Shown: positions 1-64,000 of the stretch, piece by piece
Layout: each line of letters starts with the position of its first letter
How positions within the stretch are numbered: the first letter of the stretch is position 1
From: Methanosarcinales archaeon
GTDB lineage: Archaea > Halobacteriota > UBA148 > JAUWXC01
Length of the DNA: 64,000 bases
NCBI GenBank assembly: GCA_026016205.1
Contig: CP061209.1
Coordinates: forward strand, 448,433 to 512,432
Direction of reading: 5' to 3'
Program-made: the position numbers and the translations under genes
Notes under the pieces: model-generated
Told to the model about the DNA's origin: nothing
The model's database searches: none
What the model saw: the letters and a program-made list of their open reading frames with translations, nothing else

Positions 1-1
1 G

Positions 2-724
2 ATGAAACGATTCTTCAGGGCGAAAAGCAGAATCGCCGGCTCGTTAGCGATGCCTTTCTTCTTCCTCGCATTTCTCGGAACCGGCTTTATGAACGTCAGG
101 TTTTCAGGTATGCCTCCCGGCGTCAATTACATCGACTTTCTTGCCCCTGGAGTCATTGGAATGATCCTGCTCTTTGCCTCTTTGACTGCTGGAATCTCCG
201 TCCTCTGGGATAGAGAGTTTGGCTTTCTAAAAGAGATAATGGTCACACCGGTCAGCAGGGTTTCGATTGTTTTGGGGAGAATTCTCGGTGGAGTGTCAAC
301 GGCGCTGATTCAAGGAATCCTGATATTACTAATCTCCATTGGAATGGGAAGTAAGATCGTTGGAATTTTCGGGGTTCTTTCCTCGCTGGTGTTTATGGTT
401 CTCATCTCCGCTGGTTTTGTAGGTTTAGGCATAGCAATTGCATCCAGGATGAAGGACATACATGGATTCTCATTAATTATGAATTTCGTGATAATGCCAA
501 TCTTCCTTCTATCTGGTGCCCTGTTCCCTCTGGAGGGGTTGCCAACATGGTTAATCACCCTGGCTTACATCGATCCTTTAACCTATGGGGTTGATGGCCT
601 AAGGGGGTGCTTGATCGGCATCTCGCATTTTAATTTGCTTGTAGATTTTCTGATATTGCTGTGCTTTTGTATTGTTATGGTCGGCATAGGTGCATATTTA
701 TTTGAGAAGACTGAAGTAGATTAG
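2..724 (+). CDS. ABC-2 type transporter permease (5' partial, open at window edge)
   Basis: The ORF runs off the window start. It has multiple hydrophobic spans and a typical ABC-2 permease look (FLAPGVIGMILLF, LTYGVDGLRG). Confidence 0.6.
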   Translation: MKRFFRAKSRIAGSLAMPFFFLAFLGTGFMNVRFSGMPPGVNYIDFLAPGVIGMILLFASLTAGISVLWDREFGFLKEIMVTPVSRVSIVLGRILGGVSTALIQGILILLISIGMGSKIVGIFGVLSSLVFMVLISAGFVGLGIAIASRMKDIHGFSLIMNFVIMPIFLLSGALFPLEGLPTWLITLAYIDPLTYGVDGLRGCLIGISHFNLLVDFLILLCFCIVMVGIGAYLFEKTEVD

Positions 725-738
725 ATGGGGAGAGGAAG

Positions 739-1935
739 ATGAAAATGAGGATAATTAGAGCATCGTGCATTTTGCTTGTTGCAGCACTTCTTATACCAGC
801 AATCGCGATTGCGGATACCCCTACCGTTGTGGTCACGGGCTATCAGATAAATCCAGAGGTGTTAATGCCTGGGGACATTGGCACAATCAAGATTACGATA
901 ACAAATACGGCGGCGACGGCAACGCAGGTAGACACGAGTACATATACAGTAGGGGGGAGTGGTACTACCACGACCACTACTACAACAGTCAACGCAGATA
1001 TTCAGAGTATATACCTGTTCGGCAACGGGCTGACCGTGCTCAGCGGCAACTACAGAAACGTTGGCGAACTTGGACCTGGCCAGAGTACTACAATCACATT
1101 TACAATAGAAGCTCCTACCAAAGATGATACATACTTCCCGAAAGTCTGGATTGATGTACTGGGTGGAAGAAGTGCCAAGTACCCGATTCCAGTAAAAGTA
1201 GACAGCTCGAGTGTATCCCTTACGGCATCTGAAATGCCATCGGTAATTTTGAAAGACGATGCATCCCAAGTGAAGCTAAGCATCGCAAACAAAAGACCGA
1301 ATTCGATTAACAGCACGGTAGTAACACCGATGGCAGATGGCATTGCATTTGCTCCTACCGAGATTTTCTTGGGTGCGATGAAGCCAGATGAACAGTCTAC
1401 TGCCACGTTTACCTTGCATCCAACGTCTCTAGGCAAAAAAGACGTTACCTTTGTACTAACCTACCAAAATGGTGATAACTCCCATTCTGAAAGTCTAACG
1501 TGCTCTATAGATGTAATAGAAGGCTCTGGAGTTAAACTGATATTAGCCGAATATCCAACCTCGGTGGTAAAGGGCAAAAGCGCCAGAATCGAGTTGGATG
1601 TTGTAAATGCGAGATCAAGCGACATTACCAGTGTCAGTGTCGTTCCTATAATAGAAGGGCGCTTTACGCCATCAGAGGTGTTCATAGGTACGATGGAGCA
1701 GGATGATGTATTTTCAGCCAATTTTGACGTTGATACATCAGACTTGGCGCTTGGAACCAATGACATCGGCTTTAAAGTGACGTACAAAGACGGCAGAGGA
1801 TTTCATGAATCCGGAGCATATGCGGTGTCTATCGATATCGTTGAGGTGCCCGTAGAACTACCATCAACGCTCCTGTTGATAATCTTCATCGCTGTCTCAG
1901 CCGTTGGATACTACGTATATCGACGCAGGCGCTAA
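739..1935 (+). CDS. Exported cell-surface protein with beta-sandwich (COG1361/CARDB-like) repeats and a C-terminal TM anchor
   Basis: N-terminal signal-like segment (ILLVAALLIPAIAIA), a poly-Thr run, and repeated segments of the 'GxxxTITFTI/ATFTL' type. The C-terminus is a hydrophobic helix followed by RRRR. It lies directly upstream of a MacB-type ABC pair. Confidence 0.55.
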   Translation: MKMRIIRASCILLVAALLIPAIAIADTPTVVVTGYQINPEVLMPGDIGTIKITITNTAATATQVDTSTYTVGGSGTTTTTTTTVNADIQSIYLFGNGLTVLSGNYRNVGELGPGQSTTITFTIEAPTKDDTYFPKVWIDVLGGRSAKYPIPVKVDSSSVSLTASEMPSVILKDDASQVKLSIANKRPNSINSTVVTPMADGIAFAPTEIFLGAMKPDEQSTATFTLHPTSLGKKDVTFVLTYQNGDNSHSESLTCSIDVIEGSGVKLILAEYPTSVVKGKSARIELDVVNARSSDITSVSVVPIIEGRFTPSEVFIGTMEQDDVFSANFDVDTSDLALGTNDIGFKVTYKDGRGFHESGAYAVSIDIVEVPVELPSTLLLIIFIAVSAVGYYVYRRRR

Positions 1936-1938
1936 AAT

Positions 1939-2616
1939 ATGAGCACAATGATTCGCACCGTTGAACTGACAAAAACTTACAGAATGGGCGAGATAGAGGT
2001 ACCGGCGCTCAGAAGTGTTAACCTGGAGGTAAACAAGGGGGATTTTGTAGCCATACAGGGACCTTCTGGCTCTGGGAAGTCGACCTTACTGAACATGATA
2101 GGCTGCCTGGATCACCCGACAAGCGGCACTGTTTTTATCGACGGCACTGACACATCAACGCTCAATGATGACGAACAGGCGAAAATTAGGCGCGAAAAAA
2201 TCGGATTTATTTTCCAGCAGTTCAACTTGATTCATACGCTCTCTGCGTTGGAGAACGTCGCGTTTCCGATGATGTTCACTGGAGTTGCACGTGAAAAAAG
2301 GATTGAACGAGCGAAGGAGTTATTAGAGACTCTGGGCTTGCTCGAAAGGGCGAGGCACAAACCTTCAGAACTTAGTGGAGGCGAACAACAAAGGGTTGCT
2401 ATTGCCCGGGCATTAGCCAATAATCCCCCAGTAATTCTTGGTGATGAGCCAACTGGTAATCTGGATACAAAATCAGGCAAAGTGATGATGGATTTCTTGG
2501 AGAAACTAAACGACAAAGGTGAGACGCTCATCATCGTGACACATGACCCGGAAATTGCTGCGCGAGCGCACAGAATTATCACTATGAGAGACGGTATCCT
2601 GAGGGATAAAAAATGA
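1939..2616 (+). CDS. ABC transporter ATP-binding protein (MacB/LolD-like)
   Basis: Walker A GPSGSGKST, signature LSGGEQQR, Walker B ILGDEPT, H-loop VTHD. Confidence 0.9.
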   Translation: MSTMIRTVELTKTYRMGEIEVPALRSVNLEVNKGDFVAIQGPSGSGKSTLLNMIGCLDHPTSGTVFIDGTDTSTLNDDEQAKIRREKIGFIFQQFNLIHTLSALENVAFPMMFTGVAREKRIERAKELLETLGLLERARHKPSELSGGEQQRVAIARALANNPPVILGDEPTGNLDTKSGKVMMDFLEKLNDKGETLIIVTHDPEIAARAHRIITMRDGILRDKK

Positions 2617-3800
2617 TCGGCATGGATGGCATTATCCTAGCATATAGGAACATAAAGGAGCGCAGAACCCGCTCCCTGTTAACCCTTTTGGGCATAGCCG
2701 TAGGTATAGCAGCGATAATTTCATTGATAGCAGTAGGGCATGGCATGCAGTATGCGATAACAGAGGAACTCGCCAGTCTGGCTGATACCATAATCGTATT
2801 CCCTGGAAGAATGATCCATGGAAGGGGATACGTCGAGTTGGGCGCCTTTACGGAAAGGGATATCAACGATATAGGGCGCATTGGAGGAATCGAAGACATA
2901 GTTGCTTTTACGAGTGGAATCGTTGATGTTGAATATAGGCGTGAACGGACTTCTTTAGAGTTGGTTGGCGGGGACCCGACCGACATGGAAGAACTAATGG
3001 GAGAAATGGTATATCTTGAAGAAGGGCGATGGATACGTGAGCGCGACTACAAGGGATGCGTGATCGGGTACAGCGTTGCGCATGACTATTTCGAGGAAGA
3101 CGTAGGTCTTAACGATCGCATGACAATCAACGAGTCAGAGTTCGTGGTCGTTGGAATCTTTGAGAAACGAGGTGACGACACGGACACTCAAGTATTCGTT
3201 CCCATGAGAACTGCCCAGGATGTCTTAGGAACAGATGATTTGAAGAGCATAATGGTACGAGTCAGGGATATTAATAGGGTTGAAGAAATAGCGGAAGAGA
3301 TTGAAGAAAGAATAAACGAGAACCATAATCTAGATGACTTCGCTCAAACGATGACGATGACTTCGATGATAGAACAGATAGGAATCGTTTTCATGATCGT
3401 ACAGGTCGTGCTGGTCGGCATCGCATCGATCGCACTCATCGTGGGATGCATAGGTATCATGAACACCATGCTGATGTCAGTCATGGAGCGCACGCATGAG
3501 ATAGGAATCATGAAGGCGATCGGCGCCACCAACAGAAACATCATGTTCTTATTTTTGATGGAGGCGGGGATGATTAGCTTGATAGGTGGCATATTAGGGT
3601 GTATATTGGGAACTATCGTTGCCAAGGCGATAGGTACGATAGCCAGCGCGTATATAGGAATGGACATGCCAGCCATCGTAACCCCAACCGTCGCGGTCGG
3701 CAGCATACTCATTGCGGTCTTGGTTGGGGCTATATCAGGTTTGTATCCGGCGAGAAAGGCAGCGAAGATGAGTCCTATCGAAGCAGTTAGATATGAGTAG
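2613..3800 (+). CDS. ABC transporter permease, FtsX/MacB family
   Basis: 4-nt overlap with the ATPase gene. One N-terminal TM, a large periplasmic-type domain and a C-terminal 3-TM FtsX-like module (MKAIGATNRNI motif). Confidence 0.8.
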   Translation: MIGMDGIILAYRNIKERRTRSLLTLLGIAVGIAAIISLIAVGHGMQYAITEELASLADTIIVFPGRMIHGRGYVELGAFTERDINDIGRIGGIEDIVAFTSGIVDVEYRRERTSLELVGGDPTDMEELMGEMVYLEEGRWIRERDYKGCVIGYSVAHDYFEEDVGLNDRMTINESEFVVVGIFEKRGDDTDTQVFVPMRTAQDVLGTDDLKSIMVRVRDINRVEEIAEEIEERINENHNLDDFAQTMTMTSMIEQIGIVFMIVQVVLVGIASIALIVGCIGIMNTMLMSVMERTHEIGIMKAIGATNRNIMFLFLMEAGMISLIGGILGCILGTIVAKAIGTIASAYIGMDMPAIVTPTVAVGSILIAVLVGAISGLYPARKAAKMSPIEAVRYE

Positions 3801-3823
3801 AGTGGCATAATATAGTGGTATAA

Positions 3824-4231
3824 ATGACAGAAATTCAGCCAAAGACCGATGAAGAGATTGAGCGTCTTAGACAAGAATTTGAAGAAATAAAGATGGAGCG
3901 ACTTAAGGAGCAGTTTAGAGAAGTCAAGGCAGAGCGTCTCAAGAAAACACTGGAAGAAACTCCGGAGCAAGGAATACAAGAAAGGCATAAGGAAATTAGA
4001 GATGTGAAAAAGTCGAGTATCATCGTTACTAAAATAAAATCTGCACTCATAATACTTGTAGGGGTGGTATTCGTGTTCTTGGGCGGCTTTTTCTTGGGCA
4101 GTTTAAATCTGGTCGATTTCCCAGAATTGATAACTCCGCCGGTCCTTCAGGATTTAAGTTATGTCGCCCTTGGGCTTGGCATCATCTTGTTGGTGGCGGG
4201 GGCATATACAGGTTTCGTAAGGCGTAGGTGA
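3824..4231 (+). CDS. Hypothetical membrane protein (charged coiled-coil N-terminus, two C-terminal TM helices)
   Basis: ORF with an E/K/R-rich N-terminal half and a hydrophobic C-terminal half. No family recognised. Confidence 0.4.
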   Translation: MTEIQPKTDEEIERLRQEFEEIKMERLKEQFREVKAERLKKTLEETPEQGIQERHKEIRDVKKSSIIVTKIKSALIILVGVVFVFLGGFFLGSLNLVDFPELITPPVLQDLSYVALGLGIILLVAGAYTGFVRRR

Positions 4232-4254
4232 ATTGTTGTTTTACGCAAGATCAA

Positions 4255-4959
4255 TCATTTGAGGCGCACCGCATACGAAATCCTGTACTGGTTTTTTCCA
4301 TCCTTGTGCCCAACCAATTTTGCGGACTCGGAAAGTGCTCCGCCGAATTCACTGACAATCCTCTTGGATATCTGCTTGCCAACTTTAGCAGAGCCGACGT
4401 AGATATCAATACCCTCTCTCAACTCTTTTATGTTTGAGATGAATGCCATTCTGTCACTTTTCTGAGCTTGCTGAATCATGTTCTGCGCGACCTTCTTGGA
4501 TTTTGACCTTTCTTCGGCTGTTGGAAAACGCCCTTCTGCCCGGATCTGCACAATGGCAGCATAGTAACCTCCAGCAATTCTGCTGCACCTGTCGCACGAT
4601 TCCTTTTTGGCTTTGACTATAATATCATATTCCTTGGATACGTTCTCGCATTTCACCACAGCATTGACGTCGATGTGCACTTTTACGGCACCCTTATCCA
4701 GCAGTTCAGGCTTAAACGTAATATGTACGTCTTCAGCCACGGGATTAATCGTCACTTGACTTTTCACAAGCGAAGTTGCCAGGTCAAGGGAGTCGCACTC
4801 CATCCATTTTCCTCTCCAGAAGCAAGAGTCGCAGGTAGGGCAGACCTTGATTTCTAGCAGGGGGCACTCGACCAGAGCGAAACGCTCTAGAAAGCACTGG
4901 GCACAGAGCCCGCCCTCTGATGCGCGGCCACAGTTGGGACAAAAAAGAGGAGACGCCAT
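4255..4959 (-). CDS. NMD3-family protein (archaeal 60S export/ribosome biogenesis factor homologue)
   Basis: N-terminal double Cys clusters CPNCGR...LCAQCF and CPTCDSC are typical of the NMD3 N-domain. The gene lies 4 nt downstream of the DUF424 gene. Confidence 0.65.
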   Translation of the reverse strand: MASPLFCPNCGRASEGGLCAQCFLERFALVECPLLEIKVCPTCDSCFWRGKWMECDSLDLATSLVKSQVTINPVAEDVHITFKPELLDKGAVKVHIDVNAVVKCENVSKEYDIIVKAKKESCDRCSRIAGGYYAAIVQIRAEGRFPTAEERSKSKKVAQNMIQQAQKSDRMAFISNIKELREGIDIYVGSAKVGKQISKRIVSEFGGALSESAKLVGHKDGKNQYRISYAVRLK

Positions 4960-4963
4960 ATTT

Positions 4964-5254
4964 TCACATCCTCACTGCCTGGGCATGCGGTACGCCGCCT
5001 ATGGTTATAATATTCTCCTTCACAATAACTCCATTTTTTAGCGCACAACTAACTGCTTTTTTCCCTAATAGATTGGCAATGGTTGCCTCTTTAAGTGCCT
5101 CTGCTACTGCACCCTCTGAAGCCATGTCGCCCTTGTAAAATAGCTCTGATGCCTCGATTCTGAGTCCGCCTTCAGAAAACGTTTTTCCAAGGAGCCCCCT
5201 GTCACATACCGCAACCATTACATTGTGTCCACTTCTGTAAATCTTGAGATACAT
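4964..5254 (-). CDS. DUF424-family protein
   Basis: 96 aa. The MYLKIYR...VAVCDRGLLGK N-terminus matches my recollection of DUF424/COG2412. It lies 2 nt downstream of mcm. Confidence 0.55.
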   Translation of the reverse strand: MYLKIYRSGHNVMVAVCDRGLLGKTFSEGGLRIEASELFYKGDMASEGAVAEALKEATIANLLGKKAVSCALKNGVIVKENIITIGGVPHAQAVRM

Positions 5255-5256
5255 GT

Positions 5257-7350
5257 CTATGCCAATTTGAGATACCCTGTAGCCGGCTCAAAGATATCTC
5301 CCTGTTGTTTTAATTTAGCAATAAGTTCCTCAACCATGTCCTTGGAGATGCCCTGTGCTTGTGCCTTGTCATAGATATCTTCTTTAGGCGCTCTCCCTCC
5401 ATACTCCTTCTCCAGTTCTCGTATGACCTCCCTGAGCATTTTGATCTTATCCCGCTGGCTCTTGCTGGTTCCGACTGCTATTATATCTACATCGAACTGC
5501 CCGGTCTCAGGGTCGATCGCCACCTTCTTCATACACGATTCCATGATTCTTATTGCCCTATTTGCATCATCTTCTGTGACAACATCGCTCAATCGAATCC
5601 TTGCTGAAGCCTCTGCCAATCGTACTAACGCTTCCAGAGAGCGTGCAGTCACTGGAACTGGAGAGTCGACGCCTATGCCCTGTTTGCGGAGCCTTAAATA
5701 GAACTCGATTAACTGCTGTTTGGCATCATCTTTCAGTATTGGATATGTCCGCTTGGCGTAAGCGATATATTTTCTAAACAACCCCGGCTCGACCTCTGGC
5801 CGAATCACCTCCATAGCAGATTCTACATCTGTCTCGCTGACTTTTCCAGAAGGAAATTTCTTGATATGCTCTGCTAATTCCCCTGCATAGTGAGCTCGAA
5901 GAATATGCTCTGCGATTTTTGCATCAAATGCCTCATCAGGCTCATCTGCAAGGGGAAAAATCAAGTCAAATCTGGACAAAAGCGCAGGTGGCAAGTTGAT
6001 CTGGTTTGCTATTGACTCATACCTGTCAAATCTGCCATATTTTGGGTTAGCAGCACCAAGCAATGCGCACCTCGACCTCAACATGGCCATGATACCTGCC
6101 TTGGCTATACTAACGGTCTGCTGCTCCATCGCCTCGTGCAATGCACTTCTATCTTCTTGTCTCATCTTGTCAAGCTCATCAACTGCTGCAATGCCCTTAT
6201 CTGCAAGCACGAGCGCACCCGCCTCAAGAGTCCAACGCCCCTCTCCAAATTCGTCTTTAACAGCGGTGGCGGTCAATCCAGCCGCTGTCGTACCCTTGCC
6301 ACTGGTATAAATGCCCCTTGGAGCAAGTGTCGCGATATATCTAAGCAATTGAGACTTCGCAGTGCCAGGGTCTCCGACCAGGAGCACATGAATGTCGCCT
6401 CTTATCTTGGAGCCGTCTGGAAGCGACTTTGGGATGCCAGCGAACAGCTGAAGTGCTATCGCCTCCTTGATGTCATCATATCCAAAAATGGTAGGTGCAA
6501 TCGAATTGATAACAATCTTGTAAATATTTGGCATTTCCGATAACTTGAGAATCTCCTTTTCCTCTTCCTTGGATATATCCAGCTCCTCGAATTCCTGCTC
6601 CTGTATTTCGATGGATATGCATCTAAGATATACATCAAAAAACGTGCTTTTCCCTGCCGGAGAGGTTCGCTGGTAAGAGTGAAGGATGCCTGTGACGATG
6701 ACCCTATCACCTGGCGTCACAATTCCTGCCAGGTCATCCTCTATGTTTACGTCAAGGGTTTGGGGCTGTTCCCCGCCCCTCAGATCCTCTGGAGACTCCT
6801 GAATCTGCAGTTTTTGTGCGTCCACAAAAATGGATTCATTTAAACTCAATTTGAATGGTCCATTTCTATTACAATTTTCACATGTATATGGCTCAGTGAA
6901 TTTTGTTCCAACCTGTTCTTGATAAGTGACACGTTCGCATCGCATGCATTTAAAAGCAGCCTTGATGATTTTGGGCCTAACAGACGTTGCCTTGCGTATC
7001 AGTCCCTCTATTGCAATCAGCCTTGATATGTGGTCACTTCTTAATTTTCTGATTTGAACCCTTTCAGGAATCTTAATTATCCTGACGTGCGCTTCGTCGA
7101 GCGGTTCACCGGTCGGTGTTGCAAAGGATTGTAAAGCCTCTTCCAGGTCTGGCAAAACGTCATCGGGGCGCTCCAGCAAGACATCAGCGAGTTCTGGATC
7201 TTTTTTGACAATATCTGGGAACTCTATGAGCAGGCTCCTTTCCTCTGGATACACACTGGCTAACCGAAGGATATGCTCCTTGTAGTACCGTTCTAAGAAC
7301 TCTTCCCACCTGGAAACCGTATCGCCTGGCATTTTTTCAACTCTTTGCAT
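5257..7350 (-). CDS. mcm: MCM replicative helicase
   Basis: Zn finger CMRCERV...CENCN, Walker A GDPGTAKS, Walker B AAVDELDKM, arginine finger SRFDLIF. I chose the ATG at 7350 because it overlaps the upstream stop (ATGA). The ORF-track start at 7407 would overlap the upstream gene by 58 nt. Confidence 0.92.
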   Translation of the reverse strand: MQRVEKMPGDTVSRWEEFLERYYKEHILRLASVYPEERSLLIEFPDIVKKDPELADVLLERPDDVLPDLEEALQSFATPTGEPLDEAHVRIIKIPERVQIRKLRSDHISRLIAIEGLIRKATSVRPKIIKAAFKCMRCERVTYQEQVGTKFTEPYTCENCNRNGPFKLSLNESIFVDAQKLQIQESPEDLRGGEQPQTLDVNIEDDLAGIVTPGDRVIVTGILHSYQRTSPAGKSTFFDVYLRCISIEIQEQEFEELDISKEEEKEILKLSEMPNIYKIVINSIAPTIFGYDDIKEAIALQLFAGIPKSLPDGSKIRGDIHVLLVGDPGTAKSQLLRYIATLAPRGIYTSGKGTTAAGLTATAVKDEFGEGRWTLEAGALVLADKGIAAVDELDKMRQEDRSALHEAMEQQTVSIAKAGIMAMLRSRCALLGAANPKYGRFDRYESIANQINLPPALLSRFDLIFPLADEPDEAFDAKIAEHILRAHYAGELAEHIKKFPSGKVSETDVESAMEVIRPEVEPGLFRKYIAYAKRTYPILKDDAKQQLIEFYLRLRKQGIGVDSPVPVTARSLEALVRLAEASARIRLSDVVTEDDANRAIRIMESCMKKVAIDPETGQFDVDIIAVGTSKSQRDKIKMLREVIRELEKEYGGRAPKEDIYDKAQAQGISKDMVEELIAKLKQQGDIFEPATGYLKLA

Positions 7351-8189
7351 CAAATATCTATCGTAACCCCATATACTTTTTCTGGATGGTCTTTGTGAAT
7401 CGCCCAAAATACGTCTTCATCAATGCCTTTTTTGATAAACTGCTTCGTCCTGCGTGGAACAGTTTTTGGCCCGAGAACGACGCCCGGCCTGTCAAAGTCA
7501 TCGATATAATCAGTTTCCATCATAAATCTGTCCCCTTGTGATAAAGCGACATTCAGCGCATCTTCACTGGCGAGTATTGACGGAAAAATGCCAATACTTT
7601 GATAGGCGGATATCATTGGGGGAGAGTAATGCTTGACTATTTTGTCCGGGGTCAATCCAGCATTACTTGCCATCTTGGCTATCTCTGCCAATCCCTCTGG
7701 AGTTGTGCTTTCAGTATGCAGTTGAACAGCGCACCCGACTTCGCTTGCCAATTTCATCCCATAAGACATGATTTCATTGGATGCATGCCATTCGGCATCG
7801 CTGACTTCGTAGTGAGGCCTGCCTGTCTTGATTGCTATCGCATGCCCCTCTTTTACAAAATCGATGGCAATCTCTAAACCACGATATATCACTTGTTTGG
7901 CTTTATCCAATTCAAAGCGCTTTGCCAATCTCGTGAGTTCTACGGGGTGAATTCCAAGAATTGGAAAGGCCGTTACCTTGGTCTGTTCATTGATCATCCC
8001 CGCAATTCTTATGGTCTGTTCAAACACTGATTTGAAATCGTCAGGAGATGTAACCTCTATGCCAAAACTCTGTGCCGTCTTTGAGACCAAAAATATGTGT
8101 GTGCCTCCTGCCCTCTGAAACTGCTCCACAGCTGTGATGCCAAGCCCCTTCAAGTCGATGTGCATGTGGTCATCAGTAATCGGCATCAT
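7350..8189 (-). CDS. TatD-related metal-dependent hydrolase (TIM-barrel, COG1099-like)
   Basis: MPITDDHMHID N-terminal metal-binding motif and further His/Asp motifs (QLHTES, METDY). The start was trimmed to the Met just after the upstream stop. Confidence 0.55.
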   Translation of the reverse strand: MMPITDDHMHIDLKGLGITAVEQFQRAGGTHIFLVSKTAQSFGIEVTSPDDFKSVFEQTIRIAGMINEQTKVTAFPILGIHPVELTRLAKRFELDKAKQVIYRGLEIAIDFVKEGHAIAIKTGRPHYEVSDAEWHASNEIMSYGMKLASEVGCAVQLHTESTTPEGLAEIAKMASNAGLTPDKIVKHYSPPMISAYQSIGIFPSILASEDALNVALSQGDRFMMETDYIDDFDRPGVVLGPKTVPRRTKQFIKKGIDEDVFWAIHKDHPEKVYGVTIDI

Positions 8190-8190
8190 C

Positions 8191-8655
8191 TCAATCCCTC
8201 CATGCTTCAGGCACAATTATGTAGCGCCCTCCCCTCCTGCGTATTTCTGGAAACTGCACAATTTCATTTACGGTAAAGCCAACTAAACCCTTGGCATACC
8301 GTTTTCTCAATTCCGTCCAGTTTATAATATGTGCCTCTCTTGATTTGCCGCTGCCTCTTCTGAGCTCGACCGCCAAAATCCCCCTTCTACCAGACTTTTT
8401 GAGAAACTCATCTATGCGCAGAATCTGGCCGGTGCCAAAATGTTGGGTGAAATAGAGTGCAGCAGCCCCTTTTTCAGTTGATACGCTCTTGCATTCGATG
8501 CCCAAGTAGAAACTCTTGTGGGGAGAGTCAACCAAAACGTCAAGCATCTGTGATGTGAACCTATGTTGCTTTAGCCTATGGGCGATGCCTTCCACTCCAC
8601 CCTGCTTAAAAAACTGATTAAAAGATTTGACTATTTCCCGCTCAAAGTCTGTCAT
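8191..8655 (-). CDS. Hjc-like Holliday junction resolvase / PD-(D/E)xK nuclease
   Basis: FEREIVK ... DVLV ... YLGIECKS ... GILAVEL follows the E / D / ExK layout of archaeal Hjc. It has longer insertions than canonical Hjc. Confidence 0.5.
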   Translation of the reverse strand: MTDFEREIVKSFNQFFKQGGVEGIAHRLKQHRFTSQMLDVLVDSPHKSFYLGIECKSVSTEKGAAALYFTQHFGTGQILRIDEFLKKSGRRGILAVELRRGSGKSREAHIINWTELRKRYAKGLVGFTVNEIVQFPEIRRRGGRYIIVPEAWRD

Positions 8656-8731
8656 TTTTCATCTCCACAATTATAATATTTTGGTGATTGGTAATAGCCC
8701 TATGTCTAATTAACGTCACTAAAAGAATAAG

Positions 8732-8739
8732 TATAAAAA
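8732..8739 (+). promoter_or_regulatory. Candidate TATA box for orc1/cdc6
   Basis: TATAAAAA lies 44 nt upstream of the ATG at 8783, inside a 127-bp A+T-rich divergent spacer. Confidence 0.3.
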
Positions 8740-8782
8740 AACTAATCTGAGAGTAGGGCGAAAGTATTCTCAGGAGCTCAAG

Positions 8783-9895
8783 ATGTTAGGTGATGTGCTA
8801 TCGTGGGACCAGACCGTCTTCAAAAATGGCGAGATGTTTGAGTTAGACTATGTGCCAGAGCACTTTCGGCACAGGGAATCTCAGATAGAGGAGCTGATGT
8901 TCAGCATCCGCCCTGCTATGAAGGGCATGAGGCCCGTTAACACGCTCTGTTTGGGTCCGCCAGGCACCGGAAAGACCACTGCCATACTCAAAATATTTGA
9001 AGAAATTGAGAAGCACACAGCATCGGTAATTCCTGTTCACATTAATTGCCAGGTCGACAATACGAAGTACGAGATTTTCTCCAGAATATTTCAGAAAATC
9101 TATGGGTTTGCTCCACCATCATCTGGCGTTTCATTTAAAAAGATATTTGAAAAAATTGTCAAGTACCTAATAGAAAAAGAGAAAGTGTTGGTTGTTGCCC
9201 TGGATGATATCAATTACTTGTTTTATGAAAGTGAGGTAAATGACGTGCTATATACACTCCTGCGGGCACATGAAGTGCAGCCCAAGGCAAGAATTGGCGT
9301 CATCGGCGTCTTGAGTGATATAAAGATGCAGTATCAATTGGATCCAAGGGTTGCATCTGTATTTCTGCCGCGCGAAATTCTCTTTTTGCCATACACGCAA
9401 GATGAGATCCACGACATACTATCGAATAGAATCCAATACGGATTTTTTCCTGGCGTGGTTCCAGAGGACATTTTGGACAAAATCGTTGAATATGTCGAAA
9501 GTTCTGGTGATTTGAGGGTGGGCATCGACCTGCTCAAGAAGGCTGGACTTAATGCGGAGCGCAGAGCCAGTAAGTGCATATCGCTGGAAGACGTTAATGA
9601 AGCATACGAAAGCTCAAGATCTGTGCATATACAACGCGCCATCTCATCGCTGGGAGATGAAGAAAAGGTACTGCTCCGGCTAATCGCGGAGGGTGAAGAG
9701 GTCAGGGCGGGGGCACTCTATAAAAAGTTCCAGGAAAAGACAAACCTGAGATACACGCGATTTCATGAAATGCTGAACAAGCTAGATACGACCAAACTCA
9801 TCAATACTCGTTATTCTGGCAAGGGCACCAGGGGCAGGAGCAGGCTTATCTCAGTTAAAAATGCTGACGATATCTTGAAGGGATTGAGAGATTGA
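8783..9895 (+). CDS. cdc6: Orc1/Cdc6 replication initiator
   Basis: Walker A GPPGTGKT, Walker B VVALDDINYL, AAA+ lid, and a C-terminal winged-helix-like region. Confidence 0.9.
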   Translation: MLGDVLSWDQTVFKNGEMFELDYVPEHFRHRESQIEELMFSIRPAMKGMRPVNTLCLGPPGTGKTTAILKIFEEIEKHTASVIPVHINCQVDNTKYEIFSRIFQKIYGFAPPSSGVSFKKIFEKIVKYLIEKEKVLVVALDDINYLFYESEVNDVLYTLLRAHEVQPKARIGVIGVLSDIKMQYQLDPRVASVFLPREILFLPYTQDEIHDILSNRIQYGFFPGVVPEDILDKIVEYVESSGDLRVGIDLLKKAGLNAERRASKCISLEDVNEAYESSRSVHIQRAISSLGDEEKVLLRLIAEGEEVRAGALYKKFQEKTNLRYTRFHEMLNKLDTTKLINTRYSGKGTRGRSRLISVKNADDILKGLRD

Positions 9896-10653
9896 CTGTT
9901 AGGGTGTCTGATCTAGTTCTATATTTGTCCTGTCCGCGCCGAGTATATTTCGTGTCGCGGGGGCATAAGTTGAATGAAGCGACTGCTACTAGGTATATAG
10001 AACATCTATTGCTCAAAGAACTCGCCTACAAATTTCCTTTGTTGATTAAAAATGACAATCTGTGTAAATTGTCCACTCATTTAAGTAGTATCGCAAGTGA
10101 GGCGCAAGGCGAATTAGGTGCGATAGAAAAATCACAGATTATAGGGGCCGTATCAAACATCAATGTCGACGATATCGTAGCCGGTATAGAAAATCTCATT
10201 GATGCACTTGGCAGAGATGTGCTGCTTCAGCGGATCATGCCATGGGAAAAGGAATATCAAATGCATTCTGACCGCTTCGATATGTCAGGCCGCCCCGATA
10301 AATTAGTGTTAATTGATGGTGAGATTATTCCATCTATTATCAAAACTGGTAACAAACCTGAATATGGAGCATGGAAGGATGAACGAATTCAATTGGCCGC
10401 GTACGCACTCCTAATCGAGGAGACATTTAATTGTCCCGTTTCTCGCGGTCTAATCGAATACGCAAGACATGGCGAATTTCGCGATGTCGACATCAAACAA
10501 GCCGATAAAAAGATGGCACTTCGAATCAAGGATAGGACCCAAAAGGTCATAGATGGCACACTCCCAGGTAAACCAAGAAAAGTTCTGTGTGAATCCTGCG
10601 CTTTCATCGACCTGTGTAATGTGAAAAAGTCTTTGCTCTCCAGACTATTTTAA
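9892..10653 (+). CDS. Cas4-like / RecB-family PD-(D/E)xK exonuclease with a 4-Cys cluster (DUF83-like), stand-alone
   Basis: N-terminal Cys in YLSCPRRVYF, a RecB-type GRPDKLV...IIKTG motif, QLAAYALL, and C-terminal CESCAFIDLC (CxxCx5C). The TTG start overlaps the cdc6 stop (TTGA). Confidence 0.6.
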   Translation: MTVRVSDLVLYLSCPRRVYFVSRGHKLNEATATRYIEHLLLKELAYKFPLLIKNDNLCKLSTHLSSIASEAQGELGAIEKSQIIGAVSNINVDDIVAGIENLIDALGRDVLLQRIMPWEKEYQMHSDRFDMSGRPDKLVLIDGEIIPSIIKTGNKPEYGAWKDERIQLAAYALLIEETFNCPVSRGLIEYARHGEFRDVDIKQADKKMALRIKDRTQKVIDGTLPGKPRKVLCESCAFIDLCNVKKSLLSRLF

Positions 10654-11312
10654 AATCGTCGCCCTTTGACCTTATTGATGTTAAACTTGGCAGTTTTCGC
10701 CATGTGCATCACTGCAAACGTGCCAGCCTGGACAGGGTCAGTAACAACCAAATCCGCAGCTTCTGGCACGCTTCCTGCCATGTTAAGCGCGATTACCGGG
10801 ATGCCCACCTCGCGCAACTTTTTAACCTCTTCTGTGATGCGCCCACCCATCAGCGAACCGGCGAGCACTAAGACAGATGCTCTGTGAAGACGTGAAACGG
10901 CATTTACTGCATCCGCAATGGCATCCTCACCAACCAGTGGAATTGTATCAACACTGATGCGTTCACCCCTAATGTTATGCCTGTCCGCTTCATTAACCGC
11001 ACCCATCGCAACCTGTGCAACCTGTGCGCCGCCGCCGATTACTATCACCCTGGAGCCATAGACCTCTTGGAAGGAAGGTGAAGTGACAACCTCGTGTACG
11101 GCATCCTGTGAGGTTAAATCTGATACGAGTGCGCCTGAGTCCGTTACTCCATCGATTTCCATATAAATGGAGCCTTTTTCCTTGTGAACGCCCCTCTCAA
11201 AGATGAACTGCTGTGTATAGGTTATATTGCCGCCATGTTTTGCCACGATGCCTGCAATATCTCTTAGCACACCTGGTGTATCCTTACATATCACATTTAT
11301 GGCAAGTGTCAT
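10650..11312 (-). CDS. ACT-domain protein, conserved archaeal, function unknown
   Basis: The N-terminal ~75 aa looks like an ACT fold (INVICKDTPGVLRDIAGIVAKHGGNI). The C-terminal domain was not recognised. Confidence 0.45.
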   Translation of the reverse strand: MTLAINVICKDTPGVLRDIAGIVAKHGGNITYTQQFIFERGVHKEKGSIYMEIDGVTDSGALVSDLTSQDAVHEVVTSPSFQEVYGSRVIVIGGGAQVAQVAMGAVNEADRHNIRGERISVDTIPLVGEDAIADAVNAVSRLHRASVLVLAGSLMGGRITEEVKKLREVGIPVIALNMAGSVPEAADLVVTDPVQAGTFAVMHMAKTAKFNINKVKGRRF

Positions 11313-11327
11313 TCATATCTACCCTAT

Positions 11328-12353
11328 TTATTCCAGCCCCTTAAGTTCTTCGAATGAAAGGGGCGGATAAAACACACCCTTCTCGGTGATTATTGCTGTT
11401 ACATTGTCCATTGGCGTGGCATCGAATGCTGGATTGTAGGCCTTGGCATCTAACGGTGCAATTTGCATGTCTCCAAAGTACTTCAATTCCTGTGGCCCCC
11501 GCTCTTCTATCTCAATATCTGGCGCATGTTTCTCAAAGTCAAATGTTGACATGGGTGCAGCAACATAGAACGGTATCTTGTGCTCCTTTGCTATGACCGA
11601 AAGCGTGTACGTTCCGATTTTATTGAATACTGCTTCCTCTACTATGCGGTCTGCGCCAACGAGAATCTTGTCAACCATTCCGGATTTTATCACGTGTCCA
11701 GCCATGCTATCTGTAATTAACGTGACAGGAATGTTGTCTTGTAAGAGTTCCCACGCCGTTATTCTGGAGCCCTGATTTAATGGGCGTGTTTCAGTGGCGA
11801 TGACTTTTATTCTCTTGTTCTCCTCTATGGCTGACCTAACAACGCCAAGAGCAGTACCCCAATCCACGCATGCCATTCTGCCAGCGTTGCAGTGTGTCAG
11901 CACAACGTCGCCGTCTTCCAGTAACTTTGTCCCATTGGCGCCTATCTTTTTACATATCTCTACATCCTCGTCCGCTATTGCTTTCGCTTCTTCTAAGGCA
12001 AGTTCTTTGACTTGGATTATCGAGTGACCGGTCTTTGCCTTGCGGAGAACTCTGTCAATCCCCCAGGACAGATTTATGGCGGTTGGCCTGGTGTTTCGTA
12101 AAACTTCTGCAGCACCTTCCAGCTCCTGCACAAGATCTATGGGGCTTTTTGCCTTGCTTGTCTGTGCCGCTAATGCGATTCCAAAAGCGCCTGCAACACC
12201 AAGCGCTGGAGCGCCCCTGATGCTCAGAGTACGTATTGCCTCTGCCAGAGCATTTACATCCATGCATTCGACGATATGTCGCGCTAAAGGCAATTTGGTC
12301 TGGTCGACGAATATAATACAGTTTTTAGTATCGTCCCAATCAATCGTTCGCAT
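11328..12353 (-). CDS. mtnA: Methylthioribose-1-phosphate isomerase / eIF-2B alpha-beta-delta family (MtnA-like)
   Basis: WDDTKNCIIFVDQTKLP, IRGAPALGVAGAFG and VGADRI motifs are typical of the family. Confidence 0.8.
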   Translation of the reverse strand: MRTIDWDDTKNCIIFVDQTKLPLARHIVECMDVNALAEAIRTLSIRGAPALGVAGAFGIALAAQTSKAKSPIDLVQELEGAAEVLRNTRPTAINLSWGIDRVLRKAKTGHSIIQVKELALEEAKAIADEDVEICKKIGANGTKLLEDGDVVLTHCNAGRMACVDWGTALGVVRSAIEENKRIKVIATETRPLNQGSRITAWELLQDNIPVTLITDSMAGHVIKSGMVDKILVGADRIVEEAVFNKIGTYTLSVIAKEHKIPFYVAAPMSTFDFEKHAPDIEIEERGPQELKYFGDMQIAPLDAKAYNPAFDATPMDNVTAIITEKGVFYPPLSFEELKGLE

Positions 12354-12444
12354 AATCTCAAGGAACTACCGCGTGCTGATAATAAAAAAGTGTTGTTTTA
12401 GAGCAATCTTTATCTGTTGTAATAAGTAAACGCATAAACCTCCT

Positions 12445-13224
12445 ATGAAAAGATGTATGATATGCGGACGGCAAGAGCACCTACCATTCACATGCAAATT
12501 CTGTGGTGATGTGTTCTGCGCAGAGCACAGGCTGCCAGAGAATCATCACTGCCCTGGTCTGGCAGGGCTGAAGGATATATCTAAGGAGATTATATACTCT
12601 CCAACTCCCAGGGAGGTTAAAATAGTGCAGAAAAGGCGTCCGAGGATTTCCCTACCCCCCTTACCTGTATACAGCTATTCTCAGGCGATTTTGATGATAT
12701 GCGTGGCATCTTTCTTCTTGCAGGTATTTCCGCTGTACAACGAGATGTTCGCCTTATACCCAACTCATGTAATCGCAAGACCGTGGATGCTGGTAACGTA
12801 TATGTTTCTGCACGGTAGCTTTGTGCACCTGCTTTTCAATATGTTATTCCTCTTCTTCTTTGGGCCCAGACTTGAAAGTTTAGTTGGAAGCAAGACATTT
12901 CTCGAGATATATCTTGGCTCGGGTGTCATAGCCGGCATCGGACATGTACTCACGTCTTCCGGCCCTGTGGTGGGCGCAAGCGGTGCATTATATGGTATAT
13001 TTGGTTGTCTTGCCATCATCGCACCGTACATCGTTGTATTCATATACTTCATTCCGATGAAAATCACGCATGCCGTCATCCTATTCGCGATAATGGACTT
13101 ACTGCTGATGGGTTCAGGAGACATGATAGCGCATGCTGCCCATTTGAGCGGTCTTTTAGTTGGCATAGTCTATGGCATGCAACTAAAAAAGAGCCTAAGA
13201 CGGACGCCTTATCTCGGCTTTTAA
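12445..13224 (+). CDS. Rhomboid-family intramembrane serine protease with an N-terminal AN1-type zinc finger
   Basis: AN1-like CxxC...CxxC...CxxH...HxC segment (CMICGR...[20 protein letters not shown]), followed by rhomboid motifs GASGALYG (Ser) and AHLSG (His). Confidence 0.75.
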
Positions 13225-14828
13225 CACACGCCAATTTCAAACGCCACAACAGGATGGTCCAAGCCGAAATTGAGGATGACATCTGGGTGAATTTCTCCAA
13301 ACACCCCTACGCTCTTTTTCTTGACCAAGATGGATGCCCTTCGCCCTTCTAAAAATGCAGGGTCATTGGATTCGGCAATCTCATATTCGAGTCCAAGTTC
13401 CTTCAGCATGGACTCGACAACGGATTTTACCTCGGCGAAGTTTGCTGTGGAATGAGTTGAAACACCGGCTAATTTTTGCATATCTTTGGAATCAACGATA
13501 ACATCTCCTACTTCGAAGATTTTCTGCTGCATCTCAACGTGTTTGTTCCGCGATAGTACGCCCATCAGATTTGGTAGGATAGTGCAACGAATCATCGTGT
13601 GCTCTTCACTGATTGGATGTTTAACCTTTGTGACATTTGCCTGGGTGCGCTTCATCATATCAAAGTGCACCCGCTCGTTCGTTAGGGTAAATGTCGTGAC
13701 TTCTAAAAATCCCAGACCGACCATGATTTCTCTAAGCAATGCAAGTTTGTCTTCAATAGGATGCGCCCTGCCTATCGTAGCGGTTTCGGGAAGTTCGGGC
13801 TTGAATTTGTCAAATCCATACCCAATGGCGACGTCTTCAATCAGGTCCCAGTTGTGTAATATATCTGCCCTGTATGCGGGTATCGCTACTTCTATCGCCT
13901 CCCCCTTAACAGTTGCACCAAACCTCATTTTTTCCAGTTCACGGACAATTTGTTTGGCGTCCAGAGTAAGACCAAGAAGTGAATTTACCTCGCCTATGCT
14001 AAGCTCTCTACTCGTCGGAGATAGATCAGGCGTGAAAGCGCTCTTTCCATCCGAAATGATTTCAACCGATTCTATTTTGGCGCCCCTCTCTGCCAGCGCG
14101 GTGACCACAATATTGAGTGCCATTGCTACGGATGCATCCATGCCAGTTACTTCAATGAACATATCTGTCGTTTCTTCTGTGACCGCGGTTAATGTACCAT
14201 TGATGATGGGAGGGAAGGACAGCACATTGTCTCCAGAATCCACTATTAACGGGTAGCGATTTACTCCCTCTAACATGTGCGCAAACCGGACCCCTTTTGG
14301 ATGCTCTTTGAGAATGGTGCGCATGGACATCTTTTTGTCAAAATCCAGCGGAACAAACTCTGTGTTGGGGTCGACTGCCTTGTACACAAACGGCGGCTTG
14401 ACCTTGGATATGTCATGGACGCCGATGGATACCTTCTTCCTGTTGCGTCCCAGCCCCCAGTGCAGGTCTTCCTGCAGTGCCATCAACGATTCGATGGATG
14501 CGGAGTTGAAATGCAGTCCACGCACGACGGCGCAGGCAAGGCAAGGTCTAATCAGCTTGACGGATTTTTCAATTATGATTGACATGTTTGACTTTTTGAC
14601 ATCGTACTTGCGCAATCCCGTTTCGATGCCAAGAAACCCCCTCATCGCCCTTGCAACGCCCTCGACGGAAAAGAGATCCGGCCTGTCCGGGAAGAACTCG
14701 ACATCAGCATACGTGTCTTCAATGCGCTCGATATCGGCGCCGATCATGGGTATGTGCTTGAGAATTGTATCCTTGTCAGTGCCAACCAATTTTTTCAGGT
14801 CATCATATTGTAGGGTTATAACTGGCAT
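13221..14828 (-). CDS. pheT: Phenylalanyl-tRNA synthetase beta subunit
   Basis: [16 protein letters not shown] is a typical archaeal PheT N-terminus, and the length matches. The gene is adjacent to pheS. The start was set at the Met at 14828; the ORF-track start would overlap pheS by 115 nt. Confidence 0.85.
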
Positions 14829-16312
14829 GCTGGATACCTCCTTAGCCAGTCGATATCTGGAGCATATATGTCTCTCAGGTCTCTTAGGCCCAGGCGCAAC
14901 ATCGCCAGTCTGCCAACGCCAAGACCCCATGCCAGAACAGGATGTTCGATTCCCAGCGGAGCGGTCACCTCTTGCCTGAATATGCCCGCACCACCCAGTT
15001 CAATCCAGCCCAATTCTGGTACGTATACCTCGGGCTCAACCGATGGCTCTGTATAGGGGAAGTAACCAGGCCTGAAGCGCACATCTTTGAAGCCAACGCG
15101 ATGGTAAAACTCAGCCAGACATCCCAGCAGATTCTTAAACGAAACGCCCTCGTCCATCACCACGCCTTCCAATTGCTCGAACTCGGGCAGATGCGTTGCA
15201 TCAATGGCTTCGCGCCTGTAAACCCTGCCAATACAGAACACCTTGACAGGCGGATTCGGGTTATCGGCGAGATATTTGATTGTGATTGCTGTAGTATGCG
15301 TTCTGAGTACGTTGGTTTTTGCAAGTTCCTCGCTCCAGTGACCACTCCAGCCTGTCGAGCCGATATCACCACCGTGCTCGTGCATCTCTTTTACGTTCTG
15401 CACGTATTCGCCAGGCAGTTTTCCCTTGGAATCAAGGTAAAACGTGTCCTGCATTTCTCTAGCAGGATGATCCTGTGGCTGGAATAACGCGTCAAAGTTC
15501 CAGAAAGATGTCTGTATGTGGCTCCCTTTAATCTCCTCAAACCCCATTTCGAGACATATCTGGCGCATCTCATCGAGCAAACGCTGGTAAGGATGCTTCT
15601 TGGCAGCAAAAATGCGAGTGGAAGACGCATGTATGTCATACGGGCGCAGGCGCTTTTTTCTCCATTCGCCTGATCTAATCAAGTCCGGCGTTAGTTGCCC
15701 AAGATCTTCTCCAATTTCAATGCCCTTTCGCACAAGTTTGCGCCCTTCGTTGGTAATGGCAATTACGCGGGATGTCCTCTCGGTGCACCTGATTAAATCT
15801 CGCCCCACCAACTCCTGAATTGTCGTCGAAGGGTAACTCGTAAGCGTCTCTGGGTGATGTGCGAGCAGGTAGTGTAAAACTTCTTCCGGAGGGTATTTTT
15901 TATGAGTTTTAAGAGGTGTGATAACGGTCTCTTTGCCTCTTTTTTCTATCGATGCCAGTCCTTTTTGCTTTAGCCACCCCAGTGCAATGCTGATTTCTTT
16001 ATCTGAGAATGTATTCTTCAACTTAATTAGGGGGGTGGGCTTACCTTCTGCATATGCGATAATGCGCAGTTCTGGCAATCCTTGCCGGGCATAAAGTTCT
16101 CCTTCGGGAGTGGGCGAGTAAAGCACAATCGTCTCTTCTACGATATTTGCAAGACCTTTTTTCGCAAGCAAAAATGCTGCCTGCATCGCGGCATCGATCT
16201 GCAATCCTGACTCAGCGGCAAGTTTCTGTGGGTCCGCGGATTTGACCTTGTTCAGCGCCAGTAATATGCATTTCTCATTGGCGGTTAATGTGCTTGGCTT
16301 ATCTGATGCCAT
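14816..16312 (-). CDS. pheS: Phenylalanyl-tRNA synthetase alpha subunit
   Basis: Class II motifs ([21 protein letters not shown]) and N-terminal winged-helix repeats. Confidence 0.9.
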
Positions 16313-16343
16313 GGTCGTACTCCCTACCCCATAAAGGATAACG

Positions 16344-16351
16344 CTTATATT
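16344..16351. promoter_or_regulatory. Candidate shared TATA element of a divergent promoter (pheS / 16389 gene)
   Basis: TTATATTT lies 32 nt from the pheS ATG and 38 nt from the ATG at 16389, in a 76-bp spacer. Confidence 0.3.
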
Positions 16352-16388
16352 TGTAACTACTGGAATTGAAAAAGTTTATCAACGCAGG

Positions 16389-16715
16389 ATGACGTTGATA
16401 GTTCCGGAGGAAAACGACTTGGAGATATTATACTTCTATAATACCGATGCAAAGAAGGATGTTGAGAAAGCGTTACAGGAGGATATCATAAAGAGGGCAG
16501 ATTATACTGTCAGGGAGTGCAAGCTCCTGGGTTCAGACCGTGAAGGCTATTTCTTGTATCTGCGCGGAACGCCCGATATGATGAAAGAGGTGGACAAATT
16601 ATTCGCAGACCTGCCCCTAGAAAAAGTGCCTGAAAAAGAGGCAAAAGATATCATTGAAAAAATCAAAGCCGAAGACGATTCGGCTGCGACAGGCATGGGT
16701 ATGATTTTTGGGTGA
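16389..16715 (+). CDS. Small acidic hypothetical protein with a ribosomal-stalk-like C-terminal tail
   Basis: 108-aa ORF ending ...AEDDSAATGMGMIFG. No family recognised. Confidence 0.5.
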   Translation: MTLIVPEENDLEILYFYNTDAKKDVEKALQEDIIKRADYTVRECKLLGSDREGYFLYLRGTPDMMKEVDKLFADLPLEKVPEKEAKDIIEKIKAEDDSAATGMGMIFG

Positions 16716-16765
16716 TATGCCGTTAAGTGAACTTTTAATACGATAAACAACGTGAAGTAAAGTGT

Positions 16766-16999
16766 ATGAAAGTGCTAAACTATAGAATTCTGCTCAGAAA
16801 AGAGCCTGAAGGCGGCTATACAGTGATAGTTCCTTCTCTTCCTGGCTGCGTCACATACGGGGACACAATAGAAGAAGCGATAGAGATGGCAAAGGAAGCT
16901 ATTGGGTTATATGCAGAGAGCTTAAAAAAGCATGGCGAGGAGATGCCAACAGAGGAAGGAACTTTAGAATATACTCTGACGGTAGAGGCACATGCCTAA
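16766..16999 (+). CDS. hicB: HicB-family antitoxin (UPF0150)
   Basis: The YRILLRKEPEGGYTVIVPSLPGCVTYGDTIEEAIEMAKEAI segment is the classic HicB N-domain. Confidence 0.85.
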   Translation: MKVLNYRILLRKEPEGGYTVIVPSLPGCVTYGDTIEEAIEMAKEAIGLYAESLKKHGEEMPTEEGTLEYTLTVEAHA

Positions 17000-17084
17000 A
17001 CTCCCATCCCGTACTCCTCAGAAAGTTATCAAGGTACGTGAGAAAAAAGGATTCGCACGTCATTTCAAACTTTTCTCATTATAA
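16992..17084 (+). pseudogene. hicA: Truncated hicA toxin remnant (N-terminal ~24 codons only)
   Basis: My own translation gives MPKLPSRTPQKVIKVREKKGFARH, then an unrelated FKLFSL* tail. The ATG overlaps the hicB stop. HicA-like similarity ends where the A+T-rich island begins. Confidence 0.6.
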
Positions 17085-17754
17085 ACAAATACTTAAATCC
17101 TCTTAAGTAAAAATTATATTGAATCGCTCTTTGCTCCCAAACATTTGTGTTTGATCTTTGATGTCTTCTAATAAGACAAATTACATCAACGGGTTCAAAA
17201 TATTTTTCCAACATTTGATAGATTCTTATGCCAACAGGAATAAATCCTGATTTACTTCTCCAATGGTCTCCAATAACCCAACCAACAACTTTGCCTTCTT
17301 TCAAAATTCTATGAATCTCTTTAGCTACTTTTTCTAATTCCTGATAAAAATCCTCTTTTTCAGCTGATATTTTGCCGATACAGTCAAGATGACTAGAATA
17401 TGTTACATTATCTCCATATGGTGAATCAACAAAAATCATATCCACTGAGTTATCATCTAAGGGTATTTTTCTTGCGTCGTTTTGTATTATGCTAGGTCTT
17501 GTTGGTGCGATATCATATCCAATAACTTTTCTCCCTTCTTCTTTACATACATCTATTGTTGTTCCACTACCGCACATTGGATCAACAATTAAATCTCCTA
17601 CCTTCGTATATCTTTGTAGCATATTCCAAATAACACCAGCAGGAGTTACACCATTAAACTTCCAGTCACCTTTTTGAGTATTGCCATAACTTTGCTTAGG
17701 AAAGTCCCATAATGTTGTAGGTTCTAAAACTGGTTTATCATTCTGACTTTTCAT
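17065..17754 (-). CDS. Small SAM-dependent N6-adenine/N4-cytosine-type DNA methyltransferase (motif I before motif IV)
   Basis: SAM-binding motif DPMCGSGTT is followed ~45 aa later by the catalytic-type VDSPYG. The protein is 229 aa. Confidence 0.7.
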   Translation of the reverse strand: MKSQNDKPVLEPTTLWDFPKQSYGNTQKGDWKFNGVTPAGVIWNMLQRYTKVGDLIVDPMCGSGTTIDVCKEEGRKVIGYDIAPTRPSIIQNDARKIPLDDNSVDMIFVDSPYGDNVTYSSHLDCIGKISAEKEDFYQELEKVAKEIHRILKEGKVVGWVIGDHWRSKSGFIPVGIRIYQMLEKYFEPVDVICLIRRHQRSNTNVWEQRAIQYNFYLRGFKYLFIMRKV

Positions 17755-18433
17755 TTATTAAAACCCTTAAATCTTCAATAAATTTGTCAAACATCTTTAC
17801 TTTATCGCTTTCTTCTATCTTTGTCTCACTCATGACATAACTGCCATCTGTATCAACTTCTACAATGGCTCTCCCTTTCTTTGTGGGTTTCTTAATGGTC
17901 AATGTCCCATCTTCATCAGGAGTAATAAAGAATACACGAATATGTTTTGTTACATCATCCTGCAATAGCTTTAGTTTCCAGTAACCTGTTTGGGCAATTC
18001 TTTCTCGTAACGTAACTTTGCTTGAAATTACTGCTATAACTTTCATAGTCTTTGGTTCATAAATTATCATATCAACATCAGGCAGATGAGAGCCGAATTC
18101 ACCATAATCTATAAGAAGATTTCTTTTAACTCTGCTTAATTCTTCTGATAAGTTTTTACTTTTTGTTCTTTCTAGTGTATTACCCCCTATTATTTTCAAT
18201 CCCAAACTTTTAACTTCATCTTCAATAATATACATTATCAACTTCTCTAAGTTTTTACCTTTGAAAGCTCTCCAAGATTGTTCATGGTCTTTGTTGGCTG
18301 TTGGATGCTTTAACCAATCTTTTCTGTGTAATTCTTTTGCTTCTTTTAGCATTGCAGAGATGTGCCTATATGCTTCTGTGCCAAATCTCTTTTTCTTTCC
18401 TTCGTAGAGTCTAACTAAATCTGAAAATTGCAT
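17738..18433 (-). CDS. Putative PD-(D/E)xK restriction endonuclease-like protein (family not recognised)
   Basis: HLPDVDMIIYEP...VIAVISSKVTLRER gives a PD...SxK(+E) signature inside a beta-strand-like context. The gene sits between a nuclease and an MTase gene, with SD-like GGTGGA upstream. Confidence 0.45.
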   Translation of the reverse strand: MQFSDLVRLYEGKKKRFGTEAYRHISAMLKEAKELHRKDWLKHPTANKDHEQSWRAFKGKNLEKLIMYIIEDEVKSLGLKIIGGNTLERTKSKNLSEELSRVKRNLLIDYGEFGSHLPDVDMIIYEPKTMKVIAVISSKVTLRERIAQTGYWKLKLLQDDVTKHIRVFFITPDEDGTLTIKKPTKKGRAIVEVDTDGSYVMSETKIEESDKVKMFDKFIEDLRVLINEKSE

Positions 18434-18435
18434 TC

Positions 18436-20331
18436 TTATCCACCTTCATCATTAGATGAATTTTTTATTTTATTAAGCAATTCTTGAAAGTTTTCAATTG
18501 TCTCTTCTGAAAATTCAATATCCCCTCTTTGTGTAATTTCTTCAAAAAACTTTTTAGAAACTATTGTTTTACTTAACTCATCACTTAGAAGATTATATTT
18601 ATCAGTGTCTTTTTTTGAGAATAAAGCTTCAATAGAATCAGAGTTATTCTCACCTACAAAGATTATTTTTCCTTCTGGTATACTATCCTTTATTAATTTA
18701 TTATATGTTTTATTAGTCCCTTTTCTATCAAGAACAATTTTATAATCTTCTAACCCCCATCCAATGAGTAGAGAAACAACTGTACTTGCTTTTGTATGAC
18801 CTACACAAGGTATTATAGCAATATCTTCTGGAAATTTATAATGTTTTTTACTCTTTAGGAAATGTAGCATTGTTTGTAGATAGAAATAATCACTTACCCC
18901 TTCAACAACAATATTCTTTTTTTTGGAAAATGCTATTCCTTGTGAAAGATCTAATCCAATAGCAGTTATTATAGGTGTTAATGTGTCCTCATCAGCACCT
19001 TTAGTAAAATTATTCTGTATTATTGTTTCCTTCGTTTTTTCATCCCTAATCAATAGCTTTATCCTAGCTAATCTATCTGGATCTATAAGGTATGGAGAAT
19101 GTGTTGTGAATATTATCTGATTTTCTTTTGATAATTCTTCAAGTAATTCTAAAACATCCTTTTGTGCTTTTGCATGTAAATAAAGTCCAGGTTCATCTAT
19201 CAGTATTAAATTACCTTTTTCTAGACCTTCAGCTTTTAACCTTAAAAAGAAAGCCATATACCATTGAAGCCCCTTACTTCTCTGTTTAGGTGTGTAAGAT
19301 TCCCCCCTAACTTCTTTCTTGTTTTCATCTAAAACAACATCCTGAACAAAAAATGATAGAAGTGGCTCATCATAACTAACAGAAATTTCAATAGGGTCTT
19401 GTTTCCAATACTTACCAAAAACATCACTACATATTTTCGATGCTTTGTTTACTATATTTTTTCTTTTTTGTCGGTCTTGTGTTTTGCTTAGGGCATCTAT
19501 ATTCAATTTCGACAATTTTATAAAATCTTCAACTATTCCATACTTGGTTTTTAATGTATTTTGATTTGTTATGTCGGATATGGGAACTTCTGACGGTAAA
19601 ATATCATTAAAAGAATTAAACAATACCATTCGAGGTATTAAGGAGATTATTTCTCTATTTATTTTAGCAATTGTAGAATCAATATCTGTCTTAAATTTTA
19701 TATCTACTACTTTGTTTCTAAGTTCATCTAATTTTTCCTTATCATTTTGTTCATTAATAAGGGACAAATTCTTGTTTATAGTATCAATTAAAGAATTTAT
19801 TTTATTGATAATCTCTTCATGAGAATCTCCATCAAATAATTTTATTTCTTCTGAAATCTCTGTTTTATTGTATTTCTTGATGATAGCATATATTTTATTT
19901 ATGGTTTTATTCGTTTTTTCAAATATTTTTTTATTTAATTTTTGCAATTCTCTGTTCAAAATATCAATTAATTCGCCAGAAATGGTATAATCAGATTTTT
20001 TGTTTGATTTTATAATATAGTATTCAAATGTCAAATTATAACTTTCTTTTAATTTTATATCTATTTCTAAATTCTTTAGTATATTCTTTATTTCTTTAGT
20101 ATCAATTTCAAAACAAAATTCAATCTCTATAGGCTCTTTTGTCTTTAAATGAAGTGGCGTATCAGTTTCTTCAAATTTAGTGGCTTTATTCAATTTTTCT
20201 AAACCTTCAAGAACATTAGTTTTTCCTGATTCGTTTTTTCCAGCCAAAACAGTAATATTTGGATTAAGGTAACACTCTCCACTATCTTTTATCGATCTAA
20301 AATTTTTTATCCTAAATGATTTTAGTATCAT
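18436..20331 (-). CDS. OLD-family ATP-dependent nuclease (ABC-type ATPase with helical insertion plus a C-terminal TOPRIM-like domain)
   Basis: Walker A GKNESGKT (aa 31-38), signature-like SKGLQ (aa 352-356), Walker B LILIDEP (aa 375-381), H-loop TTHS (aa 409-412), and a TOPRIM-like strand NIVVEGVSDYFYL (Glu at aa 477). SD-like GAGGT lies in the 12-nt gap upstream. Confidence 0.75.
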   Translation of the reverse strand: MILKSFRIKNFRSIKDSGECYLNPNITVLAGKNESGKTNVLEGLEKLNKATKFEETDTPLHLKTKEPIEIEFCFEIDTKEIKNILKNLEIDIKLKESYNLTFEYYIIKSNKKSDYTISGELIDILNRELQKLNKKIFEKTNKTINKIYAIIKKYNKTEISEEIKLFDGDSHEEIINKINSLIDTINKNLSLINEQNDKEKLDELRNKVVDIKFKTDIDSTIAKINREIISLIPRMVLFNSFNDILPSEVPISDITNQNTLKTKYGIVEDFIKLSKLNIDALSKTQDRQKRKNIVNKASKICSDVFGKYWKQDPIEISVSYDEPLLSFFVQDVVLDENKKEVRGESYTPKQRSKGLQWYMAFFLRLKAEGLEKGNLILIDEPGLYLHAKAQKDVLELLEELSKENQIIFTTHSPYLIDPDRLARIKLLIRDEKTKETIIQNNFTKGADEDTLTPIITAIGLDLSQGIAFSKKKNIVVEGVSDYFYLQTMLHFLKSKKHYKFPEDIAIIPCVGHTKASTVVSLLIGWGLEDYKIVLDRKGTNKTYNKLIKDSIPEGKIIFVGENNSDSIEALFSKKDTDKYNLLSDELSKTIVSKKFFEEITQRGDIEFSEETIENFQELLNKIKNSSNDEGG

Positions 20332-20343
20332 TTTGTTACCTCA

Positions 20344-21774
20344 CTAAATTTTTTCCATCATAATGATATATTCATAGGCATACGCTAATCGGTCTGCTTT
20401 ATGGTTTGATGTAAATCTACCGGTTTTTGAGTCTCTGGTTTGTGGTAGTATTTTTGATGGTATTCTCCTTTTAACTATTTTATGTATTTTGAAACCTAGA
20501 TTTAGCATTGTCTCAACAAAAACTTCTGCATTTAAAATAGGTACTTTTTTCAATTCTGTATTTCCAATAACAATACAGGCTTTGCCTTTTAGTTTTAGAA
20601 CTCTATACATTTCTTCAAAGCATTGTTGCATTTCAAAGAAGTAGTCTCTTACTGCTTCAGATTCCCTTTTTGATTTTTTACTCAATTCTTTTATTTCCTG
20701 TTCCGCCAATTCACTTTTTATACCGTCATGAACTGACTCTTTTTTATGAATAGAACCAATAAATCCTTCCCTAAATTCTGTAACATCTTTAGCATATCCC
20801 AACCACAACGCTGTTAACTGATGTAAATCTGCGTACTCATATGATGTAACATATGGTGGAGAAGTTACAATTAAGCTAACAGAATTATCCTCACATGGCA
20901 AATTTATTGCATCTTGCTTTTCAGCTATAAGAAAATCTTTCAAATTCTTTTTTACATGATCTGGCATAATTTCAAACAATTCTTTATTTCCTTTTAACAT
21001 CCGTTTTATATGCCTCTTGAATGTAGATAATGGATCAATTGGTTGTTTCTTTAAATCTCTTGTTGGTTTTACACTTTTCATTAACCAAATTGAAGAATTT
21101 TTGAGTATCTGTGAAAATGCACAGAGACAAAAGTTTTTAATATCGTCATCTCTAATTTGATTTATCCTTCCCAAAATAATTCCTAACTCATATCTAATAT
21201 TTTCATGCGGAAACCAATAGTTAATTCGTTTGTTATCTGGAATTACGGGTTCTATTTCTATATTTGATGATGTTTTTTGTTCGTTCTTTTTCGTTTCAAT
21301 AAATAAAGTTAGATCGCCTAATAGTTGTTTTACTTCATTTTCTAATTTTGTTGGTTCTATCGGTGTAGTCTTCACTTTTGTTATTAACCATGCAACAGGA
21401 TTTATGTCAACCCCAACTGCTTTTCTTCCTGAAACTAGAGATTCTACCAAAGTAGTCCCACAGCCCATAAACGGATCACAAACAATTTCATCTATGGTAG
21501 TATATTTTTCTATACATCTCCTTGCTAACTGAGGAATAAATTTAGCAGGATACCTATGGTAGCCGTGTGTTGCATAAGAAGTGTCTTTTCTTGACAAATC
21601 CTCAAATGCCCAAACAGTATCTTCAGCTAAATTATTAAATATTTGTAAAATTTCAACTTGTAGATTTGTTTTAATAGGTTCTATCATACTCCTTTTCTTC
21701 ATATTTACTAACGGTGAATTGTTTTTCTTTACTAGTTCCTCAAACAATAATGGCATATTAACTTCTTCCCCCAC
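20344..21774 (-). CDS. DNA methyltransferase, alpha-type order (motif I - long variable region - motif IV TSPPY)
   Basis: GYHRYPAKFIPQL, DPFMGCGTT, then a ~200-aa insert, then VTSPPYVTSYEY. The ORF-track start is GTG at 21774; an alternative ATG lies at 21756. Confidence 0.8.
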   Translation of the reverse strand: MGEEVNMPLLFEELVKKNNSPLVNMKKRSMIEPIKTNLQVEILQIFNNLAEDTVWAFEDLSRKDTSYATHGYHRYPAKFIPQLARRCIEKYTTIDEIVCDPFMGCGTTLVESLVSGRKAVGVDINPVAWLITKVKTTPIEPTKLENEVKQLLGDLTLFIETKKNEQKTSSNIEIEPVIPDNKRINYWFPHENIRYELGIILGRINQIRDDDIKNFCLCAFSQILKNSSIWLMKSVKPTRDLKKQPIDPLSTFKRHIKRMLKGNKELFEIMPDHVKKNLKDFLIAEKQDAINLPCEDNSVSLIVTSPPYVTSYEYADLHQLTALWLGYAKDVTEFREGFIGSIHKKESVHDGIKSELAEQEIKELSKKSKRESEAVRDYFFEMQQCFEEMYRVLKLKGKACIVIGNTELKKVPILNAEVFVETMLNLGFKIHKIVKRRIPSKILPQTRDSKTGRFTSNHKADRLAYAYEYIIMMEKI

Positions 21775-21803
21775 CTTTATTATTCTTCTTTATACCCTCT
21801 AAT

Positions 21804-23096
21804 CTATATCTTTAACCCAAACTCTCCCAACCGCTCTCTCGCGCCCTCTCGCGCATCCTGGTGCTCCTTCAGGAATTTGGCCATTAACTCTGCGGCGAGT
21901 ACTTTGCACTTTCCGCAGGTGCGCTTGCCTCCCTTGCATTCGCTGTATATTTCTGTGACTTGCTTATCGTCTTCGAGCAGGTGGAACAGTAGTAACTCGT
22001 AGACCGTGCAGTTCTGGGGCTCTCCGCCGGAGCGGCGCTGCTCTGTCATGGTGACTTTGCCCCCTGTCTTCGCCTTCTTCACCTTCGCAGCCGCGGTTTC
22101 AGGCGATTCCGTGAGCGCGACAATGCTGTCCGGAATCGTGCTGGACATCTTGCCACCACTCAATCCGCTCATGAAGCGATGATATGTTGATGCAGGAGGG
22201 TAAAAGCCATAGCCACCATGCTCGATTTCGACCTCACGCACAATCGATGCGATTTTATCAATGTCTCCATTTTCATAAACGTCCACATGTTCAGCATATG
22301 CCTTGACCTTGCCATCCACTCTCCCGGCAATCTCGTGCATGGCTGCCTTGTTCGCGGTCTTGGCTCTTATGCTGATGTGCCCCTTGCGCGCTTCCACCTT
22401 GAACATCCTCATCCTGTTCGCAATGTCCCTTGTAATGCGGATGTGCGGGTCCTGGTCTGCCCCAACGGGAATCACAACGGGCTTGGGTCCGCCAAACTCT
22501 GTCAGTTGAGGGTGCAGAATGTCCGCGCTCTGAACCAGCGTGCTCAATATATGTGATATATGGGTTTCACCAGAAAAACCATAGATGGCACTTAATTCGG
22601 ACAGATTTGCTTCGACTCCGAGCTCAAATGCCAGGTCTTTTACAACAGGGCACTTCGATTGAAAATAGATGCGACCATCTGGCTGGAAGCCGAGCGCAAT
22701 CAAGCTGAGTATGTAATCTTTGCCAATCTCGGCGCAGTCCTTCCAGGATATCTTCCGCACTGAGTGCGCCTCCATGTCTGCAACGGCAAAGAACGTCTGC
22801 GCACCCATCTGCTGGTGCCATATGATTTCGTCCATCACCATTTTATGGCCGAGGTGGACGCGGCCAGATGGCATGAACCCGCTCATGACAGCAAATGGCA
22901 TCTTGTTCTTCATCGCATTCAATATCTGGTGATAATCCCTGTGGCCAAAGATGATGTGTCGCCTCATGTACTTGTGTGGGTTAGGCACATCAGGCAGAAT
23001 ATCCTCAAAGGGCGAGATACCAAATTCATCAAATAATTTCGAATAATCTTTAATGTTCACTGTGCCCCATGGGTCAAGTTTCGTCTTGCGCTTCAT
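21804..23096 (-). CDS. trpS: Tryptophanyl-tRNA synthetase (archaeal type)
   Basis: Class I HIGH-like GRVHLGH and KMSKS-like GKMSST. TyrRS is encoded separately in this window. The C-terminal region contains a Cys4 cluster. Confidence 0.85.
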
Positions 23097-24139
23097 AGCT
23101 TGGTCCGTCCTATGTCGATGTACCCTACATTTTTACCTGTTACATATCCAAATATCATTCGCTTCCTGACACTCTGTGCTAGCCTTATTGCCCTAGATAG
23201 CTCTGGTAGTAGAAACACATGGTCTTTTGAGATGGCGTGCACCAGGTATTTCGAGTGTATCAATCTATCAAGAGATTCCACTTTCTCATAGGCGCGAAAA
23301 TGACTGCCGAATTTGAAACCCGTCTTAGCAACCATCCCATTCTCTCTTAGATTTTCATAGACTCTGAGCTTGTGCCCAAAATCTGCCTCGATTTTAGATG
23401 CCCTTTTTGTGAACGTCTTAAGATCGATGACCTTACTAGTGGCATCAGTAACCTTAAGAACCTTCTTTTTCATCAAGTACGCGGACTCAACAAGAGAGAG
23501 CTGCAATCGCTCTTCATCCAGCGGCTTTCCAAAAAAGCCTTTTTGGTGTAACACCTTGACTAAAGCCGAATCCCATACGATGACCCTGTCCTCCAACAAC
23601 GTGCCATCTCCCTTGCCACCTGTGAATTTCGTCTCGCCCTTCATGCTCGTCTTTTTGACATCATAAAACGTTATGTCACTCTCTTCATCCACGACGGCTA
23701 GGATGATGTGCTTTCGCATATTTTCTGCAATCTCTAGATAGTGTAGTATGTTTGCCAATGGAAGGGGCTCTCGCTCAGATATCGCGCGCACGAAATACAT
23801 AGCGCGTGTTTTTCCTGGCTTCCCTCCTCTCGGATACAGTCTAAAATCAGTTACACTTGGCTGTACATAGTATCCTCTTCCTCGCATGTCCTTGTAGACG
23901 ATGTACTTCAATTCGAAGTTCTTCATTAAAGTGGATGCAATCACAAAAAACTCCTTGAAGTCCAGAGGTTCTTCGTCATGGACGATGGAAATTTTCCCCT
24001 CTTTAAGCAGGTAAGCAGCTTCTACCAGGGATAACTCGAGCTTTCCCTCCTTGGGGCGTCCATAGTAACTGGTGCTGTATAATTTGGTGATGGCATCTTC
24101 GCCAAGTACGACCCTGTCTCCGATTAATTCGCCGTGCAT
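23093..24139 (-). CDS. endA: tRNA-splicing endonuclease, two-repeat (homodimeric alpha2-type) form
   Basis: There are two tandem EndA-like halves ([19 protein letters not shown] versus [19 protein letters not shown]). The catalytic-type Y/H/K region (FRAYEK...HSKYLVHAI) occurs only in the C-terminal half. The start was set at the ATG at 24139. Confidence 0.8.
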
Positions 24140-24196
24140 AGTATTACACCCAATCAACGTTTTGATAAGTCTTATATCTTCTTAGGATTAGTGAGT

Positions 24197-25315
24197 ATGG
24201 CAAACGGTGGTCAAATGAACGCGATAAAAATTGCAATCGCCGGTGTCGGTAACTGTGCATCCTCCCTGATACAGGGCCTTTTTTATTACAAGGACGTCGA
24301 TACAAATAATGCATTGATCCCAGGCCTGATGCACAACGTTCTGGGTGGATACAAGATCTCCAACATTAAACCAGTAGCAGCTTTTGATGTTGATAAAAGA
24401 AAGGTCGGAAAAGATTTATCAGAGGCGATTTTCGCAAAGCCCAACTGCACCAAGATATTTTGCAATGACGTTCCCAACATGGGCGTAGAGGTCAAGATGG
24501 GGCCTGTACTGGATGGAGTTGCAGACCACATGCGGGATTATCCCGAAGATAGAACATTCGTTATCGCAGATGAGAGGCCGGTGGACGTTGCAGATGAATT
24601 GAAAAAGAGCGGAGCTGAAATATTGATAAACTATCTGCCAGTCGGAGGCGAGGAGGCAGTTGAACATTATGCCAGAGCTTGCTTGGATGCAGGTGTTGCC
24701 TTCATTAATTGCATGCCAGTTTTCATCGTTTCAAACCAGGAGTGGGCAAAAAAGTTTGAGAAAAAAGGGCTGCCGATAATTGGAGATGACATAAAGTCAC
24801 AAGTTGGCGCAACCATAGTTCACAGAACCATGGCGAAATTATTCTCGGACAGAGGGGTAAAAATCGATAGGACGTATCAACTGAACACTGGCGGGAACAC
24901 AGATTTCCTAAATATGCTGGAGAGATCGAGGTTGGTTAGCAAAAAGATTAGCAAAACAGAATCCGTGCAATCCCAAATGCCAGTCCCTATGGACCACGAT
25001 GATATCCACATAGGTCCAAGCGATTATGTGCCATGGCTGTTGGATAATAAGGTAGCATTCATACGAATTGAGGGCAGGAAGTTTGGAGACGCACCTGTCA
25101 ATCTTGAGATGAGGCTGAGCGTCGAGGATTCTCCCAATTCTGCTGGCTGTGCGATAGACGCCATCAGGTGCTGTAAATTGGCGCTGGATAGGACAATCAG
25201 TGGACCATTGATTTCCATCTCCGCATACACCATGAAAAGACCGCCACAGCAGTTTCCGGATGCTGTAGCACGTCAGATGGTAGAAGAGTTCATCAAAGGA
25301 GAACGAGTCAGGTGA
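24197..25315 (+). CDS. myo-Inositol-1-phosphate synthase
   Basis: Rossmann motif IAIAGVGNCASSLIQG and NTGGNTDF-type motifs. The start was set at the ATG at 24197 because the ORF-track start overlaps endA. Confidence 0.85.
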   Translation: MANGGQMNAIKIAIAGVGNCASSLIQGLFYYKDVDTNNALIPGLMHNVLGGYKISNIKPVAAFDVDKRKVGKDLSEAIFAKPNCTKIFCNDVPNMGVEVKMGPVLDGVADHMRDYPEDRTFVIADERPVDVADELKKSGAEILINYLPVGGEEAVEHYARACLDAGVAFINCMPVFIVSNQEWAKKFEKKGLPIIGDDIKSQVGATIVHRTMAKLFSDRGVKIDRTYQLNTGGNTDFLNMLERSRLVSKKISKTESVQSQMPVPMDHDDIHIGPSDYVPWLLDNKVAFIRIEGRKFGDAPVNLEMRLSVEDSPNSAGCAIDAIRCCKLALDRTISGPLISISAYTMKRPPQQFPDAVARQMVEEFIKGERVR

Positions 25316-25917
25316 CCCTCTACAAAAATAAGGAAAAATTCGAGAGAATTTCCATCAAGGTGGGAATAATATTCAGCAGGCTAGGGTTATCTCCCAACCA
25401 GTGGACTCTTTCCAGTTTAATACCGGCTCTCATCGCTTTTTATCTTCTAACGTCCAGCCGATTTATTCCTGCCGGGATTTTCTTTTTCATCTCCGCGTTC
25501 ATTGACCTCGTTGATGGCTCGGTCGCAAGGGTTACCGGGCGCGTGACAAAACTTGGCGCCTATTTAGATACTATAATAGACCGGTATGTGGAATTTCTGA
25601 TAATCTTTGCCCTGCTGTTCTGCCCCCTTCCCGATTTCACAATTCCAATCTACTGCTGGATCCTCGTCTTCTTATTCGGCTCAATGATGACGTCGTATGC
25701 AAAGGCGGCGGCATGTGATAAACTCGGAAAAGATGTAAGAGGGGGCATCGTGGAGAGGGCAGAGAGAATTGCGCTACTATGCATTGGCATTTTGCTGGCT
25801 CACTTCGACAGAGTTTACTTGACCTATATAATAGTAATTTTGGCTGTCCTAACTAACATCAGCGCTCTACAAAGGCTTGCTGCTGCAATCAGGAAGAACG
25901 GATCTGCTGGGATTTGA
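25312..25917 (+). CDS. CDP-alcohol phosphatidyltransferase (likely archaetidylinositol-phosphate synthase)
   Basis: DLVDGSVARVTGRVTKLGAYLDTIIDR matches DGx2ARx8Gx3Dx3D. It has a 4-nt overlap with the MIPS gene. Confidence 0.75.
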   Translation: MTLYKNKEKFERISIKVGIIFSRLGLSPNQWTLSSLIPALIAFYLLTSSRFIPAGIFFFISAFIDLVDGSVARVTGRVTKLGAYLDTIIDRYVEFLIIFALLFCPLPDFTIPIYCWILVFLFGSMMTSYAKAAACDKLGKDVRGGIVERAERIALLCIGILLAHFDRVYLTYIIVILAVLTNISALQRLAAAIRKNGSAGI

Positions 25918-25971
25918 ACCCAGGTCATCGGGTTCGAAGCCCGAAAGGATAGTCCACTACCCCACAGACCC
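25899..25971 (-). tRNA. tRNA-Arg (anticodon UCG)
   Basis: Hand-folded cloverleaf: acceptor GGGTCTG/CAGATCC, anticodon stem TCGGG/CCCGA with loop CTTCGAA, and T arm CTGGG-TTCAAAT-CCCAG. Length 73 nt, no encoded CCA. Confidence 0.85.
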
Positions 25972-26031
25972 GATACATATTCAAGCGCTGCTCTATTATA
26001 GTTTGCGTGAAAGTAAGCAACTGGGATTACC

Positions 26032-26448
26032 ATGATTCTGTCAAGCAAAGAGATAAAAAGAAGAATTGAAAACGATCTGGTCATTGAGCCATTTGGCGAA
26101 GAATCGCTTCAGCCCGCCTCGTATGACCTTAGGGCAGGAGTTGACGTTACGATACTGCCGAAGACACTCAAGTTGATGTCATCGCTCGAGTATGTGGAGC
26201 TACCTCATGATGTTGCAGGAGTTCTCCGCACCAGGTCGTCATATGCTCGAAAAGGTCTCGTTTTAGGTGGCGGCTTTATTGACCCAGGATTCAGGGGAAA
26301 TCTAACACTCTGCCTGAGCAATATGAGCGAAAAAGAAATAGAATTGAAGAAGGGCGAAAGAATAGTCCAGATGCTCCTGCTTCAGGTAAAGGCGCCGAGC
26401 GAAGCATATAATGGACAATACCAGGATTCTAGAGGAGCCGTAAGATAA
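26032..26448 (+). CDS. dcd: dCTP deaminase / dUTPase-family protein (short form)
   Basis: MILSSKEIKRRIE...LQPASYDLR N-terminus and a GFIDPGFRG motif. Confidence 0.8.
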   Translation: MILSSKEIKRRIENDLVIEPFGEESLQPASYDLRAGVDVTILPKTLKLMSSLEYVELPHDVAGVLRTRSSYARKGLVLGGGFIDPGFRGNLTLCLSNMSEKEIELKKGERIVQMLLLQVKAPSEAYNGQYQDSRGAVR

Positions 26449-26543
26449 ATCATGGCATTCTCCGGAAGAAAAAGGGCAAGTATTAAGATAACAAATGAAA
26501 ATAGCATCAGGGTCAACATTAGTTATTTTGTGGGGTAGAAAAT

Positions 26544-28133
26544 ATGGCTGACATATACGCAAATGCAAGATCCACAACTGGCACTGCTACGCGGGTGAAG
26601 GACATAAGTCCCACAAGCGGCATGTGCCCAATTTGTGTAAAGAGTTGTAACGTCTTATGTGAAATCAGCAAGTCTGCGTTCAGGGGCAGAGAGGTATTGT
26701 ATCCGGCGCCTGAAGAGTTCGGACATAGCACGGCTGCATCCAATAAGGATTATGGGCTGGACTGGTCGCATTTCCAGATACTGACCGAGGTATTGGGAGC
26801 AGAAGGAATCGAGCCAGAACCAGACAAGGCGGTTTTCCCGGCAGTGGACATTAAAACGTCTGTCGGAGGGGTGCCACTTAAAGTGCCCGTATTCACGGCA
26901 GGACTGGGGTCCACGGCGGTAGCGAAAAATTACTGGGATGGGTTGGCCGTAGGTGCGGCAATCTCCGGCACAATCCAGGTAATTGGAGAGAATGTCTGCG
27001 GAATGGACATGAACTCGAAAGTCACGGATGGACAGGTAACGCACTCAGACGACCTCAAGTACAGGGTTGAGAAATACAGGGAATTCTGGGATGGTGTGCA
27101 TGGTGACATTGTCGTCCAGACCAATGTGGAAGACATGCGGTTGGGTGTGGACAAGTACGCTCTTTCCAAGTTAGAAGTTAATGTCATCGAGAGAAAATGG
27201 GGACAGGGTGCCAAAGCAATCGGCGGCGAGGTGAGAATATCAGACCTTGCCAAGGCGATAGAACTGAAAAGAAGAGGGTACGTTGTGATTCCAGATCCAG
27301 AGGACGAGAGCGTACAAAAGGCATTCAAAGAGGGCACATTCAAGACATTTGAGAGGCACAGCAGGGTCGGATTCCCTACGCACGAGTGTTTTGTAGAGGA
27401 TGTAGAAAACCTCAGAAAGCAGGGTGCCAAACATGTATTCCTCAAGACCGGAGCATACAGGCCTGCAGTAGTGGCATTCACGCTCAAGGCGGCATCGGAG
27501 GCGAAGATCGATTTGCTCACATTCGATGGTGCAGGCGGAGGGACGGGCATGAGCCCAGTGCCGATGATGAACGAGTGCAGTACGCCCACAGTGTATCTGC
27601 AGGCACAGGTCATGAAATGTATAGGATTGTTGAAAAAGAAGGGCAGATATGTGCCAGATATCGCATTTGCCGGCGGGTTCGTCAACGAGGCGCAGATATT
27701 CAAGTCGATTGCGATGAGCAATCTCGGTGATGGTCCGCATGTGAAGGCGATAGCAATGGCCAGGGCCCCAATAACCGCGGTGATGAAGTCAGAGCACTTT
27801 GTAGAGCTTGCGAAGGAAAACAAATTGCCAAAGTCATTTGTGGAGAAATACGGCGCGAATCCAGAGCAGTTCTTCATCATGATGTCCGAGTTGGAGGAGA
27901 CGTATGGCGCGCGCGCCAAGGATATCCCAGCTGGAGCGGTTGGGCTGTATACCTACTACGTGGACCGGCTTGGAATAGGGCTTAAGCAGTTGCTGGCAGG
28001 TTCGAGAAGGTTCAAGTTGGATCTGCTGAGCAGAAATGACATAGCATCCTTATCAGAGGTTGCAGCAAAAGTCACTGGCATTCCTACGCTCGAAGAGATT
28101 GAGAACGATGCCATAGAGAGTATTCTTGGCTAA
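26544..28133 (+). CDS. Glutamate synthase-related FMN-binding domain protein (GltB domain 2-like)
   Basis: N-terminal Cys cluster CPICVKSCNVLC and an FDGAGGGTG motif characteristic of the GltS FMN domain. Confidence 0.6.
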   Translation: MADIYANARSTTGTATRVKDISPTSGMCPICVKSCNVLCEISKSAFRGREVLYPAPEEFGHSTAASNKDYGLDWSHFQILTEVLGAEGIEPEPDKAVFPAVDIKTSVGGVPLKVPVFTAGLGSTAVAKNYWDGLAVGAAISGTIQVIGENVCGMDMNSKVTDGQVTHSDDLKYRVEKYREFWDGVHGDIVVQTNVEDMRLGVDKYALSKLEVNVIERKWGQGAKAIGGEVRISDLAKAIELKRRGYVVIPDPEDESVQKAFKEGTFKTFERHSRVGFPTHECFVEDVENLRKQGAKHVFLKTGAYRPAVVAFTLKAASEAKIDLLTFDGAGGGTGMSPVPMMNECSTPTVYLQAQVMKCIGLLKKKGRYVPDIAFAGGFVNEAQIFKSIAMSNLGDGPHVKAIAMARAPITAVMKSEHFVELAKENKLPKSFVEKYGANPEQFFIMMSELEETYGARAKDIPAGAVGLYTYYVDRLGIGLKQLLAGSRRFKLDLLSRNDIASLSEVAAKVTGIPTLEEIENDAIESILG

Positions 28134-28148
28134 GGTTAGTGACAATAA

Positions 28149-28958
28149 ATGAAAAAAATTATTCCTTGCTTAGATACAACGCTTGACGAAAAGGGGAACG
28201 CCGTAGTGGTCAAGGGCGTGGAATTTGAAGAACTTAAATATGCCGGCGACCCGGTTGAACTTGCGAGAAAGTACGATAGAGAAGGGGCGGATGAACTCGT
28301 TTTTCTGGACATTACCGCCTCGACAGAGGGGCGAGAGAGGATGGCCGATATACCGAGAAAGATAGTGGAGCAAATCTCAATTCCACTGTGCGTTGGAGGT
28401 GGCATAAGAACTTTGGATGATTTCAAGAAGGTCTTTGACGCTGGGGCAGCCAAAGCAGGCGTTAACACTGCCGCGGTCAAAAATCCTGAATTGATAAGGG
28501 ATGCTGCAAAGGAGTTCGGTTCTGAACGAGTGGTGGCTGCGGTTGACTGCAAGCGTGCATTTGATAGCACAGAGAACAAAACCATGCTGGAACTCGAAGA
28601 TGGTAGCAAGGCATGGTACGACGTTGTCATCCATGGAGGCAAGACATCGACAGGGAAGGACGCCGTCCAGTGGGCATTGGAAGTGGAGAGATTGGGCGCT
28701 GGCGCAATTTTACTCACCTCTAAAGACAGAGATGGAACCAAAGATGGGTATGACATACCCATCACCAGAGCAATAGCAGAGGCAGTTGACATACCTGTAA
28801 TTGCATCAGGAGGATGTGGCAACCTGGAGCACATGTACGAGGCGTTTGCTAATGGAGTGGATGCATGCCTGGCTGCAAGCATATTTCATTATGGGGAATA
28901 TACAATCAAAGAGGCAAAGGAATATCTAAAAGCAAAAGGCATCCAGGTTAAGATATAA
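28149..28958 (+). CDS. hisF: Imidazole glycerol phosphate synthase cyclase subunit
   Basis: [33 protein letters not shown] and ASGGCG motifs. Confidence 0.9.
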
Positions 28959-29006
28959 CCTCCTTTTAGTAAATATCATATAGGGAGAGCTCAATTCATT
29001 GGTAGA

Positions 29007-30347
29007 GTGATTCGTGTGAGTGCAAAAGCTGTAGACAGGATATATGAGTTGGTTGAAAAACACGATGTAAGATTCGTTAGGCTGCAGTTCATAGACATTA
29101 TGGGCATCGTGAAAAACGTGGCAATCCCCATCTCACAATTAGAGAAGGCACTCGCAGGCGAATTGATGTTCGACGGTTCTTCTATTGAAGGATTTGTGCG
29201 AATCGAAGAATCTGACATGTATCTGAAGCCAGACCCGGCCACTTTTACCATTTTTCCATGGAAATCAAATGGCGTCACGGTTGCACGACTGATATGTGAT
29301 GTATATAATTCTGATGACAAACCGTTCGAGGGCTGCCCGAGAAACAATCTAAAAAAGGTACTGAACGAAGCAGAGAAGCTGGGATTCACGATGAACGCGG
29401 GCCCAGAGGCGGAATTCTTCCTCTTCTTGAAAGATGAAAATGGTGGCGTGACCACAAAAACGCATGACCAGGGCGGCTATTTTGACCTGTCTCCCGTGGA
29501 TTTGGGCGAAAATGCAAGGAGGGATACAGTGCTAACTCTTGAAGATATGGGGTTTGAGATTGAAGCATCTCATCATGAAGTTGCCCCCGGCCAGCATGAG
29601 ATTGACTTCAAGCATGCAGATGCGCTTACGACAGCGGACCGCTTGGTAACATTAAAGTTCGTAGTCAGAATTGTCGCACAAAAGCACGGTTTGCACGCGA
29701 CGTTCATGCCAAAGCCGCTCTTTGGAGAATATGGCTCTGGAATGCATGTGCACCAGTCCTTGTTCAAGAATGGCAAGAATGCATTCTATGATCCGAACTC
29801 GTCATACCAACTGAGCGATGTTGCCAGGCATTATATGGGTGGATTGCTGGTCCATGCAAAGGGGTACACGGCAATCACAAACCAGTTGGTCAACTCGTAC
29901 AAGCGGCTTGTACCAGGGTACGAAGCGCCGGTATACATCGCATGGTCAGAGCAGAACAGGTCTCCATTGGTGAGAGTGCCCGCACGCAGAGAGGCCGGAA
30001 CAAGAGTAGAATTGCGAAATCCAGATCCAGCATGCAATCCCTATCTTGCAATATCAGTGATGTTAAAAGCTGGCTTGGACGGCATCAAGAACAAAATCGA
30101 CCTTGGTGAGCCAGTTAACAAGAATATATACACGATGTCCCTTCAGGAAAGGAGGGAACTGGGAATCAAAACGCTTCCGAAAAGTCTTGATGAAGCGCTG
30201 GACGAGCTTGCTAAAGATGAGGTAATTAAATCTGCATTAGGCGAGCATATCTACGAGCATTTTGTCGATGCCAAGCGGGCAGAATGGAGCGCATACAGGG
30301 CGCAAGTACATCAGTGGGAAGTCGACAGGTACATCAGCGTTTTTTAA
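29007..30347 (+). CDS. glnA: Glutamine synthetase type I
   Basis: [18 protein letters not shown] and [10 protein letters not shown] motifs. GTG start. Confidence 0.9.
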
Positions 30348-31146
30348 TGATTAGACTGAAATTCAGCCATCTCGCCGAATGTGTTAACATGCCCATAGAA
30401 ATCACATCCGCGCCTGTATCTGCATAATTATCCAAATTATCAAGCGTGATTCCGCCAGATGCTTCAAGTTTCACACGTTCACGCAGACCGTTTTCTTTTA
30501 ACAATCTAATCGCGTCCTTGATTTTATCCGGACTCATATTATCAAACATTATTATATCAGCGCCGAGTTGTGCTGCCTTAAGCGCATCCGCAACGTTGTC
30601 GACCTCTACCTCTATTTCTTTCTTGGGATACATCCTCTTCGCGTTTTTAATCGCGTTTTCCAGCCCTGCAACTGCAATATGGTTATCCTTGAGCAATACG
30701 GCTTCAGCCAAATTATACCGGTGTGGACATCCTCCCCCTAACATAATGGCTTTTTTCTCGAATTCTCTGAACCCTGGCGTGGTTTTTCTGGTGCCAGCGA
30801 CTGTGACGCCCTTGCTCCTCTGGACACACTCTCTGGTTATGGTAGCAATGCCGCTCATCCTACCCAGGATGTTCAGCGCCGTTCGCTCTGCCGCGAGAAT
30901 GAACCTAGCGTTTCCACTTATCTCCAGAACAACGTCGTCCCTCTTGATTTTGGCACCATCGCTAAACACAGTCTGCGTCTCAAGCCCAAAGTGCTCGAAT
31001 ACCTGCTTCCCTTCCTCAAGTCCGGCCAAGACGCCATCTTCACAGGCTTTGATGTGCGCTTTAACGTGAACATCCGGAACCACCGCTCCAGAAATGTCTC
31101 CGGAGCCAATGTCTTCCTTGAGAAATCGCTCTAGGTCGGGCATCAC
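30334..31146 (-). CDS. nadC: Nicotinate-nucleotide pyrophosphorylase (quinolinate phosphoribosyltransferase)
   Basis: GTRKTTPG motif, LKDNH, EASGGI. Confidence 0.85.
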
Positions 31147-31189
31147 AATTTCACCGTAACAATTTCATACTTCGGATATATTAGTTTCC

Positions 31190-32008
31190 TTGATGATTAA
31201 AGTAGGGATAGTTGGTTGTGGCGCCATCGGCGAGGAGATCTGTAAGGCATTTGACCAGGGCATCGTTAACGCCACTCTAACAGCGCTATCGGATCGCGAC
31301 CTTGTGTCGGCGCAGGAGATGGCCGACTCATTAAAGCACGTGAAACCAAAGGCAATGGCTATTCCTGAATTGATAGATGCCGTGGATTTGGTGGTGGAAT
31401 GTGCATCCCAGTCTGCAGTTAGGGAAGTGGCGATACTGGCGCTTGGCAAGGGCAAAGATGTCATGATCATGAGCATTGGTGCGCTGACCGATGAAGCATT
31501 ATTACACCAGATCAAAGATCTGGCGCATAAAAATGGTTGCAAGGTGTACCTGCCATCCGGCGCTATTGTGGGATTGGATGGATTAAAATCCGCCTCGACA
31601 GCAAAGATTGACTCGGTTACGCTCACTACCAGAAAGCCGCCTACATCGCTCGAGGGTGCGCCGTATATCGTGCAACATAAGATAGACCTGGACGCATTGA
31701 AAAAAGCCACCATCATGTTTGAAGGAAGTGCTGAAGAGGCGGCAAAGGGATTTCCAGCCAATGTAAACGTGGCAGCTACGCTTAGCCTTGCTGGCATAGG
31801 CGCTAAACAGACAAAAGTTCGCATCATAGCAGACCCCGCACTGAAGAGGAACGTTCACGAAATTCACGTGGGAGGGGACTTTGGCAGGTTCGAAACGAGG
31901 GTTGAAAATGTTCCATCACCTAGCAATCCCAAGACGAGTTATCTGGCTGCGCTATCCGCAATCGCCACCTTGAAAAAGATTACAGAGCCAATCCAAATCG
32001 GGACGTGA
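31190..32008 (+). CDS. nadX: L-aspartate dehydrogenase
   Basis: VGIVGCGAIG Rossmann motif. Length and C-terminal region are typical of the NadX family. The gene is divergent from nadC and upstream of nadA. Confidence 0.75.
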   Translation: MMIKVGIVGCGAIGEEICKAFDQGIVNATLTALSDRDLVSAQEMADSLKHVKPKAMAIPELIDAVDLVVECASQSAVREVAILALGKGKDVMIMSIGALTDEALLHQIKDLAHKNGCKVYLPSGAIVGLDGLKSASTAKIDSVTLTTRKPPTSLEGAPYIVQHKIDLDALKKATIMFEGSAEEAAKGFPANVNVAATLSLAGIGAKQTKVRIIADPALKRNVHEIHVGGDFGRFETRVENVPSPSNPKTSYLAALSAIATLKKITEPIQIGT

Positions 32009-32091
32009 AACCTTTTCCGATGAGAGTTTTTCATATCATCCAGAAACTCTTTAATTCAGCAATATAATTAATATACAATCAAGGAGCGCAG

Positions 32092-32997
32092 ATGTTACAG
32101 GACCGAATAAAGGAATTGAAGGAAGAGAGAAACGCAATCATACTCGCGCACAACTATCAAATAGGCGAGGTGCAGGATATCGCGGACTACAAGGGCGATT
32201 CTCTTGGCCTGAGCCAGAAAGCTGCAAAGAGCGATGCCGATGTAATCGTGTTCTGCGGCGTGGACTTCATGGCTGAAAGCGCCGCTATTTTGTGCCCGGA
32301 TAAAACAGTTCCGCTCCCAGAGTTAGGCGCAAAATGCCCCATGGCAGCAATGATAACAGCAAAATCATTGTGCGCGGAGAAAGAGAAGCATCCAGATGCA
32401 GTGGTGGTGTGCTATGTCAATACCACTGCAGAGGTTAAGGCGGAAAGCGATATATGCTGCACATCTGCGAATGCGATAAAAGTCGTGAATTCGCTGGACG
32501 ACAATGAAATTATCTTCGTTCCTGATAAAAATCTTGCATTATACGTGGCGGCGCACACGGATAAGAAAATTATACCATGGGAGGGGTACTGCCCAAGCCA
32601 CCATTTCATCCTGAGGAGTGACGTTCTCACTATCAAGGCAAGGCGTTCAGAGGCAGAGATACTTGTACACCCGGAGTGCAGACCGGAAGTGATAGAAATG
32701 TCAGATAAAGTACTCAGTACAGATGGCATGATCAAGTATGTGAAGGAGTCAAAGGCAAAGGAGTTCATCATTGGTACCGAGACTGGGATATTGTATCGCC
32801 TGCGCAAGGAAAATCCCGACAAGAGATTTTACCCTGCTTCTGACCGTGCTATCTGCCCTGGTATGAAGGTGAATACGCTAGACACAATAGTGAAGTCACT
32901 GGAGAACATGGAACACAAAATCATTATACCAGAAGACACACGAGTGAGGGCAAAGCAGGCATTGGACAGAATGCTAAAGGTTAGGAGAGATGATTGA
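32092..32997 (+). CDS. nadA: Quinolinate synthase
   Basis: ILAHNYQ...[14 protein letters not shown]-terminus and conserved Cys residues. Confidence 0.9.
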
Positions 32998-33814
32998 CTA
33001 TTTTCGATTAACAAGACCGCTGAACTGCTTCATGGCTGGCATAGCAGTGGTCGTAGGGTGCCTGGTGGGCGCCGGGAGCGAGATAAACATACATGGAATC
33101 CAAGTAGCGCTTGCATTCGCGGTATGTTTTGTCGTGACTGCAGGTGGCAACACAATCAACGACTTGTACGACGTCAAAATAGATGCGATTAACAAACCAC
33201 ACAGACCCATACCGAGTGGCAGAATTAGCCCAAGAAGTGCTTTCGCATTCGCCATCAGCCTGTTTGGCATTGGTATTGTGTTATCCTACTTCATAAACCC
33301 AATATGCCTTCTCATTGCAGCGGCGAATTCGCTAGTGCTCATGGGCTACGCATATAAACTCAAAAGAACGGTGCTCTGGGGGAATGTTAGCATCGGGTAT
33401 TTGACGGGCTCAACGTTCCTGTTCGGCGGGGCAGCCGTGAACGAGATTGCAATTACCTTTGTGTTATTCATGTTAGCAGCGCTCGCAACCGTGGGCAGAG
33501 AAATCGCCAAGGATGTTGAGGACATGAAAGGTGACAAAAAAGAAGGTCTTATAACGCTACCAATTTCGGTTGGAGTGAAAAAGTCAGCCATAATTGCATC
33601 CGCATTCGCCATGATGGCTGTCGTGTTAAGCCCACTACCGATTGTACTCAGCAATTTTGGGACGTCATATCTGGTAATTGTAACGCTGGCGGATGTAATC
33701 TTATTACTGGGAACCACGATAATTGAGAAACATCCAGCCAAGTCATCATCACTTCTTAAGGTTGGAATGATGGTAGGGCTCTTGGCATTCATCATGGGAG
33801 CGATGATAGGGTGA
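32990..33814 (+). CDS. UbiA-family prenyltransferase (likely digeranylgeranylglyceryl phosphate synthase)
   Basis: [21 protein letters not shown] (NxxxDxxxD) and about 8 TM helices. Confidence 0.7.
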
Positions 33815-33882
33815 GTTTAAATCCAAACCTATTTTATGGTAGAATGATTTAAGAGTAAAAGGGAGTATGGAGGATAAAGAGC

Positions 33883-34968
33883 ATGAAAACTACAGTAAGC
33901 GTGATCAAGGCAGATGTCGGCAGCATGCCAGGACATGTAAGAGCGCCTCAGGAATTACTGGATGTGTGCGGTGCTGTCCTAGAGAAGGGTAAAAAGGAGA
34001 ATATTTTAATTGACTTTCATGTAGCGCGGTGCGGGGATGATATCGATTTAATCATGACCCATACCAAGGGAGTAAATGCTGAGCCCGTGCACAAGCTCGC
34101 ATGGGATGCATTTGAAGAGGCGACAGCTATCGCCAAGAAGAAGAAGTTTTACGGTGCCGGACAGGATTTGCTGGCAGAGTCATTTTCTGGCAACGTCAGA
34201 GGCCTTGGACCAGGATGTGCCGAGTTCGAGATCGAAGAGCGCAAGAGCGAGCCCATTGTCGTCTTCATGATGGACAAGACCGAACCCGCATCGTTTAACC
34301 TGCCGTTCTACAAGATGTTCGCGGACCCATTCAGTACAGCCGGCCTAGTGCTCGATCCCAGTCTGCATGATGGATTCACATTCAGGGTGTTGAACGTGTA
34401 CACCGATGAAGTGGCCGAACTAAAGGCGCCAGAGGAATTATACGATTTACTCGCGATTATAGGCATCAAAAGCAAGTTCTGCGTTGAATCAGTTGCAAAG
34501 AAAACCGGCGAGCCTGCTGGTGTCATCTCGACGAATAAGTTGAATCTAATCGCAGGCAAGTACGTGGGCAAGGATGACCCTGTGGCGATTGTGAGATGCC
34601 AGAGCGGTTTCCCTGCAGTGGGCGAGGCGATGGAGGCATTCGCGTATCCCTACCTGGTCGCGGGATGGATGAGAGGCAGCCATAACGGGCCCATAATGCC
34701 TGTGTCAGTAAAAGATGCGAATCCCACGAGGTTTGACGGTCCGCCACGAGTGACCGCACTTGGATTCCAGTTGAACGATGGCATGCTGCAGGGCGCTGTT
34801 GACATGTTCGCCGACCCGTCATTTGATAGTGTCAGGGCGAAGGCGAATGAGATAGCAGATTATATGCGCCGCCATGGACCATTCCAACCACACCTACTGG
34901 ATGAAAAGGACCTGGAATACACGACGCTTCCTGCCGTCCTGGAGAAGTTGAAGGACAGATTTAAGTAA
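33883..34968 (+). CDS. fbp: Fructose-1,6-bisphosphate aldolase/phosphatase (class V FBPase)
   Basis: MKTTVSVIKADVGS.PGH N-terminus. Length is ~360 aa. Confidence 0.9.
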   Translation: MKTTVSVIKADVGSMPGHVRAPQELLDVCGAVLEKGKKENILIDFHVARCGDDIDLIMTHTKGVNAEPVHKLAWDAFEEATAIAKKKKFYGAGQDLLAESFSGNVRGLGPGCAEFEIEERKSEPIVVFMMDKTEPASFNLPFYKMFADPFSTAGLVLDPSLHDGFTFRVLNVYTDEVAELKAPEELYDLLAIIGIKSKFCVESVAKKTGEPAGVISTNKLNLIAGKYVGKDDPVAIVRCQSGFPAVGEAMEAFAYPYLVAGWMRGSHNGPIMPVSVKDANPTRFDGPPRVTALGFQLNDGMLQGAVDMFADPSFDSVRAKANEIADYMRRHGPFQPHLLDEKDLEYTTLPAVLEKLKDRFK

Positions 34969-35000
34969 TCATACAAGGAGTTTGACTGCGTCTTTACCCT

Positions 35001-35264
35001 TCATGCCACGACAATGCCCATCTCTTGGGCTTTTTCGGATGCAGGAACGATGCGCGCGTTCAGCATGTCCTCGAACGTTCTCACGCCAGAGACGATTGCC
35101 ACAGCATCGCCCAGTTTGTTCGCTGTCTCGACTGAAAAATAGCCACAGCCTATGAATCCCTTTTTGCCAACCAGCAAAAGAACGGGTGCATGCACTAACT
35201 CAAGTTTAATTCCCATAATGCACATGCCATCTACATCAATTAATTCAACCATCATTTTTTTCAT
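35001..35264 (-). CDS. DUF1805-family small protein
   Basis: An 87-aa product from the internal Met at 35264. The upstream part of the 179-aa ORF overlaps the plus-strand gene and looks non-coding. Confidence 0.5.
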   Translation of the reverse strand: MKKMMVELIDVDGMCIMGIKLELVHAPVLLLVGKKGFIGCGYFSVETANKLGDAVAIVSGVRTFEDMLNARIVPASEKAQEMGIVVA

Positions 35265-35316
35265 ATCCTTCAAAAGCTTTATTGGATTTGAAAAGAAATA
35301 CCCTTTGAGGATATAG

Positions 35317-35832
35317 ATGCCAAAGCGAACTCGAGTTATAAATGACCCTGCTGATTTGGTTCCACTGTTGCGAATGTTCAGCTCAGGTACATATAAAAAA
35401 GCGCTCCACGAACTTTCGACTGACTGGACGACAGAGCAAGAACTTGAAAAATTAATCGGAAGCGATGCTGGAAAGAGCATTGAAGCGCTCCAAAAATGCG
35501 GATTGGTGGAAAGCCAGTGGAGAATGCCAGAGCCTGGCAAGACACCTGATAAAGAATTTCACGCCTCTTACTCAAGAGTGCAGGTCAATTTTCAATGCGG
35601 GTTAGACGATTTGAGCGATTTAATTATGATAGCATCCGCCCACGAAGACAGCCTTCAAGAAACAACTGAGAAGATTCTAGATGAAGTAAAGAGTGGAAAC
35701 ACCTCCTTGACCGGATTATGCAGGGTGTTGAACAGGGAGGCTTTATTTATCAAGGGAGTGGCAAAGCGATCTAATGAGTTAGCCGTCAGGGGTCAAAGGA
35801 TCGAACTCGCCGAGGAGAGACGAGTCGCTTAA
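35317..35832 (+). CDS. Hypothetical protein, possible winged-helix regulator
   Basis: 171-aa ORF. The N-terminal region is wHTH-like (ELEKLIGSDAGKSIEALQKCGLVE). This is a weak call. Confidence 0.35.
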   Translation: MPKRTRVINDPADLVPLLRMFSSGTYKKALHELSTDWTTEQELEKLIGSDAGKSIEALQKCGLVESQWRMPEPGKTPDKEFHASYSRVQVNFQCGLDDLSDLIMIASAHEDSLQETTEKILDEVKSGNTSLTGLCRVLNREALFIKGVAKRSNELAVRGQRIELAEERRVA

Positions 35833-35926
35833 CGCTGAGATGCGAAAAAAGTGAGGTTGGCGTTAATCAACGAAAGGATGATAAAGTTATAGTGATGCCA
35901 TACGGAAATTTAACGCTGCTTATTGC

Positions 35927-36484
35927 TTAAAGCGATTTTATCCGTTCGTTCGCTCTCTTTTCAACTTCTGCATACAAATCGTTTCCATGTGCATCAATTC
36001 CCACGATGAGCGGCCCAAACTGCTTTACTTCAAAAACCCATATCGCCTCAGGCATTCCGAGATCGAACCAATGAACTTCCTTGACACGTTTAATCTGGTC
36101 GGTTGCGATGGCGGCACACCCCCCGGGATATGCCAGATAGATGCACTTTTCATACAGCGCACCCACAACACCATTCATCCCGCCTTTGCCGATGATGGCC
36201 CTGATGCCATATTTTTCCAATAACTCCGGCGTCATCTTGCTCATCCTAGCACTGGTCGTTGGTCCTACGGCAATCGGACTCCATTCCTTATTTTTTCTCA
36301 TCAGCGGCCCACAGTGAAAGATGGCTGCACCGCTCAAATCAAATGGAATTTTCTCTGAAGACAACAATCGCTCATGTGCCGTGTCCCTAGCAGTGAGGAT
36401 GATACCATCTAGGTACACCACGTCTCCTGCCCTTGGCTTTATTATGTCGGCCTTACTCAGCGGCGTTTTCAGCGTGTATTCCAT
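35927..36484 (-). CDS. Class I fumarate hydratase / tartrate dehydratase, beta subunit
   Basis: GPTTSARM motif. The gene is adjacent to the alpha subunit gene. Confidence 0.8.
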   Translation of the reverse strand: MEYTLKTPLSKADIIKPRAGDVVYLDGIILTARDTAHERLLSSEKIPFDLSGAAIFHCGPLMRKNKEWSPIAVGPTTSARMSKMTPELLEKYGIRAIIGKGGMNGVVGALYEKCIYLAYPGGCAAIATDQIKRVKEVHWFDLGMPEAIWVFEVKQFGPLIVGIDAHGNDLYAEVEKRANERIKSL

Positions 36485-36485
36485 C

Positions 36486-37328
36486 TCATCCCTCCAGCGT
36501 GACTGATGCTCTCCTGGCAGCCCAGCACTGGAAGTTTATCGCTACTGGCAATGATGCGACATGACAGTGCGCATATTCTATATTCACCTTCAACGCAGTA
36601 GTGTCTCCCCCAAGACCCATGGGGCCTATGCCAAGCGAGTTGATTGTCTCCAATAATTCCTGCTCGAGTTCATCTGATGGTTTATCCAAACGTCTAAGCG
36701 CAGCTTTCTTGGCAAGTCTTGCAGATTTGTCAAACGTGCCACCGATTCCTACACCCACGATGATTGGCGGACATGGCTTGCCACCCGCATTTTTTACGGT
36801 CTCGATGATGAAGTGCTTTACATCGTCCACTTCTGATGGCGTAAACATCCGCAACACAGACATGTTTTCCGCGCCGCCCCCTTTCGGCATCACGGTAATT
36901 TTGATGTTCTTCCCAGGAACAAAATCAAAGTTCACATCCGGGAAACCCACACCAACATTTCCAGAGTTTTTCCTAGTGAGAGGATGCACAGCATTTGGCC
37001 TGAGCGGTATTTCCTCTGTTGCCCTGGCTACGCCCTTCCTGATTGCTTCCTCTAGGTCGAAGTTTATCATTGCCTCGCGCCCGACCTCAACGAAAAAAAT
37101 GGGAACGCCAGTATCCTGGCACATGGGAATGCTGTTCTCCCTCGCGAAATCCGCATTTTTTATGATTGCGCTTAGCTGCGTTCTCGCAATGGGATTGCTT
37201 TCTCTGTCCCTTGCAGATTTCAGCGTAGCAAGTACGTCATCCGGCAGCTCTATTTCTGCCTGACGAAGCAATTGCACAACCGCAGTTATAACTTGATCCT
37301 TAGTTATCACGCCGCTCACAGCTTTCAA
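36486..37328 (-). CDS. Class I fumarate hydratase / tartrate dehydratase, alpha subunit (Fe-S type hydro-lyase)
   Basis: PMCQDTG motif and additional conserved Cys residues. Confidence 0.8.
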   Translation of the reverse strand: MKAVSGVITKDQVITAVVQLLRQAEIELPDDVLATLKSARDRESNPIARTQLSAIIKNADFARENSIPMCQDTGVPIFFVEVGREAMINFDLEEAIRKGVARATEEIPLRPNAVHPLTRKNSGNVGVGFPDVNFDFVPGKNIKITVMPKGGGAENMSVLRMFTPSEVDDVKHFIIETVKNAGGKPCPPIIVGVGIGGTFDKSARLAKKAALRRLDKPSDELEQELLETINSLGIGPMGLGGDTTALKVNIEYAHCHVASLPVAINFQCWAARRASVTLEG

Positions 37329-37436
37329 TTAGGAGACGATGTAATAAAAGGTTTCTTCGATTATTCTGCGCTGACGTATGTATAATTATATATCCGAGTG
37401 AAAATGTAATAAATAACATAAGTCCTCACAAAGGAT

Positions 37437-38468
37437 GTGTATAACATGAAATTTAAGATTGGAGCCGTTTTGGTTTTGGTGATGTTGCTAGCGATGCCGA
37501 TGATGGCAAGTGCTGTAGAGCCAACTATAACACCAACCCCTCCACCTATACCTCTGCCAGATTTAACGGTGACGGACATCACTTGGAGCCCAGAAAACCC
37601 AAAGGTTGGTGAAGGATTCAAAGTAGCACCAGTATTTAAAAACATTGGCAATGAGACTATATCAACTAATTTTGTATATGCTACTTTAATAGATGGAAAA
37701 TTACGAAGTGAGGGTGTAGTCTATCAAGTTCCATATGGATATCAAATTACACTTGCTCCAGGAGAAACTGTGGCACCAACTCCACAAACAGAATATATTT
37801 TTAGTGCAGGGGCACATGAGATTTCAATAGAAGTTGACTCACATTATACTGGTTTTGAGTATGACATCTATGAATCAAATGAGGATAACAATAAACTGAC
37901 AAAAACGATTTATGTTGTTCCAACTCCTACACCAACAGTAAGCCCTGTCCCACCCCCGACTCCGACGCCAACAGCGACTCCAACACCCATTCCAACTGTA
38001 ATTCCTACAGTAACCCCTACAACAGTAACCCCTATACCGACGCCCACGCCTACCCCGAAACCAACGATATCACCAACTCCAAGACCTAGAGGAGACTTCT
38101 CCATAACAATCGATCCCAAGTATGCGAATGTCAGCTCTAGGGCTGGTGACTCGGTTACCTACACAATCACCATATCAGCTTGGGATGAATTCGATTCGCC
38201 GATTAAAGGTAGCTTGACGGTGACGGGTCCAGGGTTTAACGAGATGTATGCACTTCCAACGCAATTTCCGCCGTATCCAAAGGCGTACACATACACCATA
38301 GACATTCCCTCGGGAACTCCACCAGGCACTTATATGGGGACGATAACCGCGACTGGAGGGGGCATAACACGCACCGATTCCACAACGCTTGAAGTACCCG
38401 GGTTTGAGGCTGTGTTCGCAATTGCTGGACTATTGGCAGTCGCATATCTAATCGGGCGAAAGGAATAG
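37437..38468 (+). CDS. Secreted CARDB-like surface protein with a Pro/Thr linker and PGF-CTERM sorting signal
   Basis: Signal peptide, PTPTP-rich linker, and C-terminal [23 protein letters not shown]. Confidence 0.75.
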
Positions 38469-38508
38469 AACGGAAAGCTTAATTATTACCAAAGATGAAT
38501 GCACCCTG

Positions 38509-39219
38509 ATGAGTCTAAAAACGGTCTTCTTTGACGCATATGGAACACTGCTTGAGTTGGAGAATTACTACCATGACCTTTCAGCGCAGGTATTGGATGG
38601 AGTAGGGTGCGGCATAAACCAACACCACTTCTGGGAGGCGTGGAATGATGAGTTTAACGCTATCATCTTTAACATCATTGAAGGGCAGCGCCCGTTTATG
38701 AACACCAGAACGACGTATAGGGTTAGTTTGGAAAACGCACTTCTCAGGTACGGCGTCTCGGTAAGCGATAAGCAACTGGATGAACTTAATAAAATGTGCA
38801 AAACCCTCCTGGACCAGCGATGCACGATATTGCCATCTACCAGGGGGGTAATTGAGGCGCTAAAACGCAAAGGTGTGAAAATCGGCCTGATTTCCAACGG
38901 CGACAATGATGAATTATCGCATCATTTAGGGGACTTGGCAGGACTTTTCGACGCGACGACCATCTCTGAAAGCGTCAGGGCGTACAAACCCGATGCAAAA
39001 ATATTCCAGGCTGCGCTTAATGGGCTGGAAACCAACCCAACGGAGGCATTGTTTATAGGCGACAATCTTAGAGTCGATGTAAATGGAGCGAATAAAGCGG
39101 GAATTCGCTCGGTATGGTATAATAAAGATGGCAAGCATTCAGCAGATGGCATCAAGCCACACTTCACCATAACCAGCATGAACGAGGTCCTGGAAATCGT
39201 GAAGTTATTATATCGTTAA
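38509..39219 (+). CDS. HAD-superfamily hydrolase (haloacid dehalogenase-like)
   Basis: Motif I FFDAYGTL, SNGD, and motif IV GDNLRVDVNGA. Confidence 0.75.
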   Translation: MSLKTVFFDAYGTLLELENYYHDLSAQVLDGVGCGINQHHFWEAWNDEFNAIIFNIIEGQRPFMNTRTTYRVSLENALLRYGVSVSDKQLDELNKMCKTLLDQRCTILPSTRGVIEALKRKGVKIGLISNGDNDELSHHLGDLAGLFDATTISESVRAYKPDAKIFQAALNGLETNPTEALFIGDNLRVDVNGANKAGIRSVWYNKDGKHSADGIKPHFTITSMNEVLEIVKLLYR

Positions 39220-39234
39220 CGTAATTTTTAGAGC

Positions 39235-39921
39235 TTAACCAAAAAATGATAGTATCACGGCCAGCAATACCGTGATATATATTGCTTCAAAACTGCCCAC
39301 TCCACCAAGATTGAGAAAAGCGCTACCTTCCTCTATCGGATAAAGCAACGTCATCATCCCAATCAAAATGCCCAAAACGCCGCCGACGAGGATTACGGAC
39401 CCCACGTTTCCGGGTGCCAGTATGAGCGCAAAGGGAATGGAAATGAGCACGACATAACTCGGCACGATGATGCCTACCCCGGCCTCTAATCTAGAGAGAA
39501 AATGCGTGGATAGTATCATAATCAACGCAACCGACAGCGTCTCAAGGAAAGGCGCGAGAGACACAACATAAAACGCCAGCAACAGGGGAAGGACAAAGCC
39601 GCCGATGTTAAGCGTAATCTTGGTGTTATATACGGATGGGCTGCCGGTGCTCAGTTCCTCCTCTACTGGCACGGAATACAGTTCGCCAAGCAACCTTGCC
39701 TCGCCACCTGTATAATTTGGCTTTCTCGTTTTCAGCCTAAACACAGGAATCTCCAAAACGCTGAACACCAGCATTGCGACAAGCAGTACGAATAATAAAT
39801 ACGAATCAAGACCCAGCGCAGACCCAATTTCCCCGGTATAACATAGATAAAGGAGTGGCGGCAAAATAAACCCAAATGGCACAAGTACCTTCAGATTCGG
39901 CTCATTCACAATACCTCTCAT
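39235..39921 (-). CDS. Integral membrane protein, function unknown
   Basis: Multiple TM helices. No motif recognised. Confidence 0.4.
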   Translation of the reverse strand: MRGIVNEPNLKVLVPFGFILPPLLYLCYTGEIGSALGLDSYLLFVLLVAMLVFSVLEIPVFRLKTRKPNYTGGEARLLGELYSVPVEEELSTGSPSVYNTKITLNIGGFVLPLLLAFYVVSLAPFLETLSVALIMILSTHFLSRLEAGVGIIVPSYVVLISIPFALILAPGNVGSVILVGGVLGILIGMMTLLYPIEEGSAFLNLGGVGSFEAIYITVLLAVILSFFG

Positions 39922-39968
39922 GAGACCACCATTGCATTATTCACCCACTCTATTACTTAACGATTGTG

Positions 39969-40520
39969 TTATAACCCAAATCCCCGCAGACCTTTCCATT
40001 CCCGCCTTTTCTTTTCAAGATATGAGTACACGGTGCCGTGAGGGGCACCCTCGATTAGCATTTCAATCGCCTTTCGCGCCACTTGCACACAAGTGATATC
40101 ACCTATCATGCCGACTGTTTTTCCATAAATAGATACGTTCACGTCAAGCAAACTCTCGATTAGCTCCCGTGTCCTGCCGTTCTTTCCGATAATTCTCCCC
40201 TTTACCCTCTTCATGTCCTTCTGCGTCATGTCGGATAAATCGATTAAATCAAGCACAAGCGCCTCATCATCGAACAATCGTAACGCATGTTCCGGGCTAA
40301 ACCCTCTGCCAATAGCTTTGACCACATCGCCCGCCCTCATTACATCCAGGGAATTTGGAGAATCAATTGTAACGCTTCCGCTTGCGCTGTCAATCCTAAG
40401 CGTGGCACCAGACCGTTTCTCTATCTGCCTTTTAGTGCTCCCATCAACGCCAATCAACACGGCAACTCTCTCGCTGGGAATCTTAATGTGAATCATTTTG
40501 ACCACCCTTGATTCTTGCAA
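39969..40520 (-). CDS. KH-domain RNA-binding protein (Dim2/Pno1-like)
   Basis: Two KH-like units with GxxG (GKNGRTRELIE). The gene lies downstream of rio1 and aIF1A. An alternative start at 40496 is possible. Confidence 0.7.
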   Translation of the reverse strand: MQESRVVKMIHIKIPSERVAVLIGVDGSTKRQIEKRSGATLRIDSASGSVTIDSPNSLDVMRAGDVVKAIGRGFSPEHALRLFDDEALVLDLIDLSDMTQKDMKRVKGRIIGKNGRTRELIESLLDVNVSIYGKTVGMIGDITCVQVARKAIEMLIEGAPHGTVYSYLEKKRREWKGLRGFGL

Positions 40521-41253
40521 TTACCCCTTCTTCCGAACATTCCACGCCCAGTTTTTTGAAAAACCTGACGACATTTTTTACATCTCTGTGAAAGAACGCT
40601 TCAGCATTAGGGTGCTCTCTGCTAACAGCTTGCCCCATATCGATAAACATGGGGCCATCATGATATAGGATGTTGTACTCGCTCAGGTCAGCATGAACCA
40701 GTTTTGCCTTATTATAAAGAAGTTTCATATTATCCACCACCGCATCGAACTCTTTCTGGGCATCAATCTCATGCGCAATCTCCTGCAGCAATGGTGCCCT
40801 AACGCCATCTTTTCCAATGAACTCCATCACCAAGATGTTACGCCTCACGGCAATTGGCACTGGAACTCTTACGCCCGCTTCATGCGCCACCGCTAAATTC
40901 CGCAGTTCCTTTTTAGCCCATGCAAGCACTACATCCTTTTTATTTTTTAGGATGCCTTTAAACCGTGGGTCTCCGATTATGTAATCCTGCATTGTATTGA
41001 AGTCGCTAGTAGCGATTCGATATATCTTCACGGCCACCTCGCCCTCGGAGCCAATAGCATGAAAAACATGTGCCTCCTTCCCCGTACTCACGGCACCGCC
41101 CATGGCAAGAATGACCTTCTTGTTAGAAAGATGGTAAAGCGCCTTAAGCGTTGGAACATCAAGCACCCTGCCCCAGATTTTTAGGTCCTCTGAGTCCTTC
41201 AGCCTTTTAGGTAACCGCCCAAGTTCCCTATCGATGCGCTCTTCTTCCTTCAT
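40483..41253 (-). CDS. rio1: RIO-type serine protein kinase (Rio1)
   Basis: STGKEAHVF, HADLSEYNIL and IDMGQAV motifs. Confidence 0.85.
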   Translation of the reverse strand: MKEEERIDRELGRLPKRLKDSEDLKIWGRVLDVPTLKALYHLSNKKVILAMGGAVSTGKEAHVFHAIGSEGEVAVKIYRIATSDFNTMQDYIIGDPRFKGILKNKKDVVLAWAKKELRNLAVAHEAGVRVPVPIAVRRNILVMEFIGKDGVRAPLLQEIAHEIDAQKEFDAVVDNMKLLYNKAKLVHADLSEYNILYHDGPMFIDMGQAVSREHPNAEAFFHRDVKNVVRFFKKLGVECSEEGVIARIKGGQNDSH

Positions 41254-41259
41254 TATGCC

Positions 41260-41526
41260 CTACAAAAAGCCTTTACGCTGCAACCAGCCCACTTGCGGAG
41301 AAGTATATCTCCAGATCACATCTGACTTCTCATCCTGAAAGCTCCAGGGCACGACGATTACAACGTCGCCTTCGCGTATCCAAATTCGTTTTTTCATCTT
41401 GCCTGGTATTCGTGCAAGCCTGACTTTTCCATCCATACATCGTACTTTTAGCCTATTGGCGCCAAGCAGCCCCTCTACAATTCCCAGTACTTCCCTGTCT
41501 CGCTCCCGCGGAACCCTGACGCGCAC
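41260..41526 (-). CDS. eif1a: Translation initiation factor aIF-1A
   Basis: S1/OB core [41 protein letters not shown] start; no in-frame alternative start exists before the upstream stop. Confidence 0.85.
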
Positions 41527-41558
41527 TACCTCTTCGTTCCCAGTCTTATGCTTCCTAT

Positions 41559-42542
41559 TCAGGCTAACACCTTCCTCACCGGCTCCAAAATTTTGTTCAT
41601 ATATTCAACAGCGCAATTCTTAACATCTAGTGGATGTACTGCCCCCGATATATAATCCCCCTCCAGATCCGTATATTGCGTGTAATGCAGGTCGCCGCCA
41701 AATTTGGGTGGGCGCTTGATGACTGCCTCGGAGAATCGGGGGAAGATGTGATGCTTGAATAGCTCCAACACAGGATTATCTTTGGTCTGCTTTGAAGGAC
41801 AAAAAGCGCTGCTAATTTTTCTCTGAACGTCTTCTGGCGAATCGTCAACAGATATGTAATTGCCCTTTGATGAGGACATCTTTGCCCCATCCAATCCTAC
41901 TAAAATGGGTGTATGTATACAAATGGGCGCTTCTAAACCTATCTTTGGCAAAACCTCTCGTGCGAGCATGTGAATCTTGCGCTGGTCCATGCCACCTACT
42001 GCAACGTCTATACCAAGCTCGATTATATCTGCAACCTGCAGGATAGGATAGATTATATGAGAAGCTTTCATATTAGCAGGATCCCTGGCCAGGAGCATCA
42101 TGCTCCTTATAGCTCTTTTTTCAGGAATGCGTTGCATTAACTTTTGCCACCGCATTTGATATTTAGGGGTCATTTGAAAACCGTCTTTATCTGAAAAACC
42201 ACATTCGTCTGAGCCGCCAAGCACGAATGTTGTCTTAGCTAGATCGAGTCCCAGAGCCACAAATGCCCTTTTATTTTCTCTTGCCATTTCCCGAATTTCT
42301 TCAAGTTCCCCTTTTTCATTTAAATATGCATGCAAATCCGCCAAGAGTATCGTTATATCAAATCCAGCATTTTGCAAATCGATTAATTTGTTCACAGTAA
42401 GGACATGTCCCATGTGGATTTTTCCAGATGGCTCATAGCCCGCATATGCTCTTGGATGTTTTTTGGTGGCTAGCAATGTTTGAAGCCCGTCAAGTGTAAC
42501 AACTTCTTCGACGTTCCTCGTTATCAGCGCAAGTTTATCCAT
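41559..42542 (-). CDS. tyrS: Tyrosyl-tRNA synthetase
   Basis: HIGH-like GKIHMGH and KMSKS-like KMSSS. The 327-aa length matches archaeal TyrRS. Confidence 0.85.
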
Positions 42543-42649
42543 TTGAATCTACCTAAAGGAGGTTGGCAACCGTTTTAATGTTTTGCCTACGTTGATGGGG
42601 GTTAAGATAAATACTTTAATCATCAGAGGAAATAACGTTTTTAGGAGAT

Positions 42650-43981
42650 ATGATGGCAATTCACCCAATTGAATACCGATACGGCACACAAGAGATGAAA
42701 GAGATTTGGACCGAGAATGCCAGGCTTCGCAAGTTTTTAGAGGTTGAGGCTGCGCTGGCAAAAGCAGAGGCAGATATTGGATTGATTCCCAAAAAATCCG
42801 CAAAAACTATCAGCGCCAGCGTAAACAAAGTCAAGGTTGAACGGGTCAAGGATATCGAGGATAAAATTAGGCACGATGTAATGGCCATGATTCTGGCGCT
42901 TGCAGAGGTGTGCGGCGATGATGGCAAGTGGGTTCACTTTGGTGCTACTTCTAATGATATAACAGATACAGGGCTTGCACTTCAATTCAGAGATGCTACA
43001 GCGCTCTTGGAAGAAAAACTGAAGAGATTAAGAAGCGTGCTGCTCGGCCAGGCCAAAAAGCACAAGTCTACGGTCTGTGCAGGCAGGACGCATGGGCAGA
43101 TTGGCATTCCAACCACATACGGACTCAGATTCGCTATTTGGGCATGCGAGGTTGAGAGGCATCTTCAGCGCTTGGAAGAGTTGAAGCCCCGCATTCTCGT
43201 GGGCCAGATGAGCGGTGCCGTAGGCACTGGAGCTGCTTTCGGTCCCTCTGCAAGAGAGGTTGAAAAAAGGACGATGAAATATCTTGGATTGGGTGCCGTT
43301 GACGCGTCAAACCAGGTCATACAACGCGATAGACATGCAGAATATGTGTTATTCCTGGCAAATGTCGCCACCACACTCGACAAAATATGCATTGAAGTGA
43401 GGAACTTGCAGCGCAGCGAGATCGCTGAAGTTGAAGAAGAATTTGGCAGAGGGCAGGTTGGCTCGTCCACGATGCCGCACAAGCGCAATCCTATTAAATC
43501 AGAGCAGGTATGCGGCCTTGCGAGGGTGATAAGGGGGCACGTCGAGCCTGCCCTGTTGAACAACACGCTCTGGGATGAACGCGACCTTACAAATTCATCC
43601 TGTGAGCGAATCATCCTTCCAGAATCGACGATTCTCACTGACCATGTCCTCAAACTAACGGCAGACGCACTCGAAAACCTGAGATTCAATCATGAGAACA
43701 TCAAGAGAAACCTCGCGATGCTGAAAGGGCTGAACATGGCAGAAGCGGTGATGATAGGGCTTGCAAGGAAAGGTGTCGGCCGCCAGGATGCGCATGAAAT
43801 CATAAGAGACTGTGCCATGAAAGCGCGCGAAACCGGCGAGCACATGAAGGACGTCCTGTGCAAGGAGCCGAGAATAACCAAATATCTCGCGCCAGATGAG
43901 ATAGAGCGATTGATGAACCCAGAGAACTATCTTGGCAATGCAGTAGAGCGTGTCGAAGAAATCGTGAAGAGGTTGAGATAA
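42650..43981 (+). CDS. purB: Adenylosuccinate lyase
   Basis: Fumarate lyase signature GSSTMPHKRNP. Confidence 0.9.
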   Translation: MMAIHPIEYRYGTQEMKEIWTENARLRKFLEVEAALAKAEADIGLIPKKSAKTISASVNKVKVERVKDIEDKIRHDVMAMILALAEVCGDDGKWVHFGATSNDITDTGLALQFRDATALLEEKLKRLRSVLLGQAKKHKSTVCAGRTHGQIGIPTTYGLRFAIWACEVERHLQRLEELKPRILVGQMSGAVGTGAAFGPSAREVEKRTMKYLGLGAVDASNQVIQRDRHAEYVLFLANVATTLDKICIEVRNLQRSEIAEVEEEFGRGQVGSSTMPHKRNPIKSEQVCGLARVIRGHVEPALLNNTLWDERDLTNSSCERIILPESTILTDHVLKLTADALENLRFNHENIKRNLAMLKGLNMAEAVMIGLARKGVGRQDAHEIIRDCAMKARETGEHMKDVLCKEPRITKYLAPDEIERLMNPENYLGNAVERVEEIVKRLR

Positions 43982-44847
43982 ATGCCAGAAAATATAGAAT
44001 CCATATTGAAAAACGGATTTGACGCATGGAAGAAGAACCTGAACATCTGCATACCTTTCATCTTGAACATAATAGGCATAGCAATACTTGCCGTTGTGAC
44101 TGCGCTAGTGGCGATTGCAACAATAATAGGGCCATTAATGCCAATATCTCCAGAGGAAGTGACACCATGGCTGTTGCTCGGTCAAATTCGGCCAATGGCA
44201 GGCATAATCGTGCTGCTGTTCATCGTCTTCATTATTCTGGCAGGCCTGATTGGTGCTTTCTTTTCAGCAGGAGCCATCGGGATGGCGAAGAAGGCAAATA
44301 AGGGCAAAAGAGCCACGCTATCAGACATGGTCGAGCACGGGAAAAGAGTTTCATATCCGTGTTCTTTGCCGATATCATCGTTTTCTTGATTGTACTCATT
44401 GGACTTATCTTTGTAATCCCAGGGCTTTTGTACACGCCCATAGATGTGCTAGTATCAACTCCATGGTCATCCTTATCGTTCATTGGAGGCGTTTTTGCCT
44501 TCGCACTATATGTCATCATCATGAGCGTCGTATTCGTCGCGGTGAAATATGTAATTGTCATTGACAACATCGGCGCAATCCAAGGAATCAAGAAGGGCGT
44601 GGGCTTTTTCTGGGACAATAAACTAAGCGTGCTTATGCTATGGATTGTCATGATGGCGATTTCAATTGGCCTCCTCATAATCTCCTGGATAATGGAGATG
44701 ATACCTTACATGGTGTTCATCTGGCCAATGATCAACATGATGCTGTCCATAGTCGTCATAGCGCCCCTGACCATTGTATGGTGGGCTCGCCTGTATATAG
44801 ATAGGACTGAGGAGCGCGTTGCAAAGGTAGAAGAGCAGGTGGCTTAG
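43982..44847 (+). pseudogene. Polytopic membrane protein gene interrupted by a frameshift near an A-run (paralogue of 46708-47475)
   Basis: ORFs 43982-44389 and 44359-44847 lie in different frames. Read through together (...EHGKR|SFISVFFADIIVFL...) they align with the single intact paralogue (...REGKRNYVRLLLGYVLFL...). Confidence 0.6.
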
Positions 44848-44860
44848 CGAAATTATTCTC

Positions 44861-45292
44861 CTATTTGATTTCCAACTTACCCGGGGCGTATCTTTCCACG
44901 GCTTTGATGAATCCCTCTGGATCTCGGACAAGTATCCAACCAGGGCTCGAAAGAAGGCCCCATTTGCCATATTTAAAGCAGACCGCTCTTCCCCGGACTT
45001 TTATCCTCGCTATTTTCTCAAAGGAATACAAAATTCCTGCTTGAAGCAGAACAGATCCTTTGAACAGTATGCCGTATTCTTTAACTGCAAGCCTGCCGAA
45101 TATAGTGTTCAACCAGAACATGATGGCGAAAAAGCAGACGATGCTGGGGATTGCAAATATGGCTCCTCCCATCTCGTCGTACAGCGATATCGCACCATAC
45201 GTCAGTCCAATCCCGAAGATGGTGAAGAATGCACCGCATATGGGCATCCAGATGCTGCATGCCCACCCTTTGTGTTCGTTATTTCGTTTCAT
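44861..45292 (-). CDS. Hypothetical membrane protein (2 TM plus a PH-like C-terminal domain)
   Basis: ORF with two hydrophobic helices. No family recognised. Confidence 0.4.
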   Translation of the reverse strand: MKRNNEHKGWACSIWMPICGAFFTIFGIGLTYGAISLYDEMGGAIFAIPSIVCFFAIMFWLNTIFGRLAVKEYGILFKGSVLLQAGILYSFEKIARIKVRGRAVCFKYGKWGLLSSPGWILVRDPEGFIKAVERYAPGKLEIK

Positions 45293-45316
45293 ATGACCTA
45301 TATTTTTTCTTTTATT

Positions 45317-45724
45317 CTACCCTCTCTTCTGCTTACTCAACACGTACATGAAGCTCAGTCCCATGGACGCTACAGCCCAGCTGACCATCAAGACCATGTA
45401 TAAGTGTACCAACATCATCTCGCTCATGGTCAATTCAACCGGGAAGAGATTACTGAACGAGAACATCACCGTACCTGCTACTAAACAATATGCGAAATAT
45501 TGGTGACGCTTCTCCTTGAAGAATTCATTGAAATGCATTTTGCGTCGAAGTTCTGCCTCTGTAACCAAGCTGTAACCGAGCAAGCCCACTGTGATGCTTC
45601 CGCAAATCAAGAACGTTATGGTCCAGGGCAGTACCAAGATGGACTCAAAGTCAACGCTAGCAAACCACATCATCGAGAATGTGATCAGTCCACCTAACAC
45701 GCTTCCTGCCAATCCAACTTTCAT
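45317..45724 (-). CDS. Hypothetical membrane protein
   Basis: 4 TM helices. The start was set at the ATG at 45724, downstream of AAGGAGGT. The longer ORF overlaps the upstream gene. Confidence 0.4.
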   Translation of the reverse strand: MKVGLAGSVLGGLITFSMMWFASVDFESILVLPWTITFLICGSITVGLLGYSLVTEAELRRKMHFNEFFKEKRHQYFAYCLVAGTVMFSFSNLFPVELTMSEMMLVHLYMVLMVSWAVASMGLSFMYVLSKQKRG

Positions 45725-45755
45725 AGGTTTTTTCAATTTATTACCTCCTTTTAGT

Positions 45756-46010
45756 TCATTCTTGTTTCCCAAGTTTATACCAGTGATATGCCCATAGTGG
45801 CACGCCAACAATTATTTGCGCTAAGCCTCTAACGAACCCGTACTCGTAGTGCGGATATGATCCATAGGTCGGTGGTGGATAGACGTATACTTTGAGAAGA
45901 ACATTGAGTACTTCTATGGCACCTATTACGGTTAGGATCATCCCAATAAAGCAGACGAGATACAGGTATGCTCGTCCAACATTTATGCTGTCAGGTATCT
46001 TCCAACCCAT
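45756..46010 (-). CDS. Small hypothetical membrane protein
   Basis: 84 aa with two hydrophobic helices. Confidence 0.35.
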   Translation of the reverse strand: MGWKIPDSINVGRAYLYLVCFIGMILTVIGAIEVLNVLLKVYVYPPPTYGSYPHYEYGFVRGLAQIIVGVPLWAYHWYKLGKQE

Positions 46011-46056
46011 TTATATCACCACTCATAAAGAGAAGAAAAAGGAGTGGACGTTTCGC

Positions 46057-46611
46057 CTACCTCCTCTTTTGAACCATATACAATGCTGCTACCACTAACC
46101 CCACAATCGCTGAGATTCCCATGAAGCCTGGCGTTGGTGGTGTTGTATCCACCCGGTATGTCACAAATTCCGGCTCCCCGTATGGTGTTGGCGTCTCTGG
46201 TTCCGGCGCTAAATTCACGCGCCCCCATCCTTTGACCACGACCTTCTCTCCCTCAAAAATAAATATCTCTATCGTATAGTCCTTGTCATTGGGTACCGTC
46301 AACGTGATGGATTCTTGTGCAGTGGTGCCTTTTTCAATTATGCCCATCTCCACTTCATTTCTGTTCATCGTCAGTCCAGTCTGTCGATCGACAGCTTTCG
46401 CCTGTATTTTCACGTCTTCGGCATCGGCATTACCGTTGTTGGTTATCATGGGAGTTATCTCTAGAGTTATTGTGCCGTCGCTCATCGACTTCTGTAGGAT
46501 ATCGACATCTTCTACGTTCAAATACGTCCCAGATTGTTGGCTAATACATCCACTTAGTACCACTGATCCAAGTAGGATCAACATTAGAATTACCCCGAAT
46601 ACTCGTCTCAT
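46057..46611 (-). CDS. Secreted beta-sandwich protein with a lipobox-like Cys and PGF-CTERM
   Basis: Signal MRRVFGVILMLILLGSVVLSGC and C-terminal PTPGFMGISAIVGLVVAALYMVQKRR. Confidence 0.6.
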   Translation of the reverse strand: MRRVFGVILMLILLGSVVLSGCISQQSGTYLNVEDVDILQKSMSDGTITLEITPMITNNGNADAEDVKIQAKAVDRQTGLTMNRNEVEMGIIEKGTTAQESITLTVPNDKDYTIEIFIFEGEKVVVKGWGRVNLAPEPETPTPYGEPEFVTYRVDTTPPTPGFMGISAIVGLVVAALYMVQKRR

Positions 46612-46707
46612 ATAAGTGCCTCCTATGAGTTGATGTTTAATTAATACTTCTTATCGTTTTTCGTTAGAAGATACTGTCGCAAAATTTAACGCAAGCGTGA
46701 AGCGTGA

Positions 46708-47475
46708 TCATTTTACCCCAAGTGCATACTCGGCATAGAAGACCGCATGGAATGTGTAAAGTATCGCGTTGCTAAGCGTTGCGAAGAGCAGGTTGGCTGC
46801 CAGAAGCACATTCTGAGCTGCAGGAAATATCATCATAAACATGGGTGTAGTGAGAACGAAGAAGATAAACATCCGAAGGACATTGTATCCGACTGCTGAA
46901 ACAAATCTGCTTTTGACGAAGGCAAAACTCTTCTTGAAAGATTCAACCACGCCGTAACCGCTGAGCACGATGCCGACGTCAAAGAACAGGATGAAAATGA
47001 GAACGACCACCGGTATCAGTGCCATCGCAATTCCCAGGACAGTCATTGCGGCCAATGCGGCAATCGGGGAGAACGGCAGTAGTATAGGTAGTAGTATAAT
47101 TGATACAATGAAAATCCCTCCAAAAACGACCCCCACTATAACAGCCACAATTATTAGGAAGAGGACATAACCGAGGAGCAGCCTGACGTAATTCCTTTTA
47201 CCCTCTCTGATGAACGTTGAAAAACTTGTCGCACCGGTCTTTCTCGCCTCCCCTGCCATTCCCAGGATACCTGCCATGAAGAACGGCATGGTCAGTATCG
47301 TAAAAAGCGCGTATAGGAGTATTCCCGGCAGCAAGGACCGCATGGATTCTAGAGTGACTTCTTGCGTGGGAATAAATGGGGTTCCAAGCAATGCAAGGAT
47401 GAATGTCACCCCCAGTATGACCGGATTATCCCGAATGATGCCCAATGATCGTTTCAACGCACCTATTACACTCAT
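46708..47475 (-). CDS. Polytopic membrane protein (intact paralogue of 43982-44847)
   Basis: It shares blocks with the frameshifted gene: AGILGMAGEARKTGATSFSTFIREGKR versus AGAIGMAKKANKGKRATLSDMVEHGKR. Confidence 0.5.
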   Translation of the reverse strand: MSVIGALKRSLGIIRDNPVILGVTFILALLGTPFIPTQEVTLESMRSLLPGILLYALFTILTMPFFMAGILGMAGEARKTGATSFSTFIREGKRNYVRLLLGYVLFLIIVAVIVGVVFGGIFIVSIILLPILLPFSPIAALAAMTVLGIAMALIPVVVLIFILFFDVGIVLSGYGVVESFKKSFAFVKSRFVSAVGYNVLRMFIFFVLTTPMFMMIFPAAQNVLLAANLLFATLSNAILYTFHAVFYAEYALGVK

Positions 47476-47596
47476 TTAATCACCTGAGTTTTTTTATTTC
47501 CCCACAACGTTAAAAACATATCGAATTCCTGCTCTGATTATTGCACCGATTTCCCATTTCTTCATTTGTCCCCTCGACTTCAAACCCACTCTGCCC

Positions 47597-47785
47597 TTAG
47601 TATTTCCTTCCTACAAAGTAATATATCCCAACACCGATTATTCCTAAGAACAGACAAACCAAGATCCATACTATCTTCCTCAATAAATCTAAGTCCTCAC
47701 GCTTCACAATGTCCACTATTGCCCATATTAAAATGAGAATTATTAGCGAGATTATTACCAATTCAACATATCCAATCCCAATCAT
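47597..47785 (-). CDS. Small membrane protein, PLD-nuclease N-terminal (PLDc_N)-like
   Basis: Two TM helices with IWAIVDIVKRE ... WILVCLFLGIIGVGIYYFVGRK, resembling the PLDc_N family. Confidence 0.5.
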   Translation of the reverse strand: MIGIGYVELVIISLIILILIWAIVDIVKREDLDLLRKIVWILVCLFLGIIGVGIYYFVGRKY

Positions 47786-47845
47786 TTAATCACCTTGTAA
47801 TATTTTAAAGCCACTTAATTCTCCAGTTTTTTATTTTGCCACCTC

Positions 47846-49411
47846 TCACGTCAGTTGTGGAATTATGCTTACACTTTCATTCTCAAACAACTCGATTCTC
47901 TGCTTCTCTTGACCATTCTGGTAGATTATTACAACTGCCGTCACATTCACTCCTGGCTTTATTTCTGGTTGTATTGCATACTGCCCTTCGACAAATTGTC
48001 TGATTGCACTATCCGTTTCCAATTTAACTACATCTGTCGTTATCGAGTCTACCATCGTCGTGTATGCAATCCCCGAACCATCGTTTGGGATAACTCTAAC
48101 TTCCCAGTATAACTTTCCTTGGCTCACCATTGGGATTGGCTCGGCGGGCATCATCCTGCTCCAATCCACTATTGGATTGGCTTTTCTAACGTAGTCACAA
48201 GCCTTAACTGGCCCAACTAATGTTTCTGCCTTTGGGCATTCATTTAACTGAATATCTCCAGTCCTGGCATCTAGAAGGTATATCCTGTAGATACCATGTG
48301 CCCCACCGAATGGTTCACATCCGATGAACCATTTCATCCCCTGCTTGGTAACTACAAGGAACGGTTGCTCATTTTGCTGTCCAGGTATCTCAGCTATCTC
48401 AAGTTCTTCATGATGATAGAGCAGCTTGTTGGCAATGCCATGAGTATACCTGAAGCTGTTGACGTAATATCTGGTCAAACGCTCAGGATATAGTTTCTGA
48501 TCCTCCAGAACAGGATGTTCTAAAGCCTGTTGTGGAGTTAAGAACTCGATCTCCCCGTTAGAATCAATCAATGCAACTCCTGCCCACTTTGGAACGGTGA
48601 AAAGCGTTGGAAATCGCCAGTGATACTCATATGAAACCATTGGAATGGCTATGTACAATCCTTGATCGGTGGAAACAAAATACGGGTCCTCATAATCTAC
48701 CCAGTATCCCTGCTTATACAACTTCCATTTGTACCAATCACTTATTCCCATCCCAAGACCTATTTGCATATCCTGCTCGACTATGTGCGTGTTTTTAGTG
48801 GAAGTATCCATAGCTACATACACTGCCCCCTTATCCTTGAGGATGAAGAAGTTGATTGCACCATCCGGTATGAGCGGGGATACCCAATAAGGTGTTTTAT
48901 TTATGAATGAAATATCCATCGTTCCCAGGGTAAATCTTGGATATTGAAGTGCATCCATAGCATATCTCTCAGCTACGACTTTCGGCATAATTCTGATCGC
49001 GGTTGGGTCCATGTCTGGTAACCCTGCTATTTCTGTGACACGTAAATGTGAGGCCAGATAGCACTGAGGATACACCACTTGTAAGGAGCCAAGGATTAAC
49101 CAGCCAAGAATTACTATGATGACTGCAGCAACCAGTATTGCATCATTTTGCCCCCTTATTACCTTCTCAGCTCTACCTACTACGACTCCTTTCACTGCCA
49201 CACAGACTATTCCTGCCAATACTAATGCTTCCCAGAAAGCGGGATTGCGATACACATACATGAAGGGGTGATGCCACAGCGATCTACTGAACCAAATTAA
49301 CCAAGCGAAAAGAGCCAGGATGGTTGCATATAAAAATACTGCAGGCATCTTACCCCATAATTTTTTCCTTGTCTCATCTTCTTTGCTGGTCATTTTTGCC
49401 ACTTCCCTCAC
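47846..49411 (-). CDS. Large hypothetical membrane-anchored protein (N-terminal TM bundle plus ~400-aa extracytoplasmic domain)
   Basis: 521-aa ORF with about 4 N-terminal TM helices. No family recognised. Confidence 0.45.
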   Translation of the reverse strand: MREVAKMTSKEDETRKKLWGKMPAVFLYATILALFAWLIWFSRSLWHHPFMYVYRNPAFWEALVLAGIVCVAVKGVVVGRAEKVIRGQNDAILVAAVIIVILGWLILGSLQVVYPQCYLASHLRVTEIAGLPDMDPTAIRIMPKVVAERYAMDALQYPRFTLGTMDISFINKTPYWVSPLIPDGAINFFILKDKGAVYVAMDTSTKNTHIVEQDMQIGLGMGISDWYKWKLYKQGYWVDYEDPYFVSTDQGLYIAIPMVSYEYHWRFPTLFTVPKWAGVALIDSNGEIEFLTPQQALEHPVLEDQKLYPERLTRYYVNSFRYTHGIANKLLYHHEELEIAEIPGQQNEQPFLVVTKQGMKWFIGCEPFGGAHGIYRIYLLDARTGDIQLNECPKAETLVGPVKACDYVRKANPIVDWSRMMPAEPIPMVSQGKLYWEVRVIPNDGSGIAYTTMVDSITTDVVKLETDSAIRQFVEGQYAIQPEIKPGVNVTAVVIIYQNGQEKQRIELFENESVSIIPQLT

Positions 49412-49452
49412 CTTTAAATCTCTATTTGCTTACTTTTATTATCACTCGAGGG

Positions 49453-49493
49453 TATTTGAAATTTACTAAATTTTCAATCTATTTGAAAGTTAC
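49453..49493. repeat. Two 14-nt direct repeats (13/14 identical) overlapping an imperfect palindrome
   Basis: TATTTGAAATTTAC at 49453-49466 and TATTTGAAAGTTAC at 49480-49493. They are flanked by CTCGAG at 49445-49450 and 49498-49503. Confidence 0.6.
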
Positions 49494-49503
49494 AAAACTC
49501 GAG

Positions 49504-49512
49504 TATATAAAA
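49504..49512 (+). promoter_or_regulatory. Candidate TATA box
   Basis: TATATAAAA lies immediately after the repeat element, ~96 nt upstream of the ATG at 49608. Confidence 0.3.
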
Positions 49513-49607
49513 TGCTACAGCCCATGCAGTTCAGAAAGATACGGCGATCGAACAATTTACTGAAACAATAACAAAACTTTTCATTCCGCGCCACATAAGA
49601 GACGTTC

Positions 49608-50483
49608 ATGCGCGTTTCGCAATTGATAAGTGACGAGAGCGTCGCCAAAAACTTGCTCAGAAATGCTCTACAGAAAGCCGTTTACGAAAGACTTGAGCAA
49701 AAAGTCGGAATCGCATTCTCTGGTGGGATTGACAGTTCGTTAATAGCAGCACTGGCTAAGGGGAAATGGGGCGAGATAATATTATATTCTGTTGGATTGA
49801 AGGACTCACATGACGTGCACCAAGCAGCGCGCGCCGCAGAACTTTTGGGTTTGAAGGATTGCCTCCGCCTGAAAATTGTCACCCAAGATGAAATCGAATC
49901 ATATTTGCCAAAAGTCATAAAAGCCATAGGCAACGTTGACCCAACGCAAATCAGCATAGGAACACCTCTGTTCATCGCCGCGGAAAAGGCACACGACGAC
50001 GGCGTAAAGGTCATGCTATCCGGCCAGGGTGCAGACGAACTATTTGCAGGGTATCATCGCCACGCGAAAGCTTTTGAAAAGGGCGCAGAGGTTTTGCACC
50101 AGGAAATCATCAAGGGCATGCAAAACGTCGGTGAAGTTGACCTCAAGCGCGATACAGCAGTAATGGCCGTGAATTCCATAGAATTGCAAACGCCTTATCT
50201 GGACGATGCTGTTATAGAGGTCGGGCTCAAAATCGCGCCGGGGCTGAAAATACGAAAGATGGGCGAGGGATATAAGAATAAGTACATTTTAAGGAGATTA
50301 GCCGAGGATATCATGCCGCGCGAGATTGCCTGGAAAGATAAGAAGGCAGTACAATATGGCTCAGGCATTTACCGTGCAATGGACCGGCTGTCGCGTGCGC
50401 ATGGATATAAGGGCGTAGGCAGGGTGAAGCGCTATCTTATATCGATAGCAGAGAAATGCGACATTCCCGTGGAGGAGACATGA
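49608..50483 (+). CDS. Asparagine synthase-like ATP pyrophosphatase (synthetase domain only, no glutaminase domain)
   Basis: PP-loop AFSGGIDSS and SGQGADELFAGY. The stop overlaps the gatC start (ATGA). Confidence 0.65.
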   Translation: MRVSQLISDESVAKNLLRNALQKAVYERLEQKVGIAFSGGIDSSLIAALAKGKWGEIILYSVGLKDSHDVHQAARAAELLGLKDCLRLKIVTQDEIESYLPKVIKAIGNVDPTQISIGTPLFIAAEKAHDDGVKVMLSGQGADELFAGYHRHAKAFEKGAEVLHQEIIKGMQNVGEVDLKRDTAVMAVNSIELQTPYLDDAVIEVGLKIAPGLKIRKMGEGYKNKYILRRLAEDIMPREIAWKDKKAVQYGSGIYRAMDRLSRAHGYKGVGRVKRYLISIAEKCDIPVEET

Positions 50484-50758
50484 TAGGCAAAAAAGATGTG
50501 GAGCACATAGGGTGGCTGGCAAGGATAAAACTGAGCGACGAAGAGAAAGAGGAGTTTACGGGACAGCTCAACACCATACTAGATTATTTTGCAAAACTGG
50601 ATGAAATCGATCCCGGTGTGGCGCCAACACATCATGTATCTGGAATCGAGAATGTCTTTCGAGACGACGTGATGAAGGAATCACTGAGTCAGGAAGATGT
50701 CCTGCGAAATGCACCCAGGAAAGAGGAAGGATTCTTCAAAGGCCCGAGGATTGTATGA
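50480..50758 (+). CDS. gatC: Asp/Glu-tRNA amidotransferase subunit C
   Basis: [31 protein letters not shown]. The start was set at the ATG at 50480. Confidence 0.85.
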
Positions 50759-52155
50759 TGAACGTCAGCGAGATGAAGAGAAGAATGGAAGAAACGTCGG
50801 CTGAAGAGATGATTCAATCGCTATTTGACAAAATCGAGCGCAGCAAATTGAATGCATTCATAACGCTCACAAAGGAGCAGGCATTGGAAGAAGCTAGAAA
50901 AGCTGACAAGAATGGTGCGAGCGGATTGCTCGGAGCAGTTCCGATTGCCATCAAGGACAACATCTCGACCAAGGGCATACAAACGACATGTGCCTCCAAG
51001 ATTCTGAAGGGTTACGTGCCGCCATATGATGCGCATGTCATCGAGCGACTGAAGGCAGAGGGCGCCATCATCATCGGAAAAACGAACATGGATGAGTTCG
51101 CAATGGGCTCTTCCACGGAAACCAGCTTCTTTGGTCCAACACGAAATCCACATGATTTGAATCGCGTTCCAGGCGGCTCTTCTGGCGGAAGTGCGGCTGC
51201 GGTTGCAGGCGGCGAGGTGCCCATCGCATTAGGCTCTGATACCGGCGGTTCGGTCCGATGTCCTGCATCATTTTGCGGTGTGGTGGGGCTGAAACCCACA
51301 TATGGCATGGTCTCCAGATATGGTCTTATCTCCTACGCAAACTCGCTGGAGCAAATCGGCCCGTTTGGGTGCAACGTCGAAGATGTTGCGTTATTGTTAG
51401 ATGTAATCGCTGGACATGACCCACGAGACTCCACATCGCATGTGGTGAAAAAGAAAAGATATGTCGATGAACTCAAGGATGACGTGTCTGGCTTAAAAAT
51501 AGGCGTGCCAAAGGAATATTTTGAAGGAGTAGACAAAGATGTTGAGAAGGCGGTACGGGACGGTATCACGTTGTTAGAGGGGCTGGGCGCATCATGTTCC
51601 GAAGTGAAACTGCCGCACACCAAGTATGCCCTTGCATCGTATTACATCATCGCCATGAGCGAGGCAAGTTCGAATCTAGCGAGATTTGATGGGGTTAGAT
51701 ATGGCCTTCGCCTGGAAAAGGACAAGGACTGGCACACAACATTTTCAGAAATACGGGCAGAGGGATTCGGCGAGGAGGTGAAGCGCCGGATTCTCCTGGG
51801 AACGTATGCGCTCTCAGCCGGCTATTATGGGAGATATTATCTAAAGGCGCTGAAGGTGCGCACGTTAATCAAGCAGGACTTTGAAAATGCGTTCAAAAAG
51901 GTGGATGTGCTCATCACACCCACGATGCCGTGTGCTGCGTTCAAAATAGGCGAGAAGATCGATGACCCGCTATCACTCTACCTGGCAGACGTGAACACGG
52001 TTCCCATGAATCTAGCAGGAGTTCCTTCTATCTCAGTCCCATGCGGGTTTGCCAATGGATTGCCCATGGGCATGCAGATTGTAGGGGGGCATTTTGACGA
52101 AGGCCTCATCCTTAGAGTGGCACACACATTCGAGAAACACGCAGGGGTGGCGTAA
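50755..52155 (+). CDS. gatA: Asp/Glu-tRNA amidotransferase subunit A
   Basis: Amidase signature [12 protein letters not shown] and GSDTGGSVR. Confidence 0.92.
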
Positions 52156-53552
52156 TGAAAGATGTCATCATCGGCTTAGAGGTTCACGTGCAGTTGAATA
52201 AACTCAACTCCAAGTTGTTCTGCGGATGCTCCACCAAGTACCACGACTCTGGGCCGAACACGCACACGTGCCCGGTCTGCCTGGGATTGCCTGGCGCACT
52301 GCCCGTTCTGAACAGGACTGCCGTTGAGGCTGCCATCAAGGTCGCGCTGGCACTGAATTGCGAAATAGCCGAGCAGACGCTGTTTTACAGAAAGAATTAT
52401 TACTATCCGGATTTGCCGAAGGGATTTCAGATATCGCAGTATGACTACCCGATCGCGATAAACGGCAACCTTGTCATCGAGGGGGATAGCGAACGCAATA
52501 TCAGAATCAGAAGGGTGCATATGGAAGAAGACCCTGCCAGATTGGTGCACAAGGGTCCCATTGAGAAGTCGAAGTACTCGCTGATAGATTACAACAGATC
52601 CGGCATGTCATTATTGGAAGTGGTGACCGAGCCGGATTTGCGGTCGCCAAAGGAGGCACGACAGTTCTTGAACAAACTGCGAAACATTCTGGAATACCTG
52701 GATGTCTTCGACGGCTATTTAGAGGGGGCAATACGGGTTGATGCGAACATATCACTGGCCGGGGGCGCAAGGGCAGAAGTCAAGAACATCTCATCCTACA
52801 AAGGGGTGGAAAAGGCACTATCGTTTGAAATTGTCAGGCAGAAAAACCTGATGCGTAGAGGCATCAAGGTTGTGCAGGAGACACGCCATTATGATGAAGC
52901 AAGGGGCGTCACCATATCACTCAGGACAAAAGAGGAGGAAAAGGACTATCGATACTTCCCTGAACCCGATTTGGTGCCCTTTAAGGCGAAGGATGGAGTG
53001 CCCAAGATTAAGGAAACTCTGCCAGAGCTACCGGATGCCAAGCGAAGACGATTTGTCGAGCAGTACAACATTTCAGAGCATCATGCAAAAGTATTGACGT
53101 CTGAACTTAAACTGGCAAACTTCTTCGAGAATGTCGCTGGCAAGGTGGATACAAATCAAGCCGCGACATGGATTGCAGACGTTCTCAAAGGTGAATTGAA
53201 TTATAGGGGTTTGGGTATCGATGCATTCTCGCCCGAGCACGCGATTCAGATATTGCGCATGCTTGAGAAGAAGGACATCACTGAGAAGGGAGCGGTGCAG
53301 GTTATCAGGACGCTGTTAGATGAGGGCGGCACCCCTGCCGAAATCGTGAAACAGAAGGGTTTGATTAAAGTTGGCACAGATGTAATTGCCAGGGCTGTGG
53401 AGGAGGCTATTAAAGAAAACCCCACTGCAGTTCAAGACTATCATGCCGGAAGGAATGAGGCACTGCACTTCCTCGTTGGCCAAGTCATGAAAAAGACGTC
53501 TGGAAAGGCAGACCCGGATGCGGTAAACAAATTGCTCAGGGAGAAGTTGTAA
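52155..53552 (+). CDS. gatB: Asp/Glu-tRNA amidotransferase subunit B
   Basis: [10 protein letters not shown]-terminus, Cys cluster, and the C-terminal YqeY-like tail. Confidence 0.92.
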
Positions 53553-55549
53553 TGCACCTGATTATAACAGAGAAAAACAGCACAGCAAAGAGGATTGCAC
53601 AGATTCTCTCGGATGGAAAGGCGAAACAAAGAAAAACCAATGGCGTAAACGTTTACGAGTTTGATGGCAAAAAAATCATAGGGCTGGTAGGGCACATTCT
53701 TTCAATCGATTTTCCAAAAAAATACAACGACTGGTCAAAGGTGGAGCCACATGAGCTCATAGATGCAGAAATTATCCAGGTGCCAACCCAGAAAAAGGTC
53801 ATTTCTGCGCTGAAAAAACTCGCGAAGGACGCATCACACATAACCATCGCTACAGATTACGATAGAGAAGGAGAGCTAATTGGCGTGGAGGCGCTGCGAT
53901 TAATAGAGCCTTCCACCCATGTGGACAGGGTTAGGTATTCAGCGATTACCCCGTCCGCGATTATTGAGGCATTCTCTTCTCCTGCCGAAATCGATTTTGA
54001 ACTTGCTGCCGCAGGCGAGGCCAGGCAGAAAATCGATTTGGTCTGGGGAGCTGCACTTACGAGGTTTATCTCGCTGTCGTCGCGCCGCCTGGGAAAGAAC
54101 TTCCTCTCGGTTGGGAGGGTGCAGAGCCCGCTTTTAGCACTGCTGGTCAAGAGGGAGAAAGAGATAGAGGCATTTGTACCCAAACCGTACTGGGAGATTG
54201 CCATCACATGCAAGAACGATGGCGAATTTATCGCGAAGCATAAAAAGGACCGCTTCTGGGAAAAGAGCGAGGCAGAGGCAATCGTATCGCGGCTTGGTAA
54301 AAAAGGCACCATTTCCAAACTGGAGCGAAGCGAAAAGGTAGAGCAGCCGCCGACCCCGTTCAACACGACCGAGTTTATACGGGCGGCCAGCGCAATCGGT
54401 TTCTCTCCAGCCAATGCGATGAGAATCGCCGAGGGTTTGTACATTAACGGATGGATCAGCTATCCTAGGACAGACAACACCGTTTACCCTAAAAGCCTGG
54501 ATGTTAAATCCATCATAGAGTCATTCGTAAACAGCGAGTTTGGCGAGTATGCAAACGCTCTGCTGAAAAAAGAACTCAAGCCAACCAGGGGCAAGAAAGA
54601 GGCAACAGACCACCCACCGATACACCCGGCCTCTATTGCCAAAAAGGATGAGCTGGGCGCCCCGGAGTGGAAGATTTATGAACTGGTTGTCAGGCGCTTC
54701 TTTGCGACGTTTGCACCGCCGGCAATCTGGAATATCACAAAGATAGCAATTGATGTCAATGGAGAGTTATTCAATGCGAATGGCGCGCAGTTGGTTGAAG
54801 AGGGATGGCGGTGGCACTATCCATACTACGCGATGAAAGAGCGATTTTTGCCTTTGCTGAAAGAGGACGAGGTCCTGAGCATAACAAAGGTCGACCTGGC
54901 AGAGAAGGAGACGAAGCCTTCGCCAAGGTACAAGCACGGCGGGCTGATTAAAGTAATGGAAGATCTTGGCCTCGGCACGAAGTCCACGAGGCATGAGGCG
55001 CTGAGCAAGTTATATGCACGCGGTTACGTGCACGGCAACCCCGTACGCCCGACAAAGACGGCGATAGCTGTCGTTGATACGCTGGAAAGTTATGCAAATC
55101 AAATTGTCCAGCCTGACATGACCCGCACATTAGAAGAGGACATGAACAAGATTGCAGAGGGAGAGGTAAGCGAGGATGCGGTGGTCCAGGAGTCCAAGAA
55201 GATGCTGAGCTCTGTGTTCGATGTTTTGAGGGAAAAATGCGAAGACATCAGCGATGCACTCAAGAAAGGGCTGCAGGAAGACAAAATTGTTGGCGCCTGC
55301 CCCGATTGCGGTGCAAACCTGATGATTCGCAGGTCTAGAAGAGGTCTGCGGTTCATAGGGTGCAGCGGATACCCGGACTGTAATTTCTCGCTCCCGCTTC
55401 CCAAGAGTGGAGGCATCGTCGTCACGCAGAACGTTTGCAAGGAGCACGGGTTGCGCAAACTCAAAATAGTGGCCAAGGGAAGACGAGCATGGGATTTGGG
55501 ATGCCCGTATTGCAATTATATCGAGTGGCAGAAGTCGAAGAAGAAATAA
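53552..55549 (+). CDS. topA: DNA topoisomerase, type IA (TopA)
   Basis: TOPRIM motifs (LIITEK, ATDYDREGE), catalytic Tyr region ISYPRTDN, and C-terminal Zn ribbons (CPDCGANL...CSGYPDC). Confidence 0.9.
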   Translation: MHLIITEKNSTAKRIAQILSDGKAKQRKTNGVNVYEFDGKKIIGLVGHILSIDFPKKYNDWSKVEPHELIDAEIIQVPTQKKVISALKKLAKDASHITIATDYDREGELIGVEALRLIEPSTHVDRVRYSAITPSAIIEAFSSPAEIDFELAAAGEARQKIDLVWGAALTRFISLSSRRLGKNFLSVGRVQSPLLALLVKREKEIEAFVPKPYWEIAITCKNDGEFIAKHKKDRFWEKSEAEAIVSRLGKKGTISKLERSEKVEQPPTPFNTTEFIRAASAIGFSPANAMRIAEGLYINGWISYPRTDNTVYPKSLDVKSIIESFVNSEFGEYANALLKKELKPTRGKKEATDHPPIHPASIAKKDELGAPEWKIYELVVRRFFATFAPPAIWNITKIAIDVNGELFNANGAQLVEEGWRWHYPYYAMKERFLPLLKEDEVLSITKVDLAEKETKPSPRYKHGGLIKVMEDLGLGTKSTRHEALSKLYARGYVHGNPVRPTKTAIAVVDTLESYANQIVQPDMTRTLEEDMNKIAEGEVSEDAVVQESKKMLSSVFDVLREKCEDISDALKKGLQEDKIVGACPDCGANLMIRRSRRGLRFIGCSGYPDCNFSLPLPKSGGIVVTQNVCKEHGLRKLKIVAKGRRAWDLGCPYCNYIEWQKSKKK

Positions 55550-55551
55550 TC

Positions 55552-56292
55552 TTACTTCTTAATCGCCCCGACAAACTCTTTAATTTTGGACGTTACATCG
55601 CCCTTTTCGATGGCAGTTCCAGTTACGATGGCATCTGCGCCCGCCTCGACGCATTCTTTTGCGGTTTTTCCATCCCTGATACCACCGCCAACGATGAGCT
55701 TCGTGTCGCCTATGGCATCTTTCACGGCTTTTATCATGGCTGGCGGAACGGATTCGCCAGCGCCAGAGCCCGCCTCGAGATAAACCCAGCGCATTCCTAG
55801 ATATTTAGCTGCAAGCGCATAAGCGACTGCCAATTCAGGCTTTTCCCTTGGAATTGGCTTCGCATCGCCAACCCAACCAGCCGTGCCTCCTGGGGAGATG
55901 ATGATGTATGCCATTGGTATTGGCTCGATACCGTACCTCTTAACAATGGGGGCTCCAAGAGCCTGATTCGTCGTAACGTACATCACATCCTTGGAGTTCA
56001 AAAGGCTCATAAAAAAGACTGCATCCGCATGCTTGCTCAGCCCGGCCACGCTGCTGGGGAAGAGAATAATCGGGAGGTCTGTGCATTTCTTTATCGCCAG
56101 CACCGTCTCGTCAAGCTGTGCGCCTCCGCCTCCCAGAGATCCGCCGACCATGATGGCATCAGTGCCGCCAGTAGCCGCGCCAGCAGCGATCTTTGCCGCT
56201 TCATCCGGCGCCTGTGAATCCGGGTCTATCAGCGTAAGATGGACAGCGCCATCCTTTTGAATTGTCTCGTTAAGCAAGTCCTCGACCTTCAT
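55552..56292 (-). CDS. Geranylgeranylglyceryl phosphate synthase (PcrB/GGGPS family)
   Basis: [18 protein letters not shown] and VGGGIRD motifs. Confidence 0.85.
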
Positions 56293-56453
56293 GGTGCCCC
56301 GCCCTTTCCTGCCTTGCTTATCTTGGACTTCACCCTCAGCCCTTTATAACCGCATTTTCTGCACTTAAGCGCCTTAGCAGGATTGCGCGCATTGCATTTC
56401 ATACAAATTTTCATGTGAAGAAGTTTTGCTTCTGCCTCTGGAAATCGTGCCAT
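56289..56453 (-). CDS. rpl40e: Ribosomal protein L40e
   Basis: My own translation gives [54 protein letters not shown]. It is below the ORF-track length cut-off. The stop overlaps the GGGPS start (ATGA). Confidence 0.85.
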
Positions 56454-56677
56454 GATATATTACCTCAATTTAACAGCATTATAGATAATCCCTATAGCAT
56501 TTAATACTAACATTTAACATTAACGCCCCGAGGATGTCTACGCACAATTTTGTCGTGGAAGGATTTAGGGGTTTTGGGAGAGTTTTTTAGTTATGATGTG
56601 TACTTCATAAAAAATGATGACTGAAATGCAATAGCGGAATCTTTATAGATTACTAAACACGACTGACACAGGGTCAA

Positions 56678-57091
56678 ATGTCCATCATTAGAAAGTTACA
56701 ACCAAGAAAAACTGTCGTTTTTATTTTGATATTGAGCATACTGGCTGTATCTTTTTCGGGATGTATCCAATCTGTACTGCCAGCAAACGTCGGGATAATT
56801 GACCAAGAAGTATCTGAAATAAAATATGATTTAGCATACGGTTTTTACATGGATGTTACATTAAAAATCCAGAATAAAGGTGAGGGTGTCGCAAGGAATG
56901 TGAAGGTATACGTCCACATTGAAGACAATACGGGAGATGTCGAATATGATGGGTATCTTTACTTCCCAGATTTAGCGCCCTTGGATGTTGCATCTAAAAC
57001 GTTCACTCTTGATTTAGAGGTAGAGGATAAGAGCGTTACGGGAGAGTACGTAGTATATTGGGATGGCGGTTCGAATACTTTCCACTTTTAA
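56678..57091 (+). CDS. Lipoprotein-like secreted beta-sandwich protein
   Basis: Signal peptide with SFSGC. It is similar in style to 46057-46611. Confidence 0.45.
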   Translation: MSIIRKLQPRKTVVFILILSILAVSFSGCIQSVLPANVGIIDQEVSEIKYDLAYGFYMDVTLKIQNKGEGVARNVKVYVHIEDNTGDVEYDGYLYFPDLAPLDVASKTFTLDLEVEDKSVTGEYVVYWDGGSNTFHF

Positions 57092-57161
57092 GGGGAATGT
57101 ATGAAAAATAAAGGGTTGTTGGTTGTTGTGTATTTGACTAGAAACAAGAGGAGGTGGTAAA

Positions 57162-57602
57162 ATGAGCAAATCAGATTTGATAGATTGTCTAACTAAAGGC
57201 GAAACTCTCCTTTATTCGGCAAGCGGAGAGGGCGATATGGGACTAACAAACAAAAGAATAATTGTCCTAAATGGGCCTGCATCAGAGTTTAAAGATATCA
57301 GGTATCCTCACATTGCATCGATTGAGTGGGGGGCATATGACAACATTTGGTATATTGTGATAGGGGCTATTGCAGCACTTTTTGGTTGGGCACTTACAGG
57401 ACAGAGTGGTGATTTAGCATCAATGGGCATCTTTTTCATAATTGCCGGAATAGTTCTCGTTGCCCTGTACTTCTTCACAAAGAAAAGTGGTCTCATAATT
57501 GTCACAGAACAAGAGAAGATAGCATATTCATTCAAGGGAAGAGAGTCTCATGATATGGTAAAGGAAATTAGTAAAATCGTACGAGAGCATGACAAACCCT
57601 GA
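57162..57602 (+). CDS. Hypothetical membrane protein with a split PH-like domain
   Basis: 146 aa with a central TM hairpin. No family recognised. Confidence 0.4.
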   Translation: MSKSDLIDCLTKGETLLYSASGEGDMGLTNKRIIVLNGPASEFKDIRYPHIASIEWGAYDNIWYIVIGAIAALFGWALTGQSGDLASMGIFFIIAGIVLVALYFFTKKSGLIIVTEQEKIAYSFKGRESHDMVKEISKIVREHDKP

Positions 57603-57605
57603 CAA

Positions 57606-58130
57606 TCACATATACCCCTCTTGAATTTCAATCACTTCCGCGCTATTTCTCGCCTTTGAATATTCTTCCAGGGGCGCCCTGTTCAGTTCTAAAAATCCCA
57701 GACCCCAGCCAAACTTGCTTAGAATCTGCTCCGCCTGCTCCTTTTGCCCTAGAATATAAAGCGCAGCCGCAAACGCCTCGACGCTGCTCAGCTTGAATGG
57801 CTTGCCGTAGTTAATGGGATTTGCAGCAAGCAGGAACGGCAGCGCCATATGCGACATTCGCTTTTTTCGCAGCAGAGGAAATGCCCTTTCGACCTCTTCC
57901 CATGAGCAGTCAAGCACGACGATGCCCTTTTGCGCCTTTTCCTCGTCCGCAGGAGAGAGTGCCTGCTCTGCCGTTGGGTCGAGCAGTATCGCGCCCGAAG
58001 GCAGTTTTTTAATGTTGTCGTATAACTCAACAAGACCGAATCGTGCCAATTTTTTAGCGGTGCACCTCTTTGGGTCGCACTGGTGCATGTGATATGCATA
58101 TAGATTAATACCTTCTTTCATCATCAACAT
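57606..58130 (-). CDS. tsr3: 16S/18S rRNA aminocarboxypropyltransferase Tsr3 (DUF367)
   Basis: [17 protein letters not shown] and VLDCSW motifs. Confidence 0.8.
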
Positions 58131-58150
58131 TTAATTATCAGCGAAGCGTA

Positions 58151-58158
58151 TTTAATAA
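58151..58158 (+). promoter_or_regulatory. Candidate TATA box for tRNA-Gly
   Basis: TTTAATAA ends 22 nt upstream of the tRNA 5' end. Confidence 0.35.
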
Positions 58159-58179
58159 CCTACCAAGAATAGCGAGATT

Positions 58180-58310
58180 GCGCCGATAGTCTAGTGGTTA
58201 TGACATGGGCCTTCCAACCAAACTTTTAAAAAAGTTTGATCAAAACTATCAACCTTTTTGAAGGTTGCGGAAGACAGCCCATGACCCGGGTTCAAATCCC
58301 GGTCGGCGCA
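58180..58310 (+). tRNA. tRNA-Gly (anticodon UCC) with a 59-nt intron at the canonical 37/38 position
   Basis: Exons are 58180-58216 and 58276-58310. Acceptor GCGCCGA/TCGGCGC, anticodon stem TGGGC/GCCCA, loop CTTCCA|A, T arm CCGGG-TTCAAAT-CCCGG. The mature length is 72 nt. Confidence 0.85.
58217..58275 (+). other. tRNA-Gly intron
   Basis: The exon segment CTTC (58211-14) can pair with the intron segment GAAG (58270-73). This leaves 3-nt bulges CAA (58215-17) and ACA (58274-76) that carry both splice sites, a BHB-like geometry. Confidence 0.7.
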
Positions 58311-58362
58311 TTAAGAAGGAATGCGAGGAATCTGGGTGAAGCGCAAGAGCTGGATCAGGGAC

Positions 58363-58632
58363 ATGGCAAAGCAGAGAATCGAAATACTCTTTGGGCTTGC
58401 TGAGAAAGAATTCGGAGAGCACCCGGAAAGAAGCAACAGGTATGTCCAGCTTGCGAGAAGAATCGGCATGCGTCACAATGTCAGGATTCCCAGGGAATTC
58501 AAGCGGAGGATGTGCAAGCACTGCTACTCATATCTCATGCCAGGAGCCAGCGCAAGGGTACGACTGCGGAAAAGATATGTAACGGTAACATGCCTCGCAT
58601 GTAATAGGCAGATGCGGTACCCATACCCATAA
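58363..58632 (+). CDS. rnp4: RNase P protein component 4 (Rpp21/RNP4)
   Basis: MAKQRIEILFGLAEKEF...NRYVQLARRI plus the Zn ribbon CKHCYSYL...CLACN. The start was set at 58363. Confidence 0.85.
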   Translation: MAKQRIEILFGLAEKEFGEHPERSNRYVQLARRIGMRHNVRIPREFKRRMCKHCYSYLMPGASARVRLRKRYVTVTCLACNRQMRYPYP

Positions 58633-58757
58633 TCTAAGAGGCATATTAGCGCATAAGGCATATAAGAAAAAGCTAGCCTCAAACTCGACCGAATTGTCGG
58701 CAAGATGAAAGAAGCGGCAGATAAAATTAAGAAGGCTGCAAGCAATACCTGCACCTG

Positions 58758-59021
58758 ATGGAAAAGAAGAAGGCATATAAACTAAAGGCAGATGCAACAT
58801 CACTTAGCCCAACAGTTCAAGTCGGAAAAAATGGCATTACTAAGACAATAATAGAAGAGTTGAGGAGGCAATTGAAAAAGATGCACCTTGTCAAAGTCAA
58901 ATTCCCAAAATCGGCAATTAGGTCCGAACGAGCCGAACTCGCACAGCAATTAGCCCGGTCAGCTAATGCCGAGTTAATCGAGACAAGGGGCATGACTGCC
59001 GTATATTTTAAGGGCAAATAA
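58758..59021 (+). CDS. YhbY-like CRM-domain RNA-binding protein
   Basis: VQVGKNGIT...VKVKF and a C-terminal G.T.V.FK pattern. Confidence 0.75.
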   Translation: MEKKKAYKLKADATSLSPTVQVGKNGITKTIIEELRRQLKKMHLVKVKFPKSAIRSERAELAQQLARSANAELIETRGMTAVYFKGK

Positions 59022-59061
59022 CCGATAGATTAATCTATTATCCTTCTAATGGAGGTTGAGC

Positions 59062-59511
59062 ATGACAACGATTTATGATGTACCTGCATACGCGCTTATA
59101 AACAAGGTAGCGCTACGACTAGAAGAGTCTAAAAAAGTCGTGCCACCAGAGTGGGCAGCCTATGTAAAAACTGGCATTCACAAAGAATTGCCCCCCATAC
59201 AAGAGAATTGGTGGCATATTAGGTGCGCATCCATCCTCAGGCGCATATATATAGATGGACCGGTCGGAGTAGAGCGGCTCAGGTCATTCTATGGGGGTAA
59301 ACAGAACAGAGGGTCAAAGCCGGAACGGTTTGTGAAAGGGAGCGGTTCGATTCTACGACATGCAATCCAGCAACTGGAACAGATAGGATACTTACGCAAT
59401 ACAAAAAAAGGGCGAACTATATCGCCTGCAGGGCGATCCTTCTTGGATAACATCGCAGATGAGGTTAAGAAAGAAGTTGCCAAGGATATCCCTGGATTAG
59501 AAAAATATTAG
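59062..59511 (+). CDS. rps19e: Ribosomal protein S19e
   Basis: [12 protein letters not shown]...[14 protein letters not shown]. The ATG at 59062 lies 5 nt after GGAGGT. Confidence 0.9.
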
Positions 59512-59521
59512 GCGATGTCCC

Positions 59522-59845
59522 ATGAATGAGTTGGACGAGATTAAAAGAAGAAAATTAGAACAACTCAGGCAAGCGCAGATGCAGGCAACTCAAGAAGATG
59601 CTGCAAGGGCAGAAATACAGGCCAGAAAAAAAGGCATATTGCGCCAGATATTGACGCCGGAGGCAAGGGAAAGGTTAAACAACATCAGGATGACACGTCC
59701 TGATTTTGTCGACCAAGTTGAAGTGCAGTTAATAGTGCTCGCACAGAGCGGGAGACTAGAAGGCCAGATAAGCGATGAACAGTTGAAACAGATACTCCTG
59801 CAGGTTCAACCAAAGAAAAGGGACATAAAAATTCGGAGAATGTGA
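59522..59845 (+). CDS. DNA-binding protein, PDCD5/TFAR19 family
   Basis: [37 protein letters not shown]. Confidence 0.8.
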
Positions 59846-59846
59846 A

Positions 59847-59999
59847 ATGGGTAAAAAGACGAAGAGCAAAAAGAAGAGGCTTGCTAAGGCAACGGAGCAA
59901 AACAGGCGTGTGCCAGTATGGGTGATAATGAGGACCAATAGGGCTGTAACGACACACCCAAAAAGGCGAAACTGGAGACGGAGCGACTTAGACATATAA
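59847..59999 (+). CDS. rpl39e: Ribosomal protein L39e
   Basis: My own translation gives [50 protein letters not shown]. It is below the ORF-track cut-off. Confidence 0.85.
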
Positions 60000-60008
60000 G
60001 GTGATTTC

Positions 60009-60269
60009 GTGGAAGGGGAGCAGATTTATACGATTCCGCTGAGGGTCACGAAAAAAGTGCCGAGATGGCGGAGAAGCAAAAGAGCCATGAGCGAGATTAG
60101 AACGTACCTAGCAAAGCATATGAAGGCTGAGCCGGAACATATCCACTTAGATTCATCTATAAACGAGAAGGTCTGGGAGAAAGGTAGCCAAAACCCTCCA
60201 CCTAAGATTAGAGTCAAGGCAATGAAATTCGAAGATGGCGTTGTCGAAGCAGAGCTTGTTAAAGAATAG
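60009..60269 (+). CDS. rpl31e: Ribosomal protein L31e
   Basis: YTIPLRVTKKVPRWRRSKRAMSEIR. GTG start. Confidence 0.85.
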   Translation: MEGEQIYTIPLRVTKKVPRWRRSKRAMSEIRTYLAKHMKAEPEHIHLDSSINEKVWEKGSQNPPPKIRVKAMKFEDGVVEAELVKE

Positions 60270-60277
60270 TTGTATAT

Positions 60278-60937
60278 ATGCCAAAAATACTGACATTCAA
60301 TGGGAGCCCATATTTAGGCGTATTTGCCGCGAACACCGAGAAGCTTGCAATCATTCCGCCAGACGTTTCACAGCAAGCATTTAAGGAAACATGCGAGGCG
60401 TTGGGTGTGGATGGTATAAAGACATCTGTCTGCGAGTGTTCAGTAGTAGGTGCATTGATGTGCGGAAACTCGCATGGATGTGTAGTGCCATCGTACGCGC
60501 TTGAGGAAGAGATTGCAAGGATTGAGAAATATACCCAGGTCCTGAGACTGCCCAGCAAGATGAGCGCGGCCGGCAACCTTATACTTGCAAATGATGAGGT
60601 GGCAATAGTGCATCCTGACATGGGCAAAAACGCAATAAAAGTGGTCAAAGACGCCCTAAATGTTGAAGTATATAAAGGAAGAATTGGAGGGTTAAAGACA
60701 GTAGGGATGGCAGCAGTCGCCACCAATAAAGGCGTATTAGTTCACCCCAAGGCATCTGCGCAAGAGCTGAAGTTTCTAGAGGATACTTTTGGCCTGCCAG
60801 TGGACATCGGCACGGTGAACTTTGGGTCAGGATTGATAGGTGCAGCCCTGTTAGCAAATTCAAAAGGGTACGTCGTAGGTACTGAGACTACAGGGCCTGA
60901 GTTGGGGAGGATTGAGGATGCCCTGGGATTTGTATGA
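60278..60937 (+). CDS. eif6: Translation initiation factor 6 (aIF6)
   Basis: Five-fold pseudo-repeat with GSPYLGVFA / GNLILAND / VGMAAVATNKG / IGAALLANSKG motifs. Confidence 0.9.
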   Translation: MPKILTFNGSPYLGVFAANTEKLAIIPPDVSQQAFKETCEALGVDGIKTSVCECSVVGALMCGNSHGCVVPSYALEEEIARIEKYTQVLRLPSKMSAAGNLILANDEVAIVHPDMGKNAIKVVKDALNVEVYKGRIGGLKTVGMAAVATNKGVLVHPKASAQELKFLEDTFGLPVDIGTVNFGSGLIGAALLANSKGYVVGTETTGPELGRIEDALGFV

Positions 60938-60946
60938 GGTGCAGTA

Positions 60947-61363
60947 ATGACTGAAAAAAAGACAAGCGAAGAGGATGTTAGAGGAGCCATCGCCCTGCTG
61001 CAACAGTATCAGAGTAGGGCAGAGGCGCATCAACAGCAGCTCGCTTTAATCGAGCTTTCAATTCGAGAGTGTGAGAGTGCTCTCAACACAATTGACGAAC
61101 TCGGAAAGGTGAAGGCAGACAATACCGCGTTAGTTCCGATCGGCGCAGGCGCATATTTGCATGCCACGATACCACAGGTGGGTAGAGTCCTGATAAGTCT
61201 TGGCGCAGGCGTAAGTGCAGAAAAAGATTCCGATGCCGCCAAAGAAACATTGGCCAAAAGAAGAGAAGAATTCGGCAAGATGCACGAGCACTTGAACGAG
61301 GAACTGCGCAGAATGTACAATGACATGCAAAAGATACAGCTAAAGATCGCACAACATAGGTGA
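60947..61363 (+). CDS. pfdA: Prefoldin alpha subunit
   Basis: Coiled coil - beta hairpins (ALVPIGAGAYLHA) - coiled coil architecture. Confidence 0.8.
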   Translation: MTEKKTSEEDVRGAIALLQQYQSRAEAHQQQLALIELSIRECESALNTIDELGKVKADNTALVPIGAGAYLHATIPQVGRVLISLGAGVSAEKDSDAAKETLAKRREEFGKMHEHLNEELRRMYNDMQKIQLKIAQHR

Positions 61364-61367
61364 GAGC

Positions 61368-62276
61368 ATGTTCGATGTATTGAGGCGGAAAGTTGGCGCC
61401 TTCAAGAGTGATACCAAAACGCTCATTCTCGAACGTAAACTTGATGAAAAAAGCCTGGAAAAAACGCTACAGGCCTTTGAGTTAGCCCTTATCGAGAGCA
61501 ATATCGCGGTGCCTGTGGCAGAGGGCATCATTTCTTCTGTGAAGGCAGAGCTTCTTGGCACGAAAATAGGGCGGCGCGCCAATATTGACGAGATTCTGGA
61601 ATCGGCCCTGCAAAAAGCCATGATAAAAGTACTCTCAGCGAATGAATTTGATTTTGATGAGTACGTCAAGAAGGCGGAAAAGCCGGTTAACATCATCTTC
61701 GTGGGCGTAAACGGAACCGGCAAGACAACGACCGTTGCAAAGATTGCTCAGCGCCTAAAAAAGCAGGGGTATTCTGTTGTCATCGCATCCGCAGATACCT
61801 ACAGGGCAGGTGCGACCGAACAGATAGAAACTCATGCAGAGCGATTAAACCTCAAGGTGATTAAGCACCAGCTGGGTGGCGACCCCGCTGCCGTCGTATA
61901 TGATGGGGTGCAATATGCAAGAGCCAGGCACAAGGATATCGTCCTGGCAGATACCGCAGGGCGGATGCACACGAACGTGAATCTGATGGAAGAACTCAAG
62001 AAGATTGGACGGGTTACGAGCCCGGATTTAGTGATTTTTGTTGACGAGGCTACGGCAGGCAATGATGCAGTCGAGCGGGCAAAGAAATTTAACGATGCGG
62101 TGGGCATTGACGGGTCAATTCTGACGAAGGTGGATGTGGACGTGAAGGGCGGCGCTGCCATTTCAATCGCACACACCACAGGAAAGCCCATTCTATTTCT
62201 CGGAACGGGCCAGGAATATGATGATTTGGTTAAATTCCAGCCTGAATGGCTAGTGGACAAATTATTGGAGGGATAA
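61368..62276 (+). CDS. ftsY: Signal recognition particle receptor FtsY
   Basis: NG domain motifs GVNGTGKTTT, DTAGR and TKVD. Confidence 0.9.
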   Translation: MFDVLRRKVGAFKSDTKTLILERKLDEKSLEKTLQAFELALIESNIAVPVAEGIISSVKAELLGTKIGRRANIDEILESALQKAMIKVLSANEFDFDEYVKKAEKPVNIIFVGVNGTGKTTTVAKIAQRLKKQGYSVVIASADTYRAGATEQIETHAERLNLKVIKHQLGGDPAAVVYDGVQYARARHKDIVLADTAGRMHTNVNLMEELKKIGRVTSPDLVIFVDEATAGNDAVERAKKFNDAVGIDGSILTKVDVDVKGGAAISIAHTTGKPILFLGTGQEYDDLVKFQPEWLVDKLLEG

Positions 62277-62279
62277 AGA

Positions 62280-63575
62280 TTGCCAGACCTTGGTAGTTCT
62301 ATGCGCGCTGTGGTTAAAAAAGTCGTCAGGGCAGGAAGGATAGATGCCAGGACCGTAGATGAGATTGTCAAGGATGTTCAGAGGGCGCTGCTGCAGGCAG
62401 ATGTCAACGTTGAGCTGGTTATGCAACTGTCCTCTCAAATCAGGGAGAGGGCACTCAAGGAAAAGCCGCCTGCTGGCGCGAACCCAAGAGAGCATGTCAT
62501 AAAAATTATCTACGAGACGCTGGTCGAGATTATAGGAAAAGGCGTGGATGTGCCGCTAAAAGAGCAGAAGATATTGATGGTGGGACTGCACGGGTCTGGA
62601 AAGACCACCACTGTTGCGAAACTTGCCAGATTTTTCCAGCGGAAGGGGCTAAAACCCGCTGTCATCTGCGCTGACACGTACAGGCCCGGTGCCTATGCGC
62701 AGTTGAAGCAATTATGCGAGCAGATTGACGTTCCGTGCTACGGAGGCGGAAAAGCACCGCTCAAGATCGTTAAAGAGGGGCTGAAGGCGCTCAAGGGCGA
62801 CGTGATAATCGTCGATACCGCAGGGCGTCATGCTCTTGAGAAGGACATGATCAAGGAAATGAAGGATTTAGCCCGTATTCTGAAGCCGGACCAGAAAATC
62901 CTCGTCCTGGATGCGGCAATCGGCCAGGTGGCAGGCGCTCAGGCAAAGGCGTTTAACGATGCAGTTAGCATCACTGGCGTGATTCTGACCAAAATGGATG
63001 GCACTGCCAAGGGCGGAGGTGCCCTGTCAGCGGTGGCAGAAACGGGGGCGCCCATCGCCTTTATGGGAACCGGCGAAACGCCCGAGGATTTAGAGCGTTT
63101 TGACCCGGATGGTTACATCTCCAGGCTACTGGGCATGGGAGATATCAAAAGCCTAATTGAAAGGGCAGAAGAAAGCTTGGGCAAGGGCGAACTGGACGTG
63201 AAGGCAATGCTCAAGGGGAAGTTTACCCTGGAGGATATGTACAAACAGCTGGAGGCAATCAACAAACTTGGTCCCCTCAAACAGGTGATGCAGATGGTGC
63301 CGCTGGGCATGGAGGTTCCCGATGATGCATACGAGGTTACAAAGGACAGGTTAAAGAAATACAAGGTAATCATGGACTCCATGACGGATGAGGAGTTGAG
63401 AGAGCCAAAGATTATCGGGAGTTCCAGGATAAAAAGGATTGCCATAGGCTCTGGCACCGCAACAGAGGATGTGAGGGATTTATTGAAATATCACAAGATG
63501 ATGCAAACCGCAATGAAGGGGCTCAGGGGCGGAAAGTTCCCGATGCGAAAAATGATGAAGAGATTTAAGATATAA
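62280..63575 (+). CDS. srp54: Signal recognition particle protein SRP54
   Basis: [20 protein letters not shown], and the Met-rich M domain. TTG start. Confidence 0.9.
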
Positions 63576-63620
63576 GAGGCAAATAGAAGCGAGTATAATA
63601 AAACAGAAAAGAGGTATAGT

Positions 63621-63803
63621 ATGAAAAAGGATTTGATGGACATTCTTGCTTGCCCAATGTGTAAAGGGGACCTGGAGCTGAAGGTTGAAGAAGAGAAAAA
63701 TGATGAGATAATCACTGGAACGCTCTATTGCGCAAAATGCGATGAGCGCTACCCCATCGAAGACGGGATTCCAAACCTACTGCCACCAGACCTGCGAGAA
63801 TGA
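63621..63803 (+). CDS. Trm112-like zinc-ribbon protein (UPF0434)
   Basis: ILACPMCKGDL ... YCAKCDERYPIEDGIPNLL. Confidence 0.8.
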   Translation: MKKDLMDILACPMCKGDLELKVEEEKNDEIITGTLYCAKCDERYPIEDGIPNLLPPDLRE

Positions 63804-63810
63804 TGCCAGT

Positions 63811-64000
63811 ATGACAAAACTACAGCAACGGATACATCTTAACAGAAGGGGTGTCAACTCGATTGAATTTGACACGCAAGAGCTGGTCGTACCGCTGGAG
63901 CCGGGAGAGGAGACCAGTTTCGATATCAATGTAATCAACTACGGAACGCCCACCCACATCCATTTGGCTGCTGTTGGAGATATCAGGGACAACGTCACGT
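63811..64000 (+). CDS. Hypothetical protein (3' partial, runs off window end)
   Basis: An ATG at 63811 opens a frame that stays open to the window end (MTKLQQRIHLNRRGVNSIEFDTQELVVPLEPGEE...). No family recognised. Confidence 0.35.
   Translation, partial: MTKLQQRIHLNRRGVNSIEFDTQELVVPLEPGEETSFDINVINYGTPTHIHLAAVGDIRDNVT

Follow-up and report, generated by a model that had tools for sequence, protein, structure and literature searches.

The locus described here is best explained as a Type II restriction-modification (R-M) operon, formed by a first methyltransferase gene (M1), a BsaWI-family restriction endonuclease gene (R) and a second methyltransferase gene (M2), which captured a Class-1-like gene of the OLD family, and we assign to this reading a probability of roughly 0.78. 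It is located in the chromosome of a Methanosarcinales archaeon (contig CP061209.1), and the coordinates given below refer to the window, that is, the stretch of 64,000 nucleotides which was analyzed as a whole. The locus is a case of defence genes stacking in one operon and not a new kind of defence.

Four intact, co-oriented and tightly packed genes were found on the minus strand of an A+T-rich island, in the order M1, OLD-like gene, R and M2. Their ORFs extended from 21774 to 20344 (M1), 20331 to 18436 (OLD-like), 18433 to 17738 (R) and 17754 to 17065 (M2), with gaps of 12 nt between M1 and OLD and of 2 nt between OLD and R, and with an overlap of 17 nt between R and M2. The start of the OLD-like gene was preceded by GAGGT and that of R by GGTGGA, and all four ORFs were full length against their orthologues. 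Searches of Pfam, PADLOC, and NCBIfam bore out the domains of the four products. An earlier note on this DNA had given these coordinates, gaps, overlap and SD-like motifs together with the protein motifs that it quoted, all of which were reproduced, and its description of the packing as operon-like was right (co-oriented genes at spacings of 12, 2, and −17 nt). An identical four-gene order was present on a second assembly.

The whole acquired island (17055..21804, minus strand) was 4750 bp in length, with a GC content of 0.30, and comprised the four-gene cassette, a leader of 48 nt and a trailer of 10 nt. The foreign composition to which the same note had pointed was clear, since the GC content of the island was 0.302 vs. 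0.471 for the remainder of the window, and GC3 ranged from 0.18 to 0.27 in the four island genes vs. 0.51 to 0.62 in pheS, trpS, and endA. The OLD gene was the most A+T-rich of the island (GC 0.269 and GC3 0.176, with GC3 of 0.21–0.27 in the other three genes). Neither an integrase or transposase gene nor an adjacent tRNA was found at the island (the nearest tRNA is at 25898), and no meaningful repeats were present at its borders.

The chromosomal site was defined by comparison with the sister genome L097, whose TrpS is 94% identical and which carries the empty site with a syntenic trpS-hicA-hicB order. Homology to this genome, with 96 and 94% nucleotide identity, stopped at 21805 and resumed at 17054. 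Next to the latter border, the first ~21 codons of the hicA toxin gene (MPKLPSRTPQKVIKVREKKGF...; 16992..17054, plus strand) remained as a remnant truncated by the island, the L097 counterpart being an intact HicA of 74 aa (PF07927). The hicB antitoxin gene (16766..16999, plus strand; PF15919, E = 6e-14; GC 0.44) was orphaned by the insertion and belongs to the native flank outside the island. In this archaeal lineage, a 4.75-kb unit replaced the 3′ part of hicA, downstream of trpS, and the R-M cassette is a horizontally acquired one which recently landed in the archaeal chromosome. The host window contained 137 CCGG-type sites vs. 118 expected, and this lack of depletion fits a recent arrival but is uninformative with respect to the specificity of R. 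The cassette leader (21757..21803, minus strand), upstream of the M1 ATG, contained a TATA-like TATAAA element at 21794–21789 and an SD-like GGTGGGGG at 21775–21768, and this stretch had no homology to L097. It was brought in with the cassette and is a candidate archaeal promoter.

M1 (20344..21756, minus strand) is predicted to encode a DNA amino-methyltransferase of 470 aa, in which motif I (DPFMGCGTT) and motif IV (TSPPY) are ~200 aa apart. The ATG at 21756, preceded by the SD-like sequence indicated above, is a likelier start than that at 21774, and gene callers returned the product of 470 aa. The protein matched PF01555 (N6_N4_Mtase, E = 5e-26) and the PADLOC MTase_II model (E = 3e-61), and its best PDB matches were 2ZIE and N4-cytosine methyltransferases. 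M2 (17065..17754, minus strand), which overlaps R by 17 nt, encodes a second putative DNA amino-methyltransferase, of 229 aa, with motif I DPMCGSGTT and motif IV DSPY, the latter aligned with SPPY of 2ZIE; it also matched PF01555 (E = 2e-22), so that both proteins are methyltransferases as first supposed. R (17738..18433, minus strand) encodes a protein of 231 aa, in which the earlier note had recognized a PD..SxK nuclease and which can be assigned, by its domain match and motifs, to the BsaWI/CCGG family of PD-(D/E)XK Type II restriction endonucleases. It matched PF18643 (RE_BsaWI) with E = 2.4e-36 and 124 bits (cutoff 26.2), with all 105 model positions covered. The motifs P118-D119, S137-x-K139, and R143-E144-R145 were invariant in 20 orthologues, and the profile of R aligned to BsaWI (4ZSF) across K165 and R169-D170-R171. 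The roles of these motifs have been described, R-(D/E)-R being the CCGG-recognition motif (PMC4652773).

The fourth gene lies in an inserted segment (18434..20331, minus strand) consisting of the OLD-family gene (ORF 18436–20331, 631 aa) plus 2 nt. Its product has an ABC ATPase with Walker A at G31-K37 (G31-K-N-E-S-G-K37-T), signature residues R351/S352/Q356, Walker B at D379-E380 and an H-loop at H411; Walker A, D379-E380, and H411 were invariant in 31 homologues. A helical insertion (~120–230) is followed by a TOPRIM domain with E477, D481, D535, and S566-x-E568. The proposal of an OLD-like protein combining ABC ATPase and TOPRIM was borne out by matches to AAA_15 (4e-27) and AAA_21 (1e-15) of Pfam, to AriA (6e-28) and Old (9e-27) of PADLOC, and to the Thermus scotoductus OLD structure (TsOLD, PDB 6P74; E = 3e-11 for the single sequence, and 4.5e-20 when a profile was used). 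The match to the Pfam OLD-like TOPRIM family (E = 6e-4, 20.7 bits) was below the curated cutoff of 23.2. An AF2 model (pLDDT 85) had 6P74 as its top Foldseek match (E = 1.7e-14), and in this model beta3 (530–535), alpha3 (540–548) and beta4 (556–559) are predicted to be consecutive, with no inserted helix. Such a TOPRIM helical insert is absent in OLD Class 1 and is seen in other OLD classes (PMC7049728, PMC12796447). By its neighbourhood, the absence of the insert and its best match to TsOLD, the protein appears to be a stand-alone-type, Class-1-like OLD.

The TOPRIM domain of OLD proteins is known to coordinate metal A by E, D, and D and metal B by D/E, S/T, and E (PMC7049728), and the present protein keeps every clade-invariant residue, including E477, D481, D535, E568, and K588. 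Nevertheless, the second metal-A Asp of the DxD motif is replaced by Lys in the subclade to which it belongs (LDxKGT), whereas distant members keep LDND. Given that in P2 Old the D455A change at the counterpart of this Asp abolished activity in vivo (PMC7049728), the nuclease chemistry of the subclade may differ. It could be argued that the OLD gene is carried along here without contributing to defence, either as a selfish and catalytically impaired (DxK) hitchhiker or as an OLD of housekeeping type, as would agree with the existence in archaea of an OLD class whose function lies outside defence, that of Cran1 (PMC12796447), and with the dispensability of the TOPRIM domain of Escherichia coli YbjD for its phenotype (PMC13261556). 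We consider this very unlikely, in view of the intact ORF with all its clade-invariant residues, the patchy distribution of the clade in often defence-like contexts (TIR partners, plasmids), the lack of Class 5 hallmarks (TOPRIM helical insert and conserved membrane-protein partner) and the position of the gene in foreign DNA and not in the core genome.

At the DNA level, the island combines in an exact mosaic two lineages that are unrelated, the R-M cassette and OLD. In blastn comparisons, R-M relatives matched 21762–20328 and 18453–17064, and OLD relatives matched only 20334–18448. The 12 nt preceding OLD (TGAGGTAACAAA; 20332..20343, minus strand), with its GAGGT Shine-Dalgarno motif, matched the ancestral M1-R spacer found in L001, L003, and L006, where the sequence before the R start is TGAGGTAATCAAA-ATG (alignment score of 44 vs. 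L001), and now serves OLD. The GGTGGA within the last codons of OLD provides a new Shine-Dalgarno sequence for R, which starts 2 nt past the OLD stop. The insertion point was fixed to ~20 nt and exactly on the upstream side. These alignments establish the R start codon as the point of insertion of the OLD gene, with the old ribosome-binding spacer kept for the newcomer. On sequence grounds, the evolutionary history of the cassette is separate from that of the OLD gene.

Eighty loci encoding a related REase, from many archaeal and bacterial phyla, were surveyed over ±10 kb around the REase gene. The R orthologues were 64–85% identical, and the architectures were M1-R-M2 (36 loci), R-M2 (16), M2-R (14), M1-R (11), R-M1 (1) and R only (2). 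In 47 loci, R was immediately preceded by an M1 orthologue (45–84% identity), M2 orthologues adjoined R in 66 of 80 and one or the other flanked R in 78 of 80; each methyltransferase alone accompanies R in some other genomes. The M1-R junction was tight (−1 to 62 nt) in 46 of the 47 loci, and the remaining one holds a GHKL ATPase gene. None of these 47 junctions contained OLD, and tblastn and an OLD-clade HMM, applied to 0.99 Mb of flanks (10 kb on either side of the REase gene), detected no OLD gene at any of the 80 loci. The sole OLD-clade HMM match in these flanks was a TOPRIM-less, OLD-type ABC ATPase located directly after R in a Patescibacterium (L030). Because of this gene, the association with the OLD-type ATPase superfamily arose at least two times among 81 cassettes. 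Other nested genes encoded GHKL ATPases (L050, L026) and Z1 helicase-like proteins (L070, L018), so that HATPase_c_3 (GHKL) or Z1/Helicase_II genes occupy the M1-R or the R-M2 junction in other copies of the cassette. This indicates that the junctions tolerate cargo and does not show a specific role for OLD.

On the OLD side, the closest homologues had identities of 74, 62, 59, 57, 55, and 45–46%, and further ones were found on plasmids (28–37%) and on a viral contig (36%). The neighbourhood survey covered only ~13 contexts, many of them on short contigs, and in none of these was a BsaWI-type R-M system present. Among 5.8 billion proteins, the close relatives of this OLD were only an identical one and the 74% one, which is outside R-M. 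Two close relatives are followed by a gene for a receiver-TIR protein and a third is adjoined by a TIR_2 gene, while most have no conserved partner. The clade as a whole is patchily distributed, and its variable surroundings, which include TIR partners and plasmids, are often defence-like. The M1-OLD-R-M2 arrangement is a singleton.

The earlier note had proposed a composite or undescribed system, with a methylation-gated OLD nuclease, and had suggested a neighbourhood analysis as a check. This was carried out, and OLD did not co-occur with the cassette on either side (80 R-M loci and ~13 OLD contexts). An obligate four-gene system, in which the nuclease would be gated by M1/M2 marks and dependent on the PD-(D/E)XK protein, could draw on the operon packing, on a weak ATPase match to MAD3 of MADS (E = 1.5e-5) and on a match of M2 to the PADLOC mad2 model. 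MADS was discarded, however, since MAD3 reached 24.3 bits vs. a cutoff of 420, the mad2 match reflected generic methyltransferase similarity and no other mad genes were present. As the three R-M genes are widespread without OLD, the OLD clade is widespread without R-M genes, the DNA is an exact mosaic and the arrangement is found once, such a system is extremely improbable and the composite proposal fails by the test which the note itself had set. Since OLD and R-M assort independently, neither the OLD gene nor the R-M genes depend on the other. In this regard, tight operon packing is poor evidence of a new composite system. The locus is well described by the weaker alternative of the same note, in which an R-M layer and a module of abortive type are passed on together as a unit.

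Independent assortment is nonetheless compatible with a facultative interaction of OLD and R-M in this operon, where the genes are closely spaced (12 and 2 nt) and coupled in translation. The nested OLD might act as a guard or back-up when restriction is blocked or overwhelmed, by analogy with PrrC-EcoprrI, PARIS-Ocr, and the role proposed for OLD-ABC modules in BREX, or as a 5′-3′ exonuclease on R-cut DNA. Breakdown of linear fragments is carried out in bacteria by RecBCD, which archaea do not have. Co-orientation in one operon, the recurrence of NTPase genes at cassette junctions (L030, L050, L026, L070, L018), the embedded effectors known from modification-based operons (PMC12707154; PMC12839542) and the degradation of linear dsDNA 5′-3′ in vitro by Class 1 OLDs (PMC10568477) would agree with such coupling. 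It seems unlikely to us nevertheless, considering that no co-occurrence was found beyond this lineage in the 80 R-M loci, that the closest OLD homologues are paired with TIR proteins or with nothing, that no R-OLD interface is indicated in the sequence and that Stp and Ocr, the known anti-restriction proteins reported for such guards, target Type I and BREX systems and not simple Type II enzymes (PMC12707154; PMC12839542). In a broader and equally tentative form, BsaWI-type two-methylase cassettes might be landing platforms whose gene junctions repeatedly recruit NTPase or nuclease genes as a second layer (OLD, the OLD-type ABC ATPase of L030, GHKL ATPases, and Z1 helicase-like genes), with OLD here possibly wired to restriction. 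If either idea were true, the guard or back-up effector logic of PrrC, PARIS, and BREX would be extended to plain Type II R-M and to archaea.

Returning to the capture of an OLD gene by an R-M operon, the cassette was acquired horizontally, and OLD, evolving separately, was inserted at the start codon of R before the whole unit replaced the 3′ part of hicA. One transcript would originate from the TATA-like element in the leader; CCGG-containing sites of the host, possibly W-CCGG-W-like, would be methylated by M1 and/or M2, and R would cut unmethylated incoming DNA. OLD may constitute an independent second layer, as an ATP-controlled TOPRIM nickase/exonuclease responding to infection cues unseen by R-M, and its action would probably be abortive, like that of P2 Old and Vibrio cholerae OLD (Vc OLD). 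Both layers would be co-transcribed and co-inherited, neither needing the other, and OLD may gain from the post-segregational stability of the R-M module. The locus shows that an OLD gene of the "stand-alone" Class 1 type can be carried within a selfish archaeal R-M operon of Type II. A role in defence has so far been demonstrated for no archaeal OLD, and the only one characterized to date, Cran1, has a non-defence role (PMC12796447). The locus is a clean record of defence-gene stacking, with both parents, the insertion point, the re-used spacer and the empty sister site all identified.

Regarding known systems, R resembles the enzymes of BsaWI/CCGG-family Type II systems (BsaWI, NgoMIV, Cfr10I/Bse634I, SgrAI, and AgeI) in its PD...(S)xK site and in its R-E-R, the counterpart of R169-D170-R171 by which BsaWI reads CCGG, and it is flanked, as in ordinary Type IIP systems, by cognate amino-methyltransferases. 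It is distant from BsaWI itself (profile E = 0.017 vs. 4ZSF; 231 vs. 272 aa). This cassette differs in often having two methyltransferases, and in the present copy the operon is split by a fourth gene which does not belong to R-M. The OLD protein shares with the Class 1 members P2 Old, TsOLD, and Vc OLD a single polypeptide with ABC ATPase, helical insertion and a C-terminal TOPRIM without the Class 2 insert, and also the lack of a conserved partner gene. The counterparts of TsOLD E377, D381, D431, and S478-x-E480 are conserved, while that of D433 is Lys in this subclade and the protein is ~100 aa longer. Class 1 OLDs provide defence by themselves (PMC12392090; PMC10568477), and their genes are described as single and away from other defence genes (PMC10568477), whereas this one is nested in an R-M operon and, unlike Class 1 OLDs, has some close relatives with a receiver-TIR protein as partner.

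The remaining OLD classes were discarded. In the case of Gabija (Class 2), the gene downstream of OLD is a BsaWI-type REase and no helicase was found in the island, and for retron-associated OLDs (Class 3) no reverse transcriptase ORF was found in or beside it. PARIS (Class 4) was rejected given that AriB was absent, that AriA models matched only as generic AAA_15/AAA_21 and that the best match was the Class 1 TsOLD. PARIS (AriA/AriB) and Gabija (GajA/GajB) have in common with this OLD the ABC ATPase superfamily, and the PADLOC AriA and GajA models match its ATPase part; in contrast to them, there is neither a separate AriB nor a UvrD-like GajB next to it, and its ATPase and TOPRIM form one polypeptide that does not have the Class 2 TOPRIM insert. 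Cran1 (Class 5, archaeal) is vertically conserved in Sulfolobales, in an operon with a membrane protein, and has a TOPRIM helical insert (PMC12796447), while this OLD lies in foreign low-GC DNA absent from L097, has R-M neighbours and is modelled without the insert. The GHKL/MORC-type and Z1-type accessory genes of this cassette family occupy an equivalent position to OLD, but belong to different protein families.

The closest parallels in arrangement are PrrC in the Type IC system EcoprrI and OLD-ABC/TOPRIM in BREX and BREX-related operons, in which, as here, a nuclease or NTPase effector lies between methylation-based genes as a co-inherited and (here presumably) co-transcribed second layer (PMC12707154; PMC12839542). 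The earlier note did not recognize an OLD gene amid R-M genes as a known arrangement, but defence operons based on modification that contain OLD or other effector genes have already been described (PMC12839542, PMC12707154). In those cases the effector resides in a Type I or BREX system, and the association recurs over many taxa and has a proposed sensing logic, while in this archaeon it resides in a small Type II cassette and the association is a singleton. As it stands, the locus is a well-documented example of known principles.

The four tightly packed minus-strand ORFs described in the earlier note were all recovered (21774-20344, 20331-18436, 18433-17738 and 17754-17065), separated by a 12-nt gap, a 2-nt gap and a 17-nt overlap, as were the SD-like GAGGT before the second start and GGTGGA before the third. 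The first gene, the methyltransferase M1, more likely starts at the ATG at 21756, which has GGTGGGGG just upstream and gives a product of 470 aa. The A+T richness of the island was likewise upheld, its GC content being 0.302 against 0.471 in the remaining window, and GC3 was 0.18-0.27 in the island genes vs. 0.51-0.62 in pheS, trpS and endA. In addition, the composition of the second gene, OLD, differed from that of its three neighbors, M1, the endonuclease gene R and the second methyltransferase gene M2.

Homologues of TrpS placed the host near uncultured archaea of the Methanocellales/Methanosarcinales type. A sister genome with a 94% identical TrpS (L097) was syntenic across the whole region, and its trpS-hicB interval holds nothing but an intact 74-aa hicA. 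DNA identity to this genome, of 96 and 94% on the two sides, breaks off at 21805 and 17054, which sets the extent of the island at 17055-21804. The island took the place of 195 bp (L097:9293-9487), including the 3′ two-thirds of hicA. Because of this insertion, only a remnant of about 21 codons of the hicA toxin gene persists (16992-17054, plus strand), and the intact hicB antitoxin gene beside it (16766-16999) was orphaned. In a more distant relative (L098, TrpS 86% identical), the same slot is occupied by two different genes, a DUF6884/YaaA-like gene and a 316-aa gene of unknown function (L098:2131-3742), and hicA is cut at about codon 40; this is an independent event, by which the slot becomes a local hotspot. 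A search of the island for an integrase, a transposase, border repeats and an adjacent tRNA detected none of them. Elsewhere in the window, precomputed Pfam matches on an identical contig (L090:19679-21549) revealed a Cas4-like PD-(D/E)XK gene (window about 9950-10650) adjoining an Orc1/Cdc6 gene (about 8780-9900).

The 231-aa product of R, which the earlier note had read as a PD..SxK protein, proved to be a BsaWI-family Type II endonuclease by its match to PF18643 (E = 2.4e-36) and its motifs. A profile of 20 orthologues aligned with the BsaWI structure (4ZSF) over the catalytic Lys and the R-(D/E)-R motif. This profile match reached only E = 0.017, and a single-sequence search of the PDB gave no match, so the family assignment is based on Pfam and motifs. 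The residues P118-D119, S137-x-K139 and R143-E144-R145 were invariant in the 20 orthologues; the corresponding residues of BsaWI and its relatives make up the PD...K...E active site and the motif that reads CCGG (PMC4652773). Given this correspondence, R very probably cuts a CCGG-containing site. M1 and M2 were both assigned to the PF01555 amino-methyltransferases (E = 5e-26 and 2e-22, respectively) and matched numerous PADLOC Type II methyltransferase models. SPPY is present in M1, and the DSPY of M2 aligns with the motif IV SPPY of PDB 2ZIE.

The reading of the 631-aa protein as an OLD-family ABC-ATPase/TOPRIM protein was borne out by matches to AAA_15 (4e-27), PADLOC Old (9e-27) and AriA (6e-28). 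Its best solved relative was the Class 1 OLD of Thermus scotoductus (TsOLD, 6P74), with E = 3e-11 for the single sequence and 4.5e-20 for a 31-sequence profile. The AlphaFold2 model (mean pLDDT 85) also had 6P74 as its top Foldseek match (E = 1.7e-14), followed by GajA. Residues of Walker A, the signature, Walker B and the H-loop were invariant throughout the clade, as were the TOPRIM residues E477, D481, D535, E568, D575 and K588. In TsOLD, metal A is bound by E377/D431/D433 and metal B by D381/S478/E480 (PMC7049728). Each of these ligands has a counterpart in the window protein except the second metal-A Asp, which is Lys in its subclade (LDxKGT), while distant members of the clade keep LDND; by alignment, the LDRK at residues 534-537 (18719-18730) is the counterpart of the DxD metal-A pair of TsOLD and P2 Old. 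The predicted model has no helical insert between TOPRIM α3 and β4, a trait that would place the protein with Class 1 and apart from Class 2 and from Cran1 of the archaeal Class 5.

Comparison of the island with all fetched loci by blastn resolved it into an exact mosaic. Relatives of the R-M genes align at 21762-20328 and 18453-17064, omitting the OLD gene, and OLD relatives align only at 20334-18448, the closest with 80% nucleotide identity. In the closest cassette lacking OLD (L001), the junction reads ...ATGATGGAAAAAATA-TGA-GGTAATCAAA-ATGCAATTTTCAGATTT. The window shares this M1 end and spacer (TAG-TGAGGTAACAAA), here directly before the OLD ATG, and the R start, ATGCAATTTTCAGATTT, begins 2 nt past the OLD stop; therefore, the OLD ORF was placed at the start codon of R. 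OLD in this way took over the ribosome-binding spacer of R, and its own final codons (GAAGGTGGATAA) supply an SD for R. The R-M homology reaches 18453, about 20 nt inside the 3′ end of OLD. A duplication of the spacer or target site around the insert was considered and rejected, since the 30-mers of the left and right junctions, aligned with each other, scored 14 against a shuffled null of 15.2 ± 3.2 (P = 0.68); the 3′ ends of unrelated OLD genes gave similar scores. On sequence comparison, only the left copy of the spacer is clearly ancestral.

A census of R, in which one genome per species was scanned, yielded 80 loci with endonucleases of 64-85% identity, in Aenigmatarchaeota, Woesearchaeota, Bathyarchaeia, Heimdallarchaeia and Methanosarcinales as well as Patescibacteria, Omnitrophota, Chloroflexota, Gammaproteobacteria and others; a query of plasmids with R gave no match. 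This level of identity spans archaea and bacteria from many phyla, among which housekeeping genes would be far less conserved. The architectures were M1-R-M2 (36 loci), R-M2 (16), M2-R (14), M1-R (11) and R-M1 (1), and the two loci in which R had no methyltransferase both lay at contig ends. The conservation of R and its pairing with M1 only, M2 only (in both orders) or both suggest that horizontal transfer is very active and that the methyltransferases are redundant or complementary. None of the 47 M1-to-R junctions contained an OLD gene; 46 measured −1 to 62 nt and the remaining one (L050) contains a GHKL ATPase gene. Neither tblastn nor an OLD-clade HMM found an OLD gene across the 0.99 Mb of the 80 loci, the sole HMM match being a 412-aa AAA_15/AAA_21 ABC ATPase without TOPRIM in a Patescibacteria locus (L030:2124-3362), where it follows R by 4 nt and replaces M2. 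With it, an OLD-type ATPase is associated with the M1-R cassette for a second time, independently of the event in the window.

Other cargo was also present in the cassette family, and a nested or appended NTPase-type gene was found in at least 6 of 81 cassettes, the window counted. GHKL (HATPase_c_3) ATPases of 552 aa (L050:8346-10004, between M1 and R) and 511 aa (L026:3476-5720, between R and M2 with two small ORFs) were identified, as was a Z1/Helicase_II gene set in the R-M2 interval of another locus (L070:10730-13003). In L018 (10681-11354), such a set has decayed to an N-terminal piece of Z1, which is fused to a truncated M2. In nine loci the R-M2 gap of 230-300 nt is filled by ORFs of 75-92 aa without Pfam match, which belong to at least two unrelated families (L013, L021, L026, L050 and L065; L032, L039, L052 and L064) and could encode controller-type or other accessory proteins.

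The protein database contained 1394 homologues of OLD. An identical protein occurred only on a second assembly, there in the same four-gene order, and the context of a 74% identical one (L081, whose 2.7-kb contig otherwise carries small unknown ORFs) was uninformative. Behind the closest full-length homologues, of 62 and 59% identity, a gene for a 283-aa protein with receiver and TIR domains begins after 12-28 nt, its TIR part matching PADLOC PDC-S35, and a 57% homologue has a divergent TIR_2 gene alongside (loci with TIR partners: L082:289-3072, L083:1168-3946, also L084 and L085, and L091:5164-7554). OLD and TIR genes may form a two-gene module, of which no description was found. Contexts were unrelated for homologues of 55 to 45% identity, for one of 36% carried by a viral contig and for those of 28-37% that reside on plasmids of Bacillus and Enterobacter. 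In the contexts examined, no PF01555 methyltransferase or BsaWI-type endonuclease adjoined an OLD homologue, and metagenome and viral-contig scans returned three loci and one locus, respectively, none with R-M genes. Two MvaI/BcnI-family endonuclease genes (L094:1-847) precede a 45% homologue at a distance of about 5 kb, a defense-island-like clustering and no operon.

Seen from both the R-M and the OLD side, the two sets of genes assort independently, the outcome that the earlier note had named as refuting its proposal of a new composite defense system. That proposal finds no support, as there are R-M cassettes without OLD and OLD relatives without this R-M. Within the data that could be searched, the M1-OLD-R-M2 arrangement is a singleton and no conserved system. 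We consider it probable (about 0.78) that at this locus a Type II R-M operon has captured a Class-1-like OLD gene. A facultative functional link between the OLD and R-M genes has a low probability.

In such an R-M operon with a captured OLD gene, transcription would probably start from a TATA-like TATAAA (21794-21789) imported with the cassette, or result from read-through from trpS. M1 and/or M2 would methylate CCGG-type sites, either being probably sufficient since other genomes have R with only one or the other, and R would cut unmethylated DNA. By analogy with P2 Old and Vc OLD, OLD would add a separate ATP-regulated nickase/exonuclease layer, and the operon would have both layers expressed and inherited together. 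A depletion of CCGG that would speak for long residence or reveal the specificity was considered and rejected, as the host DNA (window outside 17001-21803) contains 137 sites against 118 expected. In the same DNA, GATC (99 vs. about 300 expected) and GGCC (102 vs. about 230) were strongly under-represented and CTAG was also low (60 vs. 91). These counts point to a long-standing pressure of other R-M specificities and a recent arrival of the CCGG-type system.

With regard to known systems, Class 1 OLD genes have been described as single genes in variable neighborhoods (PMC10568477; PMC12796447), and the Class 1 enzyme Vc OLD protects alone by abortive infection (PMC12392090; PMC10568477). The embedding of effector genes in modification-based systems is already known: PrrC sits inside the Type IC EcoprrI locus (PMC12707154), and OLD-ABC/TOPRIM modules, interpreted as back-up effectors, occur in at least 1242 taxa within operons of BREX and related systems. 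What is unusual here is that the host system is a small Type II cassette, that the host is an archaeon and that the event can be reconstructed with such precision.
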